A stretch of DNA of 64,000 nucleotides, taken from Vitrella brassicaformis CCMP3155 (Eukaryota; Protista; Chromerida). The notes beneath the pieces are model-generated. The model saw only the letters and a program-made list of their open reading frames with translations. It was not told the DNA's origin and did not search any database. Positions 1 to 64,000 of the stretch are shown here, piece by piece; within the stretch, counting starts at the first letter, position 1; each line of letters starts with the position of its first letter. The translations under genes and the position numbers were made by a program. Location of the stretch: assembly GCA_001179505.1 (NCBI GenBank), contig CDMY01000409.1, positions 20,845 through 84,844 on the forward strand. Direction: 5' to 3'.

Positions 1-345
1 CTGATGTGTGATTTTTGTCCGTCGGTGATTCATCAGTGATTTTCCAGTCATTTTATTACACGGGCAAGGCACTCACTCGAGTGATTTCAAGACAGGCACC
101 TTTCTGCAGCCACGGCTGTCACGTGCATGAGATGTGGGTGTCGCTGCGGGCCGATTGGAGTGTGGCTCAGGTACTGTGCCTCCAGTCGCCCGCAGTGGCA
201 CACATCACACACATGCGACAGCTGCCATGGCAGCAGAAAGAGCGAGTGTGTCAGTGGTTGATGTCGATCGATGGACAATCAAGGCAATGCAACTGACACG
301 GAATGGACAGATCAACTCAACAGATCTGAGCGCACACTGCAGATG
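1..345. repeat. Degenerate dispersed repeat, copy 1 (homologous to ~5300-5690)
   Basis: Shares collinear blocks with 5300-5690: ttattac..gcaaggcactcac..gtgattt..ctgcagcca..ggctgtc and cagatctgagcgcacactgc. Confidence 0.6.
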
Positions 346-779
346 AAATACATGCAGCGCTGCAATTGAGCCTGACGGTGGTTGGAGCTCGAATCGAGGC
401 CGGCGTGCAAGGTCGATTTCGACCCGTAAACGGTGAATCGTGAAACGGTGACTGCGTCGCCGTGGTACCTCTACTGCAGCAAGGGATGACACAGTTGTAT
501 CTATCATCGTGCTGTGACTCACCCGCCTTGCGGTGCGTCACCAGCCTGGAAAGTCTGGCGCAGTGGTGGACGGCACCGCCAGTCTGGTTTTTTCTGAGGA
601 CAGTGCAGAAAGGGAGGCCACACGAGACAATGACACACTCAGGTGTCGCGGTGTCATCACACGGAACACACACTCGCAAACACTTACCAAAGTCAGTGGC
701 CAGATGAGCAAACATCAGCAGCAGCCGAGGCAAGCAGGCGGACGGGGAAGCCGACCGACAAAAAGGGAAAGGAGGGAAA

Positions 780-1290
780 GGAGGTGATAACGTGCTCAAG
801 GGAAGACAAGATGCAACGAGATCTGGGCGAAAAGCACGGCCGGAGGGTCCTTCAGGGCAGTCAGTAGGGGTGTTTCTGAAGCACCCCTTGATCTGCGTGC
901 TTGCACTGATCAAGGGTAAGAAGCTGCCCGCGGGGTGCTTCGGAAGGGTGCTCCCTATCTTGATTTCACTCCAAGGGCACCTTCTCCCAAAGTAGGGGTG
1001 CTGCGAGCTTTCCATGGATCGAAAGCAGCCCTAAATCGAAGGAAGGTGCCCGCCGCAGTCAAAATGCCCTCGAAGCTGCCCCGAAGGGAAATCCCCTCCA
1101 AACGCTCAAAGAACAGACAGATCTGCTCGTTTCTAAGCACACTGCCTTCGTCTTGAGCCCTTGAGAATCACCAGCGTTCTGCTTCTCTCTCATCAAGCCT
1201 GACTTCGTCGCATCGCGTCGGACCCCCTGCTTCAATCAAGCGCTTCGGTGAGGTACCTTAGCGCAGCCAGCTAGTCAAATAAAGCTTGTC
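780..1290. other. Microsatellite-free, hairpin-rich island, possibly an LTR/MITE remnant or structured RNA
   Basis: Inverted repeats aggggtgtttc/gaagcacccct, cccttgatc/gatcaaggg, gggcaccttc/gaaggtgccc; four GGGTG(C/T)T motifs; AATAAA near 1279; no convincing ORF. Confidence 0.3.
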
Positions 1291-2042
1291 CGCCAACACA
1301 CCTCGTGAGCTGTCTGTCTGAGACGAGCACGAACACAGAGAGACAGTCAGGCAGCCCGAGGGGAAGCTTCCCCTCCCTGCTGCCTTGCGTGACTGTCTGC
1401 AGGTGTGTCAGGCCGTGGTTGACGAGCCTACGGAGACATGGACAGGTGAGAGACGACCAACTTGAAGCAGCTGCCTGACTTGCCGTGTCGTTTTGTCTCA
1501 TCCACTGTCTCAATCTGCAGACGCGGCATTTCGCCGTCATTTGGACGACATGATCAAGCTCAGTGGGACCACTTCAACAGGTGGGAAGACACTGTTGATG
1601 CCCGTGCAAAGGTCACGGTCACCAGATGTGGTCGTTGCTTGTGTATATGGCTGGATTCAGAGACCAAATGATGCGGCCACGAGGACCCTCACCACCAGCC
1701 CGTCCGCCTACCCCCTTCAGAGACAACGACATTGAGCCGATTCTGCGCGTTGACCGGTGGGCCACAGAGAATACACAACGTTGCCTGGCTGCACAGGGCT
1801 GCCGTGCTCTCTCCCAGGGGCGTCGACCCGCGTGGCCCGTGCTCTTCCCCCCCTCCCCTGGTGCGCAGTTGGGTGCCCGCAGCAGTCGCAGTACAGCAGC
1901 GCAAGCCACAGCCACCGGTGCAAGCCAACGCAGGTGAACACGACAGACGGACATGCAAGCAGGACCACCACGGGTATGTTAATGTCACAAATGGCACAGC
2001 TAGCCGCGAGAGCCTGAATGGCTTCTTTGTGTCTTGCTTCAG

Positions 2043-3695
2043 CCGTCGTCGTGGCCGCCCCGACGATGCCAGCGACGAGCAAGAGAGTCCCCCTCGTCAG
2101 AGGCGCCGCCTCGAGCCACCTGCTCAGCCCATCCAGCAGCAGCTGGCCGCCAACCACCCTATCCAGCTCATCCAGCAGCCTGCACCCCAGCAGCAGCAGC
2201 AGCAGCAGGGCCGGTCGGTGAAGCCGCCGAGATACATCGCCGTCAAGCATCGGGGTGCGTTCACTATGAACGCATCGAGAAGCTGAGCTCTGGCTCATAC
2301 GGCACGGTGTGGGCCTGCAAGCATGCCCTCACGCGAGAGGACGTCGCCATCAAGATATTCGACCAGCGAGCCCGGGATGGCTTCACCGCTCATCGCTCAA
2401 GCATCAGGGAGGTGGAGACCCTCCAATCGCTGCAAGGCCACCCACACATCGTCAAGATACATCACTCCATGCTCGAGCCGGGCGCCCCCGTCGACCTTAC
2501 CCACATGGTCATGGAGCTGTGCCGCGAGACGCTCAGCCAGTACATCGACAAGGACGGCAGTCCTTGTCCCTTCGGACTGCCCGTCGACCAGCTGCGCGAC
2601 TTCGGCCGGCAGCTCCTGGAGGGCCTCGTGCACTGCCACACCAACGAGACGCTGCACCTGGACATCAAGGTGAGAAGACAGAAGAATAGACCAGACAAGA
2701 TGGACAGGACCGTGAACTGACTGGTGTGGCGTGTGTGTGTGTGTCGTTTTGTTTCAGCCTGGCAACGTCCTCATTGCGTACGACAAGAAGCTGCGACTGG
2801 CTGACTTCGGGATGGCCCACCGGCCCGGCCACCTATTCCGTGTGGACAAACTGGGCACCCCCGAGTATCTCGCACCGGAAGCCTTCCTGGCGCGGGTCAT
2901 GGAAAAGCAAAAAGGTGAGAAGGAGAGCGCACATGGAAGGAATGAAAGAGACGCTAGTGTGGATGTATGTATCTTGTGTTTGTGCAACTAACCGTAGATG
3001 TGGACCAAGGGCACCGTGAGGTGGTCAGCCGCACGATCAGCCACAACCTCAAGAAGCTGGACATGTGGGCGGTCGGCGGGACGCTCTACTACCTCGCCAC
3101 GGGCGACCACCTCGTCACCCGCCCCGACCCAATGAACTTCGACCACATGCTCATCCAGACCCTCCAGATCGTGGGCATGCCCACCGATGCCCTGTGGCAA
3201 GACATCATTGGTGCGATCATCAGCAGGGGGCGCCAGGCAGGGCTCCACAAAACCACGCTCAGCGATTTGCCACCCACAAGATCCCTTATGGACATCTCCT
3301 GGCGATTGGCCGATCGCATCAGAAGCAAGCGCACCGCCGACCGCATCAACCCTGAATTCGCCCGCCACAGCAAGAACATCCTCATGCCCAACAAGCACTC
3401 TGACTGGAACCACGTCTTGGACCTGCTGTCAAAGTGAGGATGGAAGTGGGGCACAGCCAGGCACAGTGAAACGCAACTGTCTCTGTGCTACTGTTTCTGG
3501 CTTCTCAGGTTGTTGCGCGCGCCGTTCTCTCGTCTGAGTGCATCAGATGCCCTCCAGCACCCATTCTTCACCCAGCAGCAGCAGCAGGCGGCAGCGGCGG
3601 CCAGTGCGACCCCCCGGCGCTCTCCGCCTGTCACGCGTCAGAGGTCCGGGGGCAGCCGCACACCGCCCGGAGGGTCAGGGAGGGGGCGGGCCTGA
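2043..3695 (+). CDS. Ser/Thr protein kinase, CMGC/CDK-like, non-RD (multi-exon; 5' end uncertain, may extend to ~1668)
   Basis: Gly-loop LSSGSYGTVW, VAIK, SSIREVETL helix C, HLDIKPGNVL, ADFGMA, GTPEYLAPE, DMWAVG, LQHPFF across four exons with GT-AG introns; stop TGA at 3693-3695. Confidence 0.85.
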
Positions 3696-3866
3696 CGGCA
3701 GGGCGGCGCGGGGGATGGGATACATGGTGTTGCGTGTCGTACATGTGTATTTGGCGTGGGTGTGTGGGTGGGATGTCGGGACGATGTCATAACCCGACGC
3801 AATCGCTTCATGCATACGAGACAGAGAGAGAGAGGGGACGGGTGTGTGGGTGGGAGAGAGGGAGGG

Positions 3867-4166
3867 NNNNNNNNNNNNNNNNNNNNNNNNNNNNNNNNNN
3901 NNNNNNNNNNNNNNNNNNNNNNNNNNNNNNNNNNNNNNNNNNNNNNNNNNNNNNNNNNNNNNNNNNNNNNNNNNNNNNNNNNNNNNNNNNNNNNNNNNNN
4001 NNNNNNNNNNNNNNNNNNNNNNNNNNNNNNNNNNNNNNNNNNNNNNNNNNNNNNNNNNNNNNNNNNNNNNNNNNNNNNNNNNNNNNNNNNNNNNNNNNNN
4101 NNNNNNNNNNNNNNNNNNNNNNNNNNNNNNNNNNNNNNNNNNNNNNNNNNNNNNNNNNNNNNNNNN
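3867..4166. other. Assembly gap (300 N)
   Basis: Run of N. Confidence 0.99.
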
Positions 4167-5299
4167 GAGAGGGAGGGGGTGGGCCAGAGAGAGAGGGCGG
4201 GGGGGGGCTGACAGTGGGGAGCTTGCCTTATGCACAGTGTGGGCTACCGCTCGTTGTACCTACCTGCTGGCTATCGTCACACGCTGATTTCCTGATGAGT
4301 CATCTCTCTCTCGTCTTCCGCTCGTTTTCTCGCCCACTGATTGGTCACTGGAACAGTGTCACCTATAGAGTATCCCGATGGCTGTTTTGTATGGCTACTG
4401 CCACGCAAACTGTGGCATTGTCCTCGCTCATGTCCGCATCCAGCAGCAAAGGCGTGTTGGGGGGCGGCAGGCAAGTGTGGATCCCTATCGAGTGGGGATG
4501 ATCTGATGTCGGTCGGTGCGCTTTTGTCGGTCGGTGCGGTTTTGCAGTGACGTCTGGACGATGAGACGTAAGAAAATGTCTGGCCGCCGTGTGTGTGGTG
4601 TGGGGGGCCGGGGGGGAGGGAGGGAGGGTTTGATGTTGGCGCGTTTTGTGCTTAGCTATCGTGCGTACCCACCCACACATTCATTTATCCATCCATCCAC
4701 TTCACGCATCCACCCATCCATCCCATCTTCCACCTTGCGTCCCACTTCTCGCTTACGTCAATGTCTACGATGCTGCTGCGGCACAAGCGGTCTGTGCTTC
4801 ATCCAGCTGCTTGCTTACAACTGCTACGGTGTTTGCTGTCGATGTCACTGGCAAGTGTTTGAGAGAGAGACTGCCCGTCTTCATCTGGAAACCTCTATTC
4901 TCTCCCCTTCATGTGCGTAACGTACGACCCATCATGCGGCCCGAGCGGCCTGCGTGAGTGTATCATATCATACATAGAACGGGGAGATCAGGGCCGGCGG
5001 GGGGGGGTGGGGGGGTTGGGGGGGGGCTATCTCTCTTGATGCAGCCTGATGGGTGCCTGCGTCTCTGACTTGGGTGTGTGTTCCTGTTTCTGCCCATGTG
5101 TGGCGGGGAGAAGCCCACTGGGCGCCCTCTTTCGTCTCGAGTAGGCCTACCATCGCTGGCAGACTGGCTGCCGGTGCGGACGAAAGAGGCAAGGAGGGCA
5201 CACGTGTGCATGGTCTGGCTGCACTTTTGTGGTGACGTCTCATCTGCCGGCCGGCCGGCTGGCTGGTTCGGTTGATGAGGTGGATCCTGGCTGCTTTGA

Positions 5300-5690
5300 T
5301 GCATGTGTGATGTATTCTCATGTGATTTTTATGTGATTTTATTACCGAGCAAGGCACTCACGGCCTGCAGTGATTTTAATATAGGCGCCTCCCTGCAGCC
5401 ATTGGCTGTCCCGTGTGTGCGCGAATGGATGTGTCACTGTGGGCCGACAGGAGAGGGGTCAAGTGGTCCCTGCTGCGGCCATGCATGGCATGCAGCAGGG
5501 GTTATCCACTGCACTCCCAGCCGTTCCTCAGTGGCACATCCATTCACGCGCCCACACGGGGCGGCCAGGGCCACACACACACAGACAGATACCGACTGCA
5601 TAAGTCGTCCTTGTCTACGGATGGACACCACGTGACGTCACAGAGAATGGACAGGTCGATCGGTTCATCAGATCTGAGCGCACACTGCCT
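5300..5690. repeat. Degenerate dispersed repeat, copy 2 (homologous to 1-345)
   Basis: Same collinear blocks as 1-345. Confidence 0.6.
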
Positions 5691-6966
5691 CTGTGCGGTC
5701 GGTCACCCACCAACCAACCGAGTGCGCCTGACACAGAGCACAGATGGCGTCTCGCTGCCTCCACACATTCACCGCACCAAAGTTGGCCGCACCACAATAC
5801 AATGGACTGACTGACATATGCCGCTACTTCCAACGGCCAAACGAACGAAATCGGCACGGCCGACAGACGGAGGGCGAGATGCACAAGTACGAAGGCAGAC
5901 AGGCAGATCGGGGACGCCATTCGTCCCGCTCACAAACCAAAAATACGCGCACGTACACAGACAACAACAGGCAGGCCACGCGCAGCACCGCAGAAGAACC
6001 ACACTAGAGACGTGCATCCGCAACACAGACAGCCAGCCGTCAGGTCGATATATGGCATTTGGCGTCAATCAGTTCGTGAGTGAGAAGGTGGGATGATGAT
6101 GATGTGCTCATCGTAGGTTTGTGCCTTGTATGGTTTGTGTTTTATATGCGGTCCTCTCGACGAATTCACAGGGGCCGCTGCCGCTGGGTGCATGCCATGC
6201 GGATAACCAACATCAACGTATGTGCCTATGTCAATCTGTCCGAGTGGAGCGCTTCATGGAAAAGAGGAAAGGAAACGGTCCATCCATCCATCCAGATAGG
6301 TGTGTGTGGTGCCAGTGAATAAGTGAATGCAACACTGCAGCCAGGCCATGGCCGTGCACGGCCAACACCACCCACGCCAGCCAGCCAGCCAGCCAGACAA
6401 GATGGACGATGGGATCGCACAAATCACACACAGACAGTGCAGAATGACCATTAAAACTCTGTGTGTCCCCTCCGTGCCTGTGAAACCCTCTGTGTCTGTG
6501 TGTGTCTGTATCCCGCCCGTCTGAAAGAAGTGGTGTAGTAGCTCTACTCGGCTATCTAATGCTGCCGTGGTGGGCCGGGGTGCGGTGCGGGACGAGGCCC
6601 ATATGCTCACCCACAGGCAGTCCCCCATTGTCCGCGACACACACACCCACAGCCAGGCAAGCCGCAGCAAAACGCACAGATACAATCGACACGTACAGAG
6701 TGAGTGAGGGAGGGAGGGAGGGAGGGAGGGCCAGATACACACACAGATTTCTGCAGACAGCAACACAAACTAGGCGCCCCCCACCCATATGTCTGGCAGC
6801 ATCGGTGAGTCACCACTGGCTACGGAGTCAGTGGTATGTGTGCAATCCAGCTACAGCCACAGAGAATCTCCTGCACACACACACAGCCACACAGAGGACA
6901 CGACATCCAGTCATCCATTGGCCTCACAAACCGATTTGTGGCGTACCGGTGTTTTGTGTTGGTTGG

Positions 6967-8589
6967 TCATCCGAGCGATGCAGTGTCGTCAGCGCCGTTC
7001 TCCTCCTCAGCTGCGGCGTCCTCGCCTGTCAAATAAACACACACACGCACGGGTGTTGCGGACAGACATGAGATGTGTGTGCCTCTCTTCCTTTGTTGGT
7101 ACCTCCGCTGCCGTCAGCCATATCGTCACCATCACTGCCGTCTACACCACACACACAGAAGGCCCATCCACCACACGCGGTTTCACTCACATGCTTCCGT
7201 CTCTCCCCTATCGGTACCATCGTCATCGTCGTCGTAGTCATCGTCTACTTGTCCGTCGAGCACGAATGGCGCCACCCCCCACCCCAGCGCCACTCGGGCC
7301 AGCTGAGTGGTCAAGGGGAGGCGGTCCTTGAAGGCACGACCAGCACCAGCCACAGGCGCCTCGGTCGTCGCGACATACACCCGCACTGTAGACAGACGAG
7401 AGAGAACAACACATGTGGCAGTTGACGAGCAGAGCCGCCTGTCTGTCGGCCTGACCGGTGCCGTCCCCCCAATCCGATATGGCAATCCACGCGACAAAGT
7501 TGTGGCTGCTGTTGGTCAGCACCAGGTAACGCACACGACCGTCCCGGCTGAATGTCGTCGAGCAGCCGGCCACCGGTGTGTGGGGCGACTGGGTGAGGAG
7601 GTCATCCAGACGGCCGCCACCAACATACCTGAGCCAACCACACAGACACACACACAATCAAACACACGCCCATCTCGCCACTTGGTGTGCTACCTGTTGA
7701 GCTGGATCAATGTGCGATTGATCGGGTGAGTCGCGTGGAACTGATCGACGATCTTGTTCTTGGCGAATGACGACAATGACGCATCCGTGGTCGGGGCGTC
7801 CGACACCCATCCGCCGGTGGCGCCCAAGTACTTGATGCGTCTGGCCACTGGTGGGTCATGCTCTAGTCGGTGCTGCTGATACAGATGGTGGGCGGCGAGG
7901 GGCGGGTTGACGTCCAGCCGGAAGCGGGGCTCGTCCTTGATGGCCCGCATCTCACCATTGGGATGGCGGAAGATCCGCAGGCAGCTGCCGTCACCGAAGG
8001 CCACGTGTCGGCCGACCACCATCAGCTGCGCCAACACACGGGGAAACGATCTATACGCCTACACCACACCACATACACACAGACAGACAGACAGACAGAC
8101 GGACAGGGAGAAGAATGAGTGAGGCCTTTCTGTTCTCTCACCGCCCCTCTCTGTGTGTGTGTGCCTTACCGTCTTGCTGGCGTGTGTGTTGATGTCATCG
8201 GCCGTGAGGTTGACGGGCAGCTGACAGAAGCCGCAGTCACTGGCCCACTGCAGCACCTCAGCCACCTCGTCCCACTTCTGCTCTTCCACCAGCCAGATGG
8301 CCGCCAGCAGCAGCTGCGCCCCGACCACCGACTGAGTGTCGAAGGTCAGCACCGCGTCCAGCCGCGTGCCGTCAGCGAGGCGAATGCGATGGAGGGAGCG
8401 GTTGAGTCGGCTGCGGAGGATCTGGGCAGGGAAGTCGACCTTGCTGAAGAACAGGGCCGTCCTCCTGATGTTGCCGAGGTCCTTCAGGGTGTGCAGGCCA
8501 TCGCGCTCGTCCCGATAGACGACGTCGAGCACCTGGCCGTTGATGGCAGGCGACGCCTCGTCGGTGCTCTTGCTGTTGACCGCACCCAT
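6967..8589 (-). CDS. Expanded F-box-like family, copy 1, with N-myristoylation motif
   Basis: MGAVNSKS start; core ..LPVNLTADDINTHASKT|AYRSFPRVLAQLMVVGRH..KDEP.F..HDPPV..SLSSFAK..LNR|..GGGRLDDLLTQSPHTPV..|..TTEAPV..FKDR.PLTTQLARVALG..FVLDGQ; acidic terminal micro-exons end ..DDTASLG stop at 6967. Confidence 0.8.
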
Positions 8590-9970
8590 CGCACTCGCAA
8601 AGGCTACTTTCTACCCCACGGAATCGCCGTCATTGAAGCTCGCAATGTCACGATCGAATTCATTGCTCCGCCGAGAGATGACGAGAAGAGAGAGCTTCAG
8701 GTGCGTGTGAGTGTTGCGAATGCCTGCCAGTGCGATGATGTGTGCGGGATGGCCGATTGTGGTTTGAGTTCACGGAGAAGGAGTGTCTGAGTGCAAAATG
8801 AATATGGGCAACACATCGCATTCATTCATTCATCCACTGACACACACCGGTCAGTCAGTCCGTCCATCAACACAGTCAGGCAGGCAGGCCAAAATATTCA
8901 TATGGACGACAGGCAGAGAGGGGAGAGCGCCATTCCTCCAGAGAGAGGGGAGAGCCATGCAGCCATCGTCATGCATCTCTACGACCGACATGCCCAGGCC
9001 TGGCCCACCTGACTGAATCAATGAAGGCGTCAGTCAGGTGCCTCACTCATGATCCCTGGCTATGCAGGCAACACACACACACTTCACGAGAGAGAGAGAG
9101 AGGCCATCGATGTGTACAGACACATACATTCCGTATATGAAGTCAGTCCGTATATACGGATGTGTGTACTCACATAATAATATATACATATCGGTGTGTA
9201 CAGAGATCGACGGACACAGAGAGGGGGGGCAGCCGACGTAAGTAAGGCAATTAGGCACCAGGATGGAGACAAAGCAAGACGCACGCACCGCATGCAGCGA
9301 GCCGCCCCGCCCCACCACCCCCATGCACCACCGCCACCACGAGTAAGTCAGGAGGGCTGGAGCGGATCGCTCCAGTGTGTGTGGAGGCGTATACACATGA
9401 CCGAGTGCCATGCAGCAGCCGCACCCGATACGATGTGAATTTCAGGAAGCCGCCCACAGCCCCAGGGAACCAACAAGTAGGCAAAGCCAACTGACTGCAT
9501 CGGAGCAGCCTGTGTGTCTGATGTGACGGTGTGAGTGGATGGACCACGACTGTGAAGCAGACACTGCCACGTGTGGCCACGTAGGTATGTGTGAGGTATG
9601 TGTGATGTGTGTGGGCATGGAGCAAACAATGCGTCGCAGATGGATAAATGGATAAACGGATGGAAACACAATTTTAGAGTGTGCGGTGCATCGATCGGCC
9701 TGTCTGTCTGTCTGTCTGGGTGAATACACATGCACATGTGTGCACACCTTCACAGAGAGAGAGAGAGGAGATGTCAATCATCAGCCCAACAAAGTAAAGC
9801 ACCGACCGCCCAGCCATCCAGATGGAGAGGAGGGAGGGGCAAAACACATAGACACGGCAGCCAAGGAGTGTTTGAGTGTGTGTGTATTGATTTCTGTGCG
9901 CCGACACGTTCACATCAGTCAGTCAGTCTATCCACATCACATCCACGCACACAGACGCAGACACACACCA

Positions 9971-10002
<32 letters not shown>

Positions 10003-10301
10003 GGGACGTCCGTCCACACAGCCAGGCCAATACATATCGACAGCACACATGCAGCGAGAAAAAGAGAGAGAGAGAGAGATGGAGGAGGCAGCCATTCGTG
10101 GGTTGCCATCAGCAGTGATCTGCACCGGTCAGCGGGCTACAAACAGAGAGGACGGCAGACAGCACTCCGCCACCCTCCTGAGGCCACAACACACACACAC
10201 ACACACACACACAGACAGAGAGGGAGGGATGGCACCAGCCGATGACATTGCAGTGTGTCCGCGGCGCACCGGTGAGTATTGAGATCGGTCTGTGTGTGTC
10301 G

Positions 10302-11005
10302 TCAGGGCGATGCATTGCCGTCACCGCTGCCATCCTCGTGCTCCTCCTCAGCCGACACACCCCCACCTGCCATCGACACAGACACAGACGCACACACGCA
10401 GACGTATGATGCGGGTCGGTGTGGAAGGTAAGGCATCTGTGGCGGGGGCGTCTGTGCCTTCCTCCCTCTCTGTGTACCTCCGCTGTCCTCTCTGTCGCTG
10501 CCGTCATCCATATCATCCCAACCGCCGCCATGGCCGTCGGAATCTACACCACACACAAAGACAGACAGACAGAGAAGTCCTGCCGTCCATCCATCCAACG
10601 CCACCATGTGTCTGTGTGTCCCCTCCCCTCCCCTGTCCGCACCGTCGTCATCCTGCTGCTGGTCTTCTACCTGGCCGTCAAAGACGTATGGCGCCACACG
10701 GGCCAGCGCCACACGGGCCAGCCGAGTGGTCACGGGGAGGCGGTCCTTGAAGGCACCACCAGCACCAGCCACAGGCGCCTCGGTCGTCACGACATACACC
10801 GACACTGCAGACAGACAGACGAGAGAGAACAACACATGTGGCAGTTGACGAGCAGAGCTGCCTGTCTGTCGGCCTGACCGTCGCCGTCCCCCAAATTCGA
10901 AATGATAGTCCACGCGACGAAGGAGTGGCTGCTGTTGGTCAGCACCAGAACTCGCGCATCACCGATGTCATCTTCCCCGCTGAGTGTAGTAGTGCACCCG
11001 GGGAG
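10302..11005 (-). pseudogene. Expanded F-box-like family, copy 2: 5'-truncated C-terminal fragment
   Basis: Only the last exons are present (..VLVLTNSSHSFVAW.., TTEAPVAGAGGAFKDRLPVTTRLARVAL.., acidic tail ending GNASP stop); upstream it abuts the 3' flank of copy 3 at ~11010. Confidence 0.75.
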
Positions 11006-11009
11006 GCGG

Positions 11010-11310
11010 AGAGACCGCTGGATACACACATAGCTCGGCAGACAGACCTAAAAGACAGACCCACCCCAGCCCCTCAGCCCACAGCCAGCCTGGATGGACC
11101 ATCGGCAGCTATCCAGGATGGACCATCGGCAGCTATCCATGCAGCCACTTGAATGCAACCCAGCTACAGGTATTCTCCTGAACACAGACGCACACGCCGG
11201 GAGGGCACGGCATCCATTCACACACACATTCCTCCCTCAGTCTATACCGTCATCGTCGCTGTCGTCGTCCTGCTGCTGCTGTACTTGTCCGTCGAAGACA
11301 TATGGCGCCA
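11010..11310. repeat. Near-identical block shared with 15858-16130 (3' end and flank of copies 3 and 4)
   Basis: gagaccgctggatacacacatagctcggcagacagacc...tacaggtattctcctgaacacagacgcacacgccgggagggcacggcatccattcacacacacattcctccctcagtct occurs at both places. Confidence 0.9.
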
Positions 11311-13508
11311 CTCGCCCCAGCGCCACACGGGCCAGCTGAGGGGTGGCTGGGAAGCGGTCCTTGAAGGCACCACCTCTCACACCAGCCACAAGTGCCTCGG
11401 TCGTCACGACACTAACAAACACTGCAGACAGACAGACAGACAGACAGACAGACGAGATTAATGAGCAAAGCTGGCTCTCTGTCGGCCTGACCGGTGGCGT
11501 CCCACAAATCCTGAATGGTAATCCACGCGACGAAGCCGTGGCTGCTATCGGTGAGCACCAGAAACCGCACACCACCGTGCCAGCCGTCCCGGCTGAATGT
11601 GGTGGTGCATCCGGCCCCACTGGTGTGTGGGGCGACTGTATGAGGAGGCCATCCAGACGGCCACCACCAACACGCCTGAACCAACAACAGGCACAGATAC
11701 ACAAAATCAGAGACGCACCCATCTCGCCACTGGTGTCGTTGACGTGGCGTCACCTGTTGAGGAGTATCCGTGTGCGATTGGGCTGGTGAGTCCTGTCGAA
11801 GTGGTTGAGGATCTTGTTCTTGGCGAATGACGACACTGATGTATTGGTGGACGGAAAGCTCGACTCCCATTGGTTGATATCGCCAAAGTAGTCGATCCCG
11901 CTCTGCACTGGTGGGTCATGCTGCTGTCGGTGCTGCTGGAACAAGTGGCCGGCAGGGAGGGGCGGGTCGACGGCCAGCTGGAAGCCGGGCTTGTCCTTGA
12001 TGGCCCGCACCTCACCGTTGGCATGGCGGAAGATCTGCAGGCAGCTGCCGTCACCGAAGTCGATGTGGCGGCCGACCACCATGAGCTGCGCCAACACACG
12101 GGGAAACGATCTATACGCCTACACCACACCACACACAGACAGACGGAGAGAGAGGATGACTGAGGCCTCTCTGTTTTCTCACCCACTGCCCCTCTGTGTG
12201 TGCCTTACCGTCTTGTTGGCGTGTGTGTTGATGTCATCTGACATGAGGATGACAGGCAGCTCACAGTTGCCGCACTGGCTGGCCAGCTGCAGCACCTCCC
12301 CCGTCTCATCCCACCGCCCGCCCTCCTCGGCTATGCACACCGCCGCCATGAGGTCGGCCATCCCCAGCGATGGGTCGAACCGCACCAGCTGCAGCTGTGG
12401 GGTGTTGATGCCGTCGCCGTCACGGCTCAGTGAGTGGTCCAGTCGGCTGCGCAGCTGGTCTGATGAGAAGGCGTCTCTGATGTCTCGTGAGGCTGCCCTC
12501 AGCTGCAGTGTGGTGCTGATGTCGGGGATGCGGCAGCGGTCTTCGGCATACAGATGGGCGAGGGGGTGCTCCTGGCGCCCCCCTGCAGATCGATACACAA
12601 GGCACATCTGGTGCATGGCGGTCGGTTGTGTCAGACACACCTGACAATGCTGCTGCTGCTGCTGCTGCTCTTGCTGCGGGTGGCTGCGGGACGATGCGAC
12701 GCCGTGGCGGTCGGGCGAGGCGAACAGCTCGTCTACTGCATCGGTCACGATCTGCACACACCACACAAACACAAACAACGACATCAACACGGTGCTGTGT
12801 TGGCGATTCTACTGGTCTTCTGCCATGCTCACCGCTTTGGTGGTCTGTGTGTCGCCCCACATGAGCCGCTGCATCCTCAACGTCGTCATGCTCGACTCCA
12901 ACGCCGACTCGCTAACCGAGCTCTCAGCCACAAGGGCCGCACTCTGACAATGAACAATGGGACAAACCCACACAGGCCGTAGATAGGCCATGACACGTGT
13001 CGCTTCGGCTCACCCATATGCGGCCCGCTATCTCTTTCTGGTTTGTCTTGCGTGTGATGTAGACGGCCGTGGCGGCCAGCAGACGGACATCGCACCCGGC
13101 CAAGTCGATGTCACAGATCGACAAGAACTGCACAGACAGACAGACAGACAGACAGAGAGGGAGGGACAAGCCATTCGATGGCTGGAGGTGTCTGTCTGTG
13201 TGTGGCTGGCTGCCCGACTGACCATGAGGTATTTGGCCAATGAGAACAGGCGGCCGTGGGTGTCCATGCCGGCCGCAGTGAACAGCTTATCCAGACACTC
13301 AATGCCGCACACAGAACAATCAGACCTCACAGCCAGCAGCCGCACCGCCCGCATGACGGTCGCGTCGCGGCAGCCCAGAGATGAGGCGCTCTTTACTAAG
13401 CGATTCACCAACACGGCTGCCACACATGACAGACATCACAGCACACCTCTGAGGGCATCTGTGGTGTGCTGCTGTGTGCAAGTCGGGCGTACCTCTCTGT
13501 GCGGCCAT
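11164..13508 (-). CDS. Expanded F-box-like family, copy 3, fused N-terminally to a degenerate cyclin fold (5' end may extend further)
   Basis: Spliced MAAQRAVLVNRLVKSASSLGCRDATVMRAVRLL..LDKLFTAAGMDTHGRLFSLAKYLMFLSICDIDLAGCDVRLLAATAVYITRK..IWSAALVAESSVSESAL (cyclin-like), continuing via phase-0 introns into IVTDAVDELF..QQQ..EHPLAHLY..family core; terminal exon GEYL stop at 11164. Confidence 0.7.
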
Positions 13509-14318
13509 TTCATGCTACCGACCTGTTTGTCAGACAAACCGAACACAGAGCATCTCTTGATTGATCAGTCATCCGGCATTCCCTCTCTTACTGTCCTGCT
13601 CGCCTCACCGTCACAGCCGCCATGGTGCCCTGCGATGGGCCTCAGCGATGAGTTGAAACCATCAGTTTGTGTCTAATGGGGCTCCTGCTGCCCTCTGGAA
13701 GGCACCACAATCGCTGAAACAGGCTGCAAGGAACGATCGAATCAGTGCGAGCTGGAAGATGAGGAACTTTGAATCCCGGCGATGAAGATGGCCTTTTCGT
13801 GAGCCGCCAGACTTCTGCACAGGCGTGTTGTGTTCTCATTTGGCGTTGAGTGCCTCGCCTGGTGCCGTCTGGTTTCGGGCTGCGTCAATCTCGCGGGCCG
13901 TGGAGGAGATCTCTGCCAGACTGACTGAGCAGCCGTGAGCAAGGGACCAGAGGGCATCCACGGGCAGCCCTGATCTATGTCATTTCGTGGCGTCATTTGT
14001 TCTGCAGGTGTGACCTGTGGCATCTGCGCGGACAGCAGGCGGCAGCGGGACCCTTCAGCAGCAAAAGGGAGGACCGCTGAGCAGACAAGGAGGTCAGATG
14101 GATCAAGCAGAGCAGACACGGACTTATCTGCACCATGTGTGTGTGGGTGTGGGTCTTCGCAGTGTGACGAGATGGAGTCGGCGGCCAGCACAGCAGGGCC
14201 AAGGTCAGTGAGCAAACACGAGGGCGGGCACGAACCACCACCTTTGGCTGGCTGCAGTGCATGGCTGATCGCTGTATACGCCCTGCTTACCTCTGATTGG
14301 GGATTCCCTGGCTCATAG

Positions 14319-15474
14319 GTACCGATGCCGACCGTGATGTGTTGGTCGAGTGTGGCGCCGTGGCGTCGGTCAAGACGCTGCTCCAGTCAGCTGAGCCACC
14401 AATGAGACTCACCGGATGCCTGACGATGGCGTTCGTGACTGGAGGTAGACGGCCACACACATCCCATGCTGCCGCGTCACGAGTGAGGTGCTGTGCTGTT
14501 TGGTGTGGACCGCCTGTGTGCAGGTAGTCCTGCTCACCTGCAGGCTGTCATCGATGCTGGTTTAGTTCCTCTGCTCGTCGACGCGGCCAGGGAGGAGCCT
14601 TCTGGCACGGCAGCAAGGACCACCGGAATTGTAGCCCGAGGATCACAGCGACAGGTGGGTATGGCAGCCAGCGATATGCAAGACACACACGGCACACAGC
14701 CCCACATTGACGTGTGTGTCTGATTGCGTATCCGTTTGTGCAGATTGAGCATGTGATTGAGTGTGGAGGAATTCAGCCCCTTCGTGGCCTGCTCAATGGC
14801 GACACGCTCAGGATGCTGTCAGGCTGTCCTAAGGTAGGTCCACACGCACACAGACTACACGGAAGTACATGTCCATCGCTAGCCCTCCTACCTGTTGTGT
14901 GCTGCCTGTGTGTGTGCATCGGTGCGGGTCGTCAGAAGCAGGCCAACGAGGGCCTCCCCGAAAACCCCTACTGCAGGCTGGTGGAACAGGTCAGAGGACG
15001 AGAGAGAGCGATGGACAGCGGGTACCATTCATTCACACGGCTACCTTGCTCTGACCTCCGTGCAGGCCGGCGGTGTGGAAAAGTTGGTCGAGCTGCAGGC
15101 ACACAACGACGGGAACATCGCAGTGCAGGTGGCCTGCCTGCCTGCACGGCACCGTGTGTGTATGGCACACGACGCGAACACACACTGTCAGTGGGCTGTC
15201 TGTCTCTTGTGTGCTCTTGGGTTCATTCATTCAGGCAATGGCGATCCTCATTGACTACTTCCCAGCTCGCGTCGACGCACAGCGTCTGGAGGCCTTGATT
15301 CAGGCGGGTGTGATTCACGTGGTCCCTGAGCCTGGTGGGGGTGAGGATGACCGGGCCACCCACGTGAGCGACAGCGATGGCGACGAGGAGGCAGACGGCC
15401 AGCTGTATGGCCATGGCGAGGACCAGGAGGAGAAGATAGATAGACAGACGGGGCGCTTCCTCCATGACGCGTAG
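14319..15474 (+). CDS. Importin-alpha-like ARM-repeat protein, C-terminal repeats only (start unresolved, possibly a fragment)
   Basis: GTDADRDVLVECGAV.., GSPAHLQAVIDAGLVPLLV, IEHVIECGGIQPLRGLL, NPYCRLVEQAGGVEKLVELQAHNDGNI, AMAILIDYF match the last ARM repeats of karyopherin alpha. Confidence 0.75.
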
Positions 15475-15857
15475 ATGCGTAGATGCGTGCATTCCTGTGT
15501 GCGAATGTCTGTATGTGTAGCTAGCTGGCGAGAGGGAGACGCAATACAAACGCATACGGATGTGTGGCTGACTGACCCGACGAGCATCGCGTTGAAGTGG
15601 CCAGCCTCTTGCCCGATGGCCGGCCGTGTCTTGATGGAATTTGACTCGTCGCTGAACACATTGACTGACACGACCATGGGGCCAAATGAAATGAGACACG
15701 TTTCGATGGGATTTGACACGAAAGGACGGTTAGTATTATTCTCACACTTATACATACTGGGCAATGTCACGCACATCAGAAAATACATCAACACAACACA
15801 CCGGACAAAGTCGGCCAGCCATCCATCGGTATGCATCGACTGGTTAGAGGGAGGGGG

Positions 15858-16130
15858 AGAGACCGCTGGATACACACATAGCTCGGCAGACAGACCTCAA
15901 AGACAGACCCACCCCAGCCCCTCAGCCCACAGCCAGCCTGGATGGGGACCGTCGGCAGCTATCCATGCAGCCACTTGAATGCAACCCAGCTACAGGTATT
16001 CTCCTGAACACAGACGCACACGCCGGGAGGGCACGGCATCCATTCACACACACATTCCTCCCTCAGTCTGTACCGTCATCGTCGCTGTCGTCGTCCTGCT
16101 GCTGCTGTACTTGTCCGTCGAAGACATATG
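15858..16130. repeat. Near-identical block shared with 11010-11310
   Basis: Direct sequence comparison. Confidence 0.9.
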
Positions 16131-17393
16131 GCGCCACTCGCGCTAGCGCCACACGGGCCAGCTGAGTGGTCACGGGGAAGCGGTCCTTGAAGGCGCCACT
16201 CACACCAGCCACAGGCGCCTCGGTCGTCAGGACACTAACCATCACTGCAGACAGACAGACGAGATTTAATGAGCAAAGCTGCCTGTCTGTCGGCCTGACC
16301 GGTGGCGTCCCACAAATCCTGAATGGCAATCCACGTGACGGACTCGTGGCTGCTGTTGGTCAGCACCAGAAACTGCACACCACCGTGCCAGCCGTCCCGG
16401 CTGATTGTGGTGGAGCAGCCGGCCACTGCTGTGTGGGGTGACTGGGTGAGGAGGCCAGCCAGACGGCCGCCACCAACACGCCTGAACCAACCACACACAC
16501 ACACACACACACAATCACACACGGACCCCTCTCGCCACTTGGGCCACTGGTGTGTCGTCACCTGTTGAGTGATATCGATGTGTCATTGGTCTGTTGAGTG
16601 TGGCAGAAGTGGTTGAGTATCTTGTCCTTGGCGAACGACGACAGCGACGCGTCGGTTGACAGGAGATCGCTCGACCCCCATCTGCCAAAGACGTCAGAGT
16701 AGAAGATGCCGCTCCGCACTGGTGGGTCATGCTGCTGTCGGTGCTGCTGATACAGATGGCCGGCGGGGAGGGGCTGGTCGACGTCCAGCTGGAAGCCGGG
16801 CTCGTCCTTGATGGCCCGCACCTCACCATTGGCACGGCGGAAGATCCGCAGGCAGCTGCCGTCACCGAAGTCGATGTGGCGGCCGACCACCATGAGCTGC
16901 GCCAACACACGGGGAAACGATCTATACGCCTACACCACACCACACACAGACAGACAGACAGACAGACAGAGGATGAGGCCTCTGTGTTCTCTCCCATCCC
17001 CGTGTGTGTGTGCCTTACCGTCTTGTTGGCGTGTGTGTTGATGTCATCGGCCGTGAGGTTGAGGGGCAGCGTGCAGTAGCGGCACTGGCTGGCCCACTGC
17101 AGCACCTCCCCCGTCTCATCCCACCGCCCGCCCTTCTCGGCTATGCACACCGCCGCCATGAGCTCACCCATCCCCAGCGATGGGTCGAAGCGCACCAGCT
17201 GCAGCCGCTGAGTGTTGATGCCATCGCCGTCACGGCTCAGTGAGTCGGCGAGGCGGTTGCGCAGCTCAGCTACGGTGAAGGCAGCCCGGATGCGCCGCGA
17301 TGTGGCCCTCAGGCGGGCAACTGTGACGATGTCGGGCAGATGGCCTCGGCTGCCAACGAACAAGTAGCTGACGGGATGCTCCTGGGCGGCCAT
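15990..17393 (-). CDS. Expanded F-box-like family, copy 4
   Basis: MAAQEHPVSYLFVGSRGHLPDIVTVARLRATSRRIRAAF + conserved core with the same intron positions; terminal exon GEYL stop at 15990. Confidence 0.8.
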
Positions 17394-17486
17394 CGTCCCA
17401 TCAGCCATCATGCCAAGCCGTCAACACATGCCTACGATGAAATCCGCCGAAAAATGGGCTCGGCATGATCGAGTTTATTCAGCCCA

Positions 17487-17786
17487 NNNNNNNNNNNNNN
17501 NNNNNNNNNNNNNNNNNNNNNNNNNNNNNNNNNNNNNNNNNNNNNNNNNNNNNNNNNNNNNNNNNNNNNNNNNNNNNNNNNNNNNNNNNNNNNNNNNNNN
17601 NNNNNNNNNNNNNNNNNNNNNNNNNNNNNNNNNNNNNNNNNNNNNNNNNNNNNNNNNNNNNNNNNNNNNNNNNNNNNNNNNNNNNNNNNNNNNNNNNNNN
17701 NNNNNNNNNNNNNNNNNNNNNNNNNNNNNNNNNNNNNNNNNNNNNNNNNNNNNNNNNNNNNNNNNNNNNNNNNNNNNNNNNNNNNN
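17487..17786. other. Assembly gap (300 N)
   Basis: Run of N. Confidence 0.99.
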
Positions 17787-19286
17787 ACCTCCGCTGTCCT
17801 CTCCGTCGCTGTCGTCGTCCATATCATCCCAACCGCCGCCATGGCCGTCGGAATCTACACCACACAGACAGACAGAGAAGAAATGCCATCCATCCATCCA
17901 TGACCACCATGTGTGTGTCCCATCCTCCCCTGACCGCACCGTCGTCATCGTCATCCTGCTGCTGTTGTACTTGTCCGTCGAAGACGTATGGCGCCACTCG
18001 CCCCAGCGCCACACGGGCCAGCTGAGTGGTCACGGGGTAGCGGTCCTTGAAAGGCGCATCCTCACTCACACGAGCCGCAGGCGCCTCGGTTGTCTTAACA
18101 ATAACCATTACTGCAGACAATGACAGTCAGAAAGAAAGGAGAAATGTGGCAGTTGACGAGCAAAGCTGCCTGTCTATCGACCTGACCGGTGCCGTCCCCC
18201 CAAACCGAAATGCCAATCCACGCGACGAAGTCGTGGCTGGTGTTGGTGAGCACCAGAATCCGCCAACGACCACCCCCGCTGAATGTGGTGGTGCATCCGG
18301 CCACCGGTGTGTGGGGCGACTGGGTGAGGAGGCCATCCAGACGGCCGCCACCAACACGCCTGAACCAACCACACACACACATACACACACACACACATAC
18401 ACACACATACACACACATACAGTAATCAGACCACTCTCGCCACTGGTGGCATTGATGTGTTACCTGTTGAGTCGTATCCTTGTGCCAGTGGTCTGGTGGG
18501 TCTTGCTGAAGTGTTGGAAGATGATGTCCTTGGCCAACGAAGACACTAACGCATCGGTGTACGGGCCAGCGAACGACACCCATTCGCGGGCGGTGTCCCA
18601 GTGGATGCAGCTGGCCACTGGTGGGTCATGCTCTAGTCGGTGCCGCTGACACAGATGGTCGGCAGGGAGGAGCGGGTTGATCGTCAGCTCGAAGCCGGGC
18701 TCGTCCTTGATGGCCCGCACCTCACCATTGGCACGGCGGAAGATCCGCAGGCAGCTGCCGTCACCGAAGTCGATGTGGCGGCCGACCACCATCAGCTGCG
18801 CCAACACACGAGCTACCGATCTAAACGCCTAGACCACACCACACACACAGACAGAGAAGAATGAATGGGGCCTCTCTGTTCTCTCCCCGCCCCTCTGTGT
18901 GTGTGCCTTACCGTCTTGTTGGCGTGTGTGCGAATGTCATTGGCTGTGAGGTTGACGGGCAGTGTGCAGTAGCGGCACTGGCTGGCCCACTGCAGCACCT
19001 CCCGCGTCTCGTCCCACCGCCCGCCCTCCTCGGCGATCCACACCGCCGCCATGAGGTCACCCATCCCCAGCGATGGGTCGAACTGCACCAGCTGCAGCCG
19101 CTGAGTGTTGATGCCATCTCCGTCACGGCTCAGTGAGTTGGCGAGGCGGTTGCGCAGCTCGGCTACGGTGAAGGCAGCCCGGATGCGCCGCGATGTGGCC
19201 CTCAGGCGGGAAACCGTGACGATGTCGGGCAGATGGCCTCGGCTGCCGACAAACAAGTAGTTGACGGGGTGCTCCTGGGCAGCCAT
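17787..19286 (-). CDS. Expanded F-box-like family, copy 5 (3' end runs into gap)
   Basis: MAAQEHPVNYLFVGSRGHLPDIVTVSRLRATSRRIRAAF, close paralog of copy 4; acidic exon DSDGHGGGWDDMDDDSDGEDSG just before the gap. Confidence 0.8.
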
Positions 19287-19662
19287 CGTCCCGTCAGCCG
19301 CCCCAGCCGTCACGCCAAGCCGTCAACACATCGCTACGACGGAAATCACATGCGCTGGTACTCGGTTGTGTTCTCATTGGTCAGGAGCTGGCCCAGGAGC
19401 GTCTGGGGGTGTCGCTCGACAGTCGATCTGGTCATGTGGGCCGGGTGGGGGCAAGGGGAGACTTCAAGCCGTTTCGTCTACAGACTGCATGACTGTATTT
19501 TTCTGCGCATGTTTCTTCCTTTTTCATTCACAGATGTACATATCTATGTACAGTCATTGAGACCCGTCCACACGCAGTGCTCCCAAGCGACAAAGCGAAA
19601 CAAGGACAGCAGAATGAATGAATGGGTGAGAGGAATCGAACGCACAGACAATGAACGCCATC

Positions 19663-20739
19663 TTAGCCACTCTCGCGGATGTTGTCCTGGAATTTCTGAA
19701 TAAAGGATGACAGGTTGTCCACAATGGAATCCTGAGCAAAACCACGGTCGTCCGCCTCCCTATCCAAAGACACAAAAGACGCACGGGCAGACATATATAC
19801 AGACCCAGAGCAATGTCTCTCCACTGTCCGTTTGCGTTGCATTCCTCTGCTGACTTTTCGATGTCTTCTCTGAGTTTTTGCACGGCGAGGGCCGCCAACT
19901 GCTCGCCCTTGAGCTGCCTCTTCTCCAGCTTGTCCTGCTCGACGGTCGTGTCGTCTCGAAGCTTGTCGATCTGAGAGACAGCGGTGGAAGCTGTGTGATG
20001 TGATGTCTGGTGTCGGTGGTATGTCTCTCTCTCTCTCTCACCATGACTTCCAGCTTGAATCTTTCCTGCTCCAGATCTTTCCTGTGCACATCAAAGTGCT
20101 CCCTCATCTTTTGCGCGACCTCTTTCTGCACCATCAATGGTGAGACAACGAGTGCAGTGCAGCACGCATGTCACTTTCTGGCTGGTTGGCTGTGTGGATG
20201 CTGTGAGTGAGTGGCTGACTGACCTCTTTCTGCAGTCTGTGTTTCCTCTCTGTCTCGAGCCCCTCGTTGAGGTGCTCCACGTTCTTCTGTACCGCACCCA
20301 GTGTGTCCTCTACAGCCTTGACGCGCTCGTCCTTCTCCTGGCAATCGGGTGATGCGGACAAAGAAGAAAACAGTCCGGTCTATGCGGTGTCTGTCTCTCG
20401 CACCTTTTGCAGCTCTTCAAAGCATTTCTCAATCTGCTGGTCCAGCACTTTGATGTCACCCCTGCAGGAAGGAGACAGCAAGAGAGAGAGACACACACAC
20501 AGACAGATGCATGCATTTGCGCGGTGGGCTTTTCGCGCACTTGAGCTCTTCGTATCGCTCCTCCAGAGCTGCCTTCTGCTCTTCCCGGAGACTTGACAAA
20601 TCGAACTCAAATTTCTGAATACACAAAGGCGAGGCGGACAGTCGGATGGAAAGGCGAGAAAATGGCGTTATTGGTGTTCATGTTATCATTACGCTTTGGA
20701 AGGACTTGATGATGTCCATCAGCCTCTTGGTCTCTGCAG

Positions 20740-20771
<32 letters not shown>

Positions 20772-21374
20772 CCAACATACTGCACGGGAGTGAAGCCATC
20801 CCCATCGACCCGCCCAGGTGACCTGCTTGGATGAGGTTGTTTGTTGCTTGTATCCTCATAAGCACATCCTGGTGCCTCTCCTCCTGCAATCGTCTCTGCT
20901 CCTCACGCATACGCTGCGCCTCCTCAAACACACGAGCCATCGCCATCACCTGCATCGATCACACACAGACAGACAGCCATCCACACACGAAGGGGGTGAG
21001 TGGTTGTGTCTTTGCCTCGCGCACCTGTCCCGCCAGCGCATTGAGTTTCTCGTCTTTGCTGCTGGGAAGGTCTTCCTTTCTTGTTGTCCTCTCCATGCCC
21101 TCTGACCCCTCCACTGCCCTCCTCTCGATGGCCTTGGCGCCCACACTGCTCCTCAGCTCCGCCTCCCTGACCATGAATCATCAATCAGAATGGGTGGATC
21201 GCTACATGCACCGCATACACGATTCCGTCTGGGCCGTACGTACCTGATGGTCATGACTTGGCTCTTGTTCAGGCCGTCTGCTTCGTGCTTGCCCAGTCCC
21301 CCAACAGAGCGCTTCTTGTGGCTTCCAGCCGGACTGGACACCTCGGCATTCCGCAAACGGCTACGCGTCGACAT
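19663..21374 (-). CDS. Coiled-coil protein, SF-assemblin/beta-giardin-like
   Basis: Ser/basic head MSTRSRLRNAEVSSP.. then E/K/Q-rich coiled-coil exons; last exon EADDRGFAQDSIVDNLSSFIQKFQDNIRESG stop resembles the SF-assemblin C-terminus. Confidence 0.55.
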
Positions 21375-21492
21375 CGGACTATCAGAGGCAAGAAGCGACG
21401 GAGTACTGAAAGGGATCTTCACATCTCAGCTCGCAAAGTTTCGGGCCCCGCGTGAAACCGCTCTCTCTTTCACTCCTTTCCTTTTTCAGTCG

Positions 21493-23868
21493 ATGACGCG
21501 CAGTGGTGCAGAGCGAAAACGACGCTGGTAAAGCAAGGCTGCTCGCACCTCATGCATCCCCTTCGCATGCCCTTCCTCTGTGTGTGTCTGTGTGTGTCCA
21601 TCGACAGGAAGCTGAACAAGCGCCTTCAGGCCACCGCGTCGTGGCTGGGGGGTGACGGCCAGTCTGACTCGACATGGATCTCCCACGCGGGCAGCGCACC
21701 GGCCATCCTCAACCCATCGATGGTCATCACACCTCGAGGCTTCTCGAGGCCACCAGGGGGGCCTGATGAGCGGCGGACCGATGGGGGGAGTCCAATGGTG
21801 CCGCTTCTGGGGAGCGGTGGCTTCCCGCCTCGCGTGTCTGGGCAGGCCGCGTCTGACAGGGGAGGGGTGACCTTGTCAGACAGGGAGTTCCAGATGGGCA
21901 GCCAAGACTCGGGCGGATCTCTCGGTGCGCGAGGGAATGGACGGGGATTGTCCACTGCTGACCTCACTTTCTGTCTGTTTCTGCCAGGTGACGAGTCTGA
22001 GGATCCCCGGTTTCCTGCTTTCAGCGAGCCGGCGCCATACCATCTCTCAGGTCACACACACAGCCGGCCATATGTGCGCTTGCATCCACACGTCTTGTTA
22101 TTTTGTTCTTCCTGCATGTAGCTGCGGAGCGTACGTGTCTGAAGACGCTGGCCCGCATGCGTGAGGCGATAGACCCCGCCAGTCCCTTCCACATGCTGAT
22201 GGACCGGCTGTGTCGCATGGTCTTCAAGAAGGACTTCTGTGTGCTCGACCAGTGGACGAGGGCAACCACTACCATGATCGAAAATGTATGCCAGCCAGCA
22301 CTGCTGGAGAGCACCCCCATGGGCTCCGCATGTCAATGGATACTGTGTGGTGGTGTGTTCAGGCGACGGCGAGCGCGATCGAGGTTGAGGTGGCCCAGTG
22401 CGACTTTCTCTGCCTAAACCCCACCATCCACGAGGCAGCCGGAGATAAGGTACTCACCACATCGCAACACGATGACGCCCCACCACGCATTGACCATTGT
22501 CTGTTTCGGCCTGCCTGCCTCCGTGCCTGGCTGCCTGCAGTCCTTCCCTCCTGACGTGAATCGGAAGATGATGCGTGGTGGGGAGGCGTACGTCATCCCC
22601 TCTGGCTGGTGCCGCCTGGGCATCAAGGGCGGAGAGCTGCCGTCACACTGGTGTGTCGCATTCGCCGGTACGCAACCCACCACATACTCACACAGCCTCA
22701 GACACAGCCACATGCGATGGATGAATGTGTGTGTTTGTGTGTTCAGGCAAGAACTTCTCTCGGCGGAACTCGCTGTTTGAGAACAACATCCTGCTGCCGG
22801 GCATCTTCTACCGCGACGGCACTGTCCTGCTGCGCCGCTTCGACGTCCCCCCGCCGAAGTCCCCCGCACTCACACCCTTCGCCACGGCCGCACCCACACC
22901 ATCGCCTCCCCTGCTGCACAAGGAACTCCCGGCATCCAGCCACAGCGACACGTCCTTTCTCTCCCTGCAGTCATCCGAGGCTTCGGGCAGCGAATTGGAC
23001 AGCGAGCGGCAGCAGCGGCGTGCGACATCTGCGGTGGAGGGGCGGGCGATGCGAAACCTGCCGGCGGTGACGGAGGCGTCTCAGAGTGTGCACTATGCGG
23101 GGCTGCACTCGCAGCCCCATGCGCTGGAGCGGTCGTATGTGCAGTTCTCATTCCAGGTGCTGGTGCACCCGCAACACGTCAGGCGGACTAAGGGTAGGGT
23201 GAGCGGGGGAAATCCATCCACACATTCACAGAGATGAGTGTGACGATTGTGTATCGTGTCTGTCGGTGTGCAGGCCAGCTGGCGGCGGCCATATGGCCCT
23301 GTGAGCTGCCTTTTGACCCCAACTACCCGGACAACGAGCTCGAGTGGCACATACGCGACCCATCCAAGGTCATCATCATGGGCCTCCTATTCAGAGAGGT
23401 CAGCGAGCGACCGCACAGACGTCCATAGTGACAACACACAACAGCGGCCTGCTCTGTGTGTGTGTGCGTCAGGTGGCGGTGCATCCGTTCGACCTGAATC
23501 TGCGTCGGCAGCAGGAGGTCGAGGCCTTCAGGCAGATGCGCATGCGCGAGCCACCCGCCATATGGCTCTACAAATACGCCGACCACTCACAGCCTGTCCG
23601 ATTCCCAACCGGTGAGGAAGCGAGACCACACACACACACCCTCATGTCATGCACAAGGACAGGCAGGCAGGCAGATCGGCCCACGGCTGTGTCGTGTTGT
23701 GTCGTGTTGTGTCGCGTTGTGCTGTGTGTCAGGCATCCAGAGTTTGCTGAACAGTGAGTATCGTGCGGGCAAGGCGCGATCATCGGCATTTCGGCTTGAA
23801 GACATGGACATCCATGGAGCCTGTTAGCCATCATAGACAGGCGGGGAGGGAGCCAACACCAACAGCCG

Positions 23869-23902
<34 letters not shown>

Positions 23903-24315
23903 TGTGTGCAGTCGCGCCCGGTGCGCCTGCGGTGTTGTGGGACGTCGTCTTCATGATCCCTGCCCTCAGACAGGTACGCACACACCAGCCACATACCCCT
24001 CTTCATCTGTCAAGGTATCGTTCTTTCCGTCAGGTGAACAACCCTACAGTGTGTTTCTCGGTCACCCGTGTGGTGCAGGACGACCGGCCGGCCCCCCACG
24101 ACCCACTGCGCGCTCTCGGGAGCGACAGCAGCGCGGCCCCCATCACCGTCGACCTTGCCAACTTGCGGGGTCACCACTTCATCCCCGGCATGCGGGAGGA
24201 TACTAATCCGCCGGGCGTGGGTGGTGTGGGTCTGGGGCTGCGTCTGCTGCCGCAGTTGCCGCAGTCTGAGGGGCCGGGGCTGCCCAGGACAGAGGCTATC
24301 GACCACGCCAGATGA
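21493..24315 (+). CDS. NEURL4-type ADP-ribosyltransferase-fold protein with downstream WWE-like domain
   Basis: RGGEAYVIPSGWCRLGIK..HWCVAFAG, SVHYAG, YVQFSFQVLVHP..PFDPNYPDNELEWHIRDPSKVIIMGLLFRE parallel the NEURL4 C-terminal ART domain; IWLYKYADHSQPVRFPTGIQSLLNSEYRAG..WDVVF is WWE-like. Confidence 0.7.
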
Positions 24316-25304
24316 GCCGTGATGGCGAACCGGAGAGGCGAGAGGGGGCGCTCAGCTACTACTATTTTTCTTGGCTGACCTGGTGCGACCAACGTGCATC
24401 TATCTGCCCACCTCATGTGACAGATGCACCATCTCACGTGTCTATGTTCCCCTTGCGTACGGCACGGGGTTAAGTGGCGAGGTGCGGAGACGTCCTGCGG
24501 GGTGCTGTATGCGTGTGTGCCTGCTTGACTGGTGTGTGTGGAGTTGGGGTGTAGTGGTTGTTGAGGGTTTGAGCGTCGGAGCTCCCGCTCCCATATGTTC
24601 CTTATAAGGATGGGAGAATGGGAGACACTCGCTGACAATTGCGTGACTGACTGGCCGACCGACTGGCTGACTGGCTGACTCGCTGAATGAGGGGCAACAT
24701 GGGGATCATGAGAGTGTGTGACCGAGTCGATTGCATGCATACACATAGATTGCATGCATACACATACATGCCTTCAGATGGAGACACAGCATCGCCAGGT
24801 TGTGTCTGCCATTTATTGCCTCTTGTGGTTGTGCGCATCTGTTGGAGCTTTTCTATTTTTGCGCGTCCATGAATGGCCCTCCACATCTGCCGGAGGTCAG
24901 AGTCAGCTCAGATAAATCCACTGCGCGTCCGTGTGACCTTGCAGCCACCGTGTATGTGTGACTTGTCAACCTTCAGCGGTATCGTCGGCCTGGTGGTGAG
25001 GGCGGGGCTCACTGCATACATTAAAGTGTGTCCCCACTCTCTGCAGGCAACGCGACCGAAAGATTTGCTCCCTTCGGCCGAAGATATGCTTCCTTCGGGT
25101 CGGCGTGAAACAAACACAGAAAGGGTACCGTGATTCCACGGTAGATATGGGGCTCCAAGGTCTTCGCACGCGACACAACGCTCCGTCATTTTTTGCGAGG
25201 AAGGCTTTGGAAGAGTGTCTGGATAGAGCGTCATCTCCGTGAAGATCCGTCCCCCGGCCCCATTCTCGCACGAGTGACCCCTTCGTCCCCTCCCCGTCAC
25301 CAAG

Positions 25305-28300
25305 ATGGACGCCAACACGATGATGGATGACCGCACTCAAAGGATGTTCGAGCTGGAACTGATGCGACTGGTAAGCCTCTCACTCGTCAATCATTCATTT
25401 ATCCATCCATCCATCAAGTGCGTCCATACGCAATTGCCAATGTGTGGTCACTGCGGTGCAGGACGGCCACAGCCCCAGGAACGCCGGCAAGGTCAGCTCA
25501 CAAGAGGAGATCGAGATGGTGGCGGCCCCCCAGGAACGCCGGCAAGGTCAGCTCACAAGAGGAGATCGAGATGGGTGCAATACAAGCGGCGGGTGGCTGT
25601 CAGACCAGGCACGGACATAGCTGCAGACGTCATGATCAAGAGAGCCCCTCGCGACGCGATACACAAACGAATGAATTATGTTAACTGGTATGTAGGATAC
25701 ATCCACAGATATCATCTTGACATGCTTATTGTATGCTGCTTCTGGCAGGTTTTTCGCTCTGGTGGTGGTGTTTCTTGCCGTGATCCATGTGCTGGCTGAG
25801 CAGGTCGTAGCCGACCTGCCGTCATTCTACGACGAGTATGTCCTGCACAGCACATCCACAGCGACATGCAGTCACGCGAAGAATCCGTGTTGCCTGTGCT
25901 GTGGCACGTCATGTGTCACAGCTATGGTTTCTTTGCTTTCCCAACCATACAATCATACATCGACCAGAGCACCAACACGACCAAGCACTACCGGGTCGAG
26001 AGCAGCGGCTTGAGTGTCTTTTATGCCATTCTGTGGGCACTGGTCGCGACGGCGGGGCTCTACACCTTCATCCTGCACGCCGCCTTTTTTCGCCGCAAGA
26101 TATCGAATCTAAACCGCCACAAATGGAAGTCTTTCGTGCGGGCCCATCAGCGCAGACAGAGCATCAAGCAGCTCCACACAATCTCTCAGAGACACATCTC
26201 TAAGAGGTCGGTCGGCGGACAGGCTACGGAAGGGCTCGACGAGACCAGGTGGAGTGCCTGTTTGCGATCCGCGCGCATCATTTGGATTGAGGCGCTGCTG
26301 CTGCTCGAGGCTATACTGGGCGTAGGTGGACGGTAAGCGAAGCGAGCGACAAGTGTCTCGGTGTGCTATCTATGGGTCTCATGCAGCTTATTTTGGACTT
26401 CGTACTTCGTCGATGAGATTTTCACGGGTCATTTACAGCTCTATCGCGTTTTCTATATAGGCGGCTGGGACATCTTGCGTACGCACGGCGAAACACCTCC
26501 AGGTAGGTACATGGATGCTGCGAAGAATGGGCCCATCTTCTCTGTCTTTGTGTCGGCTGTACGCACTAGGTCACTGGGCGGCTTTCACCTCGCTGTCTCT
26601 GATAATTGCTCTGCACTCATGCGTCTTGCTGTGGGCTTGGCTCTCAAAGAAGCGGGGGCTGGCCATCTTGCTTTCATTTGTGGTCAACATGACTTATGCC
26701 GCACACCAAATTGGGACTGGACTGGACTGGACAGGCCGAACGAGAGGAGTCACTCTTGGTAGCGTCACAAGAGCCTGCCTTCTTGTTCGATGGTGTGTGC
26801 ATTCTTGTGCTCATGTCGGCGTTCAGGTACTCTCGTGCAGCTTCGGTCCGCCAACTTTTTGTTCTTCTTGGCGGTGTGGTATCCACTCTGGAAAGAAGCC
26901 CATACCTTGCACACGCTCGATGGACTGATCATGGTGCGCAACTATCTGCGGTGGAAACAACACAACGCCAGGAAACTGCACCCTAGTAAGCAGCCAAAGA
27001 CAACGACACTCGTGAGTTCGCCTTTCAGAGAACATGCTTTGGGCATAATGGATGGATGCAGCAATCCAGCCGAGAACGACGTGCATGCGGCCCCTGCCGA
27101 TGCCCGCCTTGCGGATGTGGCAAAAGATGCGGACTCGTCCGCTGAGCCTCTCAGCCATGTGCCCGAGGAGGTGATGCAAGCCAAGAATCAAGCAGAGGGC
27201 GCCCCGACCCCCGTCAGACGCAGCAAAAGCAGCCTTGAGCACAGTGACATGCTGCTCGAGCAAGCGGATGATATGTCTCTGCCGTCGGACGATCACCCGG
27301 TTCTGTCTCCCGTCCACAAGTCCGACACTCGAACGGGGCGATCCAGCATCAGGTCCGCCACTATCCCACGTGTGGGAGCGGCGAATAAAGAGCCCCCACC
27401 GACAAGGCGTCTGAGAGGGCCATCGATTGTCAGTGCTCTTGCTTATGTGAAGCCCATTCAGCCAAGTGAAGCGTCCCGGGCCACAACAACATCAATGATA
27501 TCGGCGGCCAGCTGGCACCCCGATGACCACTCGCCAGCAATGGTCACAGTGCGGTCCCACCTGACGGATCTGGTATCAGAGGTGACTGCCCTTGCAGGGC
27601 TGGGTGACCCAGACAGCCCAGAAGGCAAATTCAGCAATGCACAAGATCAAGAGCAGGAAGACAATCGCGAGATGGGATCCGAGAGGCGTGGAAGGCTGTT
27701 GCGGCTTCTCAGTGTTCTTGGTCGGGTTGAGAGGAACGTTCCTACACCAATCGCGGTCATTTGGTTCCTGATCTGCGTGAGAGCGACAGACAAGCAAAGC
27801 CAAGAATGAATGCCAAACGGACCGTTTCCCCCATGTGCCTTCAGTTGACCCTGTTGACTTTCCTGGTGACACAAATGATCCGCTCATCGGTGCAGTGCCC
27901 CACGTAAGGCCATCCACTCACACGAAGGAGAAGTGGGCCTTCCTGACCTTACAGCTGGTGCATCACAGGATTTCCGGATACAAGTACTGTCTTCAAAAGG
28001 TGGGCTCGTAGCAAGGGATCCACATGACAAGTGGATGTGCCTGATAGTAGCCTGTGTCGTAGACGTACCCGCCATGGGGCACAGAGAAGAACGCCATGGT
28101 ACGCCAAACAACACCGCGCGAGAAACGCTGTCCACAAGTGTCGGCTTCTCTCAAGTGATCCATTTGTGGATGCAGCGCCCGTGCAACTGCCGTCAGTACG
28201 GGGCGGGATTTGGCGTGGATCCAAGAGAGTTTCGGGACGGCATCGACGAGTACACTACCATTGAAGGTATCGGTGTTGGCTTCGATTCCTCGTCGACAGA

Positions 28301-31300
28301 AAGAGTTCTCAACGCCAAGCAAAAACTGCCTCTCCAGGCCATACCCGACTCGATTCACCACCACAAATTCCTTAAATGTATGCCTCGCTCAGCAGAAAGG
28401 AGCCCAACATGTCAAGCCGTTTGTTTCCGTTCAGACATTATTTATCAGTTGAGCGCGATCAGCTCATTGCCACGAGCGCTGCTGGCCCTGCCGGATTTGG
28501 AGTATATAAATCTCGCTTTCTGCGATATCGGTAGCTGTGTATGTATCCCTCAAACAGCCAGCCAGCCAGCCAGCCAGACAGCCAGACAGTTGCAATGTCT
28601 CTCACAGACAGACAGTTGCAATGTCTCTGTGCTCACCAGGCGAGGTGCCTGACTGGCTGCCGTATCTTCCCAAGCTGAAGGCACTGGACCTGCGATTGAA
28701 CCGCATCGCCAGTCTTCCCTTGACGATGACCAAGGCAGCTAATACCCTGAACAACCTCTTTCTGCTGCTCAATCCGATCTGCTTCAATGGTTGGTTCGAC
28801 ACCATCACTGACAGAGACATGCAGCGACTCTTCGATCGGCTGAAGCCCTGCCCCGACATCATCCAAGACCCATTGAGACCCGACACCAGAGCAAGGGCCA
28901 TTGACGAGGGCCACCTGCAGATCCATACACTGTCCGGGGCAACCGCTACAAGCGATGAGTGCCTTCCGATCTGCACGCTGGTATCACTCACATGACACGG
29001 ACAAAGGTGCAAGAGAACTCTGCAAATGTCCGTTTGTGTGTGTGTGCAGATGCACTCGTATTTCCGGGGGCTGGACGGCAATTTCGACAATTCTTTGTGT
29101 TTCAAGGAGATTGACAACGTGATATCGGTTGAAAAGGGGGTGTACGACAGCCTACTCAGACACTACCAGGCAGACGACCTCACCCTGCCATGCGCAAAAT
29201 GGAGTAAGGCAGTATGTATGTGCAAGCGAAATGATACGTCCATACTACTTATGTTGCTGTCCCTTTCCCTCAGCGACAGTGATGCAGTACGGAAGCCACG
29301 ATATTACTGACTGCTCAAGCTGTTCCTTTGCCATCACCGAGGTGGACCACCAGCGGCAGCACACGGGCGACCTCAGCACCGGTTCGACAGAAGCGAGGTG
29401 GTCCACACTGCCTGTTGCTGTCGTCGAGTCTAATGTGGGCCAGAGACACCAGAGATGCAGGCAGCCATGTTGATTTTGTGTGTGTGTGTGTGTATGTGTG
29501 TGTGTATGTGTATGTGCGTGTGCGCGGCAGGTGACCGGCAATGCTGTGTGGCACAACGACAAAGTGTATCTGCTCGCCAGCCAGATCCATGTCCATCCGC
29601 CGGCAATCCTCACCATCGAGCCAGGTGCACACATGATACGCTGTATCATGCCCGGCCTGTCAGACTTCATTGTATCGTGTGTCTTCTCACGCACAGGCAC
29701 ATTGATCCGTGGCGTCAACGTCATCAAGCGGGGCTTCTTCACTGGGTGAGAGCACCTCACATGTACACAATATGTGTGAATGCTGCAGACACGTATTTGT
29801 CGCAGCCTCACCAGTGCTCTGGTCGTCAATCCAGGCGCGAAGATATACGTCGCAAACAAGAGACACACACCGCATCAGCACAGAATTGAATTGAATGGAT
29901 GTGTGTCACCCGTTCTCAGGCGAATGGAACAAAGGAGCAGCCGATCACCTTCACCGGTGAATGAAAATGACCGGTGAAGGATTCACCGCCTCTTTTCACT
30001 TTCAGCTGAGGACGTTAATGACGAGACCAAACCCGAGAGGGAAAAGTGGGGCGGCCTGGTGATCCTGGGCAAGTGGGTCTCGCAGCACAGGCAGACAGAC
30101 AGAAAGAAAGACAGACAGACGTGTTTGTCGCTTTCCCTCCTTTACAGGGCGCCTACCAACAACGGCGGTGACGATGGCATGGACGTCATCGACAGCCTCG
30201 TCCCTGAGGTCAAATACGGAGGTTGGTGCGATCGGACTCAACCACTATCACACAGTCAATCGTTCTCCTTTTTCATCAGGGACGAATGCGAGTGACGATT
30301 CCGGTGTCCTGCGGTACGTGCGTGTGTGGTATGGCGGAAAGGAGATCGGCGAGAACAACGAAATCAACGGAATTACGTTCGGCAGTGTGGTGGGATTAAT
30401 CAATGAATGACGTGTGGATATGCATTCACGTAGCGCATGTACATGATGGGAATTGCAGGGAAATGGGACCACAGTCGAGTATGTGGAAGTGGCATTCGAT
30501 GTTGACGAGTGAGCGAGAGGGAGACAGGGCGATTCAGAGACACCACTATATTGTGCCTGTTGCTCTTTCAGTGGAATTGAGCTCTTTGGTGGCACCGTCA
30601 ACCTGCGCTACGTGTCTCTCCGTGTAAGACGGAGGACATACGTAGAGTCGCTCACATTGCGATGTGCCACATGATGGATGCAGTGCAATGGAGACGATTC
30701 GCTGGACGCCGACAACGGCTGGCAGGGCAAGGCACAATTCATCTTTATTGTCGTCTGTAAAAACGGGACTCACGAGGAAGGTAGGAGAGAAGCAGAGACA
30801 CGCGGAAAGCCAGCACTTGACGTGCATCGTCTGCTTCTGGTCCATTCGGAAATTCAGATCGTTACTTGATCGACAAAGCGTTTGAATTCGATAGCAACGG
30901 CAAGGGTTTTGATTTGGAGCCAAGGACCCACCCACAAATCAGCCACGTGACAGTCCTTGGCCCCGGCAGCAGCAACGACACATGGGAGCGGACGGCGGCA
31001 TCGAAGCGGCTGTTCGAGTTCAGGGAAGGGGCGGGAGGGACGTACGTCAACTTCATTGTGACGGATGCCGAGGCAGGTATCGACTTCGACGACTTCGATG
31101 AAGACGGTACGAACAAAACCATGCAGATGGAGTCACTGAGTCACTGCATCATTTGTATGCGACTGTATACGGGCGCCGCTCCGTTCACTTCGTCCTACCC
31201 CAATGAGACGAGTCCCCTGCAGTTCCCGGACTTCTTCTATTGGTCGCCACTCGCCATCATGCACAACATCGACGCACTGCGATACAAACCCGATGTCAGC

Positions 31301-31624
31301 ACATCTGTCCCTGAGCCCATCGACGTGCTAACCGTCGACCCCATGCTGAATCAGGCAAACACACACACCACAAAAGAGACACGAGCGCTCGCACTTCCTG
31401 TTCGACCGACACACCTCCTCAGCCGCCGCACGATGTCTCCACCAGCTGTGCATGTATGGCTATGTGAGCGACACCGACAGCAATTGCCGTGCGGTGGGGA
31501 GACGCGGAGCAGAGCTTGCCCAACGTTCCCTCGCCCCCCTTGCCCCAGCACTGCGGCCATCATCCAACACTGGGCAGATGCGATGTCTCGGCGTCCCCCA
31601 CACGCGAAAAGCGCCTCAATGTAG
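25305..31624 (+). CDS. Giant chimeric membrane protein: multi-TM region + Cys-rich cap/LRRs + EF-hand-like loop + bacterial-type parallel beta-helix domain (3' end uncertain)
   Basis: Phase-compatible GT-AG exon chain from MDANTMM.. through several hydrophobic helices, IAVIWFLICLTLLTFLVTQMI, LRRs (LPKLKALDLRLNRIASLP..LLLNPIC), LDGNFDNSLCFKE, then TIEPG..ANGTKEQPITFT..KWGGLVILG..DSGVLRYVRV..NEINGITFGSVGNGTTVEYV..DDGIELFGGTVN..GDDSLDADNGWQGKAQF. Confidence 0.7.
25473..25574 (+). repeat. Tandem duplication of a ~47-bp unit with 55-bp period inside a coding exon
   Basis: ccccaggaacgccggcaaggtcagctcacaagaggagatcgagatgg at 25473 and 25528. Confidence 0.95.
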
Positions 31625-32893
31625 CAAGAAGTCAGTGGGGCACCCAGTCAGCTCGTCACGTCGACATCGCCGTCCGCGAGGCAAAGCATTCCCTTTGACG
31701 AGCCGCAGTGCCGACGCAGAAAGCTTCTGCAACCAAGTCCCTCTGTGCTGTCTCTCATGCCCGTGTTGGAGCCGCTCGCCGTATGCAGCAGCAGCAGCAG
31801 CAAGGAAAGGATACCAAGGCGAATGCGGCTGACCATGTCAATGGCAAGACCAACCGAGGTGACGCAGTGCGAACAGGCCCGAACCTGCCAACGCAGAGGG
31901 GGTCTGCGTCAGCTTGGTGTTTCTCTGGCCCTCAGACAAGCCGTAGCCACGCTGACCACTCATCTGTTTCTCTGTCCGCGTTTCCAGAGAGAGCGGCCGT
32001 CCGGCGACTGACTGTGTCGGCCGGCTGACGAGAGTGAGAATGAGCCGCCACAAAGCTAGCCCTGTCGAGAGGATTCATCTTTTGTGCGACGGGCAGTCTT
32101 GTTTGCCCTCACGGGTGGCAGTTTCTCGTGTTTGTACAATAGGTGGGTGCTTCTGACGAGGGTTTTAGCCTTGCTACTGAGTGAGTGAGTGGGGTCTCTG
32201 TCTTTTGCTGCTAGGGAGTATTTTTGCTGCGTGGCTTCAACTGACTCCATACACGCGCACCCTCCTCGATGTACGTGTCCCTTCCTTGGCTGTGCTCCAT
32301 AAACAACACTTCACTTTATGTCCGTCGCGGCACACTCACATGCAGACACACTCCACCACAAAGTCATCGAGAGAGAGAGAGGCATGGCAGGCGAGTGAGT
32401 TAGCCAGACAGTCACACACAGTCACACATCGGCCGAACCATCAAATCAAAATCGGCCGGCCGGCAGCGGAGAGCGCGAAGTGCGCCCACACCCCCACGTA
32501 CACCCACAGGCAGCCAGCCATGAGGACGGGCAGAGATCTATACACACACAGAAATACAGATGGAGGGAAGAAGGGCTACATATAGAGGAGAGATACGCAC
32601 GGGCAACAAGACGAACCAACTGACGCCTGCATCAGAGGCATGGAACCCTTCACCACAACAGCCACCCATCCAGCCATTCGGCCACACGCCACCACCACCA
32701 CAAATATCAGCTGCTGCACTATGGTGGCCCGTCTTCCACCGACACACAAACGGATCGGCGACAGAGATGATCACAGCCGGCGCCCAAGAGATACCATCCT
32801 GATGGCACACAACACACATACCAGTCTGGGCGACATTCAGCCACATGACAGAGGATATGAATCGCTGCTCACCCACCAATATTGACTGATCGA

Positions 32894-34684
32894 TCAGTCG
32901 CCGCTCTCCGCCTCAGCTGCTGCATCCTCACCTGTCGAGTGCACAGGACACACACATAGGTGAAAGTCATTCGGGTCGACGTGAGGGCCTCTGTGGTGTG
33001 TGTGGCTGTGTACCTCCGCTGCCGTCATCCATATCGTCACCCTCGTCGGAATCTGCAGACCACTCACAGACACAGAGAGAGAAGGCACTTCATCCATCCA
33101 TCCATCCATCCATGTGTCTGTGTGTCAGTACCATCGTCGTTATCGTCATCCTGCTGCTGCTGCTGCTGCTGTACTTGTCCGTCGAATACGAATGGCGCCA
33201 CCGCCCCCAAGGCCACACGAGCCAGCTGAGTGGTCAACGAGAAGCGGTGCTTGAAGGGACCCCCCTCACAGACAGCCGCCTCAGTTGTCACCACAGACAT
33301 ACCCACTGCACATGAGGGGCAGAAGACCACGCGACGTATGACCAGCGGAGCATCCCCTCTGTCAGTCTGACCGTCGTTGTTTCCTGCTCCGCTGATAACA
33401 ATCCATGCGACAAAGGGGTGGCTGCCGTCGGTCTGCACCAGCTGTCGCACATTGCCGTGCAACCCGATTGCGGTAGTGCAGCCTGCCACCGGTGTGTGGG
33501 GCGACTCGGTCAGCAGGCCATCCAGACGGCCGCCACCAACGTACCTGAACCAAGCACAGCCAAAGACACAGGCAAAGACCCACCCTCGTGCCTTCAGTGC
33601 CATTGATGTGTTGTCACCTGTTGAGCATTATCGATGTGTAATGGGTCTGATGAGTCAGCCTGAAGTGGTCGAAGACCATGCACTTGGCAAACGACGACAC
33701 TGACGCATCGGTGTCCTGGCCACCGTCGGTGGATATCCATCTACCGCCCTCGCCCCAGTAGTAGATGCCCTCACGCACCGGCGGGTCGTGTGGCTGCCGG
33801 TGCTGCTGGTACAGATGACCGGCAGGCAGGAGCGGGTCGACCTCCAGCTGGAAGCCCGGCTCGTCCTTGATGGCCCGCACCTCATCGCCATGCTGGAACA
33901 GCTGCAGGCAGCTGTCGTCACTGAAGTGGACGTGGCGGCCGACCATCTTGAGCTGCGCCAACACACGGGGAGCCGACACATACGCCTACACACAGGACCA
34001 CACAGACAGAGAGAATGAGGCCCTCTCCCTCCCCTCCCCGCCCCTCTGTTTGCTGGCTCACCGTTTTGCTTGCGTGTGTGTTGATGTCATCGGCTGTGAG
34101 GATGACAGGCAGCTCACAGCTGTCGCACTGCCCCGCCACCTCAATCACCTCGCCGATCTCGTCCCATGGCCCCTCCTCCACCACACACACAGCCGCCAAG
34201 AGATCATGTGTGCCGAACTGGTCGTCGTCGAACCGCAGCAGCTGCACTTGCTGCCCATTCACCGCCCGCCGCAGCCCCGCTTGTGAGCCCAGCGAGTGGC
34301 GGAGCCGATCTCTCAGCTGGGCCGCTCCGAAGAGGTCTCTCAGCCACGTGCAGGTGGCCCTCAGCCGCAGGACGTCCTTGATGCTGCTGAAGAGGTAGAA
34401 GGTGCGGCGGCCGACGAAGATATACGAGAAGGGGTGCTGCTGCTGCTGCTGCTGCTGCTGCGGTGGCTGCATCTGGGTAGCTATGATGTGCTCGACGACA
34501 GCCTGCACAGAGCGACAGAGCCGACAGAGGATCGTGTGCATCAAGCATGCTGCTCATTGATCTGTGTGCTGCTCACCTCGTTCGATGCTCAGACGGACAG
34601 ATCAGCATGCAGAGAACTGAATGCACCACCACCACCACCACCTTTACCACCACCAGCAGCAGCGGCAGATGAGGAGGCCGCCAT
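32894..34684 (-). CDS. Expanded F-box-like family, copy 6 (in-frame TGA at 34589-34591 in the first exon; may start at a downstream Met or be a pseudogene)
   Basis: MAASSSAAAAGGGKGGGGGGAFSSLHADLSV*ASNE|AVVEHII..HPFSYIFVGRRTFYLFSSIKDVLRLRATCTWLRDLF + core; ends GEDAAAEAESGD stop at 32894. Confidence 0.75.
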
Positions 34685-34987
34685 CACTCCTCAACGACAC
34701 GCCTGCAGCCATGGGCCGACAGAGAGAGAGAGAGAGAGAGAGATGCCAACACAATACCACGGCCAACGCATTGAGGCCAATTGATCAGTGAGCGCATCAG
34801 TGAGTCAGTCAGTGAGTGATCGGCCTCCCTCACCACTGTTTGGCTGTCAGCTCAGTGGCCCGCCATCTCACCGCAGCAGCCGAGAGGGATGACTGACTCG
34901 AGTGTTTCCTCTCGCCCTCTTGTCGGCCGAGTGCGTCACTCTCTCAAACGCACAGCTCTCCGACCAGGGCACAGCGCCTCGCACGTA

Positions 34988-35016
34988 GGGTTACAGGGTA
35001 AGAAACCCTTTAGCCC
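34988..35016. promoter_or_regulatory. Telomere-repeat-like (telo-box) imperfect hairpin between divergent genes
   Basis: gggttacagggt-aagaa-accctttagccc. Confidence 0.4.
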
Positions 35017-35178
35017 CTCAGACCCTCTTGCTGGATGGCTCCTTATCCTCGTTCCCCCCTTTCCCTCTCAGGTCCGCAGCCCTCTGACCGCCCTGCGCCC
35101 AGATGTGCATCTTAAAGGGCACCACACGCGATGAAGCGTTAACGGCCGCTGTACAGTGTGCATAGCGGCTCACACAAG

Positions 35179-36325
35179 ATGCCCGCGTCTGCAGCCCTCC
35201 TCATCATGTCCCTTGCCATCTTCTTCCTGTTGGGCATCGCGTCGGCGCAGCATGACCTGCCTGGGGATGGTGACGCATTTCTGCAGTCGACAGCAGATGC
35301 AGCTCAGCACGAGACCGACGGCCTGTCCTCTTCGCCCCCTTTCGGCTGCCGGCCAATCCATGCTTCCTCGGCTTCCTTCCCAACTGCAAGACCGACGCCG
35401 ACTGTGAGGTCTGCACTGAACCGCCGACAGCAATGGGCACTGGAGGCGACAATGTGCCGTTCAAATGCTTTAACGCCAGCTTCTCAAGCGACGCCGACAC
35501 CGTCACCGACGATCCTTGGGTGGCTCTTGTCGAGGCGCTTTTGAGAGTCAAGGGCGGCGTGTCGGCCATCGAGGAGCGGATTGGCAAGGGCACCGGCAAG
35601 GTGTGCCTGCCGGAGCTATATGGCGACGGTGAGGGCGGCATCGCCCAGCCGGTGTCGTCCATTACCGCCGGCTTCTCGGTTTTGACTGTGACGGGCCTTC
35701 TTGGCGGTTTGCAGGTGGGCCCATGCTCCCCCAATGGCCAGCTGTGCACGGCTGTCGGGGCGGAATGCATCGTGACGGCCTTTGCTTCACCGGTAAGGCA
35801 GCACACATCCACTTGTATGTCTCTTGTCTGTGTGTACCGTGATTGTTTTGGTTCAGGTTCCAGGTGGTTGTCTGTTCCCGCCTGGCGTCAGCGAGGAGTC
35901 GGCCGAGTGTCCTGACTGCGAGGTGCTGGGCGGCAACTGTGCTTTCGACAAGAGGGTCGTCGAATTTGACGGGCAGGAGAGGGTCTTCTGTGAGTCGCGT
36001 GGCACCGCCGAGGAGGGCTTCTGTGACAAACTGTTGACGCCATGCGACCCATCGGACATCGGCACCAACGGCAATTGCTGCGGTGTCGACACGCTGCCTG
36101 ACGGGTCGCCAGGAGGTGAACTGCACGTATGTCATCCATCAAGCATCAACCAGGTCACGTGTGTGTGTGTTGGGCAGGGAGGCTGGTGTGCCAGCGTGCG
36201 AGTGACGCACTGAGGCTGCTATACGACTATTGCAATTTGGCTGGCGGCCCCCTGGACGTCATCCCTCCCCCCGTAGCCAAGCTGTCCTTGGACCTCGCTG
36301 ACAAAATCAGCGGGCCGGTTTGCTC
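35179..36325 (+). CDS. Cys-rich secreted protein, tandem copy A (3' end in gap)
   Basis: Signal peptide MPASAALLIMSLAIFFLLGIASA; Cys-rich body (NPCFLGFLPNCKTDADCEVC..CPDCEVLGGNC..NGNCCGVD); a frame change after the signal peptide needs a short intron near 35269-35306. Confidence 0.65.
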
Positions 36326-36625
36326 NNNNNNNNNNNNNNNNNNNNNNNNNNNNNNNNNNNNNNNNNNNNNNNNNNNNNNNNNNNNNNNNNNNNNNNNNNN
36401 NNNNNNNNNNNNNNNNNNNNNNNNNNNNNNNNNNNNNNNNNNNNNNNNNNNNNNNNNNNNNNNNNNNNNNNNNNNNNNNNNNNNNNNNNNNNNNNNNNNN
36501 NNNNNNNNNNNNNNNNNNNNNNNNNNNNNNNNNNNNNNNNNNNNNNNNNNNNNNNNNNNNNNNNNNNNNNNNNNNNNNNNNNNNNNNNNNNNNNNNNNNN
36601 NNNNNNNNNNNNNNNNNNNNNNNNN
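36326..36625. other. Assembly gap (300 N)
   Basis: Run of N. Confidence 0.99.
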
Positions 36626-36627
36626 TC

Positions 36628-38321
36628 ATGTCCCTTGCCATCTTCTTCCTGTTGGGCATCGCGTCGGCGCAGCATGACCTGCCTGGGGATGGTGACGCAT
36701 TTCTGCAGTCGACAGCAGATGCAGCTCAGCACGAGACCGACGGCCTGTCCTCTTCGCCCCCTTTCGGCTGCCGGCCAATCCATGCTTCCTCGGCTTCCTT
36801 CCCAACTGCAAGACCGACGCCGACTGTGAGGTCTGCACTGAACCGCCGACAGCAATGGGCACTGGAGGCGACAATGTGCCGTTCAAATGCTTTAACGCCA
36901 GCTTCTCAAGCGACGCCGACACCGTCACCGACGATCCTTGGGTGGCTCTTGTCGAGGCGCTTTTGAGAGTCAAGGGCGGCGTGTCGGCCATCGAGGAGCG
37001 GATTGGCAAGGGCACCGGCAAGGTGTGCCTGCCGGAGCTATATGGCGACGGTGAAGGTCGTATTGCTAGCCCTGTGTCGTCTTTGGCTGCCGGCTTCACG
37101 GCTCTGAGTGTCACTCCCGCCCTGCTTGGGTTGGAAATCGGCCCATGTGTGCCCAACGGGAAGGTCTGCACGGACTTCGGTGCGGAATGCTTTACATCGG
37201 AGTTCTTCTCGCCCGTTCCTGCTGGTTGTCTGTTTCCGCCGGGCACGACAAAGGAGTCGGCCGAGTGTCCTGACTGCGCTAGCTTGGGCGGCAACTGTGC
37301 TTTCAGCAAGACGGTCGTCGAAATCGATGGGCGGAAGAGGGTCTTGTGTCAGTCCCAGGGGTTTGTGGATAAGGACTTCTGTCTGGAGCTGTTCTCTCCT
37401 TGCGATGAGGAAGACATTGGCACGAATGGCGAGTGCTGCGGTGTTGATGCGCTTCCCGATGGCTCAATCTCAGGTGGGTGGGGGGGTGGGGGGGGGGGGG
37501 AGAGGNNNNNNNNNNNNNNNNNNNNNNNNNNNNNNNNNNNNNNNNNNNNNNNNNNNNNNNNNNNNNNNNNNNNNNNNNNNNNNNNNNNNNNNNNNNNNNN
37601 NNNNNNNNNNNNNNNNNNNNNNNNNNNNNNNNNNNNNNNNNNNNNNNNNNNNNNNNNNNNNNNNNNNNNNNNNNNNNNNNNNNNNNNNNNNNNNNNNNNN
37701 NNNNNNNNNNNNNNNNNNNNNNNNNNNNNNNNNNNNNNNNNNNNNNNNNNNNNNNNNNNNNNNNNNNNNNNNNNNNNNNNNNNNNNNNNNNNNNNNNNNN
37801 NNNNNGGGGGGGGGGGGGAGAGGTGAGCCAGCTAGTAGCCAGCTACTACACGGCATGAGCCAAACACAGAGACAAAATGCCGCACACGCGCTCCTCCATG
37901 CCCCCAATGCTCGTGCAATCAGTATCTGTGTATCATGGGTCATGTGTGTGTGTCTGCAGGCAAGCTCATCTGCCAGCGAGCGGGTTATGTGGTGAGGGAC
38001 CTGCTGGAGTGGTGCAACCTCGCCGCCACCGGGGGACCTGCAGACCTCATCTCCGCACCTCTCGCAGAAATAGCCGTCGCTTTCGCTGACAAGATCAGTC
38101 CGCCACTGTGTGCACCACCTGATGGATTCCAGGTCATCGAGTGACAAAGCATGTGCGCATTTCGACTACGTTATGTTTCTCTCTGTTTTTTGCCGCAGGC
38201 CACAAATTGGTTCCCGGGAGGGTCGTCGGTTCTGGGTGGCTTACTGGGTGAGGATGTCATCAAGGCGTGTGGCGATATGCTCAAGCCGCTGGACATCAAC
38301 CTGAAGAACCTGGGCAGTTGA
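36628..38321 (+). CDS. Cys-rich secreted protein, tandem copy B (5' end in gap, internal gap)
   Basis: Paralog of copy A; terminal exons GKLICQRAGYVVRDLLEWC..ADKISPPLC.. and ATNWFPGG..LKNLGS stop at 38319-38321. Confidence 0.65.
37506..37805. other. Assembly gap (300 N)
   Basis: Run of N. Confidence 0.99.
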
Positions 38322-38541
38322 CTGACATGTCGACTTGGGCTGAGCTGATATGCTGTGAATAGACATGTGATTGTCGAAACTTCCCCTTTTTCGGTGGCCA
38401 TGGTGATGCGGCAGCGGCAGAGTGATGCGATGATGTGTATGCCCTGAGACGCTCCCTCGAGTGTGAGCTGCATGTGACACAATGACAGGTATGAGATCAG
38501 TCGAGCAATGTCCACCACACAGCACAGCACACTGTTGGCTC

Positions 38542-40850
38542 TCATGCATTGCTGTCTTTGTCTCCGCCATTGTCCACTTGCAACACATCAGCCTGCCCCT
38601 CTGGCTGCTCTGCCTCCTTCGCATTCGGCACTGACGCCACCATAGACAGACGCCGCAGCCGGTCGGCCGCGAAGGCACTCTGCATATAGCCATCCAGGAG
38701 ACGCACACACGCACATGCAACGACTGTGTGCCCTGCCCTAGTGCACAGCATTACCAGTCTATCGACGTTTAGGGCCTGCTCGAAGAGGGAACGAGCAGCA
38801 CGGAGGTCGCCAGCCCATTCGATGGCGTTGGCTATCGACGACGTGTGTTGAGGGTCTGTGGGGCCGCCATTGGCGGCACGTGTCTGGCCGATGAGCCGAT
38901 AGAACTCACCCAAACCGCACAATGAGTCGGCATCCTAATGGACAGACGACAGACCGACAGACAGGTCTACACGAGAGAGAGTGGGATTCCATTTCTTCCT
39001 TCATTCACCTCACTGTCGACAGCGAGGGATTGCTTGTAGTAATTTCGCGTGTGCACCCGCTGAATGGCCACATTGCTATCTGCACACGGCCAACACACGT
39101 GCTTGCTGCATGACAATGAGACACAGCATTTCCCACCAGGCGGCGTGCTCAGTCTCGTCCCAGAGCTGCTCGATGGCGCCTCGCTCCTCTCCGGCCGCAT
39201 GGCCCGCCTCTCGTGACCAGGGTAAGTCACGATGGTCGGTGCACCCAATCGATGCGCCTCAGCGACCTCTAGCGGAGGGGATATGCTCGATTTCAGTGCA
39301 CGCACATAGGCCAGCAGGTCTTCATCAGACGCCGCCTGCTCATCGGCGGGGCAGGAGGGCATTTCGATGCCGGTGTGGTCTTCTTCTCCTTCTGCAGGGA
39401 CCGAGGCCTCCTGGTCGTCATCGAGAGACACGTTGGGCGGTGGGCTGAGGTCGATGCTGTCGATCAGATTCTTGCCCATGACGGGACTGTTGCCGCCTGG
39501 ACAATGACAATGGAGAGGATAACACATCACAACAGGACATCATGTGTCTCACACGGAGTGCCAGCCCACCGGATTGCGCAGGTGCCGTGCTCAATCCTGT
39601 CCTGTCGACTTCCCGCCCTTCGTCCTTCCCCACGGGCAGCGCCACCGACGCGGCCCTCTCCTCCAGTGAGTCCATCATGTGCAGCCCACCGCTCTCGAAA
39701 CTCAATGCGCCGGAGCCAGCAGTCTTGGCGCGCATCAGCTTGACGAGCACCTTCACCAGGTCCTCGAGGGACCGGAACAGCTCGCTCAGGCCGAACAGCT
39801 TGACGGCGCGCTCTTTCTGCCGAGAAAAAGGGACAGCGAGGGAGGCTGTGCTGTGTGTGATTGCGTGTGCGTGCGGTTGGGTGGGAACTTTGTTGCACTC
39901 GACTGCCTGTCTGTAGGCGGCACGTGCTGCCATGAGGTGGCCGCGGCAGAGGAAATTGTGAGCGATGCCGAGCCAACACAAAGTGGACTGCGTCATACAT
40001 ACACACATACACACATGCGTGTATGACGTAGGGACGCGCAAGGAGTGTGTTCGTCTTGGTTACCTTTGGCTTGACTTGCAGGACACACCGGTAGAGCACG
40101 TCACTCGACAGCCAGCGACCCCGCCGCTCCCTGGCAGCCAGAAAAAGAAAAAAAGATGGCAGTCGTGCAGGGGAGGATATGTGTGTGCTCACCTGTAATA
40201 CTCGGCAGAGAGGAAGAACGTCTCGATTGCAGTCGGCTGTGGACAACAGGTCAAACAGAAAATCATGCTCGCTGCGTCATGCACGAGACATCACTGCACC
40301 TACATTGCTGGCGACGTAGGTCGCTGCCTCTCGATAAGGCATCTCCTCAAGCAGACCTGAGCACACCACCAGCAGCCACAATGCACCAGAGGCGTGACTC
40401 ACTTCGCATTGGCTCACCGTCGATCGACGCCTGGGACGAGAAGTCACTCAGACCTCTCAAGACCACCCCACCTGACACACAATCCGGACCCAGGACCGAC
40501 ATCTCGAGACATGGAGTCCGGCTGCCCTCACCTTCGGCCCCGGCTCCCTCTCTCTTCACCTCCTTGCCCTCGTCTGCAGCCGGTTGCCCCTCCTGCTTGC
40601 CTTTGGCAACCGCAATGGAAGTTCTCGGATTGAAGGTCCCGATAGGGGCGCTGCTCATGGGCTCGCTCAGCTGCAGCTCACCCATGAGGGACGGCCGCAC
40701 CCTGGGTGACTCGGTCTGCTGAGGCACTTCCTCGGGGATGGGCAGTGTCTGCAGCGACAGTCGCATCGATGAGCTGGGCGACTCGCGAGGGGGGACATCA
40801 CGCCCAGGGGGTGTTGCGGGGGGAGGGCTACATGGGACGCCAGACAGACC

Positions 40851-40885
<35 letters not shown>

Positions 40886-42857
40886 CGACAGACCGACACA
40901 TGGTAAATGACAAGCATACACATTATGCACCACAAGTCGGCGTACGCAGGCAGAGGGACTTTGGGTGCAGGGCCCGATGCCTTGAGGACGGGCAGCTGTG
41001 TGGGCAGGGAAGCAGGCGCAGCTCTCGGAGACACGACAGATCCCCTGGGCGAACTCTTCCTTGATGTGGGGCTGGCCGCGTGATCAGTGGAGGGCGGGGC
41101 CTCCTGCTGAGATGAGATGGATGCGCGCTGGGACTTGGGTGAGGGTGTGCGCTTCACCCGCTCCTTAGACGTGTCGGTGGTGGGGAGGTCTTCATCGATC
41201 ATCCACATGGCACGGTACTGTGTCGTGCCCCAATAGTAGACACCTCCATTCTTCAACAGGCTGCGACACAACGGGAGATGACGACTTGGAGACATGCAAT
41301 GGTTGCTCTGCCTAACCTTTCGGCGCTTTGTTTGCACATTATCTGGTGCATCTCTGGCATGAGGACCGTAGTCCCCCTCAATCTCACCTCGTCAGCAGCA
41401 GGCCCGCCCGCCTGGTCACCTTCTCCTTCATGAGAAGCTTCGCGGTCGAGTGCAGCTGCCACAGAGACGACACACTCCCGAAGTGACGGAGGGAGGGAAG
41501 GGGCGGGGTCCTGCAGACAAGAAAAAGTGCATGTCTCTCTTCGCGCAGGCGCCTGCTCGTGTGTGGGTGGACCACAAGAGTGAGCACAGTAGGGCTTTCA
41601 AGCAGGTCATCAACAGTCGGGCGAGACGAGGGCAGTGGACTCAGCATCTGACGAGGCAACCCAGAACAAATGTGCGCATCTAGGTGTGGCTGCAGAAGCA
41701 TATCTAGATGGGCTTCACCGTGCAGATGAGCTCGAGGAAGTCCGTTTGGGGCGGCGGTGCACCAATCGCTTCGAGACGCGACAAAACGAACTGTGGCACC
41801 CCGTCGGGGGAAAGCCGCAGCACGTCCGCCTGCACCCACATACACAAGCACCGCCGTGCACATGCATCAGCAAAGCAGTCCCAGCCACGCTAACCGGATC
41901 CCCGATGAACTCCGAATGAGGCGTGAGCGTCGCCATCTCGAGCAGACACATACCCAGAGCAAAGACGTCATCCAAGGGCTGCACACCAAAGTGGTCCGGT
42001 GTCTCCTTCATTGCCGCCAGCCGCTGTCGGGGGTAGAACGGGGAGTGCGGCATGTGGGCATTCTCATGGTCGGAAGGCAGCGTGTTGACGTGAGCGTCAC
42101 CGATCTTGATCGCGGGAGCTGTGCGGCCGCCCTTGCCAGTGGGGGCCTTCAAGAACATGTTGTTCAGCTGCAGATTGCCATGAACGAAACCTGCGAGCAA
42201 AGGAGGCATCATCGTGTGGACAGCCTCTGTGTGATAAACAGTGACCTTGGTGATGGATTGTCTGCAGTGTCTGCAGCAGGGTGGCGGCGAACTGATGCAG
42301 CTGGCCAGGAGAAAAATAGGCAGGCGGGTCGAGGGCGCGGCGACGAAGGATCTCGTGCTCGAAGCTTGTGTCCATCAGCTCCTCTGACACACATACAAAC
42401 ACACAAGCAGCCGCAGCCGTGTCTCGTTGTCCGTGGGCCATTTCTGTTTCCATTTTAGCCTACCCACGACGCAGCAGCGGAACTTGCTTCCCTGTGTACA
42501 CTCCTCAATGAAGCACACATTGGCGAGTATCGTCACCTTGCCCGACTCTTTGGCTTTGAATTCCTTCATCCACTCTGCTTGCCCCACAAACTCCCCGAGC
42601 ACCCTCTCCGCCTCTTCCAGCGTGTCGAGGGCCACCCTTTTCAGTGCCAAGTGTGGTTTCTGCTCACTGCCAGAGGTGGACAAGCTGGCGCTGAGTCGTC
42701 TGGCTGGCGTCACACACAGGACGTCCTGAAACACGGGAACACACACGAGGGGAGGGGGTGATATGTTTCTCGTGTTTTCTCATTCTTTCCTGCTCACCCC
42801 GTAGCCCCAGCATGCGTCCCGGCTCCCCAGCTTTCGTACGACTTCCCAACGCTCCAT
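38542..42857 (-). CDS. Pseudokinase with low-complexity linker and TPR-like C-terminal repeats
   Basis: MERWEVVRKLGSRDACWGYG|DVLCV.., HLALKRV, FVHGNLQLNN (catalytic Asp absent), IKIGDAH, DDVFALGMCLLEMATL, MLSPLPSSRPTVDDLLESP; later helical repeats GHLMAARAAYRQAVECN and GDLRAARSLFEQALNVD. Confidence 0.7.
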
Positions 42858-43051
42858 CTTTCTGTCCCCCGCTCAGCCACACCGATCGCGAGCTGCGAGC
42901 TGAGAGTGAGTCTGAGAGACCTCATTGGCATACATATTCCTTTTCTAGCCTATTCTGCAGCCAGCCACAGTGCCTGGCGGCCTCGTGCGAAGAGGGCGGC
43001 TGATCTCCCCAAACGCCTCGTACGGTGGTTGCTCGAAGGTAGATTGTAGAC

Positions 43052-44973
43052 ATGGGCCTGCCGGAGCATCTCTTCGAGGCCCATGCGTCCCCAGGTGGAG
43101 CAGCCATCCTCAAGCAGGTGAATCGGTCACAGATCTGTCTTGCATGTGGCTTGACGAGGCTGATCTGGCTCCTGCATGCCTTGATGGTGTGGTGTGCTGG
43201 CAGTTTGAGTGTTCGGGTGAGTCAGTCGGCAGAGCGATATGACAGACCTGACGGGGAGTGGGCGCACCAGACTCACGATTTCGCGATGCCCTCCTGCTGT
43301 GTGTCGTGTTGGTGTTTTGCTTGCAGTGTGTCTCGACATCGTCAGGGACCCTGTCATCACGACTGAATGCGCACACATCTTCTGCAGGGGTACAGTGGGT
43401 GGGAATGCCGCACGCACAACACACAGCTCATTGCGTGCGTGCGTGCGTGTGTGTGTGTGTGTGTGAGTGCTTGCAGATTGCTTCGGGACGATGGACACGT
43501 GCCCACTCTGCCGCCAGGACACCGATATGCACCCGCTCAAGGGTCAGCAACACACAGGCCTGCCTGCCTGCCCACACCACACACATGGGTGATTGGGTGC
43601 TGTGTGTGTTGGTTTCATTCGCTCAGATACCAATTCCGGCCGTGCCCTCTGGCGGGTGCTGTGCTGCCTCAAGATGCGATGCCCCAAGAGCGACGACTGG
43701 CAGAACCACCCCTGTGCGTGGGTGGGTGAGTACGCCGACCTCGAGAAGCACATGGCCGAGTCATGCGTCCAGCAGCATCCCCTCTGTCCCCAGTGCAGGG
43801 CACAGGTACACACACACACACACACACATCAAATGCATACTCTTTTGGCTCTCTGTCTCTCTCTCTTTCTGGATCTGTGTGTGCGTCAGGAGTCGGTGAT
43901 TGCGGCCTTCAAGGAGGAGATGGAGGCCAAGTTTGCTGCCGTGACGGCAAAGCTGGACCACTTGGGCGCCTGTATCATGCACCATGCCGAAGTTACGCGG
44001 CACACGAGCGCTTCGATGATGCACACGACCCAGTAAGCAAGCAAGACAAGACGCGCAGCCGTCCATTCCATGGGCATGCACAGTGAGTGAGTGATGGTGT
44101 GTGCTCGATCGATCCACTCAGGCAAGTGGCGATGCCAATATTTCACAGGCTGGACCTGATGGCGAGCAAGTTGGACGTGGTCGACACCATGGTCAACGTC
44201 GCACTGGAGCGCACCAGTGCTGCCGTTGTCCAAGTGGCCGAGTGAGCGAGAAAGGCACACACGTGGCTGTGCGTAGCGAGTCACACATGGATTACAAGTG
44301 TCGGTTGATCGACTCAAACCTGCAGGCAACTCGCGACCAAGACGGCGCGCAAGTATAAGTTCTGCATCGAAAATGGAAACAGCAACGACGTAAGGACAAC
44401 CAACACCCACCCACACAGGCAGGCAGGCAGGGAGGCGGGCAATGGCGACCTCTGACGTGTGGTGCGTTTGTATGTGTGTGGGTGGCAGCTGACGCGTGGC
44501 CAGCACGACATCACTTTGGGCCACATCGAGCTGGGCACCTCACCCAACAACCTCAACCTCAAGGTCGACCTCACCATCGACAAGGACAACGACTTCGATG
44601 TCTACCTGTACCTCAGCACGGAGCAGGGCACGCCACAAAACAACACAACACAGCACATCATGCGCCTCTCTCGTCATTCTCGACATCATCGTGTGCAGGT
44701 GAGGGAGACGTCCAGGCGGTGATATCGGCCGAGCCGCGGTGCTTCGCGCCCGTCAAGGATACCCGCGTGCTGGACTGCACCCCCCAGGGCGTCCGCCTGT
44801 GCAACCGCCGCGACCTGACCTTTACCGAGGACGATGAGCTGTGGTTGACGGTGGAGGTGCGGTCTGCGGTGGTGCTGCGGACGGTGCGGGAGAACAAGAA
44901 GAGCAGGGGCAAGTTCGAGGTGGGCCAGGAGATAGTGGGCGGCCAGCGCGGCCGCCACGGCAACCGGCACTAG
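43052..44973 (+). CDS. TRAF-like protein (C3HC4 RING, TRAF-type zinc finger, coiled coil, MATH-like domain)
   Basis: Spliced [63 protein letters not shown]; coiled coil; beta-rich C-terminus ..DFDVYLYL..DLTFTEDDELWLTVEV. Confidence 0.75.
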
Positions 44974-46025
44974 CAGGACCAACATGCCCTGCCGCCACTA
45001 TGTAGCCATCTAGCGAAGGAGGCAGGCAGCCAGCCTATTAGCATGAGATAGATGACCCGCTCACACGGATGCACTGTAGGCTGGCAGGGAGGCATCCGTG
45101 AGATCGACCGGCCGTTTTGGTCATCATCGACTAGTGGGGCTGATGGCGGGATTCGTGTCGTGTGTGCAAGATTGCATCTCATGTGTGACTAAGGGAAGAG
45201 GGGAGGGCCACTGTATACGCTTCACATTACACGGTTTTAACGACCATTGGACGGAGCTCATTTCGGCCATGATGCATTTGATGTGTCTGTAATGAATCCA
45301 TGGGGGCGGGGTGCCTGTTTGTGTGTTGGTGTACTCGTGTGTGTGTATATACAGTCGTGCATGTGTGTGGTGTGGATAGATACGTATCCTCTATCCGTTT
45401 TCGGCCCGCAAGGGTGTGGTGTGCATACTTCTTCCATGTGCAAATGCCTCCACGGCCTTTATGCAAATCATGACTGACTGACAAAGCGACTGATCTTTGT
45501 CTCCATTCCCCGCACCCCCTCCATCAGTCAGCTACGCGCATGGCTGCCTATCCGTCCGTCCGTCTGTCCGTCCGTCTGTCTGTCTGTCTGTCCGTCTGTC
45601 TGTCTGTCGTCTGTCTTCCTCTGTGTATGCGCGACTAGCTTGGCGCGTGAGCTGCTGATGGTCACGTGGGCATAGTGATGGGGGGCTGGGCATGGCACAC
45701 ATTCATCTGGTAGCAAGGGACGCTTCTCCATAGGAACTGAAAGCTGTTGAGTCGTTCGATCCACATTCATAAACGATATGCTGCGTATCCACATCGCTCC
45801 ATCACTCCGCAAAAAAAAAAAGAGAAGACGGCCACAACCTCACAGTCACACATACCACACCAGACTAGAAGAGACCAGAGAGACAGAGACGAAAAGAGAA
45901 AGACATGAATAAACCGATCGACCGAAAGTCGGCGAAAAAAGGCGACTAAAGATGAGGATGAGTGAGCACACAGACCTAACTGGCCCACGCGCCAAAAAAG
46001 AGTCACTGTCCGATGACCACGCGTC

Positions 46026-46628
46026 TCAGCTGATATCAGTCAGCCCCGTGACGATGATCTGCTCATTCGACCGCACGACATTTTCCTCTCGCAGCACGCC
46101 CTCGCCCCTCGGCACATACTGACTGTCGTACCCTTCCTCTCGCCATTTCCTGCAGCTGCAGAACCACGTGTGGCCACCACTGCAACCACTGGCGTCGTGT
46201 GTCTTGCACTTGCCCATGTCAACGGCGAGCGTCAGCACCGTACCCTTACGATGGTGGCGGGCGAATGCAGTCGCCTTGCTGTAGTCGCGCGTGACGTAGA
46301 TGCCGGGGCCGAACATGCCGTCCCTGGACGGCCGGAAGCCGTTGCGTCTGATGGACTCAGCATTCGATTTTGACGTTCCATGATAGCTGAAGACAAGACA
46401 CGCACACACAGGGGACAGCTGAATGCATGAATGCCGTGAATGTGTTTGTGCGTGATCTGAGTGCCTGCCCACCAAGTGTAAGAGTTGGCCAGCCCAGTGC
46501 CATTGTGTGCCACCGAGTAAGAGTCTGGCCTTCCTGCCGCTCCCCTTGCAGTTGAAGCATGATCGCCTCTTTGTGAGATAGGCGAATAGGTCGCCCGCAG
46601 CCAACGCACCAAAGATCCAACCCCACAT
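46026..46628 (-). CDS. Gig2-like / PARP-fold ADP-ribosyltransferase with hydrophobic N-terminus
   Basis: YHGTSKSNAESIRRNGFRPSRDGMFGPGIYVTRDYSKA..GYDSQYVPRGEGVLREENVV (H-Y-E triad); N-terminal MWGWIFGALAAGDLFAYL and one CFNCKGSG motif; intron boundaries unresolved. Confidence 0.8.
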   Translation of the reverse strand: MWGWIFGALAAGDLFAYLTKRRSCFNCKGSGRKARLLLGGTQWHWAGQLLHLVGRHSDHAQTHSRHSCIQLSPVCACLVFSYHGTSKSNAESIRRNGFRPSRDGMFGPGIYVTRDYSKATAFARHHRKGTVLTLAVDMGKCKTHDASGCSGGHTWFCSCRKWREEGYDSQYVPRGEGVLREENVVRSNEQIIVTGLTDIS

Positions 46629-46660
46629 GAGCCAGGTGACCTTCTCCTGTCTCCGCTGGT

Positions 46661-46711
46661 CCACTATTCCTGCTGCAGGAATAGTGGTGATAGCAGTAGG
46701 AATAGTGGTGA
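46661..46711. promoter_or_regulatory. Perfect 13-bp inverted repeat plus direct repeat between divergent ORFs
   Basis: ccactattcctgc-t-gcaggaatagtgg (46661-46687); aggaatagtggtga repeated a few bases downstream. Confidence 0.5.
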
Positions 46712-46731
46712 CACATCACAAACTGATCAGT

Positions 46732-46980
46732 ATGTCAGCTCCCCCGCGCCAGTATGCCTGCTGCATCTGCTTCGACTCTTTCTGCCAGAAGGACATGTGC
46801 TTCCATTCATCGCTGTTCCGTGCCCCTCACGGCACGTGCAAGCCGTGTATGGGTCAGTACGTAAGACGCGCATCGATGACGGCCAAGTGGAGCCCATCAA
46901 GTGCCCAGCAGATGGCTGCACGAGGTTGCTATCGGAGGCACAGGTCAAGAAACTCGTCGATGAGGCGACTTTCGCGCGAT
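46732..46980 (+). pseudogene. RBR E3 ligase RING1 fragment with frameshift(s)
   Basis: CCICFDSF..PHGTCKPCMGQYV then a frame change (~46862) to KTRIDDGQVEPIKCPADGCTRLLSEAQVKKLVDEATFAR; no IBR/RING2 follows. Confidence 0.7.
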
Positions 46981-47213
46981 CCACTACCCGACGAGGTGCG
47001 GCGAAAAGCTGGTGCTTCGGCTGGCAAGCTGGCCCTACCAGTCAGAAAGCTGGACAGACACTCAGAAAGCCAGCCAGCGCCACGGAAAGCCAGCTTTGCA
47101 GTGCAGAAGGCCAGCCTTCCAGGCGGAAAGCTGACGCAAAAATGGCGGTTTTGGACAGGCTTTTGAGCCTGATGAGTGCTCAAAAGTGGTGCTCCGTGAG
47201 CAACGTATGCTCC

Positions 47214-47245
<32 letters not shown>

Positions 47246-47537
47246 GGACGACTCCTGTGATGGACATACACGTTGCAAGCAGCCCATCAGCAAACATAGA
47301 TTCGATCTTATAATGTATTTATTGTACACACGCGCAGAGGTCCCGGTACACGCACACGTACACTCATGATGGAAACAAAGACGTTGCCATCTGGCATTCT
47401 CACTCTCACTGCTCACGGCACGTGATGGACACCTAGGTTTGCACACCACTGATCGATATCGACGCATGCGCACTGCACATGTGACCCGCCATGGCAGTCC
47501 TCTCTACACCTGTCTGTCTGTCTGTCTGTCGGTTCAT

Positions 47538-49823
47538 CTACGTCTCGCCCTCCTCCTCGTCCTTCTTGTCCTCCAGCAGCCGCACTATCTCGTCTATCGT
47601 GTCAAACTGACACACACACACGCACGGAGACACACACACGGATGTAGGGCTGTCGTGTGTATCTGTGTGTGTGTGTACCTGTCGGTCGAATTTGGTGTTG
47701 TAGAGGAATGGCCTGTGGTCGAATCGGTTGTCGTCGGGCGAGTAGCTCTCGGCGTGGTACGCCGGCGTCAACGTCGTCATCTTGTGCCGATTCTCAGCGT
47801 ACTTGACGAAGAAACGCTTCACCTACACACACACACACACATTCCTCCCTCCCTCCCTGTCTGTCTGTCTGTCTGTGCGTCAGCTGACCTTCTCTGCGGT
47901 GACCCTGGGGCTGTGCTGGGTCCAGTGGTGCATGAGCTGTCTGAACATGGATACGGGGCCGCACCTCTGTAGCTTGCGCAGACGGCCGAACCAGCCGAGC
48001 TCCTCGTAGGTCATGCCCATGTCGACCTCGTCCTGCTGTGTGTGGTTCTCCAGAGACGCGTCGCCGATCGGGCGGAGCTCAGCTGTCGGGGGGGCCGCTA
48101 CCACCTGCACCACACACACACACGCAGGAGCACACACACACACACACACATGGAAAAGGTGTGTGAGGGTGCGTGTGTGTGGTGTGGTACCTCCTTGAGG
48201 GCTGGGTAGTTCAGGTTATCCGCCGCCCAATACTGATTGATCGGCACACAAAGGCGTGTGTGTGTGTGTGTTGGTGCGTATGGACTGGACGTACGAGGAA
48301 TTCTTTGAGGTCGACTTTGGAGATGGCCCCGATGGGGTTGATGTCACCGCTGGAGCAGTCGTACTTGGTCAGATAACCTCGCAGACCCTCGTCCACATTC
48401 CCTGACCACACACACACACACACACACACAAACCAAGCCACACACATGTCTGTGTGTGTGTGTGTGTGTGTGCGCGAGGGGGGTACCTGTGGCGAGCACT
48501 AGGAGCCATCCCTTGAAGCCCCTCACCCACGGCAGCAGCGCCGCCAACATGTACGCCAGCACCATACGGGTACGCGCCTGGATATTCTGCACCACACACG
48601 CGCACACACAAAGGACACACACAGTATGTGTGTCTCTGCAGCCACCCAGCGCACAACGGACAACGGACAACGCACCTGCAGGGCGAGATCTTCGCCAGGC
48701 GACCCCCCATCACAGGCAAATCTGAGCGTCTTGCCGGTGACCGTCTTGAACACCGCCTCGAGCGCCTTGGTGATGGGGTCAATGGTGGCGTCCATGTGGT
48801 AGGCGCCTATCTCCTCGGCGAGTGCCTTGGCGAGGCCGTGTGTCTTCTGCGAGGAGTTGACGGTGCCCATGTAGGTGGTGTGCAGCAGCTGGTGGGCGAG
48901 CTCCTGGTGGGACCGGGGGAAGCTGTCCGGGTGTTTGCAGTGCAGCACCTGCTCCACCTGACCAATCACCTCCTCAGAACCTGTTTAAAGCATCCATCAC
49001 ACAGCCAGAGGAAGGGCCAACCCTAAGAGCCCATTGCGCGTGTGTGATATTGTGTGTGTGTGTTTTTTTTTTCCGCACGGTCGTCGATGCATTTCCTCAT
49101 GACGATCTGGCACATGGACCCCACAATGGCCGCCACACTCGCGCTGTCCGCCCCGCCACTCAACGGCACAAAGAAGCCCCTACACACACACATCCATCCA
49201 TCCATCCATCTGTGTGTGTGTGTGTGTGTGTCAGGACACCTACCTAGCTCCGCTGCGTCTGAGGTAGTCCCACAGCCAGCATGCGGGCCCCTCGGCGATC
49301 TCCTCCATGGGGGTGCGGTAGACCGGTGCGCGGGGCGGTGTGGGCGCCACGTAGGCGTCAAGGTGAGTCGGCGGCGACGTCAGCTGGATGTCCGCAAACA
49401 CCCGGGGGAAGGCCTGCTTCAAACCGGCAGCCTGCACCGAGCGGGAGCTCACCTGACAGGCACAGACACACCGACACACACAGATGCAGGTGTCCGTCTG
49501 TGTGTGTCGGTGTGGGTGTGGGGTGGGAGTGGGGTACCTACCGCGGCTCTGTATGAGCGGACTTCGTCGAGGTCGACTCGTGCGGTGATGACCTCGACGT
49601 CGTTGACGGCGAACTGGCTGGCCTGCTGCACTACCTGACCGTTGACGGCGATGAGGGCACAGCCGTCGTAATACAGCCGGTTGCCGTCACACCCCTGCAC
49701 ACACAACACACACACATACTAACTCACACACCATGTGTGTGTGTGTGTGTGTGTGTAGATGCGTTCATTCAGGCCTGCCTGCTGGTTGGCGTAGAGATAC
49801 ACGCCTCCACTCTTCGATGTGGC

Positions 49824-49858
<35 letters not shown>

Positions 49859-50456
49859 GACAAAGACAACGACACCATCAGCCACACAAACCCAGATATC
49901 CACCTCGGTACCTGAGAATGAGGTCGATCCTGGTGTCGAGTTTCCTGAGCTGGTGGTGGGAGCCGCTGCCGTTGCCAATGATCTCCACGCCGTCGAGGAA
50001 GAGCGGGATGTGTGGCGAGTGGGGCGTCCACAGCTCCTCGCAGGTCTCGCTCGCGACACTCGTGTCGCGACAGTCTATCACACCTATGCCGAACGGCACC
50101 TTCTGCTGACCAGTCACCTAACCACAATCACACACACATACACAGAGGGAGAGAGGGAGGGAGAGAGAGAGAGAGACGTCTGTGTCACGCAATTGTGCCC
50201 GTGTGTGTGTGTGTGTGGTGGCACCTACCTGTGCGACATTGAGAGGGAGGTAGAAGTCTTCGAGGATGTTGCCCTTCATCCAAGGGGCGAAGAAGCGGAA
50301 CTCTCTGTAGTTGCCGTCGTTGGCGAAAAGGAGCTTTGGGCGGATCATGAGGATCTTGCCGTCGAGGCAGAAGATGCGGCAGTTGTACCGCACCGACTTG
50401 TGCATCACCGGCGCACCGATGTCGCACAATATCCCTTACCAGTGAGATAGTTGTGG

Positions 50457-50489
<33 letters not shown>

Positions 50490-50967
50490 TGGATGGGCAG
50501 GGATGTGTATGTGTGTGTGTGTGTGTGTGTGTGCATACCGTGTGTGAGGTCCGTTTTGAGTATGCGCGCCATGCTCTCCCACGAGTGCTGGAAGGTGTCG
50601 TTCTCCAGAAAGTGATCTTCACACCTGACATCGCCATCACACACACACACACAGACACAGGGGTGTGCATGATGCCCGCCCGCCCCTCCATCCCTCCACT
50701 CACTGACTGATTCACTCACCCATAGCCGCACAGTTCCAACTCGGGCCCGATGCGCAGCTTGGCACCTAAACAAACACACCCACATACAAAAGATACCCAT
50801 CGTGTTGCGTGGCCATGTCTGTGTCTGTCAGTGTGTGTGTGTGTGTGTGTGAGCTACGTACGTCTTTCTTTTGCTCCTCGTATGGAGGCTTCTGTGCGAA
50901 AGAGGTTGCCCTCGAAGTCGAGCGCCCACTGGTTGAGGTTGCAGGTGGCGACGGTGGCGATGCGCAT
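47538..50967 (-). CDS. NADSYN1: Glutamine-dependent NAD+ synthetase
   Basis: [160 protein letters not shown]. Confidence 0.97.
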
Positions 50968-51192
50968 GGCGGTGGGTGGCGATGGGTGCGATGGATGCTC
51001 GCGGAGGGAGGCCGATCAGATCAGCAGCTTGAGGTGCACAATGGATGGATGACGAACGTGCTGATGTTGGCAGACTGGATGATCTATCTGGTCTTCGCTC
51101 TCCTTCGCGACGAGTCGACAGTCAATTCCTGCTGAATGGTATTCTTGGACAGAGATCTTGTGGGAGCAAGGTATTCCTGCTTGGAGATCTGA

Positions 51193-51216
51193 GTTACAGG
51201 GTTTAGGGTTTAGGGT
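51193..51216. promoter_or_regulatory. Interstitial telomeric repeat / telo-box upstream of NAD+ synthetase
   Basis: gttacagggtttagggtttagggt, about 230 bp upstream of the minus-strand ATG at 50967. Confidence 0.45.
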
Positions 51217-52063
51217 GGGAGAACGGGCAGACCTTTCACCGTCTCCATCCGTCCATCATCACGCCACACAAGAGTCAGTCAGGTCACACACACAAGTATG
51301 ATGCCATACGATGGATCGATGAGAGATCATCACATCTACCCACCCGCCCCGCCCTCAGCCCCTCTGCAATCAGTCAGTCGATCAGTCCATCCATCCATCC
51401 ATCCACGGCCATCCATATTACCTGCCTGTTGCTAGGTAAGCAAGAACACCTCTAGACGGACAGCGAGGAAGAGGAAGAGAGTCAGTCAGTCAGTCAGCCG
51501 TGCCGAAGCACACACACACACACACACACAGACGTACGCATGGTGCAGCAAAGAACACTCCACTCACAGCGCGGACACCCACACACATACACTTACACAT
51601 AGGAAGAAAAGACTTCTTTCATTCACAATGGATGGATGGATGGATCGCTCTGCCTGCATCCGATGAGCTGCATACACTTGCCCTTGCTCACTCGTGAACA
51701 CACGCATACGCGCCGCGCACGGACGAACACATGGATGGACGGGGGGGGGGCAAAGACAGCCACACACACAGACGGACAGCCACACAGACAGACAGACAGA
51801 CAGCCACACACACAGACGGACAGCCACACAGACAGACAGACAGACAGACAGCCAGGCAGACAGGACAGTCTGGAGTAGCGGGGGTAGAGGCAGGCAAGAT
51901 GGGGAAGAGAACACCACCTACTGCACATAAACACTTTCCTGTCCGTCCGTCCGTCCGTCAGTCTGTCGGCAGCAACTCAGCTCTCCGAAAAAAGGCAGCA
52001 GCAGCAGCAGCATCATCTCATTCCCTCCCCTCCCCCTTAGCTGCAGAAGACTTGCCCCCCCCC

Positions 52064-52363
52064 NNNNNNNNNNNNNNNNNNNNNNNNNNNNNNNNNNNNN
52101 NNNNNNNNNNNNNNNNNNNNNNNNNNNNNNNNNNNNNNNNNNNNNNNNNNNNNNNNNNNNNNNNNNNNNNNNNNNNNNNNNNNNNNNNNNNNNNNNNNNN
52201 NNNNNNNNNNNNNNNNNNNNNNNNNNNNNNNNNNNNNNNNNNNNNNNNNNNNNNNNNNNNNNNNNNNNNNNNNNNNNNNNNNNNNNNNNNNNNNNNNNNN
52301 NNNNNNNNNNNNNNNNNNNNNNNNNNNNNNNNNNNNNNNNNNNNNNNNNNNNNNNNNNNNNNN
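52064..52363. other. Assembly gap (300 N)
   Basis: Run of N. Confidence 0.99.
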
Positions 52364-53179
52364 CGCCCTCCCCGTACCTGTATACCTATGTGTGGATTCA
52401 TCTATCTGAATGTGTGTGTGTGTGTGCGAAGAAAAAAAGGCTTACTTACTCAGTCAGGTCATCTTGGCATTCATTGATCGGACCATCCGGCAGGTCTCTG
52501 TACGCTCGCATGAACGGTGCAGGCTGGCACAGAGAGAGGGAGAGAGAGGGAGGGAGAGAGAGAGAGAGAGAGGGGGAGAAGGGGAGGGGGAGAAGGGGAG
52601 AGGGAGAGAGAGGGAGAGAGTGGCTGTGGCCTGCCTGGGAGCGCAAAACCAATCGATCGATGGGCATTGCATTGGCGAGACGAAACAAAGAAAAGGGGCC
52701 CCTTGCGCTCGGCTCGGCCGGGTGTCTGTCTGACTGTCAGACAGACTGTCAGGCAGGCAGGCCCACAGACGGATGAGGAGGTGAACAGAGGGGAGATAGA
52801 TGGAGAGAAGAAAACATCAAGACGTAAAAAGAGAGAATGAGAGATTTCTATCCGGCAAGTAAGTGGACCCTCCCCTCGCCTAACTCCCTCCCCTCCCCTC
52901 CTTAATTCGCTGGCTGGCTGTCTGGCAGACAGGCAAGCACGTACGCGCAGAGGGAGCAAGAAGGGCCCGCTCTCTCGACCGATTTGCCGTCTCACACCGT
53001 CGCTGTGTACGACAAATCGGGTCGGGCCGTGCCACACCACCCACCCCCAACAAATCCATCGCACAATAAACGTGCAACCATCCATTCTCCCTCCCCTCCC
53101 CCCTCCCCATACCAAAAACACACACGCATGGGACAGTCTGCACGCGCACGCGTCAACCTCTCCCTTCCCCCCCCCCCCC

Positions 53180-53479
53180 NNNNNNNNNNNNNNNNNNNNN
53201 NNNNNNNNNNNNNNNNNNNNNNNNNNNNNNNNNNNNNNNNNNNNNNNNNNNNNNNNNNNNNNNNNNNNNNNNNNNNNNNNNNNNNNNNNNNNNNNNNNNN
53301 NNNNNNNNNNNNNNNNNNNNNNNNNNNNNNNNNNNNNNNNNNNNNNNNNNNNNNNNNNNNNNNNNNNNNNNNNNNNNNNNNNNNNNNNNNNNNNNNNNNN
53401 NNNNNNNNNNNNNNNNNNNNNNNNNNNNNNNNNNNNNNNNNNNNNNNNNNNNNNNNNNNNNNNNNNNNNNNNNNNNNNN
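53180..53479. other. Assembly gap (300 N)
   Basis: Run of N. Confidence 0.99.
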
Positions 53480-53592
53480 CCCCCCCACACACACACACAC
53501 CCTCCCATCCACCTCAGTCACCCGATGTCGGTCCGTCTGACAGTCGGTCAGTCAGTCAGTCCAGATGTCTGCGGTGAGAGCTGTCCTGTCTG

Positions 53593-54135
53593 TCACCGCA
53601 CGGCGCCGAAGTCGGCGGCCATCTGCTCGAACTCCGATGGGTTACTGCCGCGGAAGACGCCGCTGCTGTTGGCCAACAGCAAAGCGTTGAAGCCCCAGTC
53701 TGCACGCAAGCACACACAAACACGCCCCCATGAGTGTGTGTGGCTTCTGTCTCTGTGTATGTGTGCGTGTGCAGGGGTGGCTGTGGGATGGTGGGGTGGT
53801 GGGCGTCAATACATACCGAAGATGATGATGGCCAGGCCGGCCAGGACGACGGCGAGAGTGATGACCTTCGACACCTGGGCTGGCTGCAGGCACCGCCGCC
53901 ATCTGCACACACCCCCACACACACACGTTTTTGTCTGTCTCCCTGCTGTCTGTGCATCTGTGTGTGTGGGGGGGGGAGTGGTGGGTAAGGTAAGAGCTCA
54001 CCGTGCAATGATTTCAGGCACTACGATGATGATGAAGCCGTAGACGACGGCCCTGTAGGTGCAGACGAGGGGCGGGTAGACCGACCAGTGCATCGGAGGG
54101 TCGCCCCACTCCCATATGGCCCGTTTGGCAACCTG

Positions 54136-54171
<36 letters not shown>

Positions 54172-54341
54172 TAGAGTGAGAGGGAGAGAGAGAGAGAGTG
54201 AGAGATGTCCATCTGTGTGGGTGGGCGGACGGAATGTGTGGTGCTCACGTCGTAGTAATCGGCCTGTGAGTCGAAGAAGGTGTACTTCGACTGCATGGCG
54301 ACGATGCCGCCCGCCCACACAGCGATCGACGCCCCAACCTT

Positions 54342-54375
<34 letters not shown>

Positions 54376-56950
54376 TACGTACCCATCGTGTGGGCATCAA
54401 TGAGTGATGCGCGGGCGTACCCATGTGAGCAGAGGGCACGCTATGAGGGAGCTCAGCAGCGCCGGCAAAAGAGACCACCGCCTAACCACACACACACAGA
54501 CACGTGTGTCAACAAACGCACCGGTGGATGGATGGATGGACAATTGCGCACCTTGGGTCAAGGTTGAGTATCTTGAGTAGGTCGTTCTGGTGCGTGGCCT
54601 GCATCATGGCCACCTCGCCCGAGTAGCTGCCGCCCATGCGGCCCGACAGCAGCAGACCCGTCAGCAGCGGAGCCAGCTCGACCACAAACACAAAGGCCAC
54701 CGCCAACTGATACACACCGACACCGACACCGACACAGAGGGCACAGAGGACACAGCACATGGGAGAGAGATTACAGTGGTCGCCGAGACCTCTCTCTCCC
54801 TCTCTCCTTGTGTGTGTGCGTGTGTGTGCGTGTGTGTGCGTGTGAGCTCACTTACCGCATAAACTTTTCTCTTGACTTCGATGATGATTGCATCGGTGAG
54901 GTCCTTGTTCTCCGCCACGATGATCGGGATGATCTCCGCCTACAGCCGGACGGACATGAAACATCAACACACACAGACACAGACACAGACACAGACGCAG
55001 ACGCACAGACATGTAACACGCAATTCGTCCTCTGTGGGGTGTGTTTGTGTGGTCTGTGTGTGTGTGAGAGCACCGACCAGCGTCGGGACGTCATAGAGCA
55101 TCTGGATGGGGTCGATACGGTCCAGCAGGTCGGCGAACAGCGTGCAGATGGCAAAACCTACACACACACACACAGGCATGGTGGGCATGGTGGTCCATGG
55201 TGGGCTGTGTGATTGTGTGATGGGTGGGTGGGTCGGTGGGTGGTTTCTCTCTGTCACTGACTGACTGACTGACTCACCGGCCGAGAAAAACGCCAATATA
55301 ATGAGAGGGCTCGAGTACAGCAGATAGTCCACCAACCTGCACACAGAACACACACACATACACACCCCGACGGAAAGTAAAACATCTGTCCATCGAGCAG
55401 AGAGACACGGATGGATGGCTTACTTGAGCAGAAACCGCACAGCGAATTCGTATCTCGGCCACCGGTTAATCGCGGACCTCCAAGTCCGCCCACTCGCCTT
55501 TGTGGAACCACCTGCCTCACCTGCACAGCACACACCCACACACACACACCCAAACACACACATGGAGAATGAATGAATGAACGAACCGAAGCGACCACTA
55601 TGGGACATTTCTTGAAAGAACGCACCCTTGTCGATTTGCCCGCCCCCGACGGGCGGGGTGCTCGGCTCTGTGCTGCCAAGGGACGCCTCTGCACACATCC
55701 ACACATCCACAGTGCATGTTCGTTCTATCGGTGCAGCCGGTGCCTACCCGGCATAGCCAGCGGGGTCCCCGCTGTCGTCATCATCTCACTGTGCTGTGTG
55801 TGCTGCTGCTGCTGCTGCTGGGGGTGAAGGTGTTGTTGTTGGTTGGTGACAGCCAGGGTGTCAGCGGTGGTGGCCCGTGTGGCGGGGGAGCCGGGCGGGA
55901 GGGGCGGGAGAGGTGCCGACGGACCCACAGGCAGGCGCGGGAACTTACCTGCCAGCAGTGGACACCAATGAGGATGAGGGACCACATCCACCGCATCCAT
56001 GTGTGTATGTGTGTGTGTGTGTGTGTGTGTGTACCATTGCTGGTGTCGGTGTGGTTGGTGGCCTGGTCGTCACTCTGCTTTGGCTTGAGTGACACGATGT
56101 GCGACGGGTGCAATCCCAACACCTGCACACCACACGGAGGGATAGCATGATGGCCACATGGGCGGGCGAGTGGTGTTCTGTGCTGTGGTGTGGTGTCAGG
56201 TGCGTGCCTACGAGGTCGTGTTGGTGGGAGATGACGATGAGGGCCACGGGGTAGGTCCGGCGGAGATACGATATCAGCCGACTGATCTCCACTGCTATCT
56301 CTGGGTCCAAACCTGCAGTCAGTGTGATGACCACAGACAGACAGCACACCCAACCAAATGAGTGCTTCTCTGCCCCTCTCTGTGCCAGACAGACAGACAG
56401 ACATACCGACGAACGGCTCGTCCAAAACAATGACGCTCTTCCGCTGAGCCAACACCTGCGCCAGACACGCCCGCCTGCACACACACACATACACACACAC
56501 CTGTCTGTGCATCCTCTGTGGTGGTGGGTGGTGCGGTGTCACAGACCTGAGCATGCCTCCGGAGAGGTGGCCCGGCTTCTTCTGGCCATCACGCTCGGGC
56601 ACCAGACCAACCTACAACAGGTGCACACACACGATTCAGAGACAGAGATGGACAATGCACTCATCGTGTGTTTGTCTTGTTTGTGAGAGCGTTTGTGCGT
56701 ATGTACCCGTCTAAGCTGCTCGTTGATCGTCTTCCGGCCGCAGGGCAAGTTGCCAACCTTCACACACACACACACACACAGGTATGGGTGGGTACGGAGG
56801 TGTGAAGTGTATCAGTGTGTGTATCTTGTACCTTAGCCGATAGCTGCAGGTTCTCAAACACAGTTAGGGAGTCGATCATGACGCCGTTCTGGAACAGCAG
56901 ACCTATCCTCGAGTGGTTCTGAACACACACACGAACACCCAACTGTACAA

Positions 56951-56982
<32 letters not shown>

Positions 56983-58209
56983 GGGGGGGGGGGGGNNNNN
57001 NNNNNNNNNNNNNNNNNNNNNNNNNNNNNNNNNNNNNNNNNNNNNNNNNNNNNNNNNNNNNNNNNNNNNNNNNNNNNNNNNNNNNNNNNNNNNNNNNNNN
57101 NNNNNNNNNNNNNNNNNNNNNNNNNNNNNNNNNNNNNNNNNNNNNNNNNNNNNNNNNNNNNNNNNNNNNNNNNNNNNNNNNNNNNNNNNNNNNNNNNNNN
57201 NNNNNNNNNNNNNNNNNNNNNNNNNNNNNNNNNNNNNNNNNNNNNNNNNNNNNNNNNNNNNNNNNNNNNNNNNNNNNNNNNNNNNNNNNNNNNNNGGGGG
57301 GGGGGGGGGTGAAGGGTGATGAGCACCCGCGGCGTGTTGTGCAGGTGTGGGTGCGATGACGGCCACGTGACGGTCATGTGTGTGTCTGAAAAGGGCAGCG
57401 GCTGCAGGCCAGCCAGGTGCTTGGCTATCGACGTCTTGCCAACTGCACACCACACACACACACACAAACCCAGACATCCACCCACATAGACACACACATG
57501 TGTATGCGTCTTACCTCCTGACGGCCCGTCCAGCCAGAGCAGGTCGCCCGCTTTGAGCTCGATGCGCACCGACTCGTTCACAAAGGGACACGGACGCTTC
57601 TTGCCGCCAATCTGTTGGTTGATTCGTTCGTTCACACACACACATACAGATGTGAGCAGGCAGGAAGACGCCAATCGCCGTCAATCAGGAGGACGCCCCT
57701 CCACACGCACCAGTGATCGCAGGAAGCCTTCCTTGTCACAGGAGCCCTCTGTCCTGACCACCTCAGCCTTGACCAAATAGTGGTACCCAGCTGTCAGTCA
57801 CATCAAACAAACATACACACGTACAGTTTTGTCCGTCCATCCACCGATATCGACGATGCCATGGACCGATGGATTGCTTGCGCCTGCCCACCCACCCCAC
57901 TCACTGACCTGCCCGTGCGGACGGCCCGGCAGACCTCTCAGCTTCTCCTATCTCTCGCCGCCGTTGCCTACACACACACACAGATCCCACACACACAAGG
58001 TGCCGATCGGGCTGCCTGCCTGCCCCGCTGCTCAGATCAGACCTGCCCTCAGTGCTTGCAGCCGATGCGGGTGAGGCCGTGAGCTCAGCCTCGTTGTCCA
58101 TGACAACCATAACTGTCGACTGCTGGTCGTTCTCTCGCGCCTCGTCGTCGGTTGCGTCGTCGCTGCGGGGCGCTGGCGGGGTGCTCGTCGGCGTCAGAGA
58201 GGGTGCCAT
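53593..58209 (-). CDS. ABC transporter: MlaF/TGD3-like ATPase apparently fused to an MlaE/TGD1-like permease (start uncertain)
   Basis: Walker A GPSGVGKT, Q-loop LLFQNG, signature LSGGMLRRACLAQ, Walker B/D-loop IVLDEPFVGLDP, H-loop ISHQ; downstream ELAPLLTGLLLSGRMGGSYSGEVAMMQATHQNDLLKILNLDP (MlaE motif) and ..QVSKVITLAVVLAGLAIIIF. Confidence 0.8.
56996..57295. other. Assembly gap (300 N) inside the ABC gene
   Basis: Run of N. Confidence 0.99.
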
Positions 58210-58779
58210 CACCCGCTCTGATCAGACAGACATCACAAACACCAAACACCCACACAGCTCACTGAGCTGAGGGATCTCGCGGACAACCCCACGTGGCTCT
58301 CGGCCGCTCTGGCTGTCTTGCTGGTGCTGCCTGACCGTGTCGTGTGTGTGCCGCGTGTATGGCTGGTCTGTCTGCCCTCGACGGCGAGGTCTCGCGGGGC
58401 TGTGTTCTCACCTGCAGATGACGACCCCGCTGGTGATCTCTTGCTGGCCGACGTCGTGGCGCTGCTGCTTCTGGTCAACTTGGTGCCTAATGAACGCCTC
58501 TTACAGCCTTCTCTGACCTTCGATCCGGTGTGAGCTGAGCTCGCAGTTCAAGCTCGCAGAAATCGCTGAGGCTGCTGCTAGCGACGCGAGAGCAATGGCT
58601 GGAGATGCAATGGCTGGAGATGCTCCTGTGTGACCTGCAGATCAGATCTTTTTTTCGATAAAGATGGGATCGGCTGGAAGGCAGCCTCCTTCCGAGAGGA
58701 TCTATGTTTGCTACTAGCTGAGTCTACTTCTGTCAATCGCGATGTATGGCGTATTCGGGCAGCATATATTTTATACATA

Positions 58780-59754
58780 TTTAGGCAGCTCACCATCCTC
58801 AGCTGGGGCTTGGCAGCAGCATATGCTGTGAGTGCGCCATCCGCCTCGCGCCAGGCAGGGCCTGCGTTCCTGGCGCTGTTGCCTCGTCAGCCGTCCATCG
58901 CCACGGCACATCGGAGTGGTCTGACCCGGGAGATCCGGCGAATACACAAGGGCGAGGTCGCCTCTCTCCTCAGGGCGGCGCGTGTGAGTCGAATGTTGCT
59001 TCGCTTCACGAGTGGGTCCTCTCATGCCTTGTGTGTCACCGTGTGTGTGTCAGGTGGACAAGGCTAAGGCGTTTGAGACCGTCGCGACTGTCGAGCGAGT
59101 GAGTGTGTGAACGACGCCAACCGGCACATAAGACAGTCGCGTTGATTGAGATGATTGACCTTTCTGTCTTCGCAGGTGGCGGTGCCCGAGTATCTTGTTA
59201 AGAAGGAGGTGGCCAGAATTGAGAAGGCCCTCGCGCCTCTGGTGGAGCTACGTGCCAAAGTGATGGGCATGGCGCGGACCGAGGGGTACAAAGACGGACA
59301 AACATGGAATCGATGATGATTGTGCGGAATGAATGCCCTTTGATTGACTGACTGATGTGTGTGTGTGTGCAGGTTTGATGCTGTTGAGGTGCAGAAGGCG
59401 TACAACCAGTTCACAGATGCGATGGAAAGGAACCGTTTCGATCTGCTGAAATGTGAGAAGTCGCTCACCAGACGGCACATCCACTCATTGACGGGGGTCA
59501 CTGTGTGTGCACGTGTGTGTCGGTGTGTGTGTCGGGGTGTTAGACCTAGACATGGTGTCCTGCGCCGCAGAATACAGAGGCACACACACACGCACGCAAC
59601 TGCAGACACACGTGCGCTTGTTATCTCCCTGTGTACCTTTGTGGTTTTCCACACAGAGAACGATAATGTCAAGTTCGATCCGGAGATCATCATGCTGGCG
59701 GTGAGTCTCGTTCCTGGCGCACGACTCAAAGACGTCATTGCAAAGGGCGAGTAG
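58780..59754 (+). CDS. Hypothetical protein, possibly with bipartite (signal + transit) leader; start and end unresolved
   Basis: Phase-compatible exons LTILSWGLAAAYA|AGPAFLALLPRQPS..|VDKAKAFETVATVER|VAVPEYLVKKEVARIEKALAPLVELRAKV..|FDAVEVQKAYNQFTDAMERNRFDLLK; no clear in-frame ATG found. Confidence 0.45.
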
Positions 59755-61047
59755 ATTCCTGCCGCCACCGCTCACCACACACCGACAGTAAGCGCAGAAC
59801 GACAGACAGACAGACAGACAGACAGAGAGTGTGTGCGATGGAGGTGTGTATGTCAGTGTGCGAGCGGGTGTCGGTCGGTCCGTCATGTGTATGTGGACAT
59901 ATTGTATGTAACATATATCGTGCACTGCACCTGCCTGCCCGCCAAAGGAACCATGCATTAGTATGTAATGTGCGGCCCGCACACTGCTCGACTTGAGAAT
60001 TTTCTGTATGGATCGATGTTTCTCCAAGTTCTTACCACCCCATCAGACCGACCTGTGGGGCTCATGATACAACGATTCGTTGTACGTGGGAGCGAGAACA
60101 CACTCTCTCTCACAGGGCTACCGCTTTTCGACCACCATTAGAGGCGTGTTGTGGCGAGAGAGGCCCGCGGCCTGCCGGTAAACATTGTGGCCGCTTGTTC
60201 ACCTCCAGAATGTCTGTGAGTGACCTTTCCCGCCGGCCCTTGTCGTGTGGTTTGTGGGTGTTCACCCACATATATAGGCACTCGCGGAGACGCGCCTGAT
60301 CTGTGTGTGTCCGCGTGGCCGGATGGTGGATAGATGGATTGGTACGTGCATGTGTCTTTGTGAGTGTCCGTCTGGTTTGCACACACGAATGAGTGACTTC
60401 CCATTGAAGAAGTGAGAGAGACGCAAGTGGAAAGGTGCCGCCGGTCAGGAAAATGCCAGTTCACTCCAGGAATGTCCGTCGGTCCGTCATGATCACGGCG
60501 CACACAGACAGACACACTCCACCACACAGTCATTGAGAGAGAGAGAGGCATGGCAGGCCAGTGAGTCAGCCAGGCAGCCACACACAGTCACACATTGGCC
60601 GAGCCATCACACTAAAATCGGCCGGCAGATAGGATGACCGCCCCGACACACCCACCCCCACAGGCAGCCAGCCGGCCATGAGGACGGGTGGATGTCTCCT
60701 TCACGCAGACACACAGAGGGAGGGAGGGAGGGCTACACATAAGGAGGAGCGACACACAGGCAAAAAGGGAAAGCCATAGACCGACTGAACTCACGCACCC
60801 AGCAGAGGCATGGAACTCTTGACCACACACACAGCCATTGGGTCACATTTTAGCAGCTGGTCTGTCTGTCGACAGAGTGAGTGGTGTGCGATGTCTCTTG
60901 TGCACACACAGATCGGCGACAGAGATAACGACAGCCAGCAACCAACAGATACCCTCCTGATGACACACAGACACGCAAGCAAGGGCGAGATTCAGTCAGA
61001 TGACAGAGGATGTGCATCGCTGCTCACCCGACACTTTGACGGATCGA

Positions 61048-62881
61048 TCAGCCGCCGCTATCCGCCTCAGCTGCGCCATCCTCACCTGTCGAAGGGACAG
61101 GACACACACACAAGTGAGAGTCATCCAGGTCGACGTGAGGGCATCTGTGCTGTGGTGTGTGACTGTGTACCTCCGTCGCCCTCTCCACTGCCGTCATCCA
61201 TATTGTTACCCTCATCGTCATTCTCGTCGTCGGAATCTGCAGACCACACACAGAGAGAAAGACAGAAGGCACGTCATCCATCCATCCATCCATCCATCTG
61301 TGTGTGTGTCCGTACCATCGTCGCTATCATCATCATCATCATCCTGCTGCTGCTGCTGCTGTTGTTGTACTTGTCCGTCGAAGACATATGGCGCCACCGC
61401 CCCCAGCGCCACACGAGCCAGCTGAGTGATCACCGGGAAGCGTTGCTTGAAGGGACTACTCTCACACGCAGCCGCCTCAGTGGTGAAGACCCTAACAGCC
61501 ACTGGACACAAGGGGAAGAAGACTTACGACGTATGACATGCACAGCTCCCTCTCTATCACTCTGACCGTCGTTGTTGCCTAATCCCCTGATGTTAATCCA
61601 TGCGACGAAGGGGTGGCTGCCGTTGGTGAGGACCAGCAATCGCTCATTGTCGTCCCGCCCCATTGTGGCGGTGCAGTCGGTCACCGATGTGTGGGGCGAC
61701 TCGGTCAGCAGGCCATCCAAACGGCCGCCACCGACAACCCTTAAGCAGCCAACCGCACACACAACCAACGGCTTTCCTCTCTTGCCACTGGTGCCATCGG
61801 CGTGTCACCTGTTGAGTGTCATCGATATGTCATTGAACTGGTAAGAAAGGTAGAAGTGGTAGAGGATCATGAACTTGGCAAATGACGACACTGACGCATG
61901 GGTGCGCTCATTGAAGGCCGACGACCATCCGTCCTCGCCCCAGTAGTAGATGCTGCTGCTGTTCACTGGTGGGTCGTGTGGCTGCCGGTGCTGCTGGTAC
62001 AGGTGGCCGGCAGGGAGGGGCGGGTCAACCTCCAACTCGAAGCCGGGCTGGTCGATGATGGCCCGCCACTCACCACCATTGTGTTGGACCAGATGGAGGC
62101 AGGTGTCGTTATCGAAAAGGACGTGGCGGCCGACCATCTTGAGCTGCGCCAACATACGGGGAGCCGACACATAGGCCTACACACAGAACCACACACACAG
62201 ACACACAGACAGAGAGAATGAGGCCGTCTCCCTCCCCTCCCCGCCCCTCTGTTTGCTGGCTCGCCGTTTTCTTTGTGTGTGTGTTGATGTCATCGGCTGT
62301 GAGGATGACAGGCAGGTCACAGCTGCCGCACTGCCCCGCCAGCTCAATCACCTCGGCCATCTCGCCCCATGGCCCCTCCTCCACCACACACACAGCCGCC
62401 AGCAGATCATGTGTTCCGAACTGGTCGTCGTCGAACCGCAGCAGCTGCACTTGCTGCCCATTCACCGCCCGTCGCAGCCCCGCCTGTGAGCCCAGCGAGT
62501 GGCGGAGCCGATCTCTCAGCTGGGCCGCTCCGAAGAGATCTCTGAGCCACGTGCAGGTAGCCCTCAGCCGCAGAATGTCCTTGATGCTGCTGAAGAGGTA
62601 GAAGGTGCGGCGGCCGACGAAGATATACGAGAAGGGGTGCTGCTGCTGCTGCTGCTGCTCTGGTTGCTGCATCTGGGTAGCTATGATGTGCTCGACGACA
62701 GCCTGCACAGAGCGACAGAGCCGACAGAGGATCGTGTGCATCAAGCATGCTGCTCATTGATCTGTGTGCTCACCTCGTTCGATGCTCAGATGGACAGATC
62801 AGCAGGCAGAGAACTGAATGCACCACCACCACCACCACCTTTACCACCACCAGCAGCAGCGGCAGATGAGGAGGCCGCCAT
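61048..62881 (-). CDS. Expanded F-box-like family, copy 7 (in-frame TGA at 62786-62788 in the first exon)
   Basis: MAASSSAAAAGGGKGGGGGGAFSSLPADLSI*ASNE|AVVEHII..FYLFSSIKDILRLRATCTWLRDLF + core; ends GEDGAAEADSGG stop at 61048. Confidence 0.75.
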
Positions 62882-63120
62882 CACTCCTCAACGACACGCC
62901 TGAAGCGATGGGCCGACAGACACAGAGAGAGAGAGAGATGCCAGCAGAAAAGGACGGCCAACGCATTGAGGCCAATGGATCAGTGAGCGCCTCAGTGAGT
63001 CAGTCAGTGAGTGGTCGGCCTCCCTCACCTCCGATATCTCTAAGGAATCACTATAGTCCGCTGCAGTCTGGATGCGAGGACACACGAGACAGCTCTCGGC
63101 CCCGGTCTCCCTCTCTCTCT

Positions 63121-63158
63121 GGGGTTAAAGGGTAACAAACCCTTTGACCCCAAACCCT
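63121..63158. promoter_or_regulatory. Telomere-repeat-like hairpin plus AAACCCT upstream of copy 7
   Basis: ggggttaaagggt-aacaa-accctttgacccc then aaaccct. Confidence 0.45.
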
Positions 63159-63356
63159 GGGAACACACGAGATCTCTCTATACTCCACTACTTTTCAAGC
63201 TCGCCCACCACCCACAGATCACCCCCGTCTTTTCGGGTTAGACGCTGCGGGAAATTCCCGCGCTGCCTGTGCTCGAGAGCTGAGGTCCGGGGAGGCGCGG
63301 TTGCGGAGATATGAGCGGAAATGCGTTTCGCGCGCGGAGCAGTCAACTCCCGCCCA

Positions 63357-63430
63357 GGACCACATAGCGCAGCGGTTGAGGCGTGCAGCAGGAGTAAAGG
63401 AAGTCGCGGGTTCGAACCGCAGAGGGGTCC
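63357..63430 (+). mobile_element. tRNA-derived sequence (SINE head or tRNA pseudogene) with Pol III A and B boxes
   Basis: A-box TAGCGCAGCGG, B-box GGTTCGAACC, acceptor-like pairing ggacc..ggtcc, D-stem gcgc/gcgt; anticodon arm does not pair; no CCA. Confidence 0.6.
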
Positions 63431-64000
63431 TGTATTCAGCCCGCTTAGGGCGACTCGGAGGCACGGGTCAGCACGGGTCAGCTCCCGAATACAGCTTTCC
63501 AGAACGCCCGCGGTGCGCGGGGCAAACTCTATGTCAGGATTGCCAGCTTGGCAAGACGAATCACTGCGAGCTTGTGAGCTAGGGTATATTGCTGTGTAAC
63601 GGGTGGAGAGAGAAGAAGACAAGGAAAGACAAGGAAAGCAAGCATTCTGAGGAGACACGATCTTATCAGCCATCACCGAAGTGAGATCTGTGTTGACCAC
63701 CCTTCATGATGCCATACATGGACAGAAACAACTTTGACTGACTGGTCAGTCCATCGGTCTTACTAAAGCAAAAACACTCTTACTGGGACTTACCGCCCAG
63801 CAGATCCTCTATTCAGCTAACTACAAGAAAGGTCCTCACCGGCATTTTTCGCACATGGGCGCAGCAACTTGGTTCTTGCTTATCTAAGCCGAAGTCTTCG
63901 CCAGCTAACTGACAGATCCTAACAGGTCTATCAGTGTCTTGCGCAGTATCAGCAGCAGTCAACTACTAGCAGTACTTGAAGAAAGACAACAACAACATCA

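What the first reader, a model, noticed from the sequence alone, without database searches (positions are those of the whole stretch)
25305..31624. Giant chimeric receptor-like gene: polytopic membrane domain + LRR + EF-hand + bacterial beta-helix
Seen: what the ORF track shows as many unrelated fragments can be joined by phase-compatible GT-AG introns into one frame. It has several TM helices, a long Ser/acidic loop, one more TM helix (IAVIWFLICLTLLTFLVTQMI), a Cys-rich cap, LRRs ending in NPIC, a DGNFDNSLCFKE EF-hand-like loop, and a beta-helix domain. Inference: a surface sensor or adhesin whose LRR and beta-helix ectodomain is tied to a multi-pass membrane module. I do not recognise this architecture from any characterised protein.
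Basis: partly seen in the sequence, partly recalled or inferred. Interest (0 to 1): 0.75.

Follow-up and report, generated by a model that had tools for sequence, protein, structure and literature searches.

The report
Seven-pass LRR receptor with bacterial beta-helix
In the alga Vitrella brassicaformis, a free-living relative of malaria parasites, this stretch is most likely one 28-exon gene that public databases split into two unnamed proteins. It belongs to a previously undescribed 11-copy family of multi-pass membrane proteins with an outward-facing leucine-rich-repeat domain, and only this copy also carries a bacterial-type sugar-enzyme-like beta-helix.

Summary
The genome is Vitrella brassicaformis CCMP3155: 72,700,666 bp in 1064 scaffolds, matching eLife 2015;4:e06974.

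Public annotation puts two models here:
- P0140 (434 aa) is a six-helix membrane protein with no known relatives.
- P0001 (841 aa) has one TM helix, a Cys cap, 4-5 LRRs, an EF-hand-like loop and one Beta_helix_4 domain (Pfam PF28492, pectate-lyase-like).

Three results argue for one gene:
- Frame 0 is open for 348 codons across the annotated gap. Only 25 of 5000 shuffles keep the 170 bridge codons free of stops.
- At least eight other Vitrella loci carry both modules in the same order and on the same strand.
- In the paralog on contig C275, a single 399-codon open frame holds the last polytopic helix, the loop, the next TM helix and the Cys cap.

A 28-exon model of 1425 aa stays in frame. The join between the family ectodomain and the beta-helix lies inside one exon. 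Only this copy has the beta-helix. That domain is sister to a second Vitrella copy and sits in a subclade mixing algal copies with T9SS-tailed (bacterial) proteins. The public model also skips about 17 conserved residues.

The function is inferred: probably a surface sensor or adhesin for glycans. There is no transcript evidence.

The parts
25305..26985 (+). N-terminal polytopic module, about six TM helices. Exons: 25305-25370, 25462-25546, 25609-25687, 25749-25835, 25922-26332, 26387-26502, 26570-26758, and the start of exon 8 at 26827. This equals residues 1-397 of public model P0140.
   Evidence: P0140 was mapped onto the window and all splice sites are GT-AG. Hydropathy and the positive-inside pattern give an N-in/C-in topology, and AlphaFold predicts six long helices. 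The core motifs LQLYxCxxLGGxDL, EVPAGH and LIALHS are conserved in paralogs. There is no Pfam hit. Exons 1-3 have little paralog support.
26827..27776 (+). Exon 8, a single 950-nt exon. It encodes the last polytopic TM helix (FLFFLAVWYPLW), a basic stop-transfer stretch, a cytosolic Ser/acidic loop of about 290 aa, and the first half of the seventh TM helix.
   Evidence: It lies inside an open frame of 348 codons, 26763-27806. The paralog L005:4607-5803:- holds the same parts in one 399-codon open frame.
26986..27494 (+). The bridge that the public annotation treats as the last intron of P0140 (26986-27061), a frame-shifted terminal exon (27062-27174) and an intergenic gap (27175-27494).
   Evidence: Frame 0 has no stop in 170 codons, which 25 of 5000 shuffles reproduce. 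For 27174-27494, the codon log-odds are +10.5 bits in frame 0 against -15 bits in each of the other two frames. Against this, GC periodicity is flat in 27175-27494, and 26985-27061 scores like intron sequence. An in-frame 84-nt intron, 26986-27069, is also possible.
27750..27880 (+). Seventh TM helix, IAVIWFLIC|LTLLTFLVTQMI, split by intron 27777-27844. It is oriented from cytosol to outside.
   Evidence: Its hydropathy peak is 2.43. The upstream flank is Arg-rich. The helix is conserved in paralogs.
27881..28289 (+). Cys-rich cap, C..C..CNC. It spans the end of exon 9, micro-exons 27969-27999 and 28063-28098, and the start of exon 12.
   Evidence: The same motif order, CP..C..PP.G..PCNCR, is read from a single open frame in paralogs L005 and L011. 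That supports the annotated micro-exons.
28290..28831 (+). Four to five leucine-rich repeats, ending in LLLNPIC and a Cys-containing C-terminal cap.
   Evidence: phmmer against PDB chains gives E 1.5e-8 to 1e-5 for P0001 residues 186-286. The LRR part of NCBIfam XopAC matches at E 2.7e-8. Pfam LRR_4 matches at E 0.0016, below its gathering score.
29074..29109 (+). EF-hand-like loop DGNFDNSLCFKE, flanked by conserved cysteines.
   Evidence: Paralogs carry DADGDELVC(M/L)DD and DSDGDHMICFDE at the same place. By my own reading, the latter fits PROSITE PS00018 in full, while the window copy fails at position 4. No EF-hand HMM matches.
29274..29434 (+). Exon 16, the fusion junction. Its first half (..DITDCSSCSFAITE) is homologous to the family ectodomain of paralogs. 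Its last codons (LPVAVVESN) begin the beta-helix domain.
   Evidence: Paralog matches reach P0001 residue 423. Beta_helix_4 homologs align from residue 450 or so. Both positions lie in the block 29276-29437.
29420..31354 (+). A single Beta_helix_4 domain (Pfam PF28492, pectate-lyase-like right-handed beta-helix) in 12 exons.
   Evidence: The precomputed Pfam hit and 1148 relatives come. The family name and a structural TM-score of 0.8 to family clusters come. The motifs WGG, YGG, DxSG, NEING, DDGxExFGG and GDDxxDxDxGxxG are retained. There are seven N-x-S/T sequons in the ectodomain and none in the cytosolic head.
29806..29956 (+). Corrected exons 29806-29848 and 29920-29956. The public model instead ends this exon at 29834 and uses a 171-nt GC-AG intron, 29835-30005.
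   Evidence: Every homolog has 'G..I.A.GT...PITFT' here and the public model lacks it. The two exons supply GAKIY|ANGTKEQPITFT through GT-AG introns of 71 and 49 nt, and the frame is kept.
31355..31624 (+). Uncertain 3' end.
   Evidence: The tail is not conserved. The C-terminal 'DPRP..GSPA..FF..GAF..W.GWT' part of the bacterial and paralog domains is absent, and nothing like it lies downstream to 36000.

Best explanation
This is one protein-coding gene of Vitrella brassicaformis: about 28 exons and about 1425 aa. Public annotation has cut it into two unnamed proteins.

Shown:
- It is a member of a Vitrella family with at least 11 loci.
- The family's common plan is a six-helix N-terminal membrane module with no known relatives, then a long charged disordered loop, then a seventh TM helix. 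After that comes a C-terminal domain made of a Cys cap, 4-5 LRRs and a Cys-framed EF-hand-like loop.
- In this copy alone, a single bacterial-type Beta_helix_4 (pectate-lyase-like) domain has been joined in frame, within one exon, to the end of that domain.
- The beta-helix is the sister of a second Vitrella copy (P0059). P0059 has a hydrophobic N-terminal, signal-peptide-like stretch and a hydrophobic C-terminal tail.

Inferred:
- The N-terminus and the loop are cytosolic, and the LRR/beta-helix part faces outward.
- The protein acts as a surface sensor or adhesin. The beta-helix, possibly with Ca2+ at the EF-like loop and the LRRs, binds or cuts an extracellular polysaccharide or another surface ligand.
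- The multi-pass module anchors the protein and may pass the signal through the membrane and the loop.
For: - Genome identity: 72,700,666 bp in 1064 contigs, the same figures as in PMC4501334. P0001 and P0140 are named as Vitrella proteins.
- Open bridge: 348 codons are open, with shuffle P about 0.005 and a frame-0 codon preference of about 25 bits.
- Collinearity: both modules lie in the same order and on the same strand on C55, C279, C730, C528, C275, C130, C241 and C419.
- Paralog L005: one 399-codon open frame holds homologs of P0140 exon 8 (BLASTP E 3e-7) and of P0001 residues 75-142 (tblastn E 9e-7). The sequence was read.
- Paralog L006: the exon with the seventh TM helix has no ATG before the helix.
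- Frame continuity: the 28-exon model is in frame.
- Fusion junction: it lies inside exon 16.
- Domain identities.
- Beta-helix origin: the tree gives SH-aLRT 98 with P0059 and 96 for a clade of 28 domain rows. That clade holds all 10 eukaryote-labelled rows plus 18 others, among them four T9SS-tailed bacterial proteins.
- Outward orientation: seven N-glycosylation sequons lie in the ectodomain and none in the cytosolic head.
Against: - No transcript evidence was available.
- The public, RNA-seq-guided annotation splits the locus. Median distance between Vitrella genes is only 92 bp, so a 321-bp gap is not abnormal.
- GC periodicity is flat in 27175-27494, and the codon score is about zero in 27300-27494.
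- 26986-27061 looks intron-like and has good splice sites.
- The function is entirely inferred. No member of Beta_helix_4 that I could find is characterised.
- The structure models were poor (mean pLDDT 45 and 62).
- This copy lacks the C-terminal part of the beta-helix domain.
Confidence: 0.72

Rival explanations
1. There are two separate genes, as annotated. One is a six-helix membrane protein (P0140) that ends at 27174. The other is a type II membrane protein (P0001) that starts at 27495. The paralogous loci would then be copies of a two-gene cassette.
For: The public models are P0140 and P0001. The annotated intron 26986-27061 has a GTAAGC donor, a CAG acceptor and intron-like codon statistics. 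Vitrella genes are very closely packed. P0001 alone would be a workable signal-anchor protein.
Against: In paralog L005 both modules share one open frame. In L006 the seventh-TM exon has no start codon before the helix. The window's bridge is open in the frame of both flanking exons. The annotated P0140 tail is a 37-aa Arg/Pro/Met/Cys-rich string with no paralog support. Collinearity is kept in 8 or more copies that share only about 30% identity.
Confidence: 0.12
2. It is one transcript with alternative splicing. Retaining 26986-27061, or using the in-frame acceptor at 27069, gives the full receptor. Using the acceptor at 27061 gives a truncated membrane protein of 434 aa.
For: Two acceptors lie 8 nt apart (AG at 27060-61 and at 27068-69). 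The second gives an 84-nt in-frame intron, as read directly. The interval has intron-like codon statistics.
Against: No expression data exist. The L005 paralog needs no intron at this position.
Confidence: 0.1
3. The beta-helix part is a recent, possibly decaying add-on, or a gene-model artefact that is not translated as part of the receptor.
For: Only this copy of the family has it. It lacks the C-terminal subdomain found in P0059 and in bacterial relatives. Its branch on the tree is long, at 0.71. The 3' end is uncertain.
Against: The junction lies inside one exon. Twelve exons stay in frame. All family motifs are kept. The codon statistics are those of coding sequence.
Confidence: 0.06

Closest known systems
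Bacterial Beta_helix_4 (PF28492) surface proteins. Most listed relatives carry a T9SS sorting tail, and those that are named are mainly Bacteroidota. Algal copies include Ostreobium P0014, Pycnococcus P0024, Chrysochromulina P0061 and Vitrella P0059.
   Same: The beta-helix domain is the same, at 35-44% identity, with all conserved acidic and glycine motifs retained. The proteins are secreted or surface-exposed.
   Different: Relatives usually have 2-3 tandem domains plus a Por_Secre_tail, Ig or PKD domains. None of the 120 listed relatives has LRRs or a multi-pass membrane part. The window copy has a single domain, broken by 11 introns and missing its C-terminal subdomain.
LRR receptor-like proteins with Cys-capped ectodomains, such as plant RLPs/RLKs, LGR-type GPCRs and Toll-like receptors.
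   Same: They have extracellular LRRs with N- and C-terminal Cys caps tied to a membrane part. The LRRs here match LGR4, SHOC2 and LRRC8 repeats by sequence.
   Different: Here the LRR domain is C-terminal to the membrane part, after a seventh helix. The predicted topology is N-in/C-out, the opposite of GPCRs. There is no kinase, TIR or 7tm Pfam domain. The membrane module has no detectable relatives outside Vitrella.
LRRC8/VRAC channels (4 TM helices plus C-terminal LRRs).
   Same: A multi-pass N-terminal module is followed by C-terminal LRRs.
   Different: LRRC8 LRRs are cytosolic with no extra TM helix, whereas here a seventh helix is predicted to place them outside. The only similarity is in the generic LRR repeats, apart from one generic helical structure match (Z 7.5).
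Extracellular EF-hand or dockerin-type Ca2+ loops.
   Same: The DxDxDxx[VIL]Cxx[DE] loop is conserved across the family and framed by cysteines. Some bacterial Beta_helix_4 proteins carry dockerin repeats (PF00404; P0052 and P0063).
   Different: There is a single loop rather than a pair. No HMM matches it. The window copy breaks the PROSITE pattern at position 4.

Membership tests
Leucine-rich repeat proteins | Tandem repeats of 20-29 residues with the LxxLxLxxN/CxL core | tested here: met
   P0001 residues 186-286 match many solved LRR proteins at E 1.5e-8 to 1e-5. NCBIfam XopAC LRR region matches at E 2.7e-8. Pfam LRR_4 and LRR_8 match at E 0.002-0.004, below their gathering scores.
Beta_helix_4 (Pfam PF28492) | Match to the family model | tested here: met
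   The precomputed Pfam hit is listed for P0001. The ESM Atlas names the family and gives cosine 0.95 and structural TM-score 0.8. The family is absent from the local Pfam copy, so I could not rescore it myself.
Beta_helix_4 (Pfam PF28492) | Conserved motifs WGG, YGG, DNSG, NEINGxT, DDGxExFGG and GDDxxDxDxGxxG | tested here: met
   All are present in the alignment with 12 relatives. DNSG reads DDSG in this copy.
Beta_helix_4 (Pfam PF28492) | C-terminal part 'DPRP..GSPA..FF..GAF..W.GWT', seen in P0059 and in the bacterial consensus | tested here: not met
   It is absent after ..VDPMLNQ, and there is no match downstream to 36000. Whether it belongs to the Pfam domain proper is unknown to me.
Pectate lyases (enzymatic function) | Catalytic base and Ca2+-binding acidic residues on the beta-helix face, with lyase activity | not testable with these tools
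   There are only weak fold matches to PL3 lyases, pectin methylesterases and adhesins (E 0.07 or more). No characterised family member was found.
EF-hand | Canonical 12-residue loop (PROSITE PS00018) within a helix-loop-helix, usually in pairs | tested here: inconclusive
   Positions 1, 3, 5, 8 and 12 fit, but position 4 (F) is excluded by the pattern. By my reading, paralog L011 fits in full. No EF-hand HMM matches, and the structure model is unusable here.
GPCR / 7TM receptors | Seven-helix bundle, N-out/C-in topology, and a match to a 7tm family | tested here: not met
   The only hit is a weak STE3 match (E 0.005, below cut-off) to an open frame that the gene model partly splices out. P0140 as a whole gives no 7tm hit. 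The positive-inside pattern gives N-in. The fold search returns only generic helical bundles, Z 9.5 or less.
Vitrella '6TM-loop-TM-LRR' family (defined here) | Polytopic core (LQLYxCxxLGGxDL, EVPAGH, LIALHS) followed on the same strand by a TM helix, a CNC Cys cap, LRRs and a DxDxD loop | tested here: met
   A profile of the core finds 11 loci, and 8 of the other loci show the downstream module.

The most novel reading that the evidence does not exclude
The family would be a new class of eukaryotic surface receptor. It would have a seven-pass N-in/C-out membrane core unrelated to GPCRs, with ligand binding by a C-terminal LRR ectodomain coupled to a channel-like or signalling membrane module. 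This copy would show such a receptor gaining a new specificity by capturing a bacterial-type glycan-binding or glycan-cutting beta-helix.
Probability: 0.25. Interest if true: 0.7.

Novelty: new variant of a known kind. Interest (0 to 1): 0.5.

Why it matters
Chromerids are the free-living sister group of apicomplexan parasites, and their surface proteins bear on how host-recognition repertoires arose. This locus has four points of interest:
- It shows an undescribed, expanded family of multi-pass LRR membrane proteins.
- It gives a clear case of a bacterial-type domain that is fully 'eukaryotised' (11 introns) and then welded onto a resident receptor gene.
- It gives a concrete correction of two public gene models.
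- It leaves a membrane module with no detectable relatives as a target for structural and functional work.

Tried and rejected
- Pfam on single exons gave nothing significant.
- My first hand-made exon joins in 25800-26850 used introns of 14-26 nt. I dropped them in favour of the public P0140 exons, which have 54-91-nt GT-AG introns.
- Metagenome contig L004 (ENA ERZ893782) was hoped to be an orthologous locus for a Ka/Ks test. It shares only the last large exon.
- A scan of JGI metagenome contigs with the bridge exon found no relative.
- The look-up of encoding contigs does not return records of this genome.
- The ESM Atlas, Pfam, AlphaFold and VIA-align gave no fold or family for the polytopic module.
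- AlphaFold of P0001 with a 7-row alignment was poor (pLDDT 45), and the LRR and EF-like parts were unusable. The deeper alignment A1 was not used, because two-domain bacterial rows misalign onto the N-terminal half.
- Foldseek gave only weak beta-helix matches.
- A look for further domains downstream of the paralogs showed nothing obvious, and I did not pursue it.
- A word-based search with P0001 residues 100-455 found only generic LRR proteins and missed even the Vitrella paralogs. It therefore says nothing about relatives in other species.
- The joined 1425-aa model was neither searched nor folded. It was assembled only inside a script to check frame continuity, and it was not printed.
Full report
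**Identity of the genome.** The window is contig C409:20845-84844 of an assembly of 72,700,666 bp in 1064 contigs. These are exactly the figures given for Vitrella brassicaformis in Woo et al., eLife 2015;4:e06974 (PMC4501334). The two proteins encoded here are labelled 'unnamed protein product [Vitrella brassicaformis CCMP3155]'. The region is made of short exons and introns of 49-109 nt.

**What public annotation has.** A search of 1.8 billion representative proteins with the last large exon returned P0001 (841 aa, 100% identical). P0001 maps to about 20 exons between 27495 and 31467. A word search with the 348-codon open frame 26763-27806 returned P0140 (434 aa). After eight exons it uses an intron at 26986-27061 that shifts to frame 1, and it stops at 27174. 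The public view is therefore two genes with 321 bp between stop and start.

**Domains.**
- P0001 has one strong TM helix at residues 84-106, followed by four cysteines in a C..C..CNC pattern.
- Next come 4-5 LRRs. Residues 186-286 match solved LRR proteins at E 1.5e-8. Pfam LRR models match only below their gathering scores.
- Next is a Cys-framed loop, DGNFDNSLCFKE.
- Last is one Beta_helix_4 domain, PF28492, 'pectate-lyase like beta helix'.
- That family has more than 1100 relatives in the search. Most listed ones carry a T9SS sorting tail, those that are named are mainly Bacteroidota, and most have two or three tandem domains. Copies also occur in Ostreobium, Pycnococcus and Chrysochromulina, and there is a second Vitrella protein, P0059.
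- All conserved motifs are retained in the window copy.
- On a quick maximum-likelihood tree the window domain is sister to P0059 (SH-aLRT 98). Both lie inside a clade of 28 domain rows (SH-aLRT 96). That clade holds all 10 eukaryote-labelled rows and 18 others, among them four T9SS-tailed bacterial proteins.
- P0059 has a hydrophobic N-terminal, signal-peptide-like stretch, the domain, and a hydrophobic C-terminal tail. In Vitrella the domain is therefore probably a surface domain.
- P0140 has about six TM helices and no detectable family.

**One gene or two: evidence inside the window.**
- Frame 0 is open from 26763 to 27806. It links the last P0140 helix to the P0001 helix.
- The 170 codons between the annotated donor (26986) and the P0001 start (27495) have no stop. 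Only 25 of 5000 dinucleotide shuffles reproduce this.
- For 27174-27494, codon log-odds favour frame 0, at +10.5 bits against about -15 bits in each other frame.
- Against this, GC periodicity there is flat, and 26985-27061 scores like intron sequence.
- Vitrella genes are normally very close together, with a median gap of 92 bp.
- On this evidence alone I would have said about even odds.

**One gene or two: evidence from paralogs.**
- Six-frame searches of the same genome show that both modules recur in the same order, on the same strand and 1-3 kb apart. This holds on C55, C279, C730, C528, C275, C130, C241 and C419.
- A profile of the polytopic core finds 11 loci.
- In the C275 copy (L005:4607-5803:-), a single uninterrupted 399-codon open frame contains three parts in order. 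First is a homolog of P0140 exon 8, 'GILDFLSAFVPLL..NYLRFK', with BLASTP E 3e-7 to window:26829-27776. Second is a charged loop of about 190 aa. Third is a homolog of P0001 residues 75-142, the TM helix and the Cys cap up to PCNCRS, with tblastn E 9e-7. The sequence was read.
- In the C130 copy, the open frame of the seventh-TM exon has no ATG before the helix. The preceding polytopic exon runs on for 180 codons of loop.
- The family plan is therefore one protein, and the split in the window is most probably an annotation error.
- A 28-exon model that uses exon 8 as one piece is in frame: 4278 nt, 1425 aa, no internal stop. P0140 residues 1-397 form its prefix, and P0001 starts at residue 568.
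- An alternative in-frame 84-nt intron, 26986-27069, is possible.

**The second junction.** Paralog homology runs to P0001 residue 423 (..DCSSCSFAITE). Beta-helix homology starts at about residue 450. Both lie in exon 16, 29274-29434. None of the eight paralog loci fetched has any beta-helix match. The two other beta-helix loci in the genome, C243 and C236, lie on contigs without any family module. The beta-helix is therefore an add-on special to this copy. It probably derives from a duplicate of a P0059-like gene.

**Corrections to the public model.** P0001 lacks the 'G..I.A.GT...PITFT' strand that every homolog has. Exons 29806-29848 and 29920-29956, with GT-AG introns of 71 and 49 nt, restore it. 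They replace an odd 171-nt GC-AG intron. The 3' end is uncertain, resting on another GC-AG intron. The C-terminal subdomain of the family is missing and was not found downstream.

**EF-hand claim.** The loop fits positions 1, 3, 5, 8 and 12 of the canonical EF loop but has Phe at position 4. Paralogs have DADGDELVC(M/L)DD and DSDGDHMICFDE at the same place, so an acidic loop is a conserved family feature. No EF-hand HMM matches, and the AlphaFold model is unusable there. 'EF-hand-like, possibly Ca2+-binding' is as far as the evidence goes.

**Topology and mechanism (inferred).**
- Basic residues cluster after helices 2, 4 and 6 and before helix 7.
- The ectodomain carries seven N-x-S/T sequons and 19 cysteines, while the head of P0001 has none of the sequons.
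- This fits an N-in topology with a cytosolic loop and an extracellular LRR/beta-helix part.
- I propose a surface sensor or adhesin whose beta-helix binds or cuts a polysaccharide. The multi-pass module would act as anchor and possible transducer.
- Nothing here tests activity.

**Limits.**
- No transcript data were reachable.
- The joined model was not searched or folded. Searches used the public models and single exons by reference, and the join was made only inside a script to check the frame.
- Whether the family exists outside Vitrella is untested, because the searches left were too insensitive.

**Verdict.** The function is speculative. This is a new domain architecture and a new lineage-specific family built partly from known parts.

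Noticed in passing
L004:8052-8385 (ENA ERZ893782 contig k147_3959343) against window 31024-31319: An 8.9-kb metagenome contig carries a copy of only the last large beta-helix exon, 89.5% identical at the nucleotide level. Nothing else in the contig matches this locus. It points to a close relative of Vitrella in that sample, or to a dispersed exon fragment.
   Followed up: partly
window 25473-25573: A 47-nt stretch (ccccaggaacgccggcaaggtcagc...gagatgg) occurs twice, 54 nt apart. The public P0140 model reads the first copy as coding and uses 'caag|gt' in the second copy as a donor. Exons 1-3 of the gene are therefore the least secure part.
   Followed up: no
window 29835-30005 and 31355-31422: Both non-canonical GC-AG introns in the public model P0001 sit at places where the model is doubtful. 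One hides two conserved exons. The other defines an unconserved 14-aa tail.
   Followed up: yes
G000:C419:40252-41501 and 46241-46594: Two copies of the polytopic core lie about 5.5 kb apart on the same strand. Each may be followed by its own TM/LRR part, which would make this a tandem pair of family members.
   Followed up: partly
P0059 (Vitrella paralog); own-genome beta-helix loci C243:474639-475668 and C236:120450-121372: The other Vitrella Beta_helix_4 genes stand alone. P0059 has a hydrophobic N-terminal, signal-peptide-like stretch, the domain, and a hydrophobic C-terminal tail. On C243, residues 519-582 of the domain are in one open piece, whereas the window copy has two introns there, so intron positions differ between the copies.
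   Followed up: partly
window 28555-28628, 29036-29049, 29477-29522, 30087-30120: The introns of this gene carry short microsatellites, (CAGC)n, (TG)n and (ACAG)n, and a 26-nt tandem duplication.
   Followed up: no
P0022-P0139: Most Beta_helix_4 proteins carry two or three tandem copies of the domain. Within a protein the copies are each other's closest relatives, which suggests repeated internal duplication or concerted evolution.
   Followed up: no
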